From Eledone cirrhosa (lineage: Eukaryota), in NCBI GenBank assembly GCA_964016885.1, contig OZ024740.1, forward strand, positions 304,978,001 to 305,042,000: a stretch of 64,000 nt of DNA, read 5' to 3'. The notes beneath the pieces are model-generated. The model had not been told where the DNA came from and ran no database searches. It saw only the letters and a program-made list of their open reading frames with translations. A program made the translations under genes and the position numbers. Of the stretch, positions 1-64,000 are shown piece after piece (within the stretch, counting starts at the first letter, position 1; the number at the start of each line of letters is the position of its first letter).

Positions 1-547
1 ATATAGTAATATATCCAATGTGTATTGAACAAGTTTTCCAGCTCTACTGGTTGTCCACCTTTTACTCTCTCTAACTGCTTAAAGTATTGATGCACATGCG
101 TATGAGCTAGGAATAGAGTTCATAGAATGAATAGGATTATATTAAGATTAAATTTTGCTCGCCCTAGTGTAGCTCAAGCAAGGCTGCTGGGATACTGGGG
201 TTACCTTGATCTGCTACCACCAGCATCAAAGATTATGTCATTAAGGAACACTGTAATTGTGCATTATTCATACGAAATGACCAATCCTGAGGGGGGAACA
301 GATGGATTGCTATGAAATAATTATTGTTACTTATACCTCCAGTATATCATGGTGTACTTTGTGTGAAGTGTAGAAGCCACAATCTGCAATAAACTTACAC
401 TTGTGCCACAAATACTGTAGTTGAATATTTAATCAAAATACAATTGTTAAATTCTCAGCACAATTTATTTAGCTAAATCTTGAAAACAATTATTTTACTA
501 GTTTAACTAGACAATATTTCCCACAGTAAAAAATAATAGCAATGACA

Positions 548-925
548 ATGGAAAAATTCTTCGGTCAGTGCACTTTCACGGCAATTCATTAGATAGAAGC
601 AGAGAGTGGACATATTGGAAAAATACTTTCCTAAATTTTTTTGTTGAATTCCCAAACTGAACGGATCAATGAAGACTCACTGTGTTTACTAACTCCAACT
701 CACCTTCAAACTTTTCTCATATTGGAGATTGCATCAACTACAATAACGCATCTTCATTAAACATTTTTTTTTTTTTTTTTGCAGATTCCAATTGTAACCA
801 TGAATCTAATATAACAATTGAATCTAATATAACAATTCTATGCAACCTTGCCAAGCATTGTAATTTTCAGGCTGTAACTACTGATGTACATCAAGAGGAA
901 AGCATAAGAGATTTATTTATTTCCC
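548..925 (+). pseudogene. Decayed Gypsy-type LTR retrotransposon gag fragment
   Basis: Broken frames give REWTYWKNTFLNF, FTNSNSPSNFSHIGDCINYNNA and LAKHCNFQAVTTDVHQEESIRDLFIS, which resemble the N-terminal gag of invertebrate Gypsy elements. No LTRs seen. Confidence 0.5.
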
Positions 926-1087
926 ATAACCCAATAGATTGGGAGTGCGGGAATGTATGTAAGTGAGATGTTGGTGCCTAATCCATCTGAAAAGTCAGTA
1001 GCTCCGTTTGAGGAATGACTCGGTCTGTGACGACTCTTGCTAGCTGGGAAATCTGACATTAAATGATAATGATGAAATATATATATC

Positions 1088-1543
1088 CACACCACCCCCT
1101 TAAATGTGAAGTTATGTTGGTACCACAACATCCAGTCCGAAACAAATGAGGTCGTGTAGGTGTCACGACAAAAAAAACACACAGTCCACGCTGTAATGTG
1201 GCCGTGTAGGTAACACAGTAAAAACTTCCCAGTCCACACTGTAAACGTGGTTGGTGTTGGGAAGGGCACCCAGCCGTAGAAAACCCGCCAGACGTGTAGG
1301 TGTCACGACAAAAAAACACACAGTCCACGCTGTAATGTGGCCGTGTAGGTAACACGGTAAAAACCTCCCAGTCCACACTGTAAATGTGGTTGGTGTTAGG
1401 AAGAGCATCCAGCTGTAGAAAACCCGCCAGACAGTCCTATACAAGCAGGACACCAAATCTTGCCTCAAGTGGGAAAACTCCCGTCCAAACCCATGCAAGC
1501 GTGGAAGATGGACGTTAAACGATGATGATGATGATGATGATGA
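1088..1543 (+). mobile_element. RTE LINE (long-3'UTR family) 3' UTR fragment with a 140-bp internal tandem duplication
   Basis: Matches the reverse complement of 45970-46290 and ends GGACGTTAAAC(GAT)n. The block starting cgtgtaggtgtcacgac occurs at 1153 and 1293. Confidence 0.85.
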
Positions 1544-1715
1544 TTGCTGAACACACAAGCCGAAACTGCTTATCGCCACAATCGGGATTTTACCTATCTC
1601 TATATCCACTCTGCATCCCCCCATACATTGAGTACTCTTATAATTAGTGGTCTCCCCAGTCTCAGCATTGCAGACTGTCCCCCCCCCCACCACCTCTCTC
1701 TCTCAATCTTTAAAC

Positions 1716-1885
1716 AGGCAATCATTTAAATTCATTTTCTAGCAGCTGTTCAGAGGTTTACTGATAATCTTTTCTCCTTCTCAATGCCCTATTTTTGCTG
1801 TAGTTCCAAATAGGGCATTGAGGAGAGAAGACCATTAGTAAGCCTTTGCATTTCTCTGAACAGCTGCCAGTTTCAATGATTGCCT
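1716..1885. repeat. Imperfect fold-back hairpin (~170 bp)
   Basis: Nested complementary blocks aggcaatcatt/aatgattgcct, gcagctgttcagag/ctctgaacagctgc and ctcaatgccctattt/aaatagggcattgag. Confidence 0.8.
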
Positions 1886-2098
1886 ATTACAAATTAAATT
1901 AAGAGTTCTCAAGGACTCTTGTTCATGACTTAAAGGAAATGACTTTGTTATATATAAACTCAGAGGATCATTAAATAATCTTACTGTTGCTCAACTTATT
2001 CTAATGCTGGTGATTTCTAGTATTTTCACGCCTATAGAATGATTTGAAACAACTTGCCACTAAATTTTGTTGCTTTTTGCCTCAATAAAATGTTTAAC

Positions 2099-2440
2099 TG
2101 GACATGCCTACAAAGTCAGAAAACAGCACAGCTCCCATGACTTTCGTAAACATTTTTTCACGCTTAGAGTTGCTGAAGCATGGAACAAACTGCCTGCGTC
2201 AGTTGTTAGCTGCTGAGACACTGCATCCTTTAAAACCCTCATGCTTCCCGAAATTCGCCAAAACTACACCTGATGTTCCCCCCTTCCATACACATGCACA
2301 CATGTGTATATCATGACTCATGCTCTGTTCATTTTCCTGACTTTCGTACATTACCCTATGTACTATACATACACTTTTGATGAGTTGTAGTGCACCTGAG
2401 CAATGTACACAATATTTTCATTATTATCATTATTATCATT
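2099..2440 (+). mobile_element. 3' fragment of the CR1-group LINE at 24820-28228
   Basis: High identity to 27764-28100 (ORF end GHAYKVRKQHSSHDFR...PEIRQNYT*, 3'UTR, (ATT)n tail). Confidence 0.92.
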
Positions 2441-4093
2441 TATCATAGATATATTACTTCCTAATATTGGCGATCTCATCAATTCTGTTTCCTATAATAA
2501 ATTCTACAGTAAACTCTATCCCCAATAACATACTATCAGATTCCACCTGACAAATTACAATAACAGATACATTGTATTTCAAGCTGACAGATGTTTATTA
2601 GAGTTTACAAAGTTGTTCTTAAACTAACACTGTAAGTACCTTTAAGAGCGTCATAGATGTGATATAATTACCAAGAACAACAACATCAAAAAAATTCACA
2701 CCTATTTCAACAGTTTCATTGTCATTGATAAAACTATCGATGAAAATAATGGGAACATGGCTTGAACAAATAACATGTCTTCTCTGCCAAACATCCAAAT
2801 GAATTTGGAAAGATAGAAAACCCTCATTAATGACTGGTTGCCTAGTAATCCGAAATAACCACGAATAATAGCCTTGTTTAGTTACTACTTTAAACGGGTG
2901 TCTTTAATTTATCCCCTACTAATTCCTACTTTTGTATTGCAAACAAACTTCTAGATGCTATTAGTTTGCTTAAAATTTCAGTAATTAATGAGTCACTTTC
3001 TTTTACCTCTCTTAAGTGAAACTACAGGTTGAAACTCATTTCTCTGGAACTACAATTTCAAGTGTCCTTTCACATTATAATAACCTTGCCACTTATGTCA
3101 CCAGAACTTTGCCTAGCCTTGAACAAAATCTCTTCTCAATTAAAAATGGAGGCAGCAGAGATGATAGAAAGGGTTATGAAATAGTAAACTATTTTAATTT
3201 GAGTTTATTTTATATTACACACTGAGTAACAAGCTATCTTATTCATAGTTAGTCATAATGTAAAGGAAAAAAAGAAGAATGGAAAGATTTTTTATTGCTG
3301 CATTGAATTATAACATTTGAGATATTTCTGACAAAGATAACACAACAGCTAATACTGCTCTTACCAATTCCTTCCTGATAACATCTCTTGGAATTTACAG
3401 ACTTACATAAGCTGTAATCAATTGATTATGAAAACTGCCAGATTTAAGAACTTGTTTGATTTTGAAGATATAAAAAGAAAACGTACTTGTAACAAATGGA
3501 TCACATGCTTTGAATTGAACCAATGACTGCACTATCATCTTCATATCAAATTTACCCAGTTCACAACCTTCTGAGCATCTCAATGTCGACCTCAAACACC
3601 CTCTACCATCATATAACTCTAATTGTTACTTGTTTATAGCTATAGATGAATACTCAAGGTTTCCATTAGTCTTTGTGGGCTCAGAAGTAACAGCTCTTAT
3701 TTGTGGTTTTCAAAATATATTCTTTGTGTTTAGTGCTCCAGCTTCAACCCACTCATACTGAGAATTTGAACTTAAGTCTTGTGGTGTTTGTAAATTTTAG
3801 GAGAACAATAATGTTGTTCAAATTAAAACAAACTCCATACCATCCTACTAGAAACTATAAAATAGAATGTCTAAATGAAATTTTATGGGGAAAAAAAAAT
3901 TCCCCCTAGCTCTAGAAAACTGCTAGAAAAGCAATGATGCAATGTTTAATGGAAATCACTACATGCTTTTAGATAACTTCTTTGCATTGTGACTAAATTT
4001 GGTACTTCCTGAAAGATTAGTTAGCTTTCAGCATCCCTCATCAATACAACTATCTTTACCTAAATGGCTCACTGAACTCCAAGAAATTTTGTT

Positions 4094-4417
4094 TACTCTT
4101 GGGTCTCGAATAATTGTCTCCTTTCACACTGCTTATTAAATTTTGGTAATTTATCTCCAGCAAAATTTTATTTTAAGTAGTAGCATTCCTACAATAATTG
4201 ATTTTCTTTAGACATTAAAAGACATTATACATGACCAAAAAACATTACTAGAAATCTCATACAATATAAAATAAATAGGATGGGTTGGGGTCTCAATATG
4301 TAAACTAAATTACTAATTCTGGTTTTTAAAAAAAACAAGGGAGACAACCTAGAAAAATTATCGATTTTCTAACCTCACCACTTACCCCCTTCCCCCGTTA
4401 TTTGGGACCCAAGAATA
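4094..4417. mobile_element. MITE with TA-flanked terminal inverted repeats
   Basis: Ends TA-ctcttgggtctcgaataa and ttatttgggacccaagaa-TA. Related copies at 20543-20937 (inverted) and 33369-33930. Confidence 0.75.
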
Positions 4418-4607
4418 CATCACTTAATTCTAAAAATAAATATGAACTTAAAGTCAATAGTGTGCATCATTGACTGTACTCATTACTAAACTCATGTCAA
4501 ATACACGGATGGTCAAATTGACACTGTTTTAACAAAAGTTATAGACTCTATCTAGATTAAACTCTGATTCCATTAAAGAGTGTTTCATTTGTAACTGCCA
4601 AGTTAAC

Positions 4608-4745
4608 ATGCAAAAGAATCTGGCTGAAACAAACTCTGAGTTTGGTGATGAATGCTTCATCAATGACTGCTGTAAGGACATTCTGAAAATTTCAGCTCAA
4701 CAAGCAGGTGAGCAGGAACAGTTCTCCAGCATCAGTCTAGTTATT
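4608..4745 (+). pseudogene. Possible decayed hAT (Charlie/SPIN-like) transposase fragment
   Basis: EFGDECFINDCCKDIL...EQFSSISL loosely resembles the F.DGEFIKEC...F..ISLS motif. Short and weak. Confidence 0.3.
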
Positions 4746-5240
4746 GTAGAAGAAAAAATGATGGTTCCACCACTTGAATTTCCTTGTCGCTAAACAAAAA
4801 TCTGAAAAAGTACCAGAGAGGCTCAATCCTTAAAATGCCAATGAATGCTATGAAACCATATTTGTTACTTTCTCTCCAGGCACCTTGTGGTATATTTTAA
4901 TTCAAGGTTGGCAACCACCATTTACAATAAAAGTGGACATGTTTAAGAAACTATTTGATTTTTGGCAATTGTCTCTCACCACAACACAAATGGAACTGAA
5001 AGGAAGGATTTGATGATGCTAAGAGCAACAATATTGTTTTTACTGAAGTTAAAGGGAAAAGCGGACGTAAAATGATGATGATGATGATTATCAAGGTTTG
5101 AAAGACACCAATGGATCTGGCTCTAGGAAAACTGTATTGATGATTATCAAGGAGGAAAGGTGATGAAAGGGTTGTTTACATTGATTGGGATAATGTTACC
5201 ATGGGCCAGAGAGGTTGCTCTACTTGAGAATAGAACATAC

Positions 5241-5803
5241 TTGTTGGTTTCTGTAGACTCAAGCAAATCTCTACAACACACCTGATGGTTTGTGTAGACT
5301 CAGACAAATCTATAGAACACACCTGTTGGTTTGTGTAGACTCAGATATATCTCTAGAACACATCTGTTGGTTTGTGTAGACTTATATAAACCTCTAGAAC
5401 ACACTTGATGGTTTGTGTAGACTCAGATAAATCTCTAGAACACACTTGATGGTTTGTGTAGACTCAGACAAATCTATAGAACACACTTGTTGGTTTGTAT
5501 AGACTCAGATATATCTCTAGAACACACCTGTTGGTTTGTGTAGACTCAGACAAATCTATAGAACACACTTGTTGGTTTGTATAGACTCAGATATATCTCT
5601 AGAACACACCTGTTGGTTTGTGTAGACTCAGACAAATCTATAGAACGCACCTGTTGGTGTGTATAGACTCAGCCATATCTCTAGAACACACTTGTTGGTT
5701 TGTGTAGACTCAGACAAATCTATAGAACACACTTGTTGGTTTGTGTAGACTTAGCCAAATCTATAGAACACACTTGTTCATGTGTGTAGACTTAGACAAA
5801 TCT
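5241..5803. repeat. 41-bp minisatellite, ~14 copies
   Basis: Unit ctgttggtttgtgtagactcagacaaatctatagaacacac starts at 5241, 5282, 5323 and so on to 5774. Confidence 0.95.
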
Positions 5804-5852
5804 TTATACAGACAGAAAGACAGAAGTTCTTTAATAACTATGTACTGTTTAA

Positions 5853-6084
5853 CCCTTTCATGACCACATTTCTAATGAAATACAGTCTATTTTAATTAAT
5901 TAATGAAGAATTTTGAGGGATTTACTTAAATTATTTATCATTTCATTACTAAGATGGTAACTTAATGTGAAGTTCTTTCATAAAATTATGTTGGAAGATT
6001 TTAATTTAAATTAAAAACCTTTGAAATGGATGGTTATATTTCATAGAACCAGCACCAATTTTGGCCAGGTTGGTAACAAAAGGG
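5853..6084. mobile_element. piggyBac-like MITE, family 1
   Basis: TTAA|CCCTTT...AAAGGG|TTAA. Homologous copies at 16506-16763, 17078-17290 (inverted, truncated) and 18500-18728. Confidence 0.85.
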
Positions 6085-6336
6085 TTAATGTTACTGAGAA
6101 CAATACTGCCAGGACAAATCATCTCATATTGGAGTTTAATTGGTGTTTAACTCCAGGTTAACTCTAGTGAAAAAAACTTGTGATAAAAGCTCTATACTGT
6201 ATTCAACACCTATATTATCCAATGTGTCCTACTGTTTTTTTTAAAGTGGAATTTAGCTTTTTTTTTTTCTTTTTTTTTTTTTAGCAGGTTGGCTGATCAA
6301 CAAAGGATTTCTGTTTGTCTTGTTATAGTTGTTTAA

Positions 6337-6557
6337 CCCTTTAGCATTTGAACCAGACGTATCCAGCCAGAATTTTCTCACTTCTTTCTGTTCAAGCCGG
6401 TTATAACTGGCCACTCATACCAGTGATAAGGTATTATTCTCAAAATAAATAACATCAAAATCTCATAGATTCGATATTATGTGAGATAATTATGTCAAAT
6501 AAAGCCTTTACCACAAAAATACAATAGTATATATAGAGTAATGTAAATGCTAAAGGG
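6337..6557. mobile_element. piggyBac-like MITE, family 2
   Basis: Perfect 13-bp TIR CCCTTTAGCATTT/AAATGCTAAAGGG, flanked by TTAA and CTAA. Inverted copy at 28668-28888. Confidence 0.85.
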
Positions 6558-6564
6558 CTAAATC

Positions 6565-7060
6565 AGTCCTCACTGAGCAGTCTTGTCATTAAAGGTTTTC
6601 CAGCAATCACTATCTCATTTTTTAAATTTTTATAGCAGTCATTGTGCATCTAAGACTACATTGTCTAATGAGTGCATCATTTAAGATAGTAGGGTATAAT
6701 TTGAGATTTGTCTGCTGTCCTGAGAAGGTTGAATAACCACACAAGGGCTTTCCCATTGATCAGAAAACAAAGTCGCCTACAATCAAGCAGGAATATGATC
6801 TAATACATTCCAGGTCTGAGCACCATGTCTTTTTGTAAATTTATGATTACATTATCCAATGTAACCTTTCCTTCCTTTTATAAGATGGTTAGGTGTGATT
6901 TGAGTTGATTTTGTTGCAAGTTAAATGATCATGTAGAGGCTCTCTCAGGGCTGTTATTATTTGGCATCAAGTCGACTCTCATGAAGCAGTCATGATAAAA
7001 AAGACATTCCAGTTGTGATCATCCCATTTTTCTTTTCAGATACAAAATGCCAAGAATCAT
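6565..7060. repeat. Degenerate ~200-bp dispersed/tandem repeat units, unclassified
   Basis: Recurring motifs gactacattatccaatg, ttaagatggt-gggtgtgatttgag and agcaggttgaatgacca-agaggct. Similar motifs near 6170-6310, 17370-17470 and 17950-18030. Confidence 0.5.
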
Positions 7061-8305
7061 ATTATACATTATAGTGTGGTGGCAGTGAAACAGGTGGAAA
7101 ACAGAAATGATTTGGAGGAATTTTGTTGAGTGTGTCCTATGTTAAATTGGGAGCAAAATAGGCAGCAAATGTGATAGATGGCATACTTACAGAGTCAAAT
7201 TAATTGGGGAGTTGTAGATAGGAGAATTAACCAAATTTAAGAAAGCCCAGCTGTAGTCTGGGATGTAAGCACACTTGCAGACATCAATTTGATTTCTTAA
7301 TTGCAGTGGCGGATACAAAAGCTTCCAAAGTAGTGATGGAAAGTGACCACCTCCAGGTATTGTAATTAGTTTTGTCTGTACACATATAATGCAGCTATGA
7401 ATAAACCACTTAGAATTTTGAATTTGGGGGAGCCTTTGAGCTTTGGTAGTGTGAGAGATGTGAAGGGGCATATCTAAGAGAATGATATTGGTCACCTGCT
7501 TGACTGCATTGTGTGGGTCAAGGGTGAAGCATATTTTCTGCTAGAGCTCTACATAGTTAGCTGATGATATGCCAAGTAACAGTCAAGCAACATGATGGGG
7601 GCATAAATAATGATAGGGAGGTAAAGGTTTAATTTGGAGCAAAGGAAGAGGTTTCAGGAATTGGTCAGAGATACTAGTAGATGAGAACACAAACTGATGT
7701 AGATAGTTCACAATAGCAAACGACCTATGTGCCTATGTGTGAATAGTGCAAGAGCCACAAACAGTTGTATGCATTCAAGTGATGGAAGATAAAATCTTCC
7801 GAGAGCAAGGAGGAGATGAGATAGATGTTCTCAAAGAATGATGGAACAACTGTTGGTTATTGTATGAGACAGAGGATGAAAAGTGATTTGAGATTTCCAG
7901 AACAAGAGGTTGAGAGGTTGCTCTTGCTCTAGTCTAGGTGGGAGAGGTCAATTGTGGGACAACTCAATTTTTTTTTTACACATAACCATGTCTTCTACAA
8001 TATTAGTTCTTCCCTTCCATTTTTAACTACATTGGTTTGATAAAATAGTATTCATTTTAAAATGTTCCTAATTATATTATAGACTTCCAACATTATTTTG
8101 AACATCAGCTTACTAATGAAAATATTAGTTATTTAATTAAATTCTTCAAATTTTTTCAATTTCACAAGAAATGATGTACCCATGTACACATAGGCAGTGT
8201 ATTTCATTAGAAATAATGTAACCATGATATACATAGACAATGTAACCATGATACACATAAGCAATGTAATCATGATACACACAGGCAGAGTATTTAATTA
8301 GAAAT

Positions 8306-8492
8306 AATTGTTTCTACTTTAGGCACAAGGACAGCAATTACCCAGTGCATTACTGGTACTTTATTTTATCGACCCCGTAAGGATGAAAGGCAAAGTCAAC
8401 CTCGGCGGGATTTGAACTCAGATCGTAAAGAGACGTAACTATGCTGGAAAGCATGGCGTCCGACCCTCTACCGATACTGCCAATCCACCGCC
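8306..8492 (-). mobile_element. tRNA-derived SINE (~187 bp), followed by a tandem partial copy at 8502-8623
   Basis: A-box-like TGGCAGTATCGG, B-box GAGTTCAAATCC, central gactttgcctttcatccttacggggtcgataaaataaagtaccag. Flanking direct repeat attagaaat. Confidence 0.9.
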
Positions 8493-9148
8493 ATTAGAAA
8501 TAATTGTTTCTACTTTAGGCACAAGACCAGCAAATACCCAGTGCATTACTGGTACTTTATTTTATCGACCCCGTAAAGATGAAAGGCAAAGTCAACCTCG
8601 GCGGGATTTGAATTCAGATCGTAATGTAACCATGATATACATAGGCAGAGTATTTAATTAGAAATAATATAACCATAATATACATAGGCAGTGTAAATCA
8701 TTAGAAATAATGTAACAAAAGAAAATGATCCAAATATGGACTGCTAATATTAGTTTCATTGTATTGTTTTTTTTGGGGGGGGGGGGGGTAGTGACGATGG
8801 TGATGTAGTGGTGGTGAGGGTAGAGGTGATCGTGGTGGAATTAATCATTAACATCTGCTGTTCTTATTTGTCGCCTTTTTCTTTCCTTTTGGCAATTCAT
8901 ACATGTAACAATTGTGTATAATAAAAAGAAATAAATAAACGACCACAATTAAACTGTCCTCGTAATGGAATTCCCAGGAATTATTACATACGCGTCACAC
9001 ATCCCCTCTTTATTTCTTCGTCTCTTTCTTTTCACTATATCCATCTCTCCTTGACTCCCCACTAAATATTTTCTCTCTATATATATTTTAACTCTTCCTT
9101 CCACTATCACTACTTTCTCATACAGTGATTCTGATACAGAGGATATAA

Positions 9149-9455
9149 TCACATACATATACAGAGATATATACACACGTTTAATTCTCAATAGTACCCA
9201 CACATCCACATTCACACACGCACATATATATATATATATATATATACATACACATATACAGAGATATATACACACGTTTAATTCTCAATAGTACCCACAC
9301 ACCCACATTCACACACGCACATATATATATATATGCACATATATATACATATACATACACACACGCAGAGATATACACACGTTTAATTCTCAGTAGTACC
9401 GATACATGCACATTCAGAGATATACATGCATTTAATTCTCAATAATACCCACACA
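9149..9455. repeat. Degenerate ~90-100-bp tandem repeat containing (TA)n
   Basis: cagagatatatacacacgtttaattctcaatagtaccc recurs 3-4 times. Confidence 0.8.
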
Positions 9456-10611
9456 CGCCCGAACTCAACGATGGAGGCTTTATGTGGTCGCGCAGTTCGC
9501 TAAAAATAACAGACAAATCTCGACTAGGGCTGTGAGGGGGTGATAGTGGGTTCTGAACAACAACAACACTTCTCACACGTTTTCATATTCTCAGTTTTTC
9601 GCCTATTTTTCTGCCGTCTCGTTATTCTCGTCTGTACACATACACACTACAGATATGTCTAGATACACATAAAAATGCATTCAAATAAAAAGCAACATAC
9701 ATCTCCAATAGATACGCACACACATACACATGCATCTACACTAGACACGCACATACTCATGCGCACCTTTGTACGTTCACATACATACACAGATGTCAGC
9801 TGAAGAGCATTTACACTAATTAGCACACACACATCATTACATAGATACATACAGAGAACATTGAGTAACATACGCAGTGTTAGAGTTACGCATGCATACA
9901 TAATAGCTGTCTAATACACGGAGACATAAAAATACACATTATAACAGTTTGGCGCGTTGACGCACATTCACCGAGCTGTTTATATTGATTTCTTAGGCTA
10001 CAGGTTGAGATTTTTTATGGCGGGAAAATAGTTATTACGTTCATAGCTTTTCCTATGACGTTATTGGTGTAAGTGAAATGAAGTGGATCCAAGTGAGAAT
10101 TGAATTCCGATTCGCGGAGAAATTAACACCTCAATGCGTCGCACGTCAGGCATATAATTGCTGAGATGAGCAGATAATAATAAAGATATCTCTCTGCATA
10201 CATACACATAGAAAGTCACATCTCTTGTTTATAATTCATTGCTGTGAATGTAAGGAGCTGACAGCCACCGCTACTTAACACGCTATAGTAGAAGCACATG
10301 CAATACACCAAACTCACAGACTTTAAGAGTTAACGAGGGAGCCTTTACAAGATCGCCCAGCCTAGACAAATTAGTAGCTAAAATGTCCTCTAATCACACT
10401 TAAAAAGAAAATACATTAGGTAACGTGGTCTTTAGAAAAAAAGGGGTAGTCTTTGATAATTGATCTGCTCGATAAGATGTGACATGGGTTTCAGCAATAT
10501 ATTTATGTGCGCATGTACCTACGTACACATATATATGTGTATGTATATATATATATATATATATATATTAATTCAAAATATTAACAAAATAGATATTCTT
10601 GTGATCAATTA

Positions 10612-10678
10612 TATTTTATTATACATATTTCAGAGGTACTGAGTTAAGTTCAACAGTACGTCCTCATCAGATAAAATA
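10612..10678 (-). ncRNA. Type I hammerhead ribozyme
   Basis: tattttat-CTGATGA-ggacgtactg..cagtacctct-GAAA-tatgt-ATA-ataaaata, with an 8-bp stem I. Confidence 0.8.
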
Positions 10679-11060
10679 AAATGATACATGACATACCCTG
10701 ACAAGGTAGATGGTTAAGATTCAATCAAGGTAGTGATTAACTTATGACAAAACTCAATATTTATACCCTAATATTGAGAACATGAGATAACGTAACACAA
10801 ACAATAGAGAGGGTGCGTGTAATATATTTTAAGAAATACATGGCATCAATGTAACAGTTATAAAATTTTTTAATTTTAAAAACTACTAGAGAAAGAGGAG
10901 GGAAAAGAAAGCATAGAGGAAGAAACAGCTGATGTGATAATATATTTAGTATGTGGCTTGAGAAGATACATGACATATCCTGACATAGTAGATGATTAAG
11001 ATTCACTACCATGACTGAATCTTAACCATCTACTATGTCAGGGTATGTCATGCATCATCT

Positions 11061-11127
11061 TATTTTATCTGATGAGGACGTACTGTTGAACTTAACTCAG
11101 TACCTCGGAAATATGTATAATAAAATA
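11061..11127 (+). ncRNA. Type I hammerhead ribozyme (inverted copy of 10612-10678)
   Basis: CTGATGA at 11069-11075, GAAA at 11108-11111, predicted cleavage after ATA at 11119, stem I tattttat/ataaaata. Confidence 0.8.
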
Positions 11128-11187
11128 TACTTGATCACAAGAATATCTATTTTGTTAATATTTTGAATTAATATATGTGTGTGTGTG

Positions 11188-11430
11188 TGTAAAAGGTAAA
11201 CAGAAATAACAACACAATCGGTACAGTATATGGAAGGAATATATTAGGTTAACGCTTGAAATAGTAAGAAGAGGGTCTTAATGTTTCGAACGCTAGTCCT
11301 TCATCAGAAGAAAAAATGAGAAATAAGATAAATTGAAGGAACGAGCAGGGTGGAATTGGAAAAAAATGTTTTTAGATAAAAATAACAGGTCCATTCATGT
11401 TGACATCCCTTAGAAAACTATTGATGATGG
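11188..11430 (-). mobile_element. Hammerhead-bearing pLTR/retrozyme-like element (ribozyme at 11276-11311)
   Basis: Minus strand reads tctt-CTGATGA-aggactagcgttc-GAAA-catt-aaga. Homologous to 12280-12520 (+) and 21672-21880 (-). Confidence 0.75.
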
Positions 11431-11639
11431 CGTTTTGTGTATGATTTATTTTTTTAGAATAGTGGATGATGGAGCGTGTCTACCTGAATTGGGGAAAAAA
11501 CCGTTTTGTAAAAAGAGCTATACTTGTGCGTATGCATGTGTGTGTGTGTTGTTATACGTCCGTACGAAGCGAACAACAAATCTGTGTGTATATGTAAGTA
11601 AAAGAGTGTGTGTGTGTGTGTGTGCGCTTGTAGTATAGG

Positions 11640-12092
11640 TGTTACGGTCCTGTTTTGGTGCACTTTCAAATGACGTTTCAGTCCACCAACTGTGGTACAC
11701 TTTTTTTCACACTCCCAACAAACAGAAATGTCATACAATGCCCAGTTGACAGTGTCTCCGTGTACGTGGCTTCTCTGATGACTTCCAAGGCCCACCCTAC
11801 TTAGACATAACATGTTTTACAGTTTAAATCAACCTGCATTCCAAGATACTCAGACAAACCAAACTCAAGGCCCTTATGAGCACACTGCTTGGGCTTTTCA
11901 TGCTCTACACGGTTTCTTTGAAATTCTCCCGTTCTATCATGCACTGCCTTCCTCCAGGAAAGTCTATCTAGAGTGAGGTTCTCCCAGTCATTCTCGGTAT
12001 GCTTTTAATGCAATCCTTGTACCTCAATTTGGTATGTCGTTTACCTTCGACCAGCTCACCATATAGGAACTGCCTAGGGATGCGATCATCAT
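11640..12092 (-). mobile_element. RTE (BovB-like) LINE 3' fragment with C-terminal C2H2 finger
   Basis: DDRIPRQFLYGELVEGKRHTKLRYKDCIK and CWECEKKCTTVGGLKRHLKVH in broken frames. Confidence 0.75.
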
Positions 12093-12397
12093 CCATTATA
12101 TATATTAGGTGACGTAGTCTGAGAAGAAAGGGATAGTCTTTGATAATTGATCTGCTCGATAAGGAATGAAATGGGTTTCAGCAATATATATATATGCTTG
12201 CCTATGTATGTGTGTAGGCATTTATTTGTATATGTGTGTGTATGTATATATATATATATATGTATATGTTTGTGTACACCAGCATCAACAGTTTTCCAAG
12301 AGATGGCAACATGAATGGACCAGTTATTTTTCTCTAAAAACATTTTTATCCGATTCCGCCCGGCCCGTCCCTTCAATCTTTCTAATTTCTCATTCTT

Positions 12398-12433
12398 TCT
12401 TCTGATGAAAGACTAGCGTCCGAAACGTTAAGA
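12398..12433 (+). ncRNA. Minimal type I hammerhead ribozyme within element 12280-12520
   Basis: tctt-CTGATGA-aagactagcgtcc-GAAA-CGTT-aaga. Palindromic ACGT stem III is typical of dimer-forming hammerheads. Confidence 0.75.
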
Positions 12434-12536
12434 CTCTCTTCCTGCTATTTCAAGCGTTAAACTAATATATTCCTTCCATATACTGTACCAATTGACTTGT
12501 TATTTGTGTTTACCTTTTACATACATGCATATATAC

Positions 12537-12576
<40 letters not shown>

Positions 12577-12692
12577 TAGAAGGGATATTTGATTTGTTGG
12601 AAATTCAGCAAATATAAATGTTTATAACAGATTTCTGGAGTAAATTTTCAATGATATAAAATAAATGGAAACTATATTTATAAAACCATATT

Positions 12693-12754
12693 TATTCTAT
12701 TATATATATTTCAAGGGTACCAAAAGCTTTGGTACGCTTTCATCAGATAAAATA
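12693..12754 (-). ncRNA. Type I hammerhead ribozyme at the end of an AT-rich Penelope-like remnant (~12575-13680)
   Basis: tattttat-CTGATGA-aagcgtaccaaa gct tttggtaccctt-GAAA-tatat-ATA-atagaata. Confidence 0.8.
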
Positions 12755-13844
12755 CGAAGTGTGTTTTATAAATTTTGACATAGCCAAGGAAACATACCTT
12801 ATCAGTTGAATTTTCCTTGGGTAGTGATATTAAAGAACAGATTTTTCAAACTTTTAGGATGAGTATGCAAATTAATATGTAAATGAGGTTGAATTATATG
12901 ATTGAAAAACCGTTATTTTAAACGCTATGGAAAGTTTAGATATATTAGTAGGAGAGAAAAAAAGAAGGAAAAGGAAAAAGAAGACCACTTATATACGTTA
13001 ATTTGGGGGAAATAAATTTGAATATTTACCTATATTATGTATATATTTATATGGAGAATTATGTTTGTAAGTATTTATCTTATTATAATATTGTAGTGGG
13101 TTAAATATATAAATATCAATATATATTTTAATAATAGCATATGTAATTATTAAAGAGATAATTTGCAATTATTAGTTGTTTATAATATGAGTTACGAGGG
13201 TGTTGATTTTGTGTTTTATGTAGATAAATAAATAAATAGGTAGTACAAGTTTTAGGTGGTTGTTTATAATATGAGTGATGAGGGAGTTGATTTAGTATTT
13301 TATGTAAATAAATAGGTAGTTAAAATTATGGATTTATATATTTGGATAACTTGTTCTGCTTTGAGAATGTTTTAAATTAACAGAGTTAGGTATAAGTTTA
13401 TATGATTGAGAAAGGAAAAGATAACTCGAATTTTGTTTGTTAATCGCTAAAAAAAATTTTTAAGAGTTAGTGTGAGATTAATTAATTATTTAGTCGAAAG
13501 AAATGTGAATGTTTAAACATCGTCTTGAATAGGGTACATTTTTCTAATGTCAGTTAATGGTTATTAATCTACGTTTAAAAAATAGCTTTAAAGGGTGTCA
13601 TTGGAAAAATATAATCTAAGAATTAAAAAATTAAAATGATATAGATATAAATATAAATATATATTTCTTCCTCACTTTTCGTTGCATTAACATCTTTGAT
13701 TGTTTACAGTCTCGCTCGTTCCCCTTATTTACATGTCCCAACGACTTTCTTTAGCCGTTGCTCGCACCAACCAGAGGTATATGGTCTTTAAAGCGATGAA
13801 ATATCAATGAAGGTTGGAAGATCACTGATGAAGGACTAACTTTA

Positions 13845-13880
<36 letters not shown>

Positions 13881-14519
13881 GAAATGTTTGCTGAATGGTG
13901 AAAGTACTACAAATATTAGAGATATTACCATTTAGAGATATTAATATATTAAAATATTAAAAATGTAAATTGTTAAAGAAGATAAGATCATTTTGAATAT
14001 TATAAATTACACATAGTTATGAATGTAGAATTTTGGCGACGTCTGCAAGAAGAAAATAATTCTGTTCTGAGATTAATAGAGTTTTGACAGTTAATTATAT
14101 TAAAAAATTCTTCAATACACAATTTACAGAATTTTGATAAAGCCATATTTTAGTACGCAGGTGCTTTGAAATCGTTTTCCAAGATATTGAATAGTCCATA
14201 TTCTTGCTTTTTAAGTTTCATATAAGATGTGAAAGAGAAGTAGAAGATTTTTTATCAGATCTTCTGAAAGAATGATTATGGCTATGTATACGTATATATA
14301 TATATGTATACGTATATATATATAGTGTGTGTGTGTGTGTGTTTACACATATATTTACATTTGCACACGTGTTCATTTTATTAGTAAGGTCTGAGGAAGG
14401 ACACAATGTGGGTGATGAGAAGAGAGGTGAATGGGTGAAGAGTGTCTGATTGGAGGTGGTATGAGACCAGCCGACTTCAAGAAGTTACTTCAGTCATGGT
14501 AGAAAGGACCGAGAGGACA

Positions 14520-15060
14520 AGCTCCGCATTTCCAATGTCTATAGGAGTCTGAGATGCTATGGTAGGTCCCTCGACATGCCTAAATGGTTTGTACTGCCGT
14601 CTATATGCTGGTCACTTCGCTCGCCACACCAAGCAAAACATGATCATTAAATGGACCTTAGCTCAGGAAAATAGCCCTTCAATTCTGGATTATGGGAAGA
14701 GACCCGATGGTCTTACTCTTTGTCTCTGGGTAAGAGACAGATGTCTCATCTGGGGCGTCACAATCAGTGACTCTTTTGCACCCTCCCATATCATGGATGC
14801 CATAGGAAATGTGAGGTCACTGCTTCTGTTGCTGAATGGAAAAAAATCTGAAAATACTGGGAACTACCAAACTTATTTTTTCCAGCCTGTGATGTTTGAG
14901 ATGTTTGGTGGAGTTGGGCCGCTGACAGCGAAGTTCTTATCATTGGCAGCTCGCCTTACTGAGATGTCAGGTGATGCCTGTGAGGGTGCCTGATTGTTTC
15001 AGCACCTTAGCCTCACCATCACCCGTGGTAATGCCGCAAGTGTGTTGGCTTGCCTCAAAA
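14520..15060 (+). mobile_element. CRE-clade non-LTR retrotransposon 3' fragment (restriction-like endonuclease)
   Basis: GKRPDGLTL..W...CLIW.VTISDSFAPS, FFQPVMFEMFGGVGP and LFQHLSLTITRGNAASV match the PD-(D/E)xK endonuclease C-terminus of CRE elements. Confidence 0.75.
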
Positions 15061-15519
15061 TTTTCCAATTAACCCTTGTGGTGTGTGGTTAATTGCCGCA
15101 CTTGGTGGTGAATTGATGGTAATTTTTGTTTTTGATTCCCTTTTTTTCTTTCTCTCACTTTGATCATATATTTTTGTGCATTATATTTGTGAGGTTCCTA
15201 GCAATAATTGTATTTATTATATGTTTATATTTTGATTCTGTAAGAATTATAAACAATTTGTAATGTTATTAATTCATCGGCAAATTGTTATTGATGTTTT
15301 TGATAAATCAAAACGATGACAGAAATGAATAAATTGATTTGAACTATATATTTAAAAAAAGAAGAGACAGTATATATATGGGCCAGAGAGTGAGCATAAT
15401 ACTTTACACATTGCATATCCATACCAGTACAGTCTTACGGGTACACTACATACACACTTAAACTTTTGTCTTTAATCAATTTTTCTCTCACTCTTTTTAC
15501 AACCTTCAAAACCTGATCT

Positions 15520-16320
15520 CTCTAGTGCATTTTCTTTGCCCTTGTAGCAATTGACAATTCTGCTAATATGCCAGTCATTGAGTATGACAACTTCCTGTAC
15601 TACTCAATAACTATGTGAGTAACTAGCTTGTGTCCTCTGCCAAATAGTTTAACCATCTCAGCATCAATCTCTGATGGGCTACCTGCCTTTCCTGTCTTCA
15701 TATCCTTGACCTCCATTTTATCTACCATATTGATTGTAACTTAGATGTCTGATCAAAGCGAGAGTAATATCATCACCATCATCATCATCACTGGTTTATG
15801 TTTGTCTTTTTATGCTTGCATGGATTGGATGTGATGTTCAGTGATTTGAGATTAGCTCTCATCACTTCAGCCAAAGCTATAACCACTTTTATGGAGACTT
15901 TTTGGGTTCGGAAAAAGCTCATTTCACTGTGAGCTTTGACTACTAACCCTATACAAAGCCTACAATTTCTGTTAGTCTGCCAACAATTCCACTGCACCTT
16001 GTATACCCAAGTTTTACATTGTGTACATAATATCAAAGTTCCTACCAACTTCTTGTCTATGTACTGAGCATGACTACTTCCCCGATGAACCCCCAGAGTG
16101 TCTTTGGTTTTTGTTTGGTTTACTGTAAGTTCTGTTTCCACAATAGGAATTTCTTCACTAGCTCTTCCACAGATTCTGCTCTAAAAACCTGGTCATTAAA
16201 ATATAGGAGTTCCCATGAGTAGTCAGTTTTAAACTCCTCAGTTATGGCCTGGGGGACTATAATAAACAGAAATGGGCTGAGAACTGAGCCCTGTTGAATA
16301 TCTACTTGAACACTTCAACT
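15520..16320 (-). mobile_element. Highly decayed RTE LINE fragments (PHD-type family)
   Basis: Remnants include QGSVLSPFLFIIVPQAITEEFKT and ILCTQCKTWVYK, with many stops. Confidence 0.7.
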
Positions 16321-16505
16321 TAAACATTGACAGTGTCATCGATCCTCTGGAGTTAGTCAATGTCACAAGAAATGGTATGAAGAAGATTATAGCTTTACCA
16401 ACCTACTCTCAAGCTGAAATATATGCCATGGAGAGGGATGTGACACATTACAGAAGGCAAGAGAAACAGTGTATAATGGATGTATGTTTAGTTTGTGTGT
16501 TTTAA

Positions 16506-16763
16506 CCCTTTCATTACCATATTTCTAATGAAATAAACTGCCTGTCTGTTTCAATTAATATTGAAAATAATAAAAAAGATTTGGAAGAATTTAATAAAAT
16601 AACTAAGTTTTTTATATGTAAGCTGATATTTAGAACGTTACTTAACACAATTTAAAAAAATAAAATTATGATAGAAGGTTTTAATATAAGGATAAACAAA
16701 TTGAAACAAGTGGTTTTGTATCATAAATCCAAGGTGGTTTTATGCAGTTTGGTAACAAAAGGA
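16506..16763. mobile_element. piggyBac-like MITE related to family 1
   Basis: TTAA|ccctttcattacc...ggtaacaaaagga|TTAA. Confidence 0.75.
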
Positions 16764-17519
16764 TTAAAAGCCTTCAGTGGAGAAAACTTACGTAGAAACA
16801 TGTTGCAACAGAAACATAAAAAGATAGAACTTCTGAGCTGCCAAAAGTTAAAGTGTGTTGTGAGGATTTGTTATTTGTGAAATCTGTCTCAACCAGCTAA
16901 GCTGCCATTTAGCATTTAGTAAATTACAACTGCAATGGAAAAAAACAATATAAGGAAAGGCCATAGAAAGAATGCCATAAATGGAACATATGTGCTAGAC
17001 ATGGTCATGTGATTGGTTTAGCCTCAGAATGTGACATTCCATTTAATTCATTGCAAGCATGGAAAAATAGACCTTAACCCTTTTGTTGCCAACCCAGCCA
17101 AAACCGGCTCTGGTTCTATAAAATAAATCCACCCATTTTAAAGTTTTCTAATTTAGATTAAAATCTTCCAACATAATTTTATATAAGAACCTGACAATAA
17201 GTTACAATCTTAGTAATGAAATAATTAATAATCTTATTAAATCCTATAAAATTCTTCATTAACTAATTGAAATAGAATGTATTTCATTAGTGATGGTGAA
17301 AATGATGAAGCCATTGACCAAGATTTGACTCTTATAGACAAAACCTGCAACTTGTATAAAACCAAGTTAGTCCTGATCTAGCAGTCCTATGTAGTAGTCA
17401 TTTCAGCTGGAATCAACTCTTTTTCTTTTCTTCCCACAGTGTACTTGGGACTACATTATCCAGTATCTCCTTCTTTGCCCAATTATTCCTGAGAGGGTCA
17501 TGGGGGAAGAGTCCTCAAA

Positions 17520-17945
17520 CACTTCTTCCAGTGGGTCATGTCAGAAGCAACCGTTTCCAACTGATCTGGGTGGATCCTCAAGCGAGACCAGCTGAGCTCA
17601 TGATGTTATCCAACCATCTTGTTCGGGGTTTACTCTTGTGTCTCCTGATGGTTGGTTTTGCCTGTAAAATATCTCCAGAGATTCTAACCATATGCCCGTA
17701 ATATCGGAGCTGTGATCTCTCAATTCGGAAAAGTAGCGGTTCTACCTGGAGTGACTCTGAATCTCTGAGCTACACACTCTTTCGAGTAACATTACTCCAA
17801 AGACCCTTCGAAATAACCCCATTTCGACTGCTTGTATTCGTAATCATATTCTTTTGGTCATAGCTCAAGATTCATGACCATAGGTAAGGGTTGGCACAAA
17901 TACCAAATTGAAGATAGTGAGTTTGAACTTCTTCCCCAGCATCTC
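17520..17945 (-). mobile_element. Decayed RTE-group LINE 3' fragment, another family
   Basis: PTLTYGHES, EMGYFRR and SQLRYYGHMVR...KPRTRWLDNI. Related fragment at 34140-34410. Confidence 0.7.
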
Positions 17946-18318
17946 CATTTTTTTAAATCATAGGGTGGGATTTCAGAGATTTGGCAGCTGGTTGTAGCAG
18001 GTCAAGTGGGCATATAGAGGCTCCTTCTTTGGTTTGGACCAATGAGTGGATATTATTCGAATATTTTTATTTATTTACTATATATCAAACCAATTTCAGC
18101 AACTGTAAAAAACTGTCCCAGCTTCCTGTTTAATTTCTGTCATATCTATACAGCAGCAATTTTAAACTTTTAACAAAAGCTACCATTTCTCTGAGATTAA
18201 CTAATAATTAATACTTGTAATTCTGGTAGCAGAGATTATCTTTAAAATGTAAATATTAAAAAACATTTTTGTAAATAAACATTAAAGCATCGAGTGAGTT
18301 GAATTATTTTTAAAAAAG

Positions 18319-18469
18319 GAAAATCTCAAATGCAGGAGAATAGCTGTGGCAACAGCTTTAGAAAAGTGGTTGAAAATATCTCTGTAGACAGAAAAAGTAA
18401 CTAGTAGCCACTACAGAGAATCAAACTCTTTGGATTCTTTGTAGTGATTGTCCTGCATTTGAGATTTTC
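18319..18469. repeat. 151-bp palindromic element with perfect 19-bp inverted ends
   Basis: gaaaatctcaaatgcagga/tcctgcatttgagattttc, plus an internal hairpin cactacagagaatc/gattctttgtagtg. Confidence 0.8.
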
Positions 18470-18499
18470 TTCTTTTCTGTAAAAGTCAAAGTTGTTTAA

Positions 18500-18728
18500 C
18501 TCTTTTGTGACCATATTTCTAATGAAATATATTTTATTTCAATTAGTTAATGAAGAATTTTGAATGATTTGCTAAAATTATTTATTTCATTACTAAGATA
18601 GTAACTTAATGTAATGTTCTTATATAAAATTATGTTGGAAGATTTTAATTTAAATCAAAAATCTTTAAAATGGGTGGATTTATTTCATATAAGCAGAGTC
18701 AGTTTTGGCCAGATTTGTAACTAAAGAG
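18500..18728. mobile_element. piggyBac-like MITE, family 1
   Basis: TTAA|ctctttt...aaagag|TTAA, homologous to 5853-6084. Confidence 0.8.
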
Positions 18729-19079
18729 TTAAAGAAAATCCTGTAACACTTCTTATTGTTCAAGCTACAAAGGGGAAAGAGATCTTATTTTAATGTGAGC
18801 CATATACCAGATATCTTATTTATTACAGCAAATAACAGACTTTTATGTGAGCTTTATAAGATCTAGAATGAGAAAAAACAACTGTCCACATGTGTTTATA
18901 TAACAAGTACTATACAGTGGCAATAATCATTCATCAAACCATGTCAGTGGTCAAGATTTTTATTAATATTTAATTGGAAATATTTTATGTGATATTTGTC
19001 ATTAATATAAGTTAAATAAAACCTGAGCATCAAAACTTCCTAAACCGAACTTCCAGATAAGTAAGGGAGACTTCTTTTT

Positions 19080-19795
19080 CTTCGATCCTTAGCTGGTGAT
19101 TGGGAGAGGCTGTCCTCTCAACCAATATACTGCTATGGGTGCGGCTGGATAATGAACTCTGATGATGATTCTCTTCCATGCTTTTCTATCCATGGCACTG
19201 ACCTTAGCATAGTCACGGTTGAGGTGCTGCAATTCAGGTCCTCCTCGATTTGTTTCACCCATGTTTTCCTCAGTGTACTGCACTGGATTCTTCAATTCAT
19301 GGATTGTTGTCGCGACAAAAGTTGGTGTCGTAGTCTTCCGATGCTCACCCTGCAAACATGACCAAACCACTGTAACCTTCATTGCCGAATTTGATTTTCA
19401 ATGGTCAGCTGCTGCTGGTATTGTTCTCAGATGTTTTAGATTCTGTCACGTAGAGACATCAAGGATCTGATGAAGACATCGCATTTGGAAGACCTGAAAC
19501 TTTTTCAGGTCCTATTTGAGGATGGTCAGTGCTGTAGAGGACAGATAGAACCAGTATGCGGAAAAGATGGATCTTGGTCCTTAGGGAGATATGATGCTTC
19601 TTTCAGACACACTGTTGAAGAGATCCAAACACAGAAGTCGCAGACACGATTCGGCAGTTGATCTCTGCTGTAGACCCCACTTAAATATCCTTTCTAGACC
19701 AAGTCTAACAACAGCCCAAAGCAGAAAATATAGAACTAAATTCACCGAAAGTCTGTCTATAGTATGTGAATGACTAAATCTACTAGTCAACATAG
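19080..19795 (-). mobile_element. Decayed RTE-group LINE 3' portion
   Basis: Broken frames resembling the RT thumb and C-terminus of RTE elements (AKVSAMDRKAWKRII). Confidence 0.55.
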
Positions 19796-20542
19796 CTGGT
19801 ACTTTATTATCTAGCGATGGAGTCCATCAATATGTTCTCTATCCTTAGCACAATTGTTATGTTGAATATAATTAATCCACTAATATTGTTTTGTTTATTT
19901 CTCATTACATATTTTATTCTACTTCAGTTTTTTTAATTATCAATATATTAAATATGCTATTGTTTATCATGTACATGGTGTCTCATAATTATTTAATTTC
20001 TAAATAAATTTGTTTTTCATATTTATGTATATTTTCATATTTATGTATATTCACTAAGTGATTTGTTTGCTATCTCTTTGAAAGATTACAGTGCACTTAT
20101 ACTTTGCCGATGAAGTCGAAATAAGGTAAAAGATGTCCAAATATCCAGTAATATGAAAAAATCTTAGTCATTAGCTAGTGTTGTCTTTTTCTTACTGTAT
20201 TTTTATCTAATTCCTCTGCTTTTATATACCTTAAATGAAACTGCAGTGTCACATTCTACCATAATTATCTCCCCTGCCATGAAAAATTATTTCTTAAAAC
20301 TTACAGTACAGCATTCTCTAAATATGATGCAGAAAATAAACCGTATGGCTCAGAAATGAACAACACAAAACTTTTAAGAGACAACGGCAACATTTGTATA
20401 TTGTGATGCCTTGAAAACACCTCAAACAAGAAAGACCTTTCGAAGTATGGTATTTACTACACTAGCATTTTGTTTGGTTTTATTATAGTTTGAAATAAGT
20501 ACGACAACCATAAACTTTTGATTTTATTTCGTCAATATTGGG

Positions 20543-20937
20543 TGCTCTCAGGTCCCAAATAATAAGGGGGGATTGGAATAAGTGGGGATGTTGGAATAAG
20601 CGGGGGGTGGAAAACCGGTAATTTTTCTTGCTTATCACCGTTGATTTTTTTTTTAAAACCAGAATTAGTTGTTTAGTTTACATATTGAGTCCCCCGACCC
20701 ATCCTATTTATTTTATAACGGAAGGGATTTCTTGTAATGTACTTTTTTTGTCATGTATAGTGTATTTTAATGTCTAAAGAAAAGTGATTGTTGTAGGAAT
20801 GCTACCACTTAAAATAAAATTTTGCCAGAGATAGATTAGCAAAATCTAATAAGAGCAGGGCTTGGAAAAATTTTGAAAAATTAATAAGCGGGGGGGGGGG
20901 GGGGGGGGGGGGGGGCATTATTAAAGACCCGAGAGTA
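20543..20937. mobile_element. MITE, same family as 4094-4417
   Basis: ctctcaggtcccaaataa...ttattaaagacccgagag-TA. Interior matches the reverse complement of 4130-4400. Confidence 0.75.
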
Positions 20938-21638
20938 TGCCACAGGTTGTATAACGAATATTGTGGGCGATAATACCTTGCAGTATTTCATAACATTCTC
21001 TTACCTTCTCAGTTGAAATCTTGCTGCCATCAACTATCACCTTTTCAGTATCTAAGTACCTGCCCCCTACCTCACCCCCAAACTCTACCCAAAGTTTGAG
21101 GGCTTGTGCAATGCTAGATGTTATTACCACTGTTGCATCATTAAAGATTGGGACATATTCCTGGCAATAACAACTATGACTTCGCCTCCAGGTTTTCCTT
21201 TAACTGCCATTAGTCTTTGTATGGGAATAAAAAAGGGATGATCTTTTAAAATCTGGAATATGAAGAAGAAATTGCAACTGAGAGATGTCAACTGTCTAAG
21301 CCAACCAAACAGGAGAGATATACATAAGAAAATACTTATAGATTTATTAATAAACTATTAAAGATCACTGGCAATGTTTATAAGAGATCTGGGTTTAAAA
21401 GAATGCTTTAAAATGTTGACATTTCTAATAGTAAAACACAAGTAATTACTAGGGAAACCTGTTATAGAAATGGTATGAAACAAATTTGGTGGATTACATG
21501 CTAACTTGGACTTATAGAGGAGAGTATAGTGACTTATTTATACAAACTAACTGAATCTATGGTTTAATTATTAGTAACCATCATGTATTAAATATCAATA
21601 TGAGATTTTAAATGTTTTATTTATAAGTTATATATATA

Positions 21639-21674
<36 letters not shown>

Positions 21675-22129
21675 AAAGGTAAACAGAAATAACAACACAT
21701 ATGTGTGTGTGTGTGTGTGTAAAATGTAAACAGAAATAACAAATCAAAAGACACAGTTCATTGAAGAAATATATTAGCTTAATGATTGAAATAGCAGGAA
21801 AAGAGTCTTAACATTTTGAACACTAGTCCTTCATCAGAAGATAGAGTTAGAAATAGATGATAAAATAGAAAGATAAAGAGTGAGAAGCAGAAGGAACGGG
21901 GGAGGGAGATAGTAAAAACACACGTGTGTATTCAGTCAGCCATTTTAAAGATATATATGTAGAACCTGAGACCATAGGTAAGCAAGATGCAGCCCCCCTC
22001 CCCTCCCCGGCCTATCTGGGCAGCCAGTAGCCCCATTTCAGTGCTGACTTGGTCTACATAGACCCATCCAACTGTTGCTAGCAGGGAAAGAGAAAGCGGA
22101 CATTAAATGATGATGTTGATGATAATATA

Positions 22130-22583
22130 TCATCAAGAGGGCTGAGGGTGTCTTAGCATCACTCAGCAAGACCTTTGTCAGCCACTCTCCAGCTATCTAT
22201 TTAAGGCTGTACAACAACAACCCTGAGTACCTTTTTGATTTCCATGTGTCTAACATACGTGGACATGTTCACAAAGTCAGAAAACAGCACAGTTCCCATG
22301 ACTTTCGGAAACATTTTTTCACGCTCAGAGTTGCTGAAGCATGGAACAAACTACCTGCATCAGTTGTTAGCTGTCGAGACACTGCATCCTTTAAAACCTC
22401 CATGCTTCCCGAGATTCGCCAACACTACACCTAATGTTCCCCCTCCATACACATACATACATGTATATCATGACTCATACACTGTTCACTTCCCTGACAT
22501 TTGTATATTATTCTATGTACTATACATGCACCTTTGACGAGTTGTAGTGCACCTGAGCACTTTACACAATAATTTCATTATTA
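22130..22583 (+). mobile_element. CR1-group LINE 3' fragment with internal deletion
   Basis: Matches ~27405-27487 joined directly to ~27722-28090. Confidence 0.9.
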
Positions 22584-23234
22584 TCTCCTTATAATATATA
22601 ACCAGCAATTTCTCTGTCTGTCTGTCCGACAGTGGAAACACGTGCGCGCGTGGTTGCTATCTCTCTCTCCAGCTATCCCTCTCTTTTAGTCTGTCTGTTT
22701 CTCTCACTCTTTCTCTTTGTAACACACTAACATTCCTCGCCTCTATCGCTGTGACGATTGGGGAGGAGGAGGAGGAGAGAGTCACTTCGTCACTTCACCT
22801 CTGCCTTTCTTTCTCTCCCCTCTCACTCCCTCATTACGTACAGACATTAGCGCGGTGGATTGGCAGAATCTGTAGAGAGTCGGACACCATGCTTCATAGC
22901 ATGGAGTTACGTCCCTTTACGGTCTGAGTTCAAATACCGCCAAGGTTAACTTTGCCTTTCATCCTCACGGGGTCGATAAAATAAAGTACCAGTAATGTAC
23001 TGGGTAATTGCTGGCCTTGTGCCAAAAGTAGAAACAATTATTAGAAACATTGCTTCATTTTTACATATCTAAGCATTAGTAAAATAACTAATAATTTCAA
23101 AAGTAATTTTTCAATTCCAATTGTTATGAACAGCAAAACATTAATAATAATTTTGTTCTAAGAAATATATATACATTTCTGTGTGTGTAATATATATATA
23201 TACACACAGAAATATATATACATTTCTGTGTGTG

Positions 23235-23277
<43 letters not shown>

Positions 23278-23858
23278 CACACTGAAATATATATACATTT
23301 CTGTGTGTGTAATATATATATATATATATACACACACAGAAATATATGGGCATTTCTCTGTTTGTCTGTCTGTCTGTCCTTCCCTAAAACTCAAATGTAG
23401 GTGCTACAGAAATATTACCTTCCCCTTCCTTTCTCCACTTTGGTACTACCAAGAGAAACACTGTCGCTATAGAAACATTACCTTCCCCTCTCCACTGACT
23501 TTGGTCACTGAGGCCGAGGGAATCGCTGGTTGCTATAGAGACACCTTGCACAAGCCAGAAGTAACCAGTTCGAGGCGGTTCTGACTTGACACCATGCCAA
23601 GGACCATTTGAAGATATATTTCCATCGTTATATCATAACGTTTATATTTCCGTCACTAATCTCTTTTTCGTTTTAACATATATTTATTTCAATGATTTCA
23701 CCGTATAGATAACATATATATTTATACATGCATAAAAGACACACCGAGAGACGGTGAACATGTGGTGCCGAAAACATTTCTCATCCAAATCTCAACAATA
23801 TCAGTATATACACTAGATTTGCTAGCAGAAAACCGCCCACCGGGTGGTTTTCTGCTAG
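22584..23858 (+). mobile_element. Probable non-autonomous Helitron, possibly composite
   Basis: Starts A|TC followed by tataatatata and (CTGT)n. Ends in a hairpin plus CTAG at 23855-23858. Contains a SINE insertion. Confidence 0.55.
22852..23039 (+). mobile_element. tRNA-derived SINE
   Basis: Full copy of the 8306-8492 family, flanked by attag repeats. Confidence 0.9.
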
Positions 23859-24641
23859 TCTATATATATAAAATAGAGGATGTCTGTGTGTCTGTTTCCC
23901 TAAAACTCGAGAAGTATCCAACCGGTTTTTTTCAAACTTTATACATGTAACTCGTATGACCCCGGAAGTGTTTTGAGCAAAAAAATTTCAAATTTTCAAT
24001 GCCCTAGAGACCGCATTAGGCGATTTAGCAATCTCTTTCTCTTAGTTTTTCTCTTTTTAGATAGATACATAGATATGACGTCGTGCCTTCATAATATCTG
24101 TCTGTATGCCTGACTGTCTGCATTACGTCATTATGACGCGATCAGTGTGTGTGTGTATATATATTCTTATGCCAGGGAACGTCTTCACGAACCAAAGTAT
24201 CGTCTTCCTGTTTTCCACATTGATTTTTTTAGTTTCAGAAGATCCCGTTAAGGTTGAAAGCAGCGATTCTTTGCTTAAACATTAATATGTTATTTTAATA
24301 TAGATATTCGTGTACAGATATTTTTGCATACACAAAAACAAAATATAAACAAACAAGGCCAAAGATTACATCAATTAGTCTTAGTGTACTGCATACTGCT
24401 TTTAGGTAGAATATCCCGTTAAGGGTGAAAGCAGTGATTCTTTGCTTAAACTTTAGTCTGTTATTTTAATATATATATATATATATATATAATTATATAT
24501 TTATGGACAGATATGTTTGCATACACAATAACAAAATATAAACAAACGTATTTATTTCCCGAGGTTCGATAAGGATAAATATATATCAAATATATAAGAA
24601 CCCTATAGCAAATCCCGAGCAACGCCGGGCCATTCTGCTAG
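23859..24641 (+). mobile_element. Non-autonomous Helitron
   Basis: 5' TCTATATATATAAAA..tgtctgtgtgtctgt. 3' hairpin cccgagcaacgccggg, then CTAG|T. Internal ~125-bp duplication (24240/24412). Confidence 0.8.
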
Positions 24642-24819
24642 TTATTATTATATGTGTGTGTGTAATTACATTCTATATATATATATTTATATATATATAT
24701 ATATATAATTTTTCGGCTCTGTTGTATTACATTGAGCTATATCCTATACTGTCATTTCTCTTATACGACGAGTGAGTTTAACTCTAACGCACTCAAGTAT
24801 TTTAATCTTATATATATTT

Positions 24820-27800
24820 TTCGGACCCCGCAGAGGCAACCTCATATCATCTGGCCTCTGCTAAAGCTGGGCGCGAAAATCGGATTACCTTCCGAACACG
24901 CCCAGGCCTACCACCCCATGTACATCCAAAGCTACGTGCTGCAGCTTCCTTGAATCGGAACTCAGCACAAGATGAAAGTTTTAGTCTGCGTGATGAAGGG
25001 CAGATCTGGAGGTTTGTCAAGGCTGGTGAAACGTGGAAGAGAGATACCAGCTGGTCTGAGTGTGATCTGCCCACAATGACTGGCAATGTAAAAACTGCTA
25101 CAACTCTGGGAAACTAAACCAGAACAACCTGCCACCCTCTACACACCATCATAAACTGCGAGCAGGGTACAAATTGTTGTCCTTAAATGCTCGCAGTTTA
25201 TGCAACAAGATACATCTGTTCGAATCCTACATCAGAAGCATCGACCCTGACTTCATCACAGTCACGGAAACATGGGCACATTCCTTACTCTGTGATGGGG
25301 TTTCAGTATTACTGGGTACAACCTTTTCCGCAAGGACCTCATTAACCGCCGTGGTGGTGGTGTGATGGTCTACGTTCGTTCAAACTTTTCGGTAATTCCT
25401 TGCGTTGATTTGAACGAATCACAGGAAGAACTTTTTTTCTGTGACATATGTATGACCATGTCAACACTTCTGCTTGGTGTTGTTTATCGCTCCCCAAACT
25501 ACCATCAGGACACACAGCTTTGCGATATCCTCAGAGTTGCTGCCAAGAAAACAGCCACTTATGTGTTTATTGCAGGTGACTTCAATCATCCTGAGATCGA
25601 TTGGGAAACCTTTCGTTGGCCACAAGGTGCAAACGATTTCCTTGAACTAGTGCTGGACTCAAACTGGTCACAAGTAGTCACCTCTCCAACAAGAGGTGAC
25701 AACACTTTGGACCTGATCTTCACCAATACTCCTGAAGTGGTTATCAGTTGTACTACTGAGGAACCTCTAGGCGACTCTGATCATGCTATGATCATTGCCA
25801 ATCTGGCACTTGAGGGCAGCAACAAAAACCAGAGCCATCTCCAATCTGCTTGCTTTGATTGGAAGAGGGCGGATTGGAACTTGTACTGCACTGAGCTACA
25901 GCGCCCAAACTGGCATGAGATGTATAACTCTGGAGATGTGAACACTATACTCCAGAGCATCCTGGACTCAATATGGATAGCGTGTGCAGCATCGGTGCCA
26001 CGGAAGCGGAAAAATAACCACCCCAAAAATGCAATTTGGGAAACTTCAGCGGTCCGACTTGCCAGGAAAGAACGTCGGCACGCTGAACGGGAATATAAAC
26101 TGCATAGATCAGATGCCAACAGAAAAAAGCGGAATAAATCTTCTAACCATCTCAAGCAAGTGACAAAGAAGGCAGTGCTTGAATTTGAACAGTGCATCGC
26201 AACCAATCCCGACAGTAAGGTGTTCTGGAAATATGTTCATTCAAAGCAGAGACCTCACTCTCCAGTTGGTCCTCTTCGCAATCCCCACACAAGCCAGATC
26301 ACTGACGATCCCAAGGAATGCGCAGAACTCATTGCTGAGTGCTATGCAAGTATTTTTACTGTTGAAAACCAGAATGTACCATCTCCACCATCTCTAACAT
26401 CAAATTCCATAACAACTATGGAATTTACACCTGCAATGTTGCGACGTCACCTTAAGAATAAGCGCAACTATGCCTCCCCCGGTCTTGATGGTGTGACATA
26501 CCTGCTTCTCAAACGTGGCGGCTATTTCCTTTTGCGCCAGCTTTCTTTCTTCTTTTAATACTGTCTCAACAATGGTGCTACTCCGGAGCAGTGGAAAACT
26601 GCCAGTGTGATTCCCCTGTTCAAAAAGGGCAACCGCATGTCACCTGTCGACTATCGTCCAGTCAGTCTTACAAGCTGTGTGGCCAAACTGATGGAATCCT
26701 GTGTCAGAGAAACACTTTGGAACTTCTGGAGCTCTCACAGCCTCATCTGGCCCTCACAGTTTGGATTTATCCCTAACTCCAGCTGCTGTGATCAGCTTAT
26801 CGAGTTCCTTGAGGACATCACCCAGATCACTGACAGCGGCTCATGGGTGGATGTTGTTTACCTTGACTTTGCTAAGGCTTTTAATTCTGTGCCACACAAA
26901 AGACTTATGGCAAAACTCTCTGCAATGGGTGTGAGGGATGATCTTTTCGACTGGTTGAAATCCTTCATTCTCAGCCGAAAAGAAGTAGTCACGGTTCTAG
27001 GACAGCATTCTTCACCATATGAGATGTCATCTGGTGTACCACAGGGATCTGTTCTTGGTCCTCTTTTGTTTGTGGCATATATTAATGACATAGATGCCAA
27101 CTTACAGAATGCCACGGTACTGAAATATGCAGATGACATCAAGCTGTACCTTGAAATCAAAAGGACTGATCCTGAAATTTACAACTCTTTTCTACAATCA
27201 GACCTGGACACAATGCAGCAATGGATCACAGACTGGCAACTGAAGCTGGCTGTGGACAAGTGTACCACCATGCATTTTGGAAGGAAAACTCCAGCGTCCA
27301 CATACTCCCTCCACAACACTGATATCAAAAAGTCCTCTTGTGAACGTGACCTGGGCATTACTGTCAGCAACGATTTGTGTTGGACAAAGCATGTCTCTAA
27401 GATTGTCAAGAAGGCCGAGGGTGTCTTGGCATCACTCAGCAAAACCTTTGTTAGCCGCTCTCCAGCCATCTATTTAAAACTGTATACAGCTATGGTACGA
27501 CCACACTTGGAATTCGCATCATCAGTCTGGAACCCCTATCTTGCTCAGAACATTGACCTCCTGGAAACTGTTCAGAGACGTGCAACCAAGCGCATACCCT
27601 CCATCAGACACCTACCATACTCTGAACCCCTTGCTTCCCTGGGCATGGATTCATTGAAGCTCCGACGTCTAGCAATGGACTTGGTGAATACCCACAAAGT
27701 TTTTAACCATCTCGCCAATTGCAACCCTGAGCGCCTCTTTGATCTCCATGTGTCTAACACACGTGGACATGCCTACAAGATCAGAAAACAGCACAGCTCC

Positions 27801-28228
27801 CATGACTTTCGTAGACATTTTTTCACGCTCAGAGTTGCTGAAGCATGGAACAAACTGCCTGCGTCAGTTGTTAGCTGCCGAGACACTGCATCCTTTAAGA
27901 CACTCATGCTTCCCGAAATACGCCAAAACTACACCTGATGTACCCCTTCCATACACATGCACACATGTGTGTATCATGACTCGTGCACTGTTCATTTTAC
28001 TGATGTTTGTGCATTGCCCTATGTACTGTACATGTGACTTTTTTGATGAGTTGTGGTGCACCTGGGCACTGTACACAATATTTCATTATTGTTATTATTA
28101 TTATATCATGACTCATACACTGTTCATTTTCCTGACATTTGTACATTATTCTATGTACTATACATGCACCTTTAATGAGTTGTAGTGCACCTGAGCACTG
28201 TACACAATAATTTCATTATTATTATTAT
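24820..28228 (+). mobile_element. CR1/L2-group LINE, 5'-truncated in ORF1, ORF2 disabled
   Basis: APE endonuclease (SLNARSL, TETW, GDFN, LDLIF, SDH) and RT (YRPVSLTS, YLDFAKAF, GVPQGSVLGP, YADD). Frameshift near 25300 and in-frame TAA at 26556. Duplicated 3'UTR and (ATT)n tail. Confidence 0.95.
25108..27938 (+). pseudogene. ORF2 (APE endonuclease + reverse transcriptase), one frameshift and one nonsense codon
   Basis: ORF track 25174..25365, 25362..26558 and 26607..27938; the last two share a frame. Confidence 0.92.
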
Positions 28229-28293
28229 ATATATAAATATATATATATAGAATGTAATTACACACACACACACACACATAATAATATATATAT

Positions 28294-28393
<100 letters not shown>

Positions 28394-28667
28394 TTAATTA
28401 CATATGTACAAGAAAATAAATTTAATATATGACTGAAACTACCAAAATGGAATATTTCATTTATTTATAACAATATTTTTTGTAAAAGTAATCTCTCTCT
28501 CACTCACACTCCCTCACTTTCTCAATCATTCTCCCTATCTCTCGCTTTTACTTTTTCTCTCATTCTATCATATACACACACTCTTACCATCTCCTTTCCC
28601 AAGTAACATACTTTTTACTTGACATATGCAAGCGATTTAAAATTGATGCAGATATCTTTTTTTTTAA

Positions 28668-28888
28668 CTCTTTACCATTTACATTACTCTATATATACTA
28701 TTGTATTTCCACAGAAAAGGCTTTATTTCACATAATCATCTCACACAATATCAAATCTATGAGGTTTTGATATTATTTATTTTAAGAACAATACCTTAAT
28801 GTCAGTATGAGTGACCAGTTATGGCCGGTTTGAACAGAAAGAGGTGAGAGAATTCTGGCCAGATACAGCCGGTTTAAATGCTAAAGGG
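28668..28888. mobile_element. piggyBac-like MITE, family 2
   Basis: Reverse complement of 6337-6557, with TTAA on both sides. Confidence 0.85.
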
Positions 28889-29184
28889 TTAATAGGAAGA
28901 TCTGGAAAGAAATGGTAGTTAGATAAGATCTGAAGATGTTTAGTTTCATAGAAAATATGAGATAGGATCTGGAGATGTGGACATATTCTGTATTGCTAAA
29001 ACATCGATGATATACCTAAAAAAAAGAAACAATCATTTGACTTTTTACAATAATGAACTATATTTTCTGGTACGTAGAATAATATTTTATAAACATGACA
29101 AGTAGCAAACCTTACATTATTCAATGACATTTGTAGCATAGTTAACTAGATAGGGTACACAGTACACAAATAACAAGAGTATAT

Positions 29185-30768
29185 ATATACAGTGAAAAAG
29201 TGTGTATATAACATGAAGTATACACATGTGGAGAGAGATGTATACATACAGTGATAAAGGTGTAGATATAACATGGAGCATACACATGTGGAGAGAGATG
29301 TATATATACAGTAAGGAAGGTGTAGATATAACATGGAGCATACACATGTGGGGAGAGATGTATATATACAGTAAGGAAGGTGTAGGTATAACATGGAGCA
29401 TACACATGTGGGGAGAGATGTATATATACAGTAAGGAAGGTGTAGATATAACATGGAGCATACACATGTGGGGAGAGATGTATATATACAGTAAGGAAGG
29501 TGTAGATATAACATGGAGCATACACATGTGGGGAGAGATGTATATATACAGTGAGGAAGGTGTAGATATAACATGGAGCATACACGTGGAGAGAGATGTA
29601 TATATACAGTGAGGAAGGTGTAGATATAACATGGAGCATACACATGTGGGGAGAGATGTATATATACAGTGAGGAAGGTGTAGATATAACATGGAGCATA
29701 CACATGTGGGGAGAGATGTATATATACAGTGAGGAAGGTGTAGATATAACATGGAGCATACACATGTGGAGAGAGATGTATATATACAGTGAGGAAGGTG
29801 TAGATATAACATGGAGCATACACATGTGGAGAGAGATGTATATATACAGTGAGGAAGGTGTAGATATAACATGGAGCATACACATGTGGGGAGAGATGTA
29901 TATATACAGTGAGGAAGGTGTAGATATAACATGGAGCATACACATGTGGGGAGAGATGTATATATACAGTGAGGAAGGTGTAGATATAACATGGAGCATA
30001 CACATGTGGAGAGAGATGTATATATACAGTGAGGAAGGTGTAGATATAACATGGAGCATACACATGTGGAGAGAGATGTATATATACAGTGAGGAAGGTG
30101 TAGATATAACATGGAGCATACACATGTGGAGAGAGATGTATATATACAGTGAGGAAGGTGTAGATATAACATGGAGCATACACATGTGGAGAGAGATGTA
30201 TATATACAGTGAGGAAGGTGTAGATATAACATGGAGCATACACATGTGGAGAGAGATGTATATATACAGTGAGGAAGGTGTAGATATAACATGGAGCATA
30301 CACATGTGGGGAGATATGTATATATACAGTAAGGAAGGTGTAGATATAACATGGAGCATACACATGTGGAGAGAGATGTATATATACAGTGAGGAAGGTG
30401 TAGATATAACATGGAGCATACACATGTGGGGAGATATGTATATATACAGTGAGGAAGGTGTAGATATAACATGGAGCATACACATGTGGAGAGAGATGTA
30501 TATATACAGTGAGGAAGGTGTAGATATAACATGGAGCATACACATGTGGAGAGAGATGTATATATACAGTGAGGAAGGTGTAGATATAACATGGAGCATA
30601 CACATGTGGAGAGAGATGTATATATACAGTGAGGAAGGTGTAGATATAACATGGAGCATACACATGTGGAGAGAGATGTATATATACAGTGAGGAAGGTG
30701 TAGATATAACATGGAGCATACACATGTGGAGAGAGATGTATATATACAGTGAGGAAGGTGTAGATATA
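29185..30768. repeat. 60-bp minisatellite, ~26 near-identical copies
   Basis: Unit gtgaggaaggtgtagatataacatggagcatacacatgtggagagagatgtatatataca. One unit has a 2-bp deletion near 29585. Confidence 0.98.
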
Positions 30769-31059
30769 TGAGCAAAGGTTCAATATATATGTGGGGTAGG
30801 GTATATATATATTGAAGAAAACGTATACACATGAAGGAGAAGTAGAGACAGGGAAAGGGAGTATACTCCAAGAATGTGGAAAGTATACACATGAAAGGAG
30901 ACAAGCACATGGAGAATTTGTGGAATGTTTCAATAAAAGTATCCATAAAATGCTGGACTTAAAAAAAATATCCGTTGCTCTGAGGTAGAAATAATAGAAA
31001 AAAAAAAAAAAGTCTCAATAATTAATTAACTATAAAGCAACTAGGAAAGAAATGACGTA

Positions 31060-31530
31060 GCCATGTTTCATTGGATGTGTGAAGTGCAATGCTGCATGGT
31101 AGTGAAACATGGGCAGTGACTGCAGAAGACATGCTTAGACTAGAGAGAAATGAAGCAACCATGCTTCATTGGATATGCAATGAAAGTGTGAGAGAAAGGC
31201 AGAGCTTGGGTGAGTTGAAGGAGAAACTGGGTTTAAGAGGAATCAGAAGTGGTGTGCAAAAGAGAAGAGTGCATTGGTATGGACATGTGATGCACATGGA
31301 CAATGATTGTTGGGTGAAGAAGTACCAGGAAATGCTAGTGGATGGAAGCCGCAATAGAGGTAGACCTGGACAGAAGTGGTGAGAGTTGAGCTCAAATCAC
31401 TGAGACTCACAGAGGATATGACGAAGAAATGTGGCAAGTGGAGAGACACTGTACTGAAAAGGCCTGTCTAACCCATGCAAGTGCTGAAAAATGGACATAA
31501 AAATTATGAAGATGACGATGATGATGATAA
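31060..31530 (+). mobile_element. RTE LINE 3' fragment, older subfamily
   Basis: MLHGSETWAVTAED...WYGHVM...RGRPG followed by a (GAT)n tail. Confidence 0.9.
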
Positions 31531-31846
31531 TGTGGAAGGAAGGAAAGGAAATATGTCAAGTTATTATTTTATTTTTTAGAATGGCAGTGATAATGTTACA
31601 CCTATTTTCTCATACTTTCATAAACAAGGTGTTGCTAAAGGCAATAAATCATTTCAATTGAATTACAGTTCCTGTATGAGCAAGGCATGGTCAGCCGACC
31701 AGACACTGCCCACAACAGGACAACCCGTCTAACTCATGCTAACGTGGAAGAACGGACGTAAAACGGTGATGATGATGAACATATTTTTGCTATTGATAAA
31801 TACTGGCTTTCATCACCATCATTATTATCATTATTTAATGTCCATT

Positions 31847-32030
31847 TGGATTGGCAGTATCGGTAGAGAGTTGGACACCATGCTTTGAAGCATAGAGTTA
31901 CGTCACTTTATGATCTGAGTTCAAATCCCACCGAGGTTAACTTTGCCTTTCATCCTTACGGGGTCGATAAAATAAAGTACCAGTAATGTATTGGGTAATT
32001 GCTGGCCTTGTGCCAAAAGTAGAAAGAATT
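31847..32030 (+). mobile_element. tRNA-derived SINE nested in an RTE 3' tail
   Basis: Family sequence with target-site duplication aatgtccattt (31837) and aacgtccattt (32031). Confidence 0.9.
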
Positions 32031-32171
32031 AACGTCCATTTTTTCATAGTAGCATGAGTTAGATGAGTTGTCCCATTTGAGGCAAGTCAGGTTAGGTAAC
32101 CATGTCTTGCTCCTACAGAACTGTTTCTGGCTTGGTTTCTATGACTGGATGCCCTTCCTAATGCTAACCAC

Positions 32172-32615
32172 ATTACAGTGTGGACTGGATGCTTTTTGTT
32201 GTGACACCTACACAACTACTTTGCCGTGTGGGCAGGGAGCTTTTTGCCATGACACCTACATGACCACTTTACAATGTGTACTGGGTGCTTTTTGTCATGA
32301 CATCTGCATGACCACTTTATAGTGAGTACTGTGTGCTTTTTGTTGTGACACCTACACAACCACTTTACAGTGTGTGGTGTGTGCTTTTTGTCATGACACC
32401 TACACAACCACTTTACAGTGTGTGGTGTGTGCTTTTTGAGGTGACACCTACACAACCATTTTACAGTGTGTGATGTGTTCTTTTTGTTGTGACACCTACA
32501 CAACCACTTTACAGTGTGGGCTGGGTGCTTTTTGTCATGACACCTACACAATCACTTTACTGTGTGGGCTGGGTGCTTTTTGTCATGACACCTACACAAC
32601 CACTTTACAGTGTGG
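32172..32615 (-). repeat. 48-bp tandem array (~9 units) within an RTE 3'UTR
   Basis: Unit acagtgtgtggtgtgtgctttttgtcatgacacctacacaaccacttt, continuous with the RTE tail at 31810-32170. Confidence 0.9.
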
Positions 32616-33062
32616 AGGGTGGACTGAGGCAGGGATGTGAATGCATGGTTTCACAAACAAAATACGAAAAATGCTTAACTTACATACTCAGAATCCATTC
32701 AATTGGTGAGATCCTTAAAGCTTTTAAAAGTTCATCTTTTGAGTTAAAGGTCTTCATTGCTACTTGAATTTCACCAGTAAATGCCTTTGTCATTCAATTA
32801 GTGGCTAAATTGTAATCTGTTTGAGAATAAAATAATTGTTCGTTATTGTTGTAGTTGATATGGAGTAACCACAATTATTCAACAATTTATGAATTGATTT
32901 AGAAACAATGGTTGTACTTATATGACTAGAGGGATTGAATGGAATGTTCAAGGCTGCTATAGAAACTAGAATGGCAAATAGACAAAAGAGTGACAAAGAA
33001 AGATTCAAAATGTTGTGGAGAAAATAAGGATAATTATTAACAATGATGAAAATTTATCAATA

Positions 33063-33271
33063 TAATAGTTTATGATTTAGGCACAAGGCCAGCAATTTTG
33101 GGGGAGGGGAAAGTCAATTAAATCAACCCCAGTGTGACTGATACTTTATTTTATCAACCCTGTAAGACAAAGCTAACCTCAGCGGGATTTGAACTCAGAA
33201 CATAAACAGCAGTAACTCTATGCTGTGAAGCAGGGTATCTGACACTCTACCGATGCTGTCAATCTACCACC
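33063..33271 (-). mobile_element. tRNA-derived SINE, older variant with an extra ~27-bp segment
   Basis: Same head and core as 8306-8492, plus ttgggggaggggaaagtcaattaaatcaacc. Confidence 0.8.
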
Positions 33272-33512
33272 CTACCAATATAATAATAGTAAGCATATAA
33301 GAGAATTGCCAATAGACAACCTGCAGCACTTGGAATGCTTATGGCCCTTTATATATTTTTGCATTGCATACAATCGGGTCTCAAATAACCCCCCCCCCCC
33401 TCCTCCCTCCCTGCTTATTAATTTTTCAGATTTTTTTCTAACACCTTCCTCTTATTCCAACCCTCCACTGATTAAATTTTGCTGATCTTTCTCCAATGAA
33501 ATTTTATTTTAA

Positions 33513-33776
33513 CCTGTTGACTGCTGCATATATTTTACACAGCTACAGTTGCTGCGCCGGTTTTTTTTTCCAGTAAAATGACTATTTTTTTTAACAAACA
33601 TTTATTAACACATATCTGAATGATTTACAAACATCACATCAATAAACTACTAACCCCATCTAGCTTTGAAGTTATGAACTGTTGGAAAAGAGTTCAAACA
33701 TGTTAGGACAAGTTATCTCGTCCGTGGCACTGGAATGTATACATGTTAGGCTGAGTTGTCTTGTCTACTGAAGAGG
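33513..33776. mobile_element. TTAA-specific insertion nested in the MITE at 33369-33930
   Basis: TTAA|CCTGTTGA...TGAAGAGG|TTAA. The empty site attttattttaag-tagtagcattcc is present in the copy near 4165. Confidence 0.75.
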
Positions 33777-34886
33777 TTAAGAGGTAACATTCCTGTGACA
33801 ATTTTCTTTAAACATTAAAAAAACATTATACATTACAAAAAGAGAACATTACTAGAAATCTCATATATATGATGGGTCAGGGTCTCAATATGTAAACTAA
33901 ACAACTAATTCTGGTTTTTAAAAAAAAATCAAAAAAAAATCAAGATACTGGCTAGGTGCTCGTAACAGCTAATGACGTATTTTTGTCTTTAAGTGTCTTC
34001 CCCTTATTTTATAAATTACTTTATTGAATCTCAGCGCATGAATACACCACTCTTTATATTAATTTTATCGCCTCAGTGCTTCATAAAAAGTTCAAGGAGG
34101 AGGAGGAGTCCTGTCAGAAGCAAATATTTTCAACTGATTGAGCTGATTCCCCAAGTGAGTCCAGCCAAGCTCTGGATACTATCCAACCATGGGTCTCTTG
34201 GTTTTGCCCATAAAATCTGCCCAGTGAATTTTTTCCTGAGACATTGTAACCACAAGCCCATAGTATTGGAGCTGTGATCTCTCAATTAAAAAAAATAGCA
34301 GCTCTACCTAGAGCGACTGTCTGATCTCTGAGCTACACACTCTATAAATAACGTTACTCCAAAGACCCTTCGGAGGAACCCCATTTTGGCCACTTGTATT
34401 GGAGATAATAATCTTTCAGTGAAATTAGTGTCTGATGTGGTTTGATGCCTGGTTAAAGTTATTACACAACACTTCAACAACATTATTGGTGAAGTGTTGC
34501 GTAATAACTTTAACCAGGCATCAAACCACATCAGACAACACTTCACCAATAATGTTGTTGAAGGCATCTCATAACTTCATTTATTTCCACTATATATTCT
34601 TGTGCATAACTATGAACAGATCAATAATTTAGTTTTCAACGTCTTATCATTTCTTTATCACATTGTTCTTTAGTGTTGTTAACTGTTATCTTTCATAAAG
34701 AACAGAAAGTCACATTTTATTTAAGAAAAGTGTGGCATTTATATATACACAGACACACACATATACACATATATATATATATATACACACACATATATAT
34801 ATACACATATACATATATACACACACACACATATATATATATATACACACACATATATATATATATATATACACACACATATATAT

Positions 34887-35134
34887 CAGGGGCGAAGGGA
34901 GCTTGCATGCGTTATAGAATCTTGAGTTGATCAATTGCGTTGGTTGAAGCAAGCAGAATTTTGGCTGCTTGCTAAATCGTAGACACATAAAAAGATAACA
35001 CTACATGCGGCATTGACTGGATAGTCATTTAGAGGGAATGAGGGGGGGGGGGGGGGGATAAGGCTGCACAGCCCCACTTTCCGCGATGGCGATTGGACTG
35101 CATGCCCTGCTTTCCAGGTTACACTTCGCCACTG
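34887..35134. mobile_element. hAT-like MITE inserted in (TA)n
   Basis: TIR caggggcgaag/cttcgccactg. The ATATATAT flanks are compatible with an 8-bp TSD but not diagnostic. Confidence 0.65.
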
Positions 35135-35231
<97 letters not shown>

Positions 35232-35232
<1 letters not shown>

Positions 35233-37030
35233 CATCATCATCATCACTGTTTTATGTCCGTTCTTCCACGCTAGCATGGGTTAGACAGGCTGTCCTGTTG
35301 TGGGCAGTGTCCAGTTGGCTTACCTTGTCTTGCTCATACAGGAACTGATTTTGGCTTGATATCTACAGCTGGATGCCCTTCCTAACACCAACCTCATTTA
35401 CAGTGAGTGCTGGGTGCTTTTTTCCGTGGCGCCTACACGTCCACTTTACAGTGTGGGCTGGGTGCTTTTTTGCCGTGGCACCTCCACGACCACTTTGCAG
35501 TGGGAGGGTGTGGGGGCATATTGTCTATATGCTTCAGCTTCGGCTTGTACCTGTGGGGGGTCGGGTCTTCTGTATTACTGCGTGACGCCAGAGGTTACGG
35601 TTGTGTGTCATCGCCTTTGAGAGGTGTAATTGGGTAAGGTCGGCTTTTATCACCTCATCCCAGGTCTTCTTGGGTCTCCCCACTCCGCGGTTTCTATCGA
35701 CTTCTAGTGCTCTGCACCTTTTTAATGCAGCTGTCATCCTTCATATGCATCACATGTCCATACCAACGCAACCGCCTCTCCTGCACACAGCATTTGATTC
35801 CTCTTATGCTCAGTCTCTCTCTCAATTCATTTATGCTTTGTCGGTCGCGTATATTACTATTACACATCCATCGGAACATGCAGGCTTCGTTTCTTTCTAA
35901 TCTATGCAAGTTTTCCACAGACAGCGCCCAGGTCTCACTACCATGTAACATTGCTGTTCGTATACACGCATCATACAGTCTGCCTTTCATTTTGAGGGGA
36001 AAACCTTTTGCAGCTAGCAGTGGCAGTAGCTCCCTGAACTTCTTCCATCCCGTTCTTATCCTAGTTATTGTACTTTCCGAACACCCACCTCCATGCCAAT
36101 TCGGTCACCTAGGTAGCAGAAGCTGTCTACTGTTTCTACAGAGCCCTCCCAGAGTTTGGTGGTACTTGTTTCCTGTGGCTGTTTGCTGCTTGCTGTCCCA
36201 GCACAGCTGCTACATGTGAAGCCTATATTCTGAGTGAAGCTTCCTGAGATCCGGCTACATCTCTTGTGTACCCATTGTTTGCATTTGGGGCAGAGAATGG
36301 AGTTCCTACCTACACCTTTCCTACATACTGAGCAAGGCCATTTCCCTGAGGGGATCTGGGTTCTGTTTTCTCGTCTACTTACAAGGACCTTAGTCTTTGT
36401 CAGGTTGACTTTGAGACCCTTTCTTTCTAGTCGTTGCTTCCAAGTTTGGAATTTCTTCTCTAGTTCTACCATAGATTCAGCTATAAGTGTGAGGTCATCT
36501 GCATACATGAGTTCCCATGGGCATCCGGTCTTAAACTCCTCCGTTATTGCCTGCAGAACTATGATAAACAGGAGAGAGATAAGAACAGTGCCCGGGTGGA
36601 CACCGACCTGTACGCTAAATTCCTCGCTATACTCATTGCTAATCCTAACTTTGCTGACTGCTCCCCTGTACATGGCTTGTACAGCTTTCAGAAGCCATTC
36701 ATCTACTCCTAGTTTTCTAAGAGCCCACCAGATTATAGCACGGGGAACTCTGTCAAAGGCTTTCTCGAGATCGACGAATGCCAGGTAGAGTAGCTTACTT
36801 TTAGCTAGGTTCTTTTCCTGTAACTGCCTCACAAAGAAGAGGGCATCAGTGGTGCCTCTTCCTGGCACAAACCCAAATTGCATCTCATCTAGTTTCACCC
36901 GGTCCCTAATCAGCTGTACTATAACTCTTTCTGTTACTTTCATGACCTGGTCCATCAGCTTTATACCTCTATAGTTTCCTCTATCTAGTGCATCACCTTT
37001 ACCTTTGTAGCAGTTGACAATGATGCTACT
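35232..37030 (-). mobile_element. RTE LINE, 5'-truncated and frameshifted, long-3'UTR type
   Basis: RT (FVDLEKAFDRVPR, YADD), PHD insert and WYGHVM in ORFs 36065..36955 and 35694..35990; (GAT)n tail. Confidence 0.95.
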
Positions 37031-37349
37031 GCACTATATATATACCACCCACCACCCCTCACTCTCAAGTGTGAACCTAATACTAACACTTTGTACTGCA
37101 CTCTTCGTTATTGTTTTTGTTTTCTGTTTTATATACACACACATATATATATATATATATATGTGTGTATATAAAACAGATATACGTATATATACATACA
37201 TCATCATCGTTTAATGTCCATCTTCCACGCTAGCATGGGTTTAGATGGGAATTGTCCCACTTGAACCAAGATTGGTCGTCTCGCTCGTGTAGGGCTGTAT
37301 GGCAGATTTTCTACGGCTGGATGCCCTTTCTAACACCAACAAGAATTAC

Positions 37350-37362
37350 AGCGTATATATAT

Positions 37363-37393
<31 letters not shown>

Positions 37394-37792
37394 CACACAC
37401 ACATATATATATATATACACACACACATATATATATATATACACACACACATATATATATATATACACACACACATATATATATATATACACACACACAT
37501 ATATATATATATATACACACACACATATATATATATATATACACACACACATATATATATACACACACATATATATATATATATACACACACATATATAT
37601 ATGCACACACACACACATATATATATACACACACATATATATATACACACACCCACACATATATATATATATATACACACATATATATATACACACACCC
37701 ACACATATATATATATACACACACACATATATATATATATACACACATATATATATATATATGTGTGTGTGTATATATATATATACTCACAC

Positions 37793-37825
<33 letters not shown>

Positions 37826-37892
37826 TATATATATATATATACACACATATATATATATATATATGTGTGTGTATATATATATATACTCACAC

Positions 37893-37971
<79 letters not shown>

Positions 37972-38070
37972 GTCCCACCCTTGCAAGCAGGGAAAAAGCG
38001 GACGTAAAATAAAATGAAATGAAATGACACATATATATATATATACACACACACATACATACACACACAC

Positions 38071-38109
<39 letters not shown>

Positions 38110-38125
38110 TATATATATATACTCA
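37350..38125. repeat. Compound (TA)n(CA)n microsatellite
   Basis: Seen directly. Contains a ~45-bp RTE terminal fragment at 37972-38010. Confidence 0.95.
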
Positions 38126-38127
38126 TA

Positions 38128-39630
38128 AATTGCTACAAAGGTAAAGGGGATGCTTTGGAGAGGAGCAATTATAGGGGTATAAAACTGATAGATCAGGTTA
38201 TGAAAGTGGCAGAAAGGATTTTAGCACAACTAATTAGAGAAAGGGTCAAACTAGATGAGATGCAGTTTGGTTTTGTGCCTGGGAAGAGTACAACAGATGC
38301 CCTCTTCTTGGTGAGACAATTGCAAGAGAGGTTCTTAGAGAAGAATAAGCCACTATACTTAGCCTTTGTTGACCTAGAGAAGGCTTTTGATAGGGTACCC
38401 CGATCTGTCATCTGCTGGTCCCTAAGGAAGCTAGGTGTTGAGGAATGGCTTGTGAGGACAGCGCAAACTTTGTACAGAAGTACTCTCAGTAAAGTCAGGG
38501 TAGGAATGGAGTTTAGTGAGGAATTCCAGATACAAGTAGGAGTACATCAGGGTTCGGTCCTCAGCCCGCTCTTGTTCATTATAGTCCTCCAAGCCATAAC
38601 AAAGGAGTTTAAGACTGGCTGTCCATGGGAACTTCTCTATGCTGACGATCTGGTTCTTATAGCAGAATCAGTAGAGGAGCTAGAGAATAAATTCTGGCTA
38701 TGGAAACAGCAGTTGGAAGCAAGAGGACTGAGAGTGAACCTAGCTAAGACAAAAGTGTTGATGAGTAGAAAAGAGGACAAAACGCTGATTCCGTTAGGGA
38801 AATGGCCATGTTCGATATGCAGAAAAGGAACTGGCATAAATTCTATAAAATGCACACAATGCAGATCCTGGGTACACAAGAGATGTAGCGGGATAGCAGG
38901 CAAACTAACAGGTAGGGAGAAATATGTATGCAGTAGATGTACAGGGAAATTAGACAGTAGAAGTCGCATTGATAGACACATTTTTCAAATGCAGGAGGGC
39001 GCTATAGAAGTGGTGGATAGCTTCCGGTACCTAGGAGATCAGACTAGCATGGGAGGAGGGTGTTCCGAGGCCATAGTATCTAGAATAAGGACGGGTTTGA
39101 AAAAGTTTAGGGAGCTGCTTTCTCTGTTGACGAAGAAGGGTTTCTCCCTGCGTACGAAAGGCCGGTTGTATGATGCCTGTGTGAGGAGCGCGATGCTGCA
39201 TGGTAGTGAGACATGGGCAGCAACTGCAGAGGATATGCGACGGCTGGAGAGAAATGAGGCAAGCATGCTCCGTTGGATGTGCAGTGTAAATGTGCGTGAA
39301 CGACCCAGCATAAATGTGTTGAGAGAGAAACTGTGTCTGAGAGGGATAGAATGTAGTGTACGGGAGAGGAGACTGAGGTGGTATGGACATGTGATGCGCA
39401 TGGAGGATGACCGATGGGTGAAGAAGTGCCAGGAATTGCCATTTGAAGGAAGACGTGGTAGAGGTAGACCACCTAAAACATGGGCGGAGGTGGTGAGAAC
39501 AGACCTCAGATCATTGAAGCTCACGGTGGAGTTGACGAAGGACCGTGACGAGTGGAGAGATGCTGTGCTGAATAAGACCCGTCCCACCCTTGCAAGCAGG
39601 GAAAAGCGGACGTAAAATGATGATGATGAT
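38128..39630 (+). mobile_element. RTE LINE (no-UTR family), 5'-truncated, remaining frame open
   Basis: 486-aa open frame with RT motifs, PHD finger and C-terminus [12 protein letters not shown], directly followed by (GAT)n. Confidence 0.97.
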
Positions 39631-39868
39631 ATATATAAATGAAAATAGAGAAATTAATGTGAGCAAGAAGCCAACAGTAATTCATATATATAAGTGACTA
39701 TAAAGTCAAGATGGAAAATATTTAACATAAGATATGGGAAAAATAATTCAATCTCAATTCAAAAAAAGTCAAGACAGAAATTTTATCCACAGATTTTGTG
39801 TAATCCAGGGAAAAAAACAATAGAGTCTTAACTCAGAATAAAATTAAGGGTAAATACTTATCCTTCAA

Positions 39869-41233
39869 TTTTGGTTTTGTGCCTGGGAAGAGTACAACAG
39901 ATGCCTTCTTCTTGGTGAGACAATTGCAAGAGAGGTTCTTAGAGAAGAATAAGCCACTATACTTAACCTTTGTTGACCTAGAGAAGGCCTTTGATAGGGT
40001 ACCCCGATCTGTCATCTGCTGGTCCCTAAGGAAGCTAGGTGTTGAGGAATGGCTTGTGAGGACAGTGCAAACTTTGTACAGAGGTACTCTCAGTAAAGTC
40101 AGGGTAGGAATGGAGTTTAGTGAGGAATTCCAGATAGAAGTAGGAGTACATCAGGGTTCGGTCCTCAGCCCGCTCTTGTTCATTATAGTCCTCCAAGCCA
40201 TAACAAAGGAGTTTAAAACTGGCTGTCCATGGGAACTTCTCTATGCTGACGATCTGGTTCTTATAGCAGAATCAGTAGAGGAGCTAGAGAATAAATTCTG
40301 GCTATGGAAACAGCAGTTGGAAGCAAGAGGACTGAGAGTGAACCTAGCTAAGACAAAAGTGTTGATGAGTAGAAAAGAGGACAAAACGCTGATTCCGTCA
40401 GGGAAATGGCCATGTTCGATATGCAGAAAAGGAACTGGCATAAATTCTATAAAATGCACACAATGCAGATCTTGGGTACACAAGAGATGTAGCGGGATAG
40501 CAGGCAAACTAACAGGTAGGGAGAAATATGTATGCAGTAGATGTACAGGGAAATTAGACAGTAGAAGTCGCATTGATAGACACATTTTTCAAATGCAGGA
40601 GGGCGCTATAGAAGTGGTGGATAGCTTCCGGTACCTAGGAGATCAGACTAGCATGGGAGGAGGGTGTTCCGAGGCCATAGTATCTAGAATAAGGACGGGT
40701 TTGAAAAAGTTTACGGAGCTGCTTTCTCTGTTGACAAAGAAGGGTTTCTCCCTGCGTACAAAAGGCCGGTTGTATGATGCCTGTGTGAGGAGCGCGATGC
40801 TGCATGGTAGTGAGACATGGGCAGCAACTGCAGAGGATATGCGACGGCTGGAGAGAAATGAGGCAAGCATGCTCCGTTGGATGTGCAGTGTAAATGTGCG
40901 TGAACGACCCAGCATAAATGTGTTGAGAGAGAAACTGTGTCTGAGAGGGATAGAATGTAGTGTACGGGAGAGGAGACTGAGGTGGTATGGACATGTGATG
41001 CGCATGGAGGATGACCGATGGGTGAAAAAGTGCCAGGAAATACCAGTTGAAGGAAGACGTGGTAGAGGTAGACCACGAAAAACATGGGCGGAGGTGGTGA
41101 GAACAGACCTCAGATCATTGAAGCTCACGGTGGAGATGACGAAGGACCGTGACGAGTGGAGAGATGCTGTGCTGAATAAGACCCGTCCCACCCTTGCAAG
41201 CAGGGAAAAGCGGACGTAAAATGATGATGATGA
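39869..41233 (+). mobile_element. RTE LINE, near-identical second copy
   Basis: 446-aa open frame with few substitutions relative to 38155..39615. Confidence 0.97.
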
Positions 41234-41244
41234 TTATATATATA

Positions 41245-42700
41245 TGTATTGAGTACCTTACTTACTGTGGTTACCTCCGATTCAACCGGGAATAACTTAT
41301 CTTTTAACACTCCTAGTGCCCATCGTAACCATGACCAAATTCGACCTTGATATCTCCATGAAGAACATCCCCATCTCTTCAAGGAAACTTTACCTAAAAA
41401 CACACATCAGACGTACAGACGAGTTCATCAAGCGAATCCGATGGAGAGCCTTCTTCCTTGACAACCCTGATGTAGCATCTACCAATGATGAGAAGTTCGG
41501 CTTCAAAGCGAATAAGGCACCACCCACCAACAGCCTACTTGAACCATTTGAGGAAGACCTCTTCAAGATGATCAAGGATATCAAATTTCGTAGAGCCAAC
41601 ACACCATTCCAGGCCTACTTAAATACTGAAATGTGGAATATGAAAAATTCCCCCAATATCCATGTCTCTTCCGATAAAACCAAAAACGTTTATGAGGTAG
41701 ACCCACAGACCTATAATAAGCTGGCAAAAAATGCCATCACAACCACCTACAAAAAGGTAAATGAGATGGCATTGACTGAGACAAATGTGGCCGGAAAAGA
41801 AATCGCCAAGTCCCTTAAAATACACGACCGAACGGAACCTTTAAAGATAAACATTTTACCCTGAAAGACCACAAGGGAAACTTCCTCAACAAACCATCAG
41901 TCAGACTTATCAACCCTACCATCATTGCGGGCTGCCTCAACACTCCCACTCTGGAGCAGAACATCTGAGGCAATTTCTTGGTTACAAGAATTGCCCGACA
42001 AATGCCACACGCGCTTCCTGCAACTCGACATAGAAGACTACTATGCTTCTACCTCAGAGCCCCTCCTGAAGAATGCACTTACTTTTGCCAGGAACTTTAC
42101 CACCATAACAGACGCTGAGCAAGATGTAATCCTCCATGCCCGTAAGACCTTCCTACACCACGAGGGATCTTACTGGATCAACAAGAAGTCTCAGACCCCC
42201 TTTGACGTCAGCATGGGAGCGAGTGATTCGGCCGAAATAAGCGACCTCGTGGACCTGTACATTTTACTGGCCTCACCGGAGGTTTATACCGAGACGATGG
42301 CCTCTTCCCCTTGCACAAGGTTAACCCCAGAACCACCGATGGGTTTCAGAGAAACTTAAGCTCGTTCTTCCGTAATCTAGGATTTAGTATAACCATAGAA
42401 TCTAATATGACTAGGGCCAACTTTTTAGATGTCACTCTCAACCTAGATACTTCCCTCTATTACCCATACCACAAACCTAACGAGTCCCTTAGATATATTA
42501 ATGTTAATTCTAACCACCCCAAAAACATCACTGATAACTTAGTAAAAAGCGTCTCTATTAGAATCTCTGGCCTCTCGGCCAATGAAGATATTTTTAACGC
42601 CTCTGCCTCCTACTACAATGACGCCCTCGCCCGCAGCGGATTTAAAGAAAAGATAACTTACCTAGAAACCACCGCAAGACTACCTAGGAGGAATAGGCAT
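41245..42700 (+). mobile_element. Penelope-like element RT, frameshifted and 3'-truncated (possibly Naiad-type)
   Basis: SMKNIP..FIKRIRWRAFF, SDKT, FLQLDIEDYYAS, FDVSMGASDSAEISDLV, GLYRDDGL, NFLDVTLNL, YHKPN..YINVNSNHP. Confidence 0.88.
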
Positions 42701-42926
42701 ATTATATATATGTATGTATGTATACGTACATACATATATGTATACAGACGTACAGTAGTATGTATATATATACATACATGCACACATATATATATGTACG
42801 TATCGGTTTACCGAACATTTATTATAATGTTCGGTTTGTTTGTTTGTAAACAAACAAACAGCCTGAATTACGCCGTACAGTGTTCAAGCAACCATCGTCG
42901 CTCTTTTGTTCAACACTGACACAGGA

Positions 42927-42969
42927 ACGATGTACTAGTTTCAAGCTTATTAGCTATCGTCAGCATCGT
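42927..42969 (-). ncRNA. Minimal type I hammerhead ribozyme
   Basis: acgatg-CTGACGA-tagctaataagctt-GAAA-CTAGTA-catcgt: 6-bp stem I, palindromic ACTAGT stem III, GUA cleavage triplet. Confidence 0.88.
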
Positions 42970-43665
42970 ATACCTTTCTGCCAGATGATTGAACGTCTGA
43001 AAGTATATACTTTCCTTATGCAGCTGAGCAGCCTAATTTGCATATCGAGTGAGTTAGTCGGCCGGGCGCACCGAAAACGATAAATGGAAAAGAATGAAAC
43101 GAAATTTCATTTCTCACTTAGTATGGCTGATACTTAAATGTAAGTATGTATGTATACGTACATACATATATGTATACAGACGTACAGTAGTATGTATATA
43201 TATACATACATGCACACACATATATATGTACGTATCGGTTTACTGAACATTTATTATAATGTTCGGTTTGTTTGTTTGTAAACAAACAAACACACTGTAC
43301 GGCGTAATTCGGGCTGTTTGTTTGTTTACAAACAAACAAACCGAACATTATAATAAATGTTCGGTAAACCGATACGTACATATATATATATGTGTGCATG
43401 TATGTATATATATATAGATACTACTGTACGTCTGTATACATATATGTATGTACGTATACATACATACTTACATTTAAGTATCAGCCTTACTAAGAGTGAG
43501 AAATGAAATTTCGTTTCATTCTTTTCCATTTATTATATATATCTTATATATATATATCTTATATATATATATTATATATATATTATATATATATATTATA
43601 TATATATATTATATATATATATTATATATATATATTATATATATATTATATATATATATCATATA

Positions 43666-44701
43666 TCTACTATATAAATTGGAAGTGGTCGGACGTTGTA
43701 TATTTAAGTAATTAGGTGTAGTCAGATAAACCTCGAAACGGCTTGGTGGAATGCAGCGAAAATTTACACAGTTATGCAGAATGACCCGAGGAGGCGTTGG
43801 GTCGACTTTTAGGGTACAAGCTTCCATGGTTACGGAGAAAATCGATGAAACAGGAATTTCCCATTCAAATTGAACTGAGAGTAATCTGTGAACTCAGAAG
43901 TAAATATTTCGAGAAACGTTCCAACCGAACGAAAACAGGAAGACGATATTTTGGTTCGTGAAGACGTTCCCTGGCAATGAACGGAAAAAAAAGCGAGGAT
44001 AATACGTCGTTATGTGGAGCGAGAAGAACAATTTCATGCAAAGAGTTTATGGTGTAAATGGAGTCGTTAGACTAATATTCTATTTAACATAACAGAATGA
44101 TTTCCAGCCCTGGAGTTTAAGAATGATGTAAATAAAATTGAAAACGAAAATGACAAAGGTTATTAAAATGGTAAAAGTAAATAGTGAAGATTTAGGCCAG
44201 TACATACATATGCCCCGACGGACATACACATACATACGCACACACAAATACATACCCCCCCCCCCCACATACACACACGAGCGAGCGCGCGCGTGTATAA
44301 ACCATATGCATTTCTACAGTATTTTCACCAAACTTAAGACATGGGTTACTTATGTACTCCGGATGGTCATGGGCACTTTCATAGGGCCTCCCGGCAGATA
44401 ACCCCCTTTACCCACTTCCTTGGAGTAGACTGAAGAACTGCAGTGCAATGAAACAAAACGTCATAACTTCTGGAGTTTGCAACCGATTTTCACAAAACTT
44501 GACACATGGGCTACGTTTGTCCTACAGATGAATGTGAACTCTCAGAATTGGCACATGTTGAGTAGGGGACCCCTGGGGCCAGGAACCCTCTTTTGGAAAA
44601 AGCCAATGATTTTGTAAAAGTATAGTTTTCGAAGTAGCACTGAAGTATTGACATAAATGGTATACACAACTGCTATTTAATACCCGAGCAACCTCTGCTA
44701 G
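43666..44701 (+). mobile_element. Non-autonomous Helitron
   Basis: A|TCTACTATATAAA 5' end. 3' end cccgagcaac..ctgCTAG|T resembles 24614-24641. Confidence 0.75.
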
Positions 44702-44736
44702 TTATATATATATTATATATATATATATATTATATA

Positions 44737-45481
44737 TCATCATCTTCGTTTAACGTCCATTTTCCACGCTAGCATGGGTTAGACGGGAGTTGTCCCACTT
44801 GAGGCAAGGCTGGTCGGGTGACCATGTCTCGCTCATATAGGACTATCTGGCAGGTTTTCTACGGCTAGATGCCCTTCCTAACACCAACCACATTTACTGT
44901 GTGGAACTGGGAACTTTTTACCGTGTTACCTACACGGCCACATTACAGCGTAGACTGTGTGTTTTTTTTGTCGTGACACCTACACGATCTCATTTTCTCG
45001 TGCTGTTGGTGGGAGTGGGAGGATAGGGTAGGGGTAGTGGATTGGGGTGTATATTTGGTTAAGAGGTGCCTACTGACTGTAGGTTTCGCTTTGTACATAG
45101 GCAAGGCGGGTCTTCTGTATTACTGCGTAGCGCCAAAGATCTCAGTCCAGAGACATTGTCTTAGAGAGATGCAAGTGTGTGAGGTCGGAATTTATCAGAT
45201 CATCCCAGGTTTTTCTGGGTCTACCTACTCCTTAACTACCATCAATTTTGATCGCCCTGCACTTTTTTATGCAGCTGTCGTCTTTCATGCGCATCATGTA
45301 ACCATACCAACGTAGTCTTCTCTCAAGTAAACAGCATCTGATCCTTCTTATTCCTAATTTCTCACTTAGTTCATTTATGCTTTGCCGTTCACGTATATTA
45401 CTATTACACATCCAACGGAGCATGCATGCTTCGTTCCTTTCCAGTCTATGCAGGTCCTCTGCACGTAATGCCCATGTCTCA
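44737..45481 (-). mobile_element. RTE LINE 3' portion, long-3'UTR family
   Basis: ETWALRAEDLHRLERNEACMLRWMC..., then 3'UTR and tail. Confidence 0.93.
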
Positions 45482-45969
45482 CGTGTTATTTGCATCAAAT
45501 AACAGCTCTCATGGATTGGGGAAAATGCTAGAGAGGGCAGCCCAACCATTCGAATTTATTAGCTCAACATTCGAATTTATTAGCCGTTATTTGATGCAAA
45601 TAACATGTGATTTCGCCCTACTCTGGGCAGCGTGTATATTAGCTTTCTCTCTATCCATGAGGTTAGATGTGTCGTGAACAGAATCCACATTTGCTGACTG
45701 AGGATCCTGTGGCCTGTTATACTGCACATGTCGGTGGTGAAACGAACGAGATTCGTATCAGCAAACTTATAGTTATAAGGTTGGTAATTTAAAAATCTAA
45801 TTCAGAGATTTGATTCTGACTTGGTTTTTTTCTATTTAATTGCTAAACCTGTAGATATTGTTCTCTATACAGTAACGGTAAAACTCACTTGTAATAATTC
45901 TTTACACACTTCTCACTGTGTAACACACTTCTTTTTGTGCAATATATTTGTATATATATATATATATAT

Positions 45970-47605
45970 ATCATCATCATCATCGTTTAACGTCCATGTT
46001 CCACGCTTGCATAGGTTTGGATGGGAGTTTTCCCACTTGAGGCAAGAGTGGTTGTCTTGCTCGCATAGGACTGTCTGGCGGGTTTTCTACAGCTGGATGC
46101 CCTTCCTAACACCAACCGCATTTACAGTGTGGGACTGGGAGGTTTTTACCATGTTACCTACACGGCCACATTACAGCGTGGACTGTGTGTTTTTTTGTCG
46201 TGACGCCTACACGATCTCATTTGTTTCGGCCTGGATGTTGTGGCACCAACATAACTTTACATTGAAAGGGGCGGTCTGGATGGGTGGGGGTGGTGGGACG
46301 GGGGTGTATTTTGTTAGAGGTGCCTACTGACTGTAGTAGGTTTTACTTTGTATTTAGGTAAGGCGGGTCTTCTCTATTACTGAGTACCGCCAAAGATCTC
46401 GGTCCAGTGACATTGTCTTGGAGAGGTGTAAGTGTGTGGGGTCGGAATTTATCAGGTCGTCCCAGGTTTTTCTGGGTCTGCCTACTCCGTGGCTACCGTC
46501 TATTTTTATCGCCTTGCACTTTTTAATACAGCTCTCGTCTTTCATGCGCATCACGTGACCATACCAACGTAGCCTTCTCTCGAGTAAACAACATCTGATC
46601 CCTCTTATTTCTAATTTTTCCCTTAGTTCATTTATGCTTTGCCGTTCACGTATATTTCTATTACACATCCAGCGGAGCATGCAAGCTTCGTTCCTCTCTA
46701 GTCTGCGTATATCCTCTGCACACAATGGCCAGGTCTCACTGCCATGCAACATTGCTGTTCGTATGCAGGCATCATACAACCTGCCTTTCATTTTTAGGGA
46801 GAACCCTTTAGCGGCTAATAGTGGTATAAGCTCTCTGAACTTTTTCCATCCAGTTCTGACTCTAGCTACTGTACTTTCAGAGCACCCTCCCCCACTGCTG
46901 ATTTTGTCACCCAGGTAACGGAAGCTGTCCACTATTTCTATAGAACCCTCTGCGCAATTGAAAGAGCTAGTATTTTGTGGGCACTTGCTGCTACTTATTG
47001 CACCAGAGCACCGGCCACATGTAAAATCTATGTTCTTAGTTAGCTTACCTGTGATCCCACTACATCTTTTATGCACCCATACTTTGCATTTGGGACATAA
47101 AATGGAGTTTCTACCTACGCCTTTCCTACACACTGAGCATGACCATTTCCCGGAAGAGACCGGCACCTTATTTTCTTTCCTACAAACTAGAACTTTAGTC
47201 TTAGCCAGGTTGATTTTAAGGCCTTTTGATTCTAGGCCGTGCTTCCATGTTTGGAATTTCTTCTCTAGCTCGGCCATTGATTCAGCTATGAGCGTTAGAT
47301 CATCTGCGTATAGGAGTTCCCATGGGCAGCCGGTCTTGAACTCCACTGTTATAGCTTGATGGGCAATCATAAATAGTAGGGGGCTAAGAACAGAGCCCTG
47401 ATGAACACCAACTTTTACGCTAAACTCTTCACTATATTCGTTGTTAATTCTAACCTTGCTGACTGTTTCTTTATACATGGTTTGTATAGCTCTCACAAGC
47501 CATTCATCAACACCTAGTTTTCTAAGAGCCCACCAGATAATGGAACGGGGGACTCTGTCGAAGGCTTTCTCCAAGTCGACAAAAGCTAAGTATAGGGGTT
47601 TACTT
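45970..47605 (-). mobile_element. RTE LINE, 5'-truncated, open 406-aa frame, long 3'UTR
   Basis: ORF 46354..47574 has RT and PHD; the ~380-bp 3'UTR ends in (GAT)n. Confidence 0.96.
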
Positions 47606-47613
47606 ATATATAC

Positions 47614-47644
<31 letters not shown>

Positions 47645-47900
47645 TATCATTGTACGACAACTACAGGAGAAGTACCTAGCTAAAAGTAAACCCCTATACT
47701 TAGCTTTTGTCGACTTGGAGAAAGCCTTCGACAGAGTCCCCCGTTCCATTATCTGGTGGGCTCTTAGAAAACTAGGTGTTGATGAATGGCTTGTGAGAGC
47801 TATACAAACCATGTATAAAGAAACAGTCAGCAAGGTTATATATATATATATATATTATATATATATATTATATATTATATATATATTATATATATATAAG

Positions 47901-48056
47901 GGCGGTGGATTGGCAGTATCGGTAGAGAGTCGGACACCATGCTTTCCAGCATAGTTACGTCCCTTTATGGTCTGAGTTCAAATCCCGCCGAGGTTAACTT
48001 TGCCTTTTATCCTTACGGGGTCGATAAAATAAAGTACCAGTAATGTACTGAGTAAT
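47901..48056 (+). mobile_element. tRNA-derived SINE, 3'-truncated and running into (GAT)n
   Basis: Family sequence up to gtactgagtaat, then gatgatgat. Confidence 0.88.
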
Positions 48057-48120
48057 GATGATGATGATGATACATATATATATATATCATATATATTATA
48101 TACGGACGTAAAATGATGAT

Positions 48121-48157
<37 letters not shown>

Positions 48158-48159
<2 letters not shown>

Positions 48160-48877
48160 TCATTATCATTTTACGTCCGCTTTTTCTTGCTTGCAAGGGT
48201 TGGATGGGTCCTATTTAGCACAGCATCTCTCCTCTTGTCACGGTCCTTCGCCATCTCCTTGGTAAGTATCAGCGATTTGAGGTCTGCTCTCACAACCTCT
48301 GCCCATGTTGTAAGTGGTCTACCACTACTGCATCTTCCTTCTACTGGGATTTCTTGGTACTTCTTTACCCAGCGATCATTCTCCATGCGCATCCCATATC
48401 CATACCATCTCTGTCTTCTTTCCTGCACACCACAACTTATCCCTCTTATACCCAGTTTCTTTCTCAACTCGTCTATGCTGGGTCATTCACGCACATTAAC
48501 ATTGCACATCCAACGGAGCATACTTGCTTCATTTCTCTCAAGCCATCGCATATCCTCTGCAGTTGCTGCCCATGTCTCACTACCATGCAGCATCGCGCAT
48601 CTCACACAGGCATCATATAACCATCCTTTTGTACGCAGGGAGAAACCCTTCTTTATCAACAAAAGAAGCAGCTCCCTAAACTTCTTCCAACCCATCCTTA
48701 TTCTAGATACTATGGCCTGGGACACCCCCGCTCCCATGCTAATCTGATCACCTAGGTACCGGAAGCTATCAACCACTTCTATAGAACCCACCTGCATTGG
48801 AAAAACGTGTCTATCACTGCGATTACTACTGCCAACTTTCCCTGTACATCTACTGCATCTGTAGTTTTCCCTACCTG

Positions 48878-48878
<1 letters not shown>
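48158..48878 (-). mobile_element. RTE LINE 3' portion, no-UTR family
   Basis: ORFs 48483..49016 and 48171..48467 match the C-terminal half of 38155..39615. Confidence 0.93.
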
Positions 48879-48913
<35 letters not shown>

Positions 48914-49981
48914 GGGATAACAGGTTATCGTTATAGGCAGTCCACTTAGATGTAGTCCAGTTAGAGTACTCCGTGTAGTAGATAGTATTAACGTATGGCT
49001 TAGTTTGACTCAACAAGACGTTTCCATAGTGATGCTGCGAGTTCGCGGTGATATCTATGTAGTTTATACTTGGAATATTTAAACCACCGTGATTCGAACC
49101 AACATCACTTAGCTTTTAACATATGAAATTCGCATTCTCCCACAGCCTACTACAGAACCATAATCTTCTATAAGCACCTTCTAGCCTCCTTAATTCTATA
49201 CTACTGGGATGTGGCAGTGATGCCTACAACTATCTTATCAGCCCATAAATCAATCCCATCTTTGCTGTTGTTCACTCCTTCGGACCAAACAATTATATCT
49301 CACATTAGCACTCATGATCTCTAACAGATGAACTTAATTCTAAGTACATTATCTTATTACTCCTACACTCCTTGAAATCTTACTTTCCTCTTATTATTCT
49401 TATTATTATTATGAACATCTCAATGTATCCCTAATATTATTCATCATGTTCTCTATATCTACCATGCATATTTTACTATTTTATTACCTTTATTGTTTCT
49501 ATTATTGTTGTTATTACTGTCTTATTTATACACGATTTGTTATTGATGCTGTGAAAACTAAACCCCCATGATTCGAACTAACAATCCCTACCTTTAGTAT
49601 AGGCCACTTAAATAACGAATCTACAACTCCACTTATCACCACATAAAAACTATCATCCTCACTAAATTAATAAAACGAAAATGTTTATCTGTCAAACAAT
49701 AAGTAAATCTTCGGTTCATTGCCAGCATACCTACAACATAGCAGATACCTCATAAATCCTGTCTTCAAGTACATTTTAGTGGTTACTGTTATCTAGTCGC
49801 CACCTTAACACTATATCTAATGTACTCTATAGCAGTTTTCACATGTCAATTTCATACATCTGTATCATATCAGTTTGTTTAACATGCTAGATTCATCATT
49901 ATACTCTATTTCTTACTTATATTGATGATGTTATTTTAACTATTTGCTATCTAGTTATTTTATTTTATTATTGATATTATT

Positions 49982-50182
49982 GTACCAAGAAATCCCAGCA
50001 GAAGGAAGATGAAGTAGAGGTAGACCACTTAAAACATGGGCAGAGGTTGTGAGAGTAGACCTCAGATCGCTGATACTTACCGAGGAGATGACGAAGGACC
50101 GTGACAAATGGAGAGATGCTGTGCTAAATAGGACCCGTCCAACCCTTGCAAGCAGGAAAAAGCGGACGTAAAATGATGATGA

Positions 50183-50232
<50 letters not shown>

Positions 50233-50343
50233 TATATAATATATATAATATATTATCATCATCATTTTACGTCCGCTTTTCCCTGTTTGCAAGGGTGGGA
50301 CGGGTCTTATTCAGCACAGCATCTCTCCACTAGTCATGGTCCT
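49982..50343. mobile_element. Two RTE 3' ends, tail-to-tail across (TA)n
   Basis: 49982-50186 (+) and 50255-50343 (-). Confidence 0.9.
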
Positions 50344-50344
50344 G

Positions 50345-50531
50345 GGCGGTGAATTGGCAGTATCGGTCGAGGGTCGGACGCCATGCTTTCCAGCATAGTT
50401 ACGTCCCTTTATGATCTGAGTTCAAATCCCGCCGAGGTTGACTTTGCCTTTCATCCTTAAGGGGTCGATAAAATAAAGTACCAGTAATGCACTGGGTAAT
50501 TGCTGGCCTTGTGCCTAAAGTAGAAACAATT
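50345..50531 (+). mobile_element. tRNA-derived SINE
   Basis: Full copy, near-identical to the reverse complement of 8306-8492. Confidence 0.92.
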
Positions 50532-50604
50532 ATTGATATTATTGTTCTGGTTTAATACCACACCTATATAAAAGCCATGCCTTGTGCATCATCTTCATTT
50601 TGCG

Positions 50605-50714
50605 TGCTCTGATGAAAACGACTGGTTATAAACAAAGTATTGGAGATCGATTGACGCAAAATCAGGCGGGTAGCGAACTCTAGACCTACCAGATCAAAGA
50701 AACAATTGTCAGCA
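50605..50714 (+). ncRNA. Hammerhead ribozyme with an ~83-nt stem II region
   Basis: tgct-CTGATGA-(83 nt, inner ctggt/accag)-GAAA-CAATTGTC-agca. The base of stem II is poorly paired. Confidence 0.6.
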
Positions 50715-50765
50715 ATGTGAATAAAGCCCTTAATGTATAGCGAACCATGTCACTCTTCTTTCTTG

Positions 50766-50835
<70 letters not shown>

Positions 50836-51316
50836 CTGATTAGTTCTTTCGTTGTTTTTGGTATTGTATGGTTGGGTTTCACCTACCGCAATTTTCACTT
50901 TGTCAAGCTTTTAAATGTAATGTTATTACTCTAAGGTATTATAATGAGTATTGCTTTGCTACTCATTCCTTATTGTAGGTTGGCTTTGCTTGGCCACAGC
51001 CAAAGCTTCGACTTTACTAAGCTTCCACTTGTATTATTATCTCCTAGACTTAATTAATTAATTAATTTAATTATACAATTCTGTTGATTGGTTAATTATT
51101 TGTGTTTGTTTAATAACATCTGGTTGAGAGCTTTTATTCGGAATGCTGAGCGGAATTAGTTTTCCCTTGTTAACATTTTGAATTTACCCGCCAAAAATCA
51201 GGGGTTGCTTCCCTTGTTGGAAATAACATGTTACAATGAAATGTTTGAAGGCTGCCTATTGTGGCAGTCGCATTTAGTTAATGTTCACACCAGGTTGAGG
51301 CAATAGAATGGAATCC

Positions 51317-51447
51317 CTGTTGATGAAGTGAATCCCCTGTTCGATCATGGAATACCACAAGCTTACGTCTTACGTAAGTTGGATGGATGATTTCGGATTC
51401 GTAGAAACACATCGGACATATTGCAGAATATCGTTCGACCTGTCCAG
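51317..51447 (+). ncRNA. Degenerate hammerhead with extended stems II and III
   Basis: ctg-TTGATGA-agtgaatcc..ggattcgta-GAAAC-..tcggac atatt gcag aatat cgttcga..-GTC-cag. The first core base is T instead of C. Confidence 0.55.
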
Positions 51448-51569
51448 TTCTGTTGTTTTACCTATTGTTTTACCTGATTGCCTACCGCAATTTTCAATTT
51501 GTCAAGCCTTTAAACGTAATATTATATATATATATACTGTGTATATATATATACATATATATATATACA

Positions 51570-51649
<80 letters not shown>

Positions 51650-51658
<9 letters not shown>

Positions 51659-52560
51659 AATGAATAATAACAGGTAGACATCATAAAAAGGTAGTTTATT
51701 CCGTGTGCTTACAAGTGTTTCCACGGTGGTACTGCAGCCTAGTTCCGCTACGTGCAAATTCACAAGTATTTGCAGAACTCGAATATCCAATGCTGTGACC
51801 ACTGTTTCCTCAGAGCAGAATGGTAAATATACAATGTAAAAACCCTTAAGTGGGGTTGTTGGGGAAGATAGAGTGGAACAGGAAGAGAGAAAAGTAGGGA
51901 AGATGGAGAGAGAAGGAAAGATATGCAGGGGTTGGAGAAGTAGGAGAGAGTGGCTTGTAGATATCTTAATCAAAATGTTATGGTAGGGGTTTTATTAGTT
52001 ACTTTTGGAGAGATGCGTAGATAGTTGAGGTCGGAATTATTTATTGCCCCAGAGGTCAAGTTCATAGATGTTGAGAGGGAGGTAGGTCAAAGGTGAGAGA
52101 GAGAGAGTGTAATGGATGTAGAGAGAGATATATAGGTAGAGAGGGGACAGATAAAGTATATGTGGTGAGTGAACTTTTGGTTTTGTAGTAGTAATCTAGG
52201 AATTGTACTGAGTTACCATGTATAGTGATAAGCAGTGTATTGTCTTGTAGTGTGGGGGAGAAGAGAAGGTTGTTAGCTAGAAAGTGGTGTTGTAGTTACG
52301 GGTTCGAATGTTAAGTTATTTTATAGTGAGAGAATTTAGCTTTTAGTTTGTGGTTGCAGTATAATGATCGTTCAATTCTATCGTTAAGTAGTTTGTTTTT
52401 GGATTTTAGTATGTAAAATAGCTCAAGGTTACATAACCTGCAGTACTTCAAACCACTCCGTAGCGGAACTAGGCTGCAGTACCACCGTGGAAACACTTGT
52501 AAGCACACGGAATAAACTACCTTTTTATGATGTCTACCTGTTATTATTCATTCTTTATAT
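51650..52560 (-). mobile_element. 5'-truncated Penelope-like element with inverted pLTR
   Basis: Endonuclease-end peptide [37 protein letters not shown] (52311-52456). Perfect ~102-bp inverted repeat 51651-51752 / 52459-52560. Hammerhead in the 3' end. Confidence 0.85.
51706..51817 (-). ncRNA. Hammerhead ribozyme with an ~85-nt stem II region
   Basis: tgct-CTGAGGA-aacagtggt...accaccgtg-GAAA-CACTTGTA-agca. Confidence 0.75.
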
Positions 52561-52699
52561 ACACTCCGGAATACTGAAGGATCAGGAACTAAGTTTCTTG
52601 AACAATTCTTCCATAACTCGTAGAGTAACCTCTTACCGTACGTCAACCATATCCAGTGTAGTAATTAACCATCACTGCATCTTGGATAATCCTATACCT

Positions 52700-55270
<2,571 letters not shown>

Positions 55271-55355
55271 ACTTTGAATAACTTTGAAATGTTTTGGCCA
55301 GTATTGGCCCAGGCCATGTCTAACTTAATAGCACCACCTGGCGAAGTCTTTCAAT

Positions 55356-58300
55356 TCAGGATTTGGGCACCATGGCCCATTCGAGAAGAGAATTACTGTT
55401 TGCGGAGACATATCCGGGTGTGGGTGGTTTGTCCGGGATTACTTGGAGGAATTTGTCCAAAGACTTCTTGAATTTTGTGTGGTCAGTTTCTGTTTTGACG
55501 TGTCCTGGTGTGATGTTGAAGAGAGCAGGGCCGATTGAGGTGAAATAATTGTGCCGTATTGTTGTTATGAGTTGCGATTTAGATTTTTGAATGGGACGGA
55601 TAGCACGGGGCCCAAGCCTTGGGTGTATCTTGAAGGCGATGCCAACATCATTTGGGCAGTGATGATGGAACATTTTCCACATCATGCAGATAATATAACG
55701 CTCACGGCGACGTTGGAGTGAGTAAAGTTTCAGGTTTTCCAATCGACCCCAGTAGTCAAGGTCTGACATGCCATCTATCTTTTTCGTGATTGCCCTTTGA
55801 GGAGCTTCAAGTTTCATGATACTTTGTTTCGTGTGGGGAGACCACAGTGGACAACAGTATTCAAGGTGTGGTCGGGCGAAAGTAGAGAAGAGAAGGATAA
55901 TGGTGCGGGAATCTCTCGACTGGAAGGTTCTGAGGATCCAGGAACACATTCTGCGGGCCATGTCAACTTTGCTGCTTATATGCGTGGTCCAGCTTATGTT
56001 GCTGTCCACGGTTACTCCCAAGTCTCTGATGTTGTTAGATGCCACGAGAGTTTCCCCGGAGGGAAGGGAGTACGGGAGTTTCAGAGCATCCTCTTTTCCA
56101 AAGTGGATCAGTTCGAATTTGTCTTCGTTCAGTAACATGTTGTTCTTTTCTGCCCATTGGGTAACAGCCAGTAGGTCTGACTGAAGGCTTATCCGGTCAT
56201 CCACGCCATTGATGACCTTTTGGAGCTTGGAATCATCAGCGAAAATTTTAATGTTGCTGTGTTTGATGATGTCAGTGATGTCATTAATATAGATGATGAA
56301 GAGAAGTGGGCCCAACACAGTGCCTTGTGGGACTCCACTACTGACTTTGGCTGGGCTTGATTTGACTCCCTCAACTACAACATGTTGGGTTCTGTTTGAC
56401 AGGAAGCTCTTGATCCACTGCAGCAGCTTTCCAGTGACACCAATATTGGACAGCTTTCTCAGTAGAATGTTATGATCAACCCTGTCAAAGGCCTTGCTGA
56501 AATCAAGGTAGATAACATCAGTGTTGGAACCCTCTCCCAAGGCTCTCAAAATGTCATCAAAGTGATGCAGTAGTTGCGTCAGGCAATCCCTTCCATTACG
56601 GAATCCATGCTGGTTGGAGTTCAGCATATTGTTACTCTCAAGGAAGTGGGTCATTCGCGATCTCACCACTCGCTCAAATACCTTAATGATATGAGAGGTG
56701 AGTGAGATTGGACGGTAATTCACGGCAAGGGATTTGTTTCCCTTTTTGAAAACTGGGACAACAGACTGGGATAGAAGGTTTTCTGGCACATATCCAGCAT
56801 CCAGTGAGTTCCGCCACAGATTGGCAAGAGGAGAAGCAAGTTGGTGTTGACACGCCTTCAAGACACAAGCAGGGAACCTATCGGGACCTACTGCTGAATT
56901 ATGCTTGATTTCCTTTATTGCCGCCAAGACATCAGGGGCGCCAAACGTTATGTCCGATAAGGTGTAATGGGGAGTAACATCGCCGATACAGCCCAGATCG
57001 GCCATATCAGGACTGCTGAAAACAGAGCAGTATTGTTTCTGCAGTATCTCACCCATGGTTTTAGCATTGTCTTGAAGAGTGCCATTTTCATCAATTAGAG
57101 GGCCAACAGTAGAGCCAGTGATTTTGTGTTTTTTTGCAAATGAAAAGAACACTTTGGGATTGAGTTTGATCTTCTCAATGGCCCAGGCCTCTTCAGCTCT
57201 TCTCTGATTGTTGATGAGGGACATTATGTTGTTTTGGAGGTTATGTTTTTTAATCTCTAGTGATGAAATGGCAGTCAAGTTGATGTGTTGCTGCTGACAG
57301 TATTTCAGATTGTTGATTTTTTTGTTCGTTCTCTTAATTTTTCTGATGAGCGTTTTTCTATTTCTAGGGATTCTGCTCTTAGATTTGTTTATAGTTCTTA
57401 ATGGGGTGTGTTTAGCACATATGTTTGTAACAGTGTCCACAAATGTCTGCCAGGATTTTTTGATGTTAGTGGGTGTATGAGTGTGCGTGAAGGACCAGTC
57501 GACATGTGCAAGATCATGACTGATCGCTTCCCAGTTTGCATTGTGGAAATCCATAGCGTCAAACGGATGGACAGGAGAAATGACATTGGGTTTGTATATT
57601 GGACGGTGGAATCTCAGATCACAGAGAACCATGTCATGATCAGAGAGTAGAGTTTTCTCCACTGCAATATTGTGGATATTGTCAGTGTGATTGCTGAAAA
57701 TTAAGTCTAGGACGTTTTTGTGGCACCTCGTTGGTTCGAGCACTAGTTGGGATAGGAAGAAATCATCCATGAAGTCAAGAAGCGATTCCACAGCTTCCCT
57801 GTCAGAGGTTGAGGCAGAAGAACCTGGTGGCAGGGTGTTTGTGGACCAGTCAACTCCGGGGAGGTTGAAGTCCCCCATCATTAAGATGTTGTCAGGGTGA
57901 CACTCTTGGATGAAACACTTTATGCTGTTGAGGCATTCCTTGAAGCATGGTACAGGCGTTTGGGGTGGCCTATAGAGCCCAACTACTAATAGGTTGTTGG
58001 TTTGACTGAATACAGTGACTGCCTCACAGTATCCATTAGTGAATATGTTCATAGCCTCTGTTGAGAAAGAATTATGGACATAAATGGCAGTTCCGCCCTT
58101 TCTTCTGCCAGCGCGATCAGCACGGATGGCTTTGAAATTTTTCACTTTCACCTCGGCTTCCAAGTGGAGGTTACTGAGATGGGTTTCAGTGAGGACGAAG
58201 AAAGGGATGTGGTTTGGATGGACATCAATCCAGTCCTCCAGGAATTTGATCTTCCATTTTTGAGTATTGGTGGAAGGGCTGATGCCTTGGGCGTTAAGCA

Positions 58301-58493
58301 AAAATGTAGAGGCGAGAGTGGATGGTTTTAATTGTTTTGGTGTGTTGTTAATTTGTTTGTTTGTTAATGGCAGCAATGGGAGTTTGTGCAGTGGGGTGAT
58401 AGTGGAGGGTGGTGCTGGGTGATAGCTCGAATGTTTTTTTCCAGTTCTTTTGCCAGATTCATTATGGCTAAAAAAGAGGAAGAAGTTTCCTGT
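55356..58493 (-). CDS. LINE ORF2: APE endonuclease + reverse transcriptase (start undefined; frame open from 58493)
   Basis: LNAQG, LTETHL, GDFN, LDLIF, SDH; [49 protein letters not shown]. Confidence 0.95.
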
Positions 58494-59524
58494 TTAGAAG
58501 ACTGTTGGTGACTGTGGTAGTGGTTATTTTTATGTAGGTTATGGTTTTTGTTTTTGCTTTTATTTTTAATTTTATTTTCATTTATCCGACGGGTCCCCGG
58601 GAGATGGGTAAAGGGACAATCCCGGTCTAAACACAATCTGTCTCGCAGGGAAAAACGGCAGATTTGTGGATTCCTTGTTTGAGTTATTGGTGGTTGTGTT
58701 GGTGTTAAATTAGAGTATGTATTATGGTGGTGGCTGTTTGTGGGGATAGATCGTTTTGTCCTAGGTAAATGGGTGAATTTGCAGCCACTATCCGTACATA
58801 TTCTATAGCGTAGAGAGTAGCGGCAAATGATGGGGTTTCGAGTGGGTGGGTATGTGGGTGTGGGTGTTGTGAGAGGTGTAGATGATGGTTTGGGTAGGAT
58901 TTGACGACCTTTGTGGACTGTGGGAGGGAGAGTTCTTGTTCTGGTATTAGAAGGTAAATTCCTTGACATAGCAGTAGACAAAAATGTTGTAGTAGTAGTA
59001 GTAGGCAGAGATGTTGGCAGTGGTGATGATTGGACTGCTGGGCCAGAGAAAGGATGTGGCGTTTCATGCTGTGAGACAGAGGCTACTGGGGGGTCAATAG
59101 TTTCATTTAGTAGATCGGCCATTGTTGATGAATCAAGGAGTGGTTCACACTGTTGTTGTTGTTGTTGCTGTTGTTGATGTTGTTGTTGTAGCTGTTGTTG
59201 ATGTTGTTGTTGTAGCTGTTGTTGTTGTTGCTGTTGTAGCTGCTGTTGTTGTTGCTGCTGCTGCTGGACAGCATTCGAAGAGAAAACACACCGTAGTTTA
59301 TCCAAATGTTTATTGATTAATTTAAAAGCAATTTCGATTTGCTTTAATTTATTTTGAATCTGTTGTTCAGATCGAGTTTTCAAAAATTGAACTGTACGTT
59401 TAGCAATGTCGTTCAGAGATGAAGCATCTATATTTTCTGTTTGGGAAAGGCAATGCCATGTGTTTATTAGAATGTCGATTTCATTATCAGACCAGTTCTG
59501 TTTGGATTTTTGCTGGTTAGCCAT
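58364..59524 (-). CDS. LINE ORF1: Myb/SANT-like N-terminus, polyQ, two CCCH zinc fingers
   Basis: WSDNEIDILINTW..IAKR..RSEQQIQNKLK, a Q-rich tract, and C-x8-C-x4-C-x3-H at 58769-58825 and 58604-58660. Confidence 0.88.
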   Translation of the reverse strand: MANQQKSKQNWSDNEIDILINTWHCLSQTENIDASSLNDIAKRTVQFLKTRSEQQIQNKLKQIEIAFKLINKHLDKLRCVFSSNAVQQQQQQQQQLQQQQQQQLQQQHQQQLQQQHQQQQQQQQQCEPLLDSSTMADLLNETIDPPVASVSQHETPHPFSGPAVQSSPLPTSLPTTTTTTFLSTAMSRNLPSNTRTRTLPPTVHKGRQILPKPSSTPLTTPTPTYPPTRNPIICRYSLRYRICTDSGCKFTHLPRTKRSIPTNSHHHNTYSNLTPTQPPITQTRNPQICRFSLRDRLCLDRDCPFTHLPGTRRINENKIKNKSKNKNHNLHKNNHYHSHQQSSKQETSSSFLAIMNLAKELEKNIRAITQHHPPLSPHCTNSHCCH

Positions 59525-60031
59525 TCTAGTTTTGAGTGTGTGTGTGTTTTAGTTAAGTATTTCAATATATATATATTTTTTTTTTAAATTTATTTTTGAT
59601 TTATTTTTGTTTTTTGTTTTTCTTGTGTGTGAGTGAGAAGCGTATATATATAAATATGAGTATATATATATATATATATATGTATATTCTGGTTATTTGA
59701 AATTAATTAAGTTAATGAAAAGACGAAAGTATATAATAATAATTTGTAGTTAAAGGAAAATGTACTCACAAGTTCGTGTGTGTGTGTTTTAGTTAAGTAT
59801 TTCAATATATATATATATTTTTTTTAATTTATTTTTGATTTATTTTTGTTTTTTGTTTTTCTTGTGTGTGAGTGAGAAGCGTATATATATAAATATGAGT
59901 ATATATATATATATATATGTATATTCTGGTTATTTGAAATTAATTAAGTTAATGAAAAGACGAAAGTATATAATAATAATTTGTAGTTAAAGGAAAATGT
60001 ACTCAGAAGTTCGAAAACACGTGGTTTCGAA

Positions 60032-63362
<3,331 letters not shown>

Positions 63363-63507
63363 GTTGAATAAATGAACAGAGAACAAAAAACAGAGGGGCA
63401 GTACAAATGATATGGTTTTTAGTTTCATGCTTGAGAGTGGAGGGTGATACATATATATATGACCATCCCCAAATATAACAATATATATATAACGCCCACA
63501 GGATACT

Positions 63508-64000
63508 AGCTCCGTTGGATGTGTAATAGTAATATATGTGAACGGCAAAGCATAAATGAACTAAGTGAGAAATTAGGAATAAGAGGGATCAGATGCTGTT
63601 TACTTGGGAGAAGACTACGTTGGTATGGTCACGTGATGCGCATGAAAGACGACAGCTGTATAAAAAAGTGCAGGGCGATCAAAATTGATGGAATCTATGG
63701 GGTAGGCAGACCCAGAAAAACCTGGGACGATTTGATAAATTCCGACCTTACACACACCTCTCCAAGACAATGTCACTGGACCGAGATCTTTGGCGCTACG
63801 CAGTAATACAGAAGACCGACCTTGCCTAAGTACAAAGCGAAACCTACAGTCAGTAGGCACCGCTTAACCAAAAATACACCCCCACCCCACCCATCTACAC
63901 CACAACACCCAGTCCTAAATAAATGAGGTTATATAGGTGTCACGACAAAAAAACACACAGTCCACGCTATAATGTGGCCGTGTAGGTAACATGGTAAAAA
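63508..64000 (+). mobile_element. RTE LINE 3' portion, long-3'UTR family, running off the window
   Basis: MCNSNICERQSINELSEKLGIRGIRCC..WYGHVMRM, with a 3'UTR matching 44900-45090. Confidence 0.93.

Follow-up and report, generated by a model that had tools for sequence, protein, structure and literature searches.

Programmed -1 ribosomal frameshifting in retroviruses and coronaviruses takes place on a heptamer X_XXY_YYZ in the upstream frame, with the polymerase ORF placed in the -1 frame and lacking a start of its own, as set out in the relevant passages of PMC5009743. The same passages name G_GGA_AAC among the most shift-prone heptamers for mammalian ribosomes, give a spacing of 5-9 nt to the stimulator, or 12-15 nt for a minority of sites, and mention HeT-A, TART and L1 as non-LTR elements; the corresponding passages of PMC7175516 concern LTR elements only. 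Among LINEs with an APE-type endonuclease, Dictyostelium TRE5-A and TRE3-A are stated to require a -1 frameshift for ORF2 (PMC5911963, sections on these elements). In Paramecium, ORF2 of LINE groups 1 and 2 is attributed to +1 frameshifting or reinitiation and that of group 3 to readthrough, all inferred from consensus sequences, and no heptamer is described in the passages concerned (PMC5405496). Another virus-like recoding is represented by the 2A-like StopGo sequences of CR1/L2-group APE-type LINEs (PMC3708506, in part). For the second ORF of bicistronic LINE RNAs, passages of PMC3708506, PMC1965478 and PMC5009743 describe the mode of translation as unclear, with reinitiation as the usual model. 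The available text of a 2026 survey of the CR1 group (PMC13343379) contains no mention of frameshifting, ORF overlap, start codons or readthrough.

No report of -1 frameshifting at animal CR1-group LINE junctions was found in the literature searched, most subscription journals lying outside it. Early papers on mosquito CR1-type elements reportedly discussed overlapping ORFs. In the reports found, -1 frameshifting is established for viruses and LTR elements and is stated to operate in two LINEs of amoebae.

The window analysed is a stretch of 64,000 nucleotides of the Eledone cirrhosa genome (assembly GCA_964016885.1, contig OZ024740.1, positions 304,978,001-305,042,000 of the forward strand). 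Two LINEs in it, elements A and B, contain canonical slippery heptamers in the ORF1 frame (Table 1). Element A resembles the retroviral and coronaviral systems in having X_XXY_YYZ in the upstream frame and the polymerase ORF in the -1 frame without its own start; an excess of the structural protein, typical of those systems, is predicted for element A. It differs from them in being a non-LTR element, in the stop placed directly after the heptamer and in the absence of a stimulator at 5-9 nt. TRE5-A and TRE3-A, for which a review states a need of a -1 shift, differ in being amoebal and tRNA-gene-targeting. Recoding of ORF2 is predicted for both element A and the Paramecium LINEs, but in the latter the shift would be +1, not -1, and they belong to a separate ciliate clade. 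A bicistronic LINE RNA is shared with SART1 and mammalian L1, and downstream RNA structure with SART1; unlike SART1, with its UAAUG, and L1, element A has no overlapping stop-start, and an AUG is absent from the window copy and from three of the four sequencing runs compared, with none usable in the distant relative L001. The 2A-like StopGo sequences act within one frame at the ORF2 N-terminus and are absent from element A. Motifs of this kind (NPGP-type) were seen before the endonuclease in the single-ORF LINEs L037 and L042, and also in L041, L051, L055, L087 and L097.

Pfam analysis of ORF2 of element A showed the presence of PF14529 (E 1e-13), PF03372 and PF00078 (E 9.9e-37), while no RNase H family was reported by Pfam for this ORF. 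An ORF2 with APE endonuclease and reverse transcriptase is a feature of CR1-group LINEs (PMC13343379, available text), and ORF1 type does not define a LINE lineage (PMC4120745, in the part concerned). A PDB sequence search gave matches only to reverse transcriptases of R2, L1 and group II introns. Element A is described here as a CR1-group-like LINE, a label taken from its architecture and motifs, the tree rows being unnamed. The window copy is dead, since ORF2 is interrupted by a frame break near 25300 and an in-frame stop.

The frame upstream of the junction was originally proposed to be the C-terminus of ORF1, and this is what it proved to be: it is closely similar to the C-terminus of P0001, a full-length ORF1 homolog of 405 residues with a Cys-rich N-terminus (Table 1), and is continued in loose contig ends upstream of 24817, which contain the motif KPRLIRLSF common to P0001. 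Given initially as 24821-25117, this frame belongs to the element, but the element starts at 24817, not at 24821; contig depth begins in the bin 24814-24837, and loose ends before 24817 are present in three of the four runs. A PHD-bearing ORF1 is one of the types known from CR1/L2 lineages. Among the Atlas neighbours of P0001 (0.90-0.92), PHD families occur on 11-21% of members, and Pfam itself finds no PHD.

Element A is bracketed by a 56-nt inverted repeat (24642-24697 and 28226-28281; 91% complementary, partly simple sequence), and its 3' flank reappears in inverted orientation about 120 nt before its 5' end. Two short 3'-end copies of the family are also present in the window, at 2099-2454 and 22126-22600 (85-90% identity).

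Table 1. Coordinates of elements A and B and of their junction features in the window.
Feature	Position	Strand	Remark
Element A, 5'-truncated LINE copy, ORF1 tail to (ATT)n tail	24817-28228	+	3' limit approximate
ORF1 C-terminal 99 codons, ending ...TLGN-stop	24818-25117	+	63% identity to P0001 C-terminus
ORF1/ORF2 overlap, ORF2 (-1) frame open from 25066	25066-25117	+	
Slippery heptamer G_GGA_AAC, predicted -1 shift site	25108-25114	+	heptamer plus stop at 1286-1295 in L001
ORF1 stop TAA directly 3' of heptamer	25115-25117	+	
CUG in ORF2 frame, possible start under reinitiation; endonuclease Asn 19 codons downstream	25129-25131	+	
In-frame CUG, 10 codons before endonuclease Asn; AUG in dominant subfamily of run X6	25156-25158	+	
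Hairpin with perfect 15-bp stem (25150-25164 with 25188-25202)	25150-25202	+	predicted
ORF2 APE endonuclease and linker, frame break near 25300	25168-26555	+	Pfam match in 25296-26555
ORF2 reverse transcriptase part, after in-frame stop 26556-26558	26559-27938	+	Pfam match 26559-27935
3' UTR, tandem duplication of about 130 nt, each unit ending in (ATT)n	27939-28228	+	
Element B ORF1, Myb-like and CCCH-type	58364-59548	-	weak Pfam matches below cut-off
Element B, heptamer U_UUU_UUA (ORF1 frame; ORF1 stop 34 codons downstream)	58469-58475	-	
Element B, second heptamer A_AAA_AAC (ORF1 frame; ORF1 stop 22 codons downstream)	58433-58439	-	
Element B ORF2 frame, 1045 codons, -1 to ORF1	55356-58493	-	first Met codon 148, inside endonuclease

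At the junction of element A, positions 25100-25117 (+) read ACA ACT CTG GGA AAC TAA, and the zero frame is open over 24806-25117. The -1 frame opens after TGA 25063-25065, stays open over 25066-25365 without Met, and reads ...GKLNQNNLPPSTHHHKLRAGYKLLSLNARSLCNK into the endonuclease with the motif LNARSLCNK. The original prediction is borne out here in three respects: G_GGA_AAC stands directly before the upstream stop, the ORF2 frame of the window copy has no AUG before the endonuclease, and a -1 slip would lead straight into the latter. The combination of GGGAAAC and a stop occurs once in the whole window, both strands scanned. The probability of a canonical heptamer arising by chance in the 15 in-frame overlap positions is 0.04 by the background rate and 0.026 by shuffling, and about 0.003 at one given position; since the heptamer taken alone is only mildly unlikely (P 0.03-0.04), outside evidence was needed. 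The ATG at 25076 was rejected as a start, being specific to this copy (A at 25078 in four of four runs) and lying in the ORF1 frame, outside the ORF2 frame.

Contigs from four runs (X1, X5, X6 and X7, representing four organism codes and four studies) were compared over 24790-25480. Only two indels are listed in this interval: each of the four runs has contigs with an additional letter behind 25300, and one run lacks 3 nt at 25423. The ORF1/ORF2 junction has no listed indel in any of the four. As all four runs have the extra letter behind 25300, the frame break there is specific to the window copy. The heptamer is bridged by X5-12 (25025-25387, seven other letters, one gap) and X5-11 (one gap), and without gaps by X6-21, X6-22 and X1-5; X6-20, X6-19 and X1-7 contain 6-11 gaps, positions not given. 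No substitution in 25108-25117 is present among the 40 rows listed (107 further rows exist). In run X6, a -1-frame stop at 25087-25089 shortens the overlap, and the possible shift window is reduced to 25 nt, ending at the heptamer. The -1 offset, common to the four runs, is a feature of the family and not a mutation of the copy; the single continuous ORF that the original prediction had weighed against itself is very improbable for the family.

The only locus found with an ORF1 alignment is the metagenome locus L001, the endonuclease of which is 54% identical to that of element A. Its ORF1 ends with CAG GGA AAC TAG, that is, with G_GGA_AAC and a stop as in element A, and its ORF2 frame, likewise -1, becomes open only 6 nt upstream of the heptamer. 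At the level of sequence, the heptamer-stop arrangement is conserved in this distant relative. Scans of viral contigs gave no usable locus.

ORF1 homologs were searched for among proteins, with 15 matches; P0004, P0005, P0007, P0008 and P0011-P0014 (short multi-stretch matches) were left out, and P0010 is a repeat. The count of ORF1 ends omits P0009 and P0023, which leave the homology before the C-terminal domain, the fragment P0017, and P0016 and P0018, duplicates of P0003 and P0015, respectively. Among the 10 distinct homologs with a native C-terminus, four end with GN-stop (P0001, P0002, P0021 and L001), their tails being otherwise unrelated; three have GN at 4, 12 or 15 residues before the C-terminus (P0006, P0019 and P0020); and three end near NF, KN or NL (P0003, P0015 and P0022), which, on the protein only, is compatible with other heptamers. 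Two ORF1 homologs are named Octopus vulgaris by the source. In the short relative P0024, EKL stands in place of the GKL encoded by the -1 frame at the heptamer, and the intact relative P0025 (55%), available as protein only, is called from a Met 49 codons before the endonuclease Asn.

To place these junctions among other LINE families, a DNA pattern for the endonuclease start was used, which gave 25 loci in genome contigs, with L013 as a chance match; the content was mostly eukaryotic LINE contigs inside prokaryotic bins. Pfam searches of those genomes and of one phylum added 70 loci of the 121 matches listed, and 8 more. The resulting 88 endonuclease 5' ends form 56 families at 70% identity, of which 29, with the upstream frame open for at least 70 codons, were scored; the 27 unscored families include L002 and L007, the latter having U_UUU_UUA. 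Except for the two window elements and L001, the junctions were selected by endonuclease alone. The bins G001-G005, G010, G012 and G013 each contain several to dozens of eukaryotic LINE contigs as host contamination; G012 has 31 endonuclease matches and G013 has 39.

The 29 families are represented by 18 with a -1 overlap, nine with an in-frame stop and two with a +1 offset. Of the 18 -1-overlap families, 11 have a canonical heptamer that falls inside the overlap and reads in the ORF1 frame (P about 2e-11), with 1.0 expected by the ORF-body rate (59/20762 positions) and 0.9 by shuffles, the control proposed at the outset. The proportion is 9/16 without element A and L001, and 7/11 for families without AUG; in seven of the 11 families with a heptamer, 0-1 codons separate it from the stop. 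Four different heptamers occur among the surveyed junctions, and in one family U_UUA_AAC-UAG is kept in 11 of 13 copies. Because the surveyed families are partly related, they were collapsed to lineages by ORF1 type and an endonuclease tree, with deep branches unresolved and five families omitted as too short. The heptamer is then present in six of 12 lineages against 1.25 expected (P 3.5e-4), and in five of 11 (P 2.6e-3) when the focal lineage is left aside.

Canonical heptamers are absent from L027, L028, L063, L073, L077, L080 and L097. The near-canonical U_UUU_UUG and G_GAU_UUU of L028 and L063 were scored as misses, and L077 (resembling bacterial exonuclease III), L080 and L097 were retained as misses. 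An in-frame AUG precedes the endonuclease in four of the 11 heptamer families (L020, L031, L069 and L074). L031, L040, L069 and L073 are long-branched and may lie outside the CR1 group.

In nine families, a single stop separates ORF1 from ORF2, the two lie in the same frame, and the endonuclease is not preceded by an AUG. The stop is UGA-CU(A/C) in eight of these (L004, L006, L015, L019, L026, L043, L105 and L106; also seen in L029 and L047) and UAG-GAC in L017; six of the nine form one supported clade. UGA-CU is a readthrough context, and the nine families are candidates for stop readthrough. Given these in-frame stops, no single mechanism covers all the families; recoding in one form or another is common at the surveyed junctions, but the -1 type is not universal. 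The clade-wide recoding first suggested therefore stands in so far as heptamers are enriched in unrelated families, but not as a single mode, given the in-frame stops and +1 offsets beside the -1 overlaps.

The second LINE of the window, element B, had been credited with the same signature. It is the same in kind, but G_GGA_AAC is absent before the stop of element B, which has other heptamers farther upstream (Table 1). LINEs with a CCCH-type ORF1 (element B, 58493-58364 (-), L028, L074 and L002) contain a slippery site 34-117 codons before the ORF1 stop, often at F-L/F-F and followed by a helical tail; a fusion made there would omit the ORF1 tail. Fragments of another LINE type, with reverse transcriptase and a Cys-rich insert, were found at 36065-37033 (-), 38023-40400 (+), 46354-47646 (-) and 48483-49115 (-); by their motifs they are RTE-like. 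The long open frames 29117-31014, 52388-55471 and 59980-63371 were rejected as genes, a 60-nt minisatellite and (AT)n arrays being their source.

The RNA downstream of the heptamer of element A is predicted to form a perfect 15-bp stem, the longest in the element (the next has 10 bp), located 35 nt downstream of the heptamer, 32 nt past the stop and 18 nt past CUG 25129; the folding z is -5.2 for 25115-25210. At the usual spacing of a stimulator, nothing significant was found in 25119-25180 (z -0.47). Substitutions at 25154 and 25194 keep the stem pairing as G-U, and the X6-dominant substitutions at 25156 and 25160 break stem pairs, with no compensating change among the rows listed. The 15-bp stem is absent from L001, where a modest hairpin is present (z -2.3). 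No general downstream structure was detected at 14 surveyed sites, the mean z of the next 90 nt being -0.74, and only element A falls below -2. Pairing of the stem loop with 25119-25149 as a pseudoknot was rejected, because 149 of 1000 shuffles were as good. In L007 and L020, a hairpin of 8-9 bp is located 10-11 nt after U_UUU_UUA, with a common GCACUC arm and differing partners, and is possibly a conserved stimulator in that lineage.

The junction of element A is probably a programmed -1 ribosomal frameshift site, at which tandem slippage on G_GGA_AAC would produce an ORF1p-ORF2p fusion. In favour of this reading are the offset common to the family, the retention of heptamer and stop in L001, the recurrent GN ends of ORF1 homologs, the excess of heptamers in the survey and the shift-prone nature of G_GGA_AAC. 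Against it count the AUG of run X6, a stem that lies beyond the described stimulator spacings and is not conserved, the seven -1-overlap families that have no canonical heptamer, the AUG accompanying the heptamer in four others, and the sequences of P0024 and P0025. For the majority of ribosomes, translation would end at UAA with the release of ORF1p; in a minority, tRNA-Gly and tRNA-Asn on GGA AAC would re-pair to GGG AAA, with CUA as the next codon, and the fusion made by the slipped ribosomes would read ...T-L-G-N-L-N-Q-N-N.... Slippage would set a high ORF1p:ORF2p ratio, similar to retroviral Gag:Gag-Pol. The preferred guess for the source of the pause is slow decoding of the adjacent stop, with the stem 35 nt away as a weaker candidate. 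Because 35 nt corresponds to one canonical spacer plus one ribosome footprint, queueing at the heptamer is conceivable; speculatively, a ribosome held at the stem would queue the next one on the heptamer.

Termination-reinitiation, in which ribosomes would restart at CUG 25129 or at codon 25156 after the ORF1 UAA and synthesize a separate ORF2p, a mode shown for SART1 and proposed for L1, is the main rival; it is unlikely but has several points in its favour. At both in-frame CUGs, position -3 is A. In run X6, A makes up 86% of the depth at 25156 (231158/267392; 32 contigs), by which CTG becomes an in-frame ATG; the A is 0 in X1, X5 and X7, and apparently the same codon is TTG in a loose end from one X5 form. 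An AUG in the consensus, which the original prediction had named as evidence against itself, is thus found in the dominant subfamily of one of the four runs and is absent from the other three, and for this subfamily reinitiation, or both reinitiation and frameshifting, may apply. The same subfamily also has the changes at 25156 and 25160 that break the 15-bp stem, a coincidence observed in one case. A strong downstream stem is required by SART1 (PMC3708506), and L1 ORF2 tolerates the loss of its AUG (PMC1965478), according to the passages of both papers on these elements; in a variant of the explanation, the stem 18 nt past CUG 25129 could stall the scanning subunit.

Reinitiation, however, leaves unexplained the conservation of G_GGA_AAC-stop in L001 and the enrichment of heptamers in unrelated families. 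The -1 frame of L001 contains no CUG, GUG, UUG or ACG before the endonuclease, and the only possible starts in its ORF2 frame are AGG, AAG and an AUG, the last of these two codons upstream of the conserved Asn. In the APE fold, a start at this AUG would cut the first endonuclease strand. The overlapping stop-start UAAUG is absent from both junctions, the stop context being UAAAC in element A and UAGAC in L001, and the Leu-to-Met change at 25156 is also an ordinary substitution in a fused linker.

It is quite improbable that the Gly-Asn end of ORF1 reflects a protein constraint or an inherited relic, with ORF2p obtained from spliced or internally initiated RNA or through polymerase slippage. 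This would agree with L073, which has GN-stop encoded by the non-slippery GGC AAU, and with the partial relatedness of the surveyed families, but the single codon choice that is slippery is the one found, preceded by G, in both close DNA sequences, and other lineages use three other heptamers encoding different residues. A run of three A is short for polymerase slippage, which counts against that route. Finally, an offset arisen by mutation of the dead window copy, in a family with one continuous ORF, has hardly any probability left despite the two other ORF2 breaks in this copy and the assembly of L002, in which ORF1 and ORF2 share a frame through a U7 run, being close to refuted by the contigs of four runs, where the 25300 break is an indel in all four and the junction has none, and opposed by P0001 and P0002, which stop at the same GN, and by L001, with the same offset.

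If programmed -1 frameshifting takes place at this junction, ORF2p would be a fusion carrying ORF1p, which would change the view of particle assembly and set the stoichiometry of the two proteins, and annotations that start ORF2 at the first internal Met would be wrong. The sites of this kind would also constitute a large added family of frameshift sites of cellular ribosomes, some of them without the usual stimulator. The conserved seven-letter site makes the translation of LINE ORF2 directly testable.
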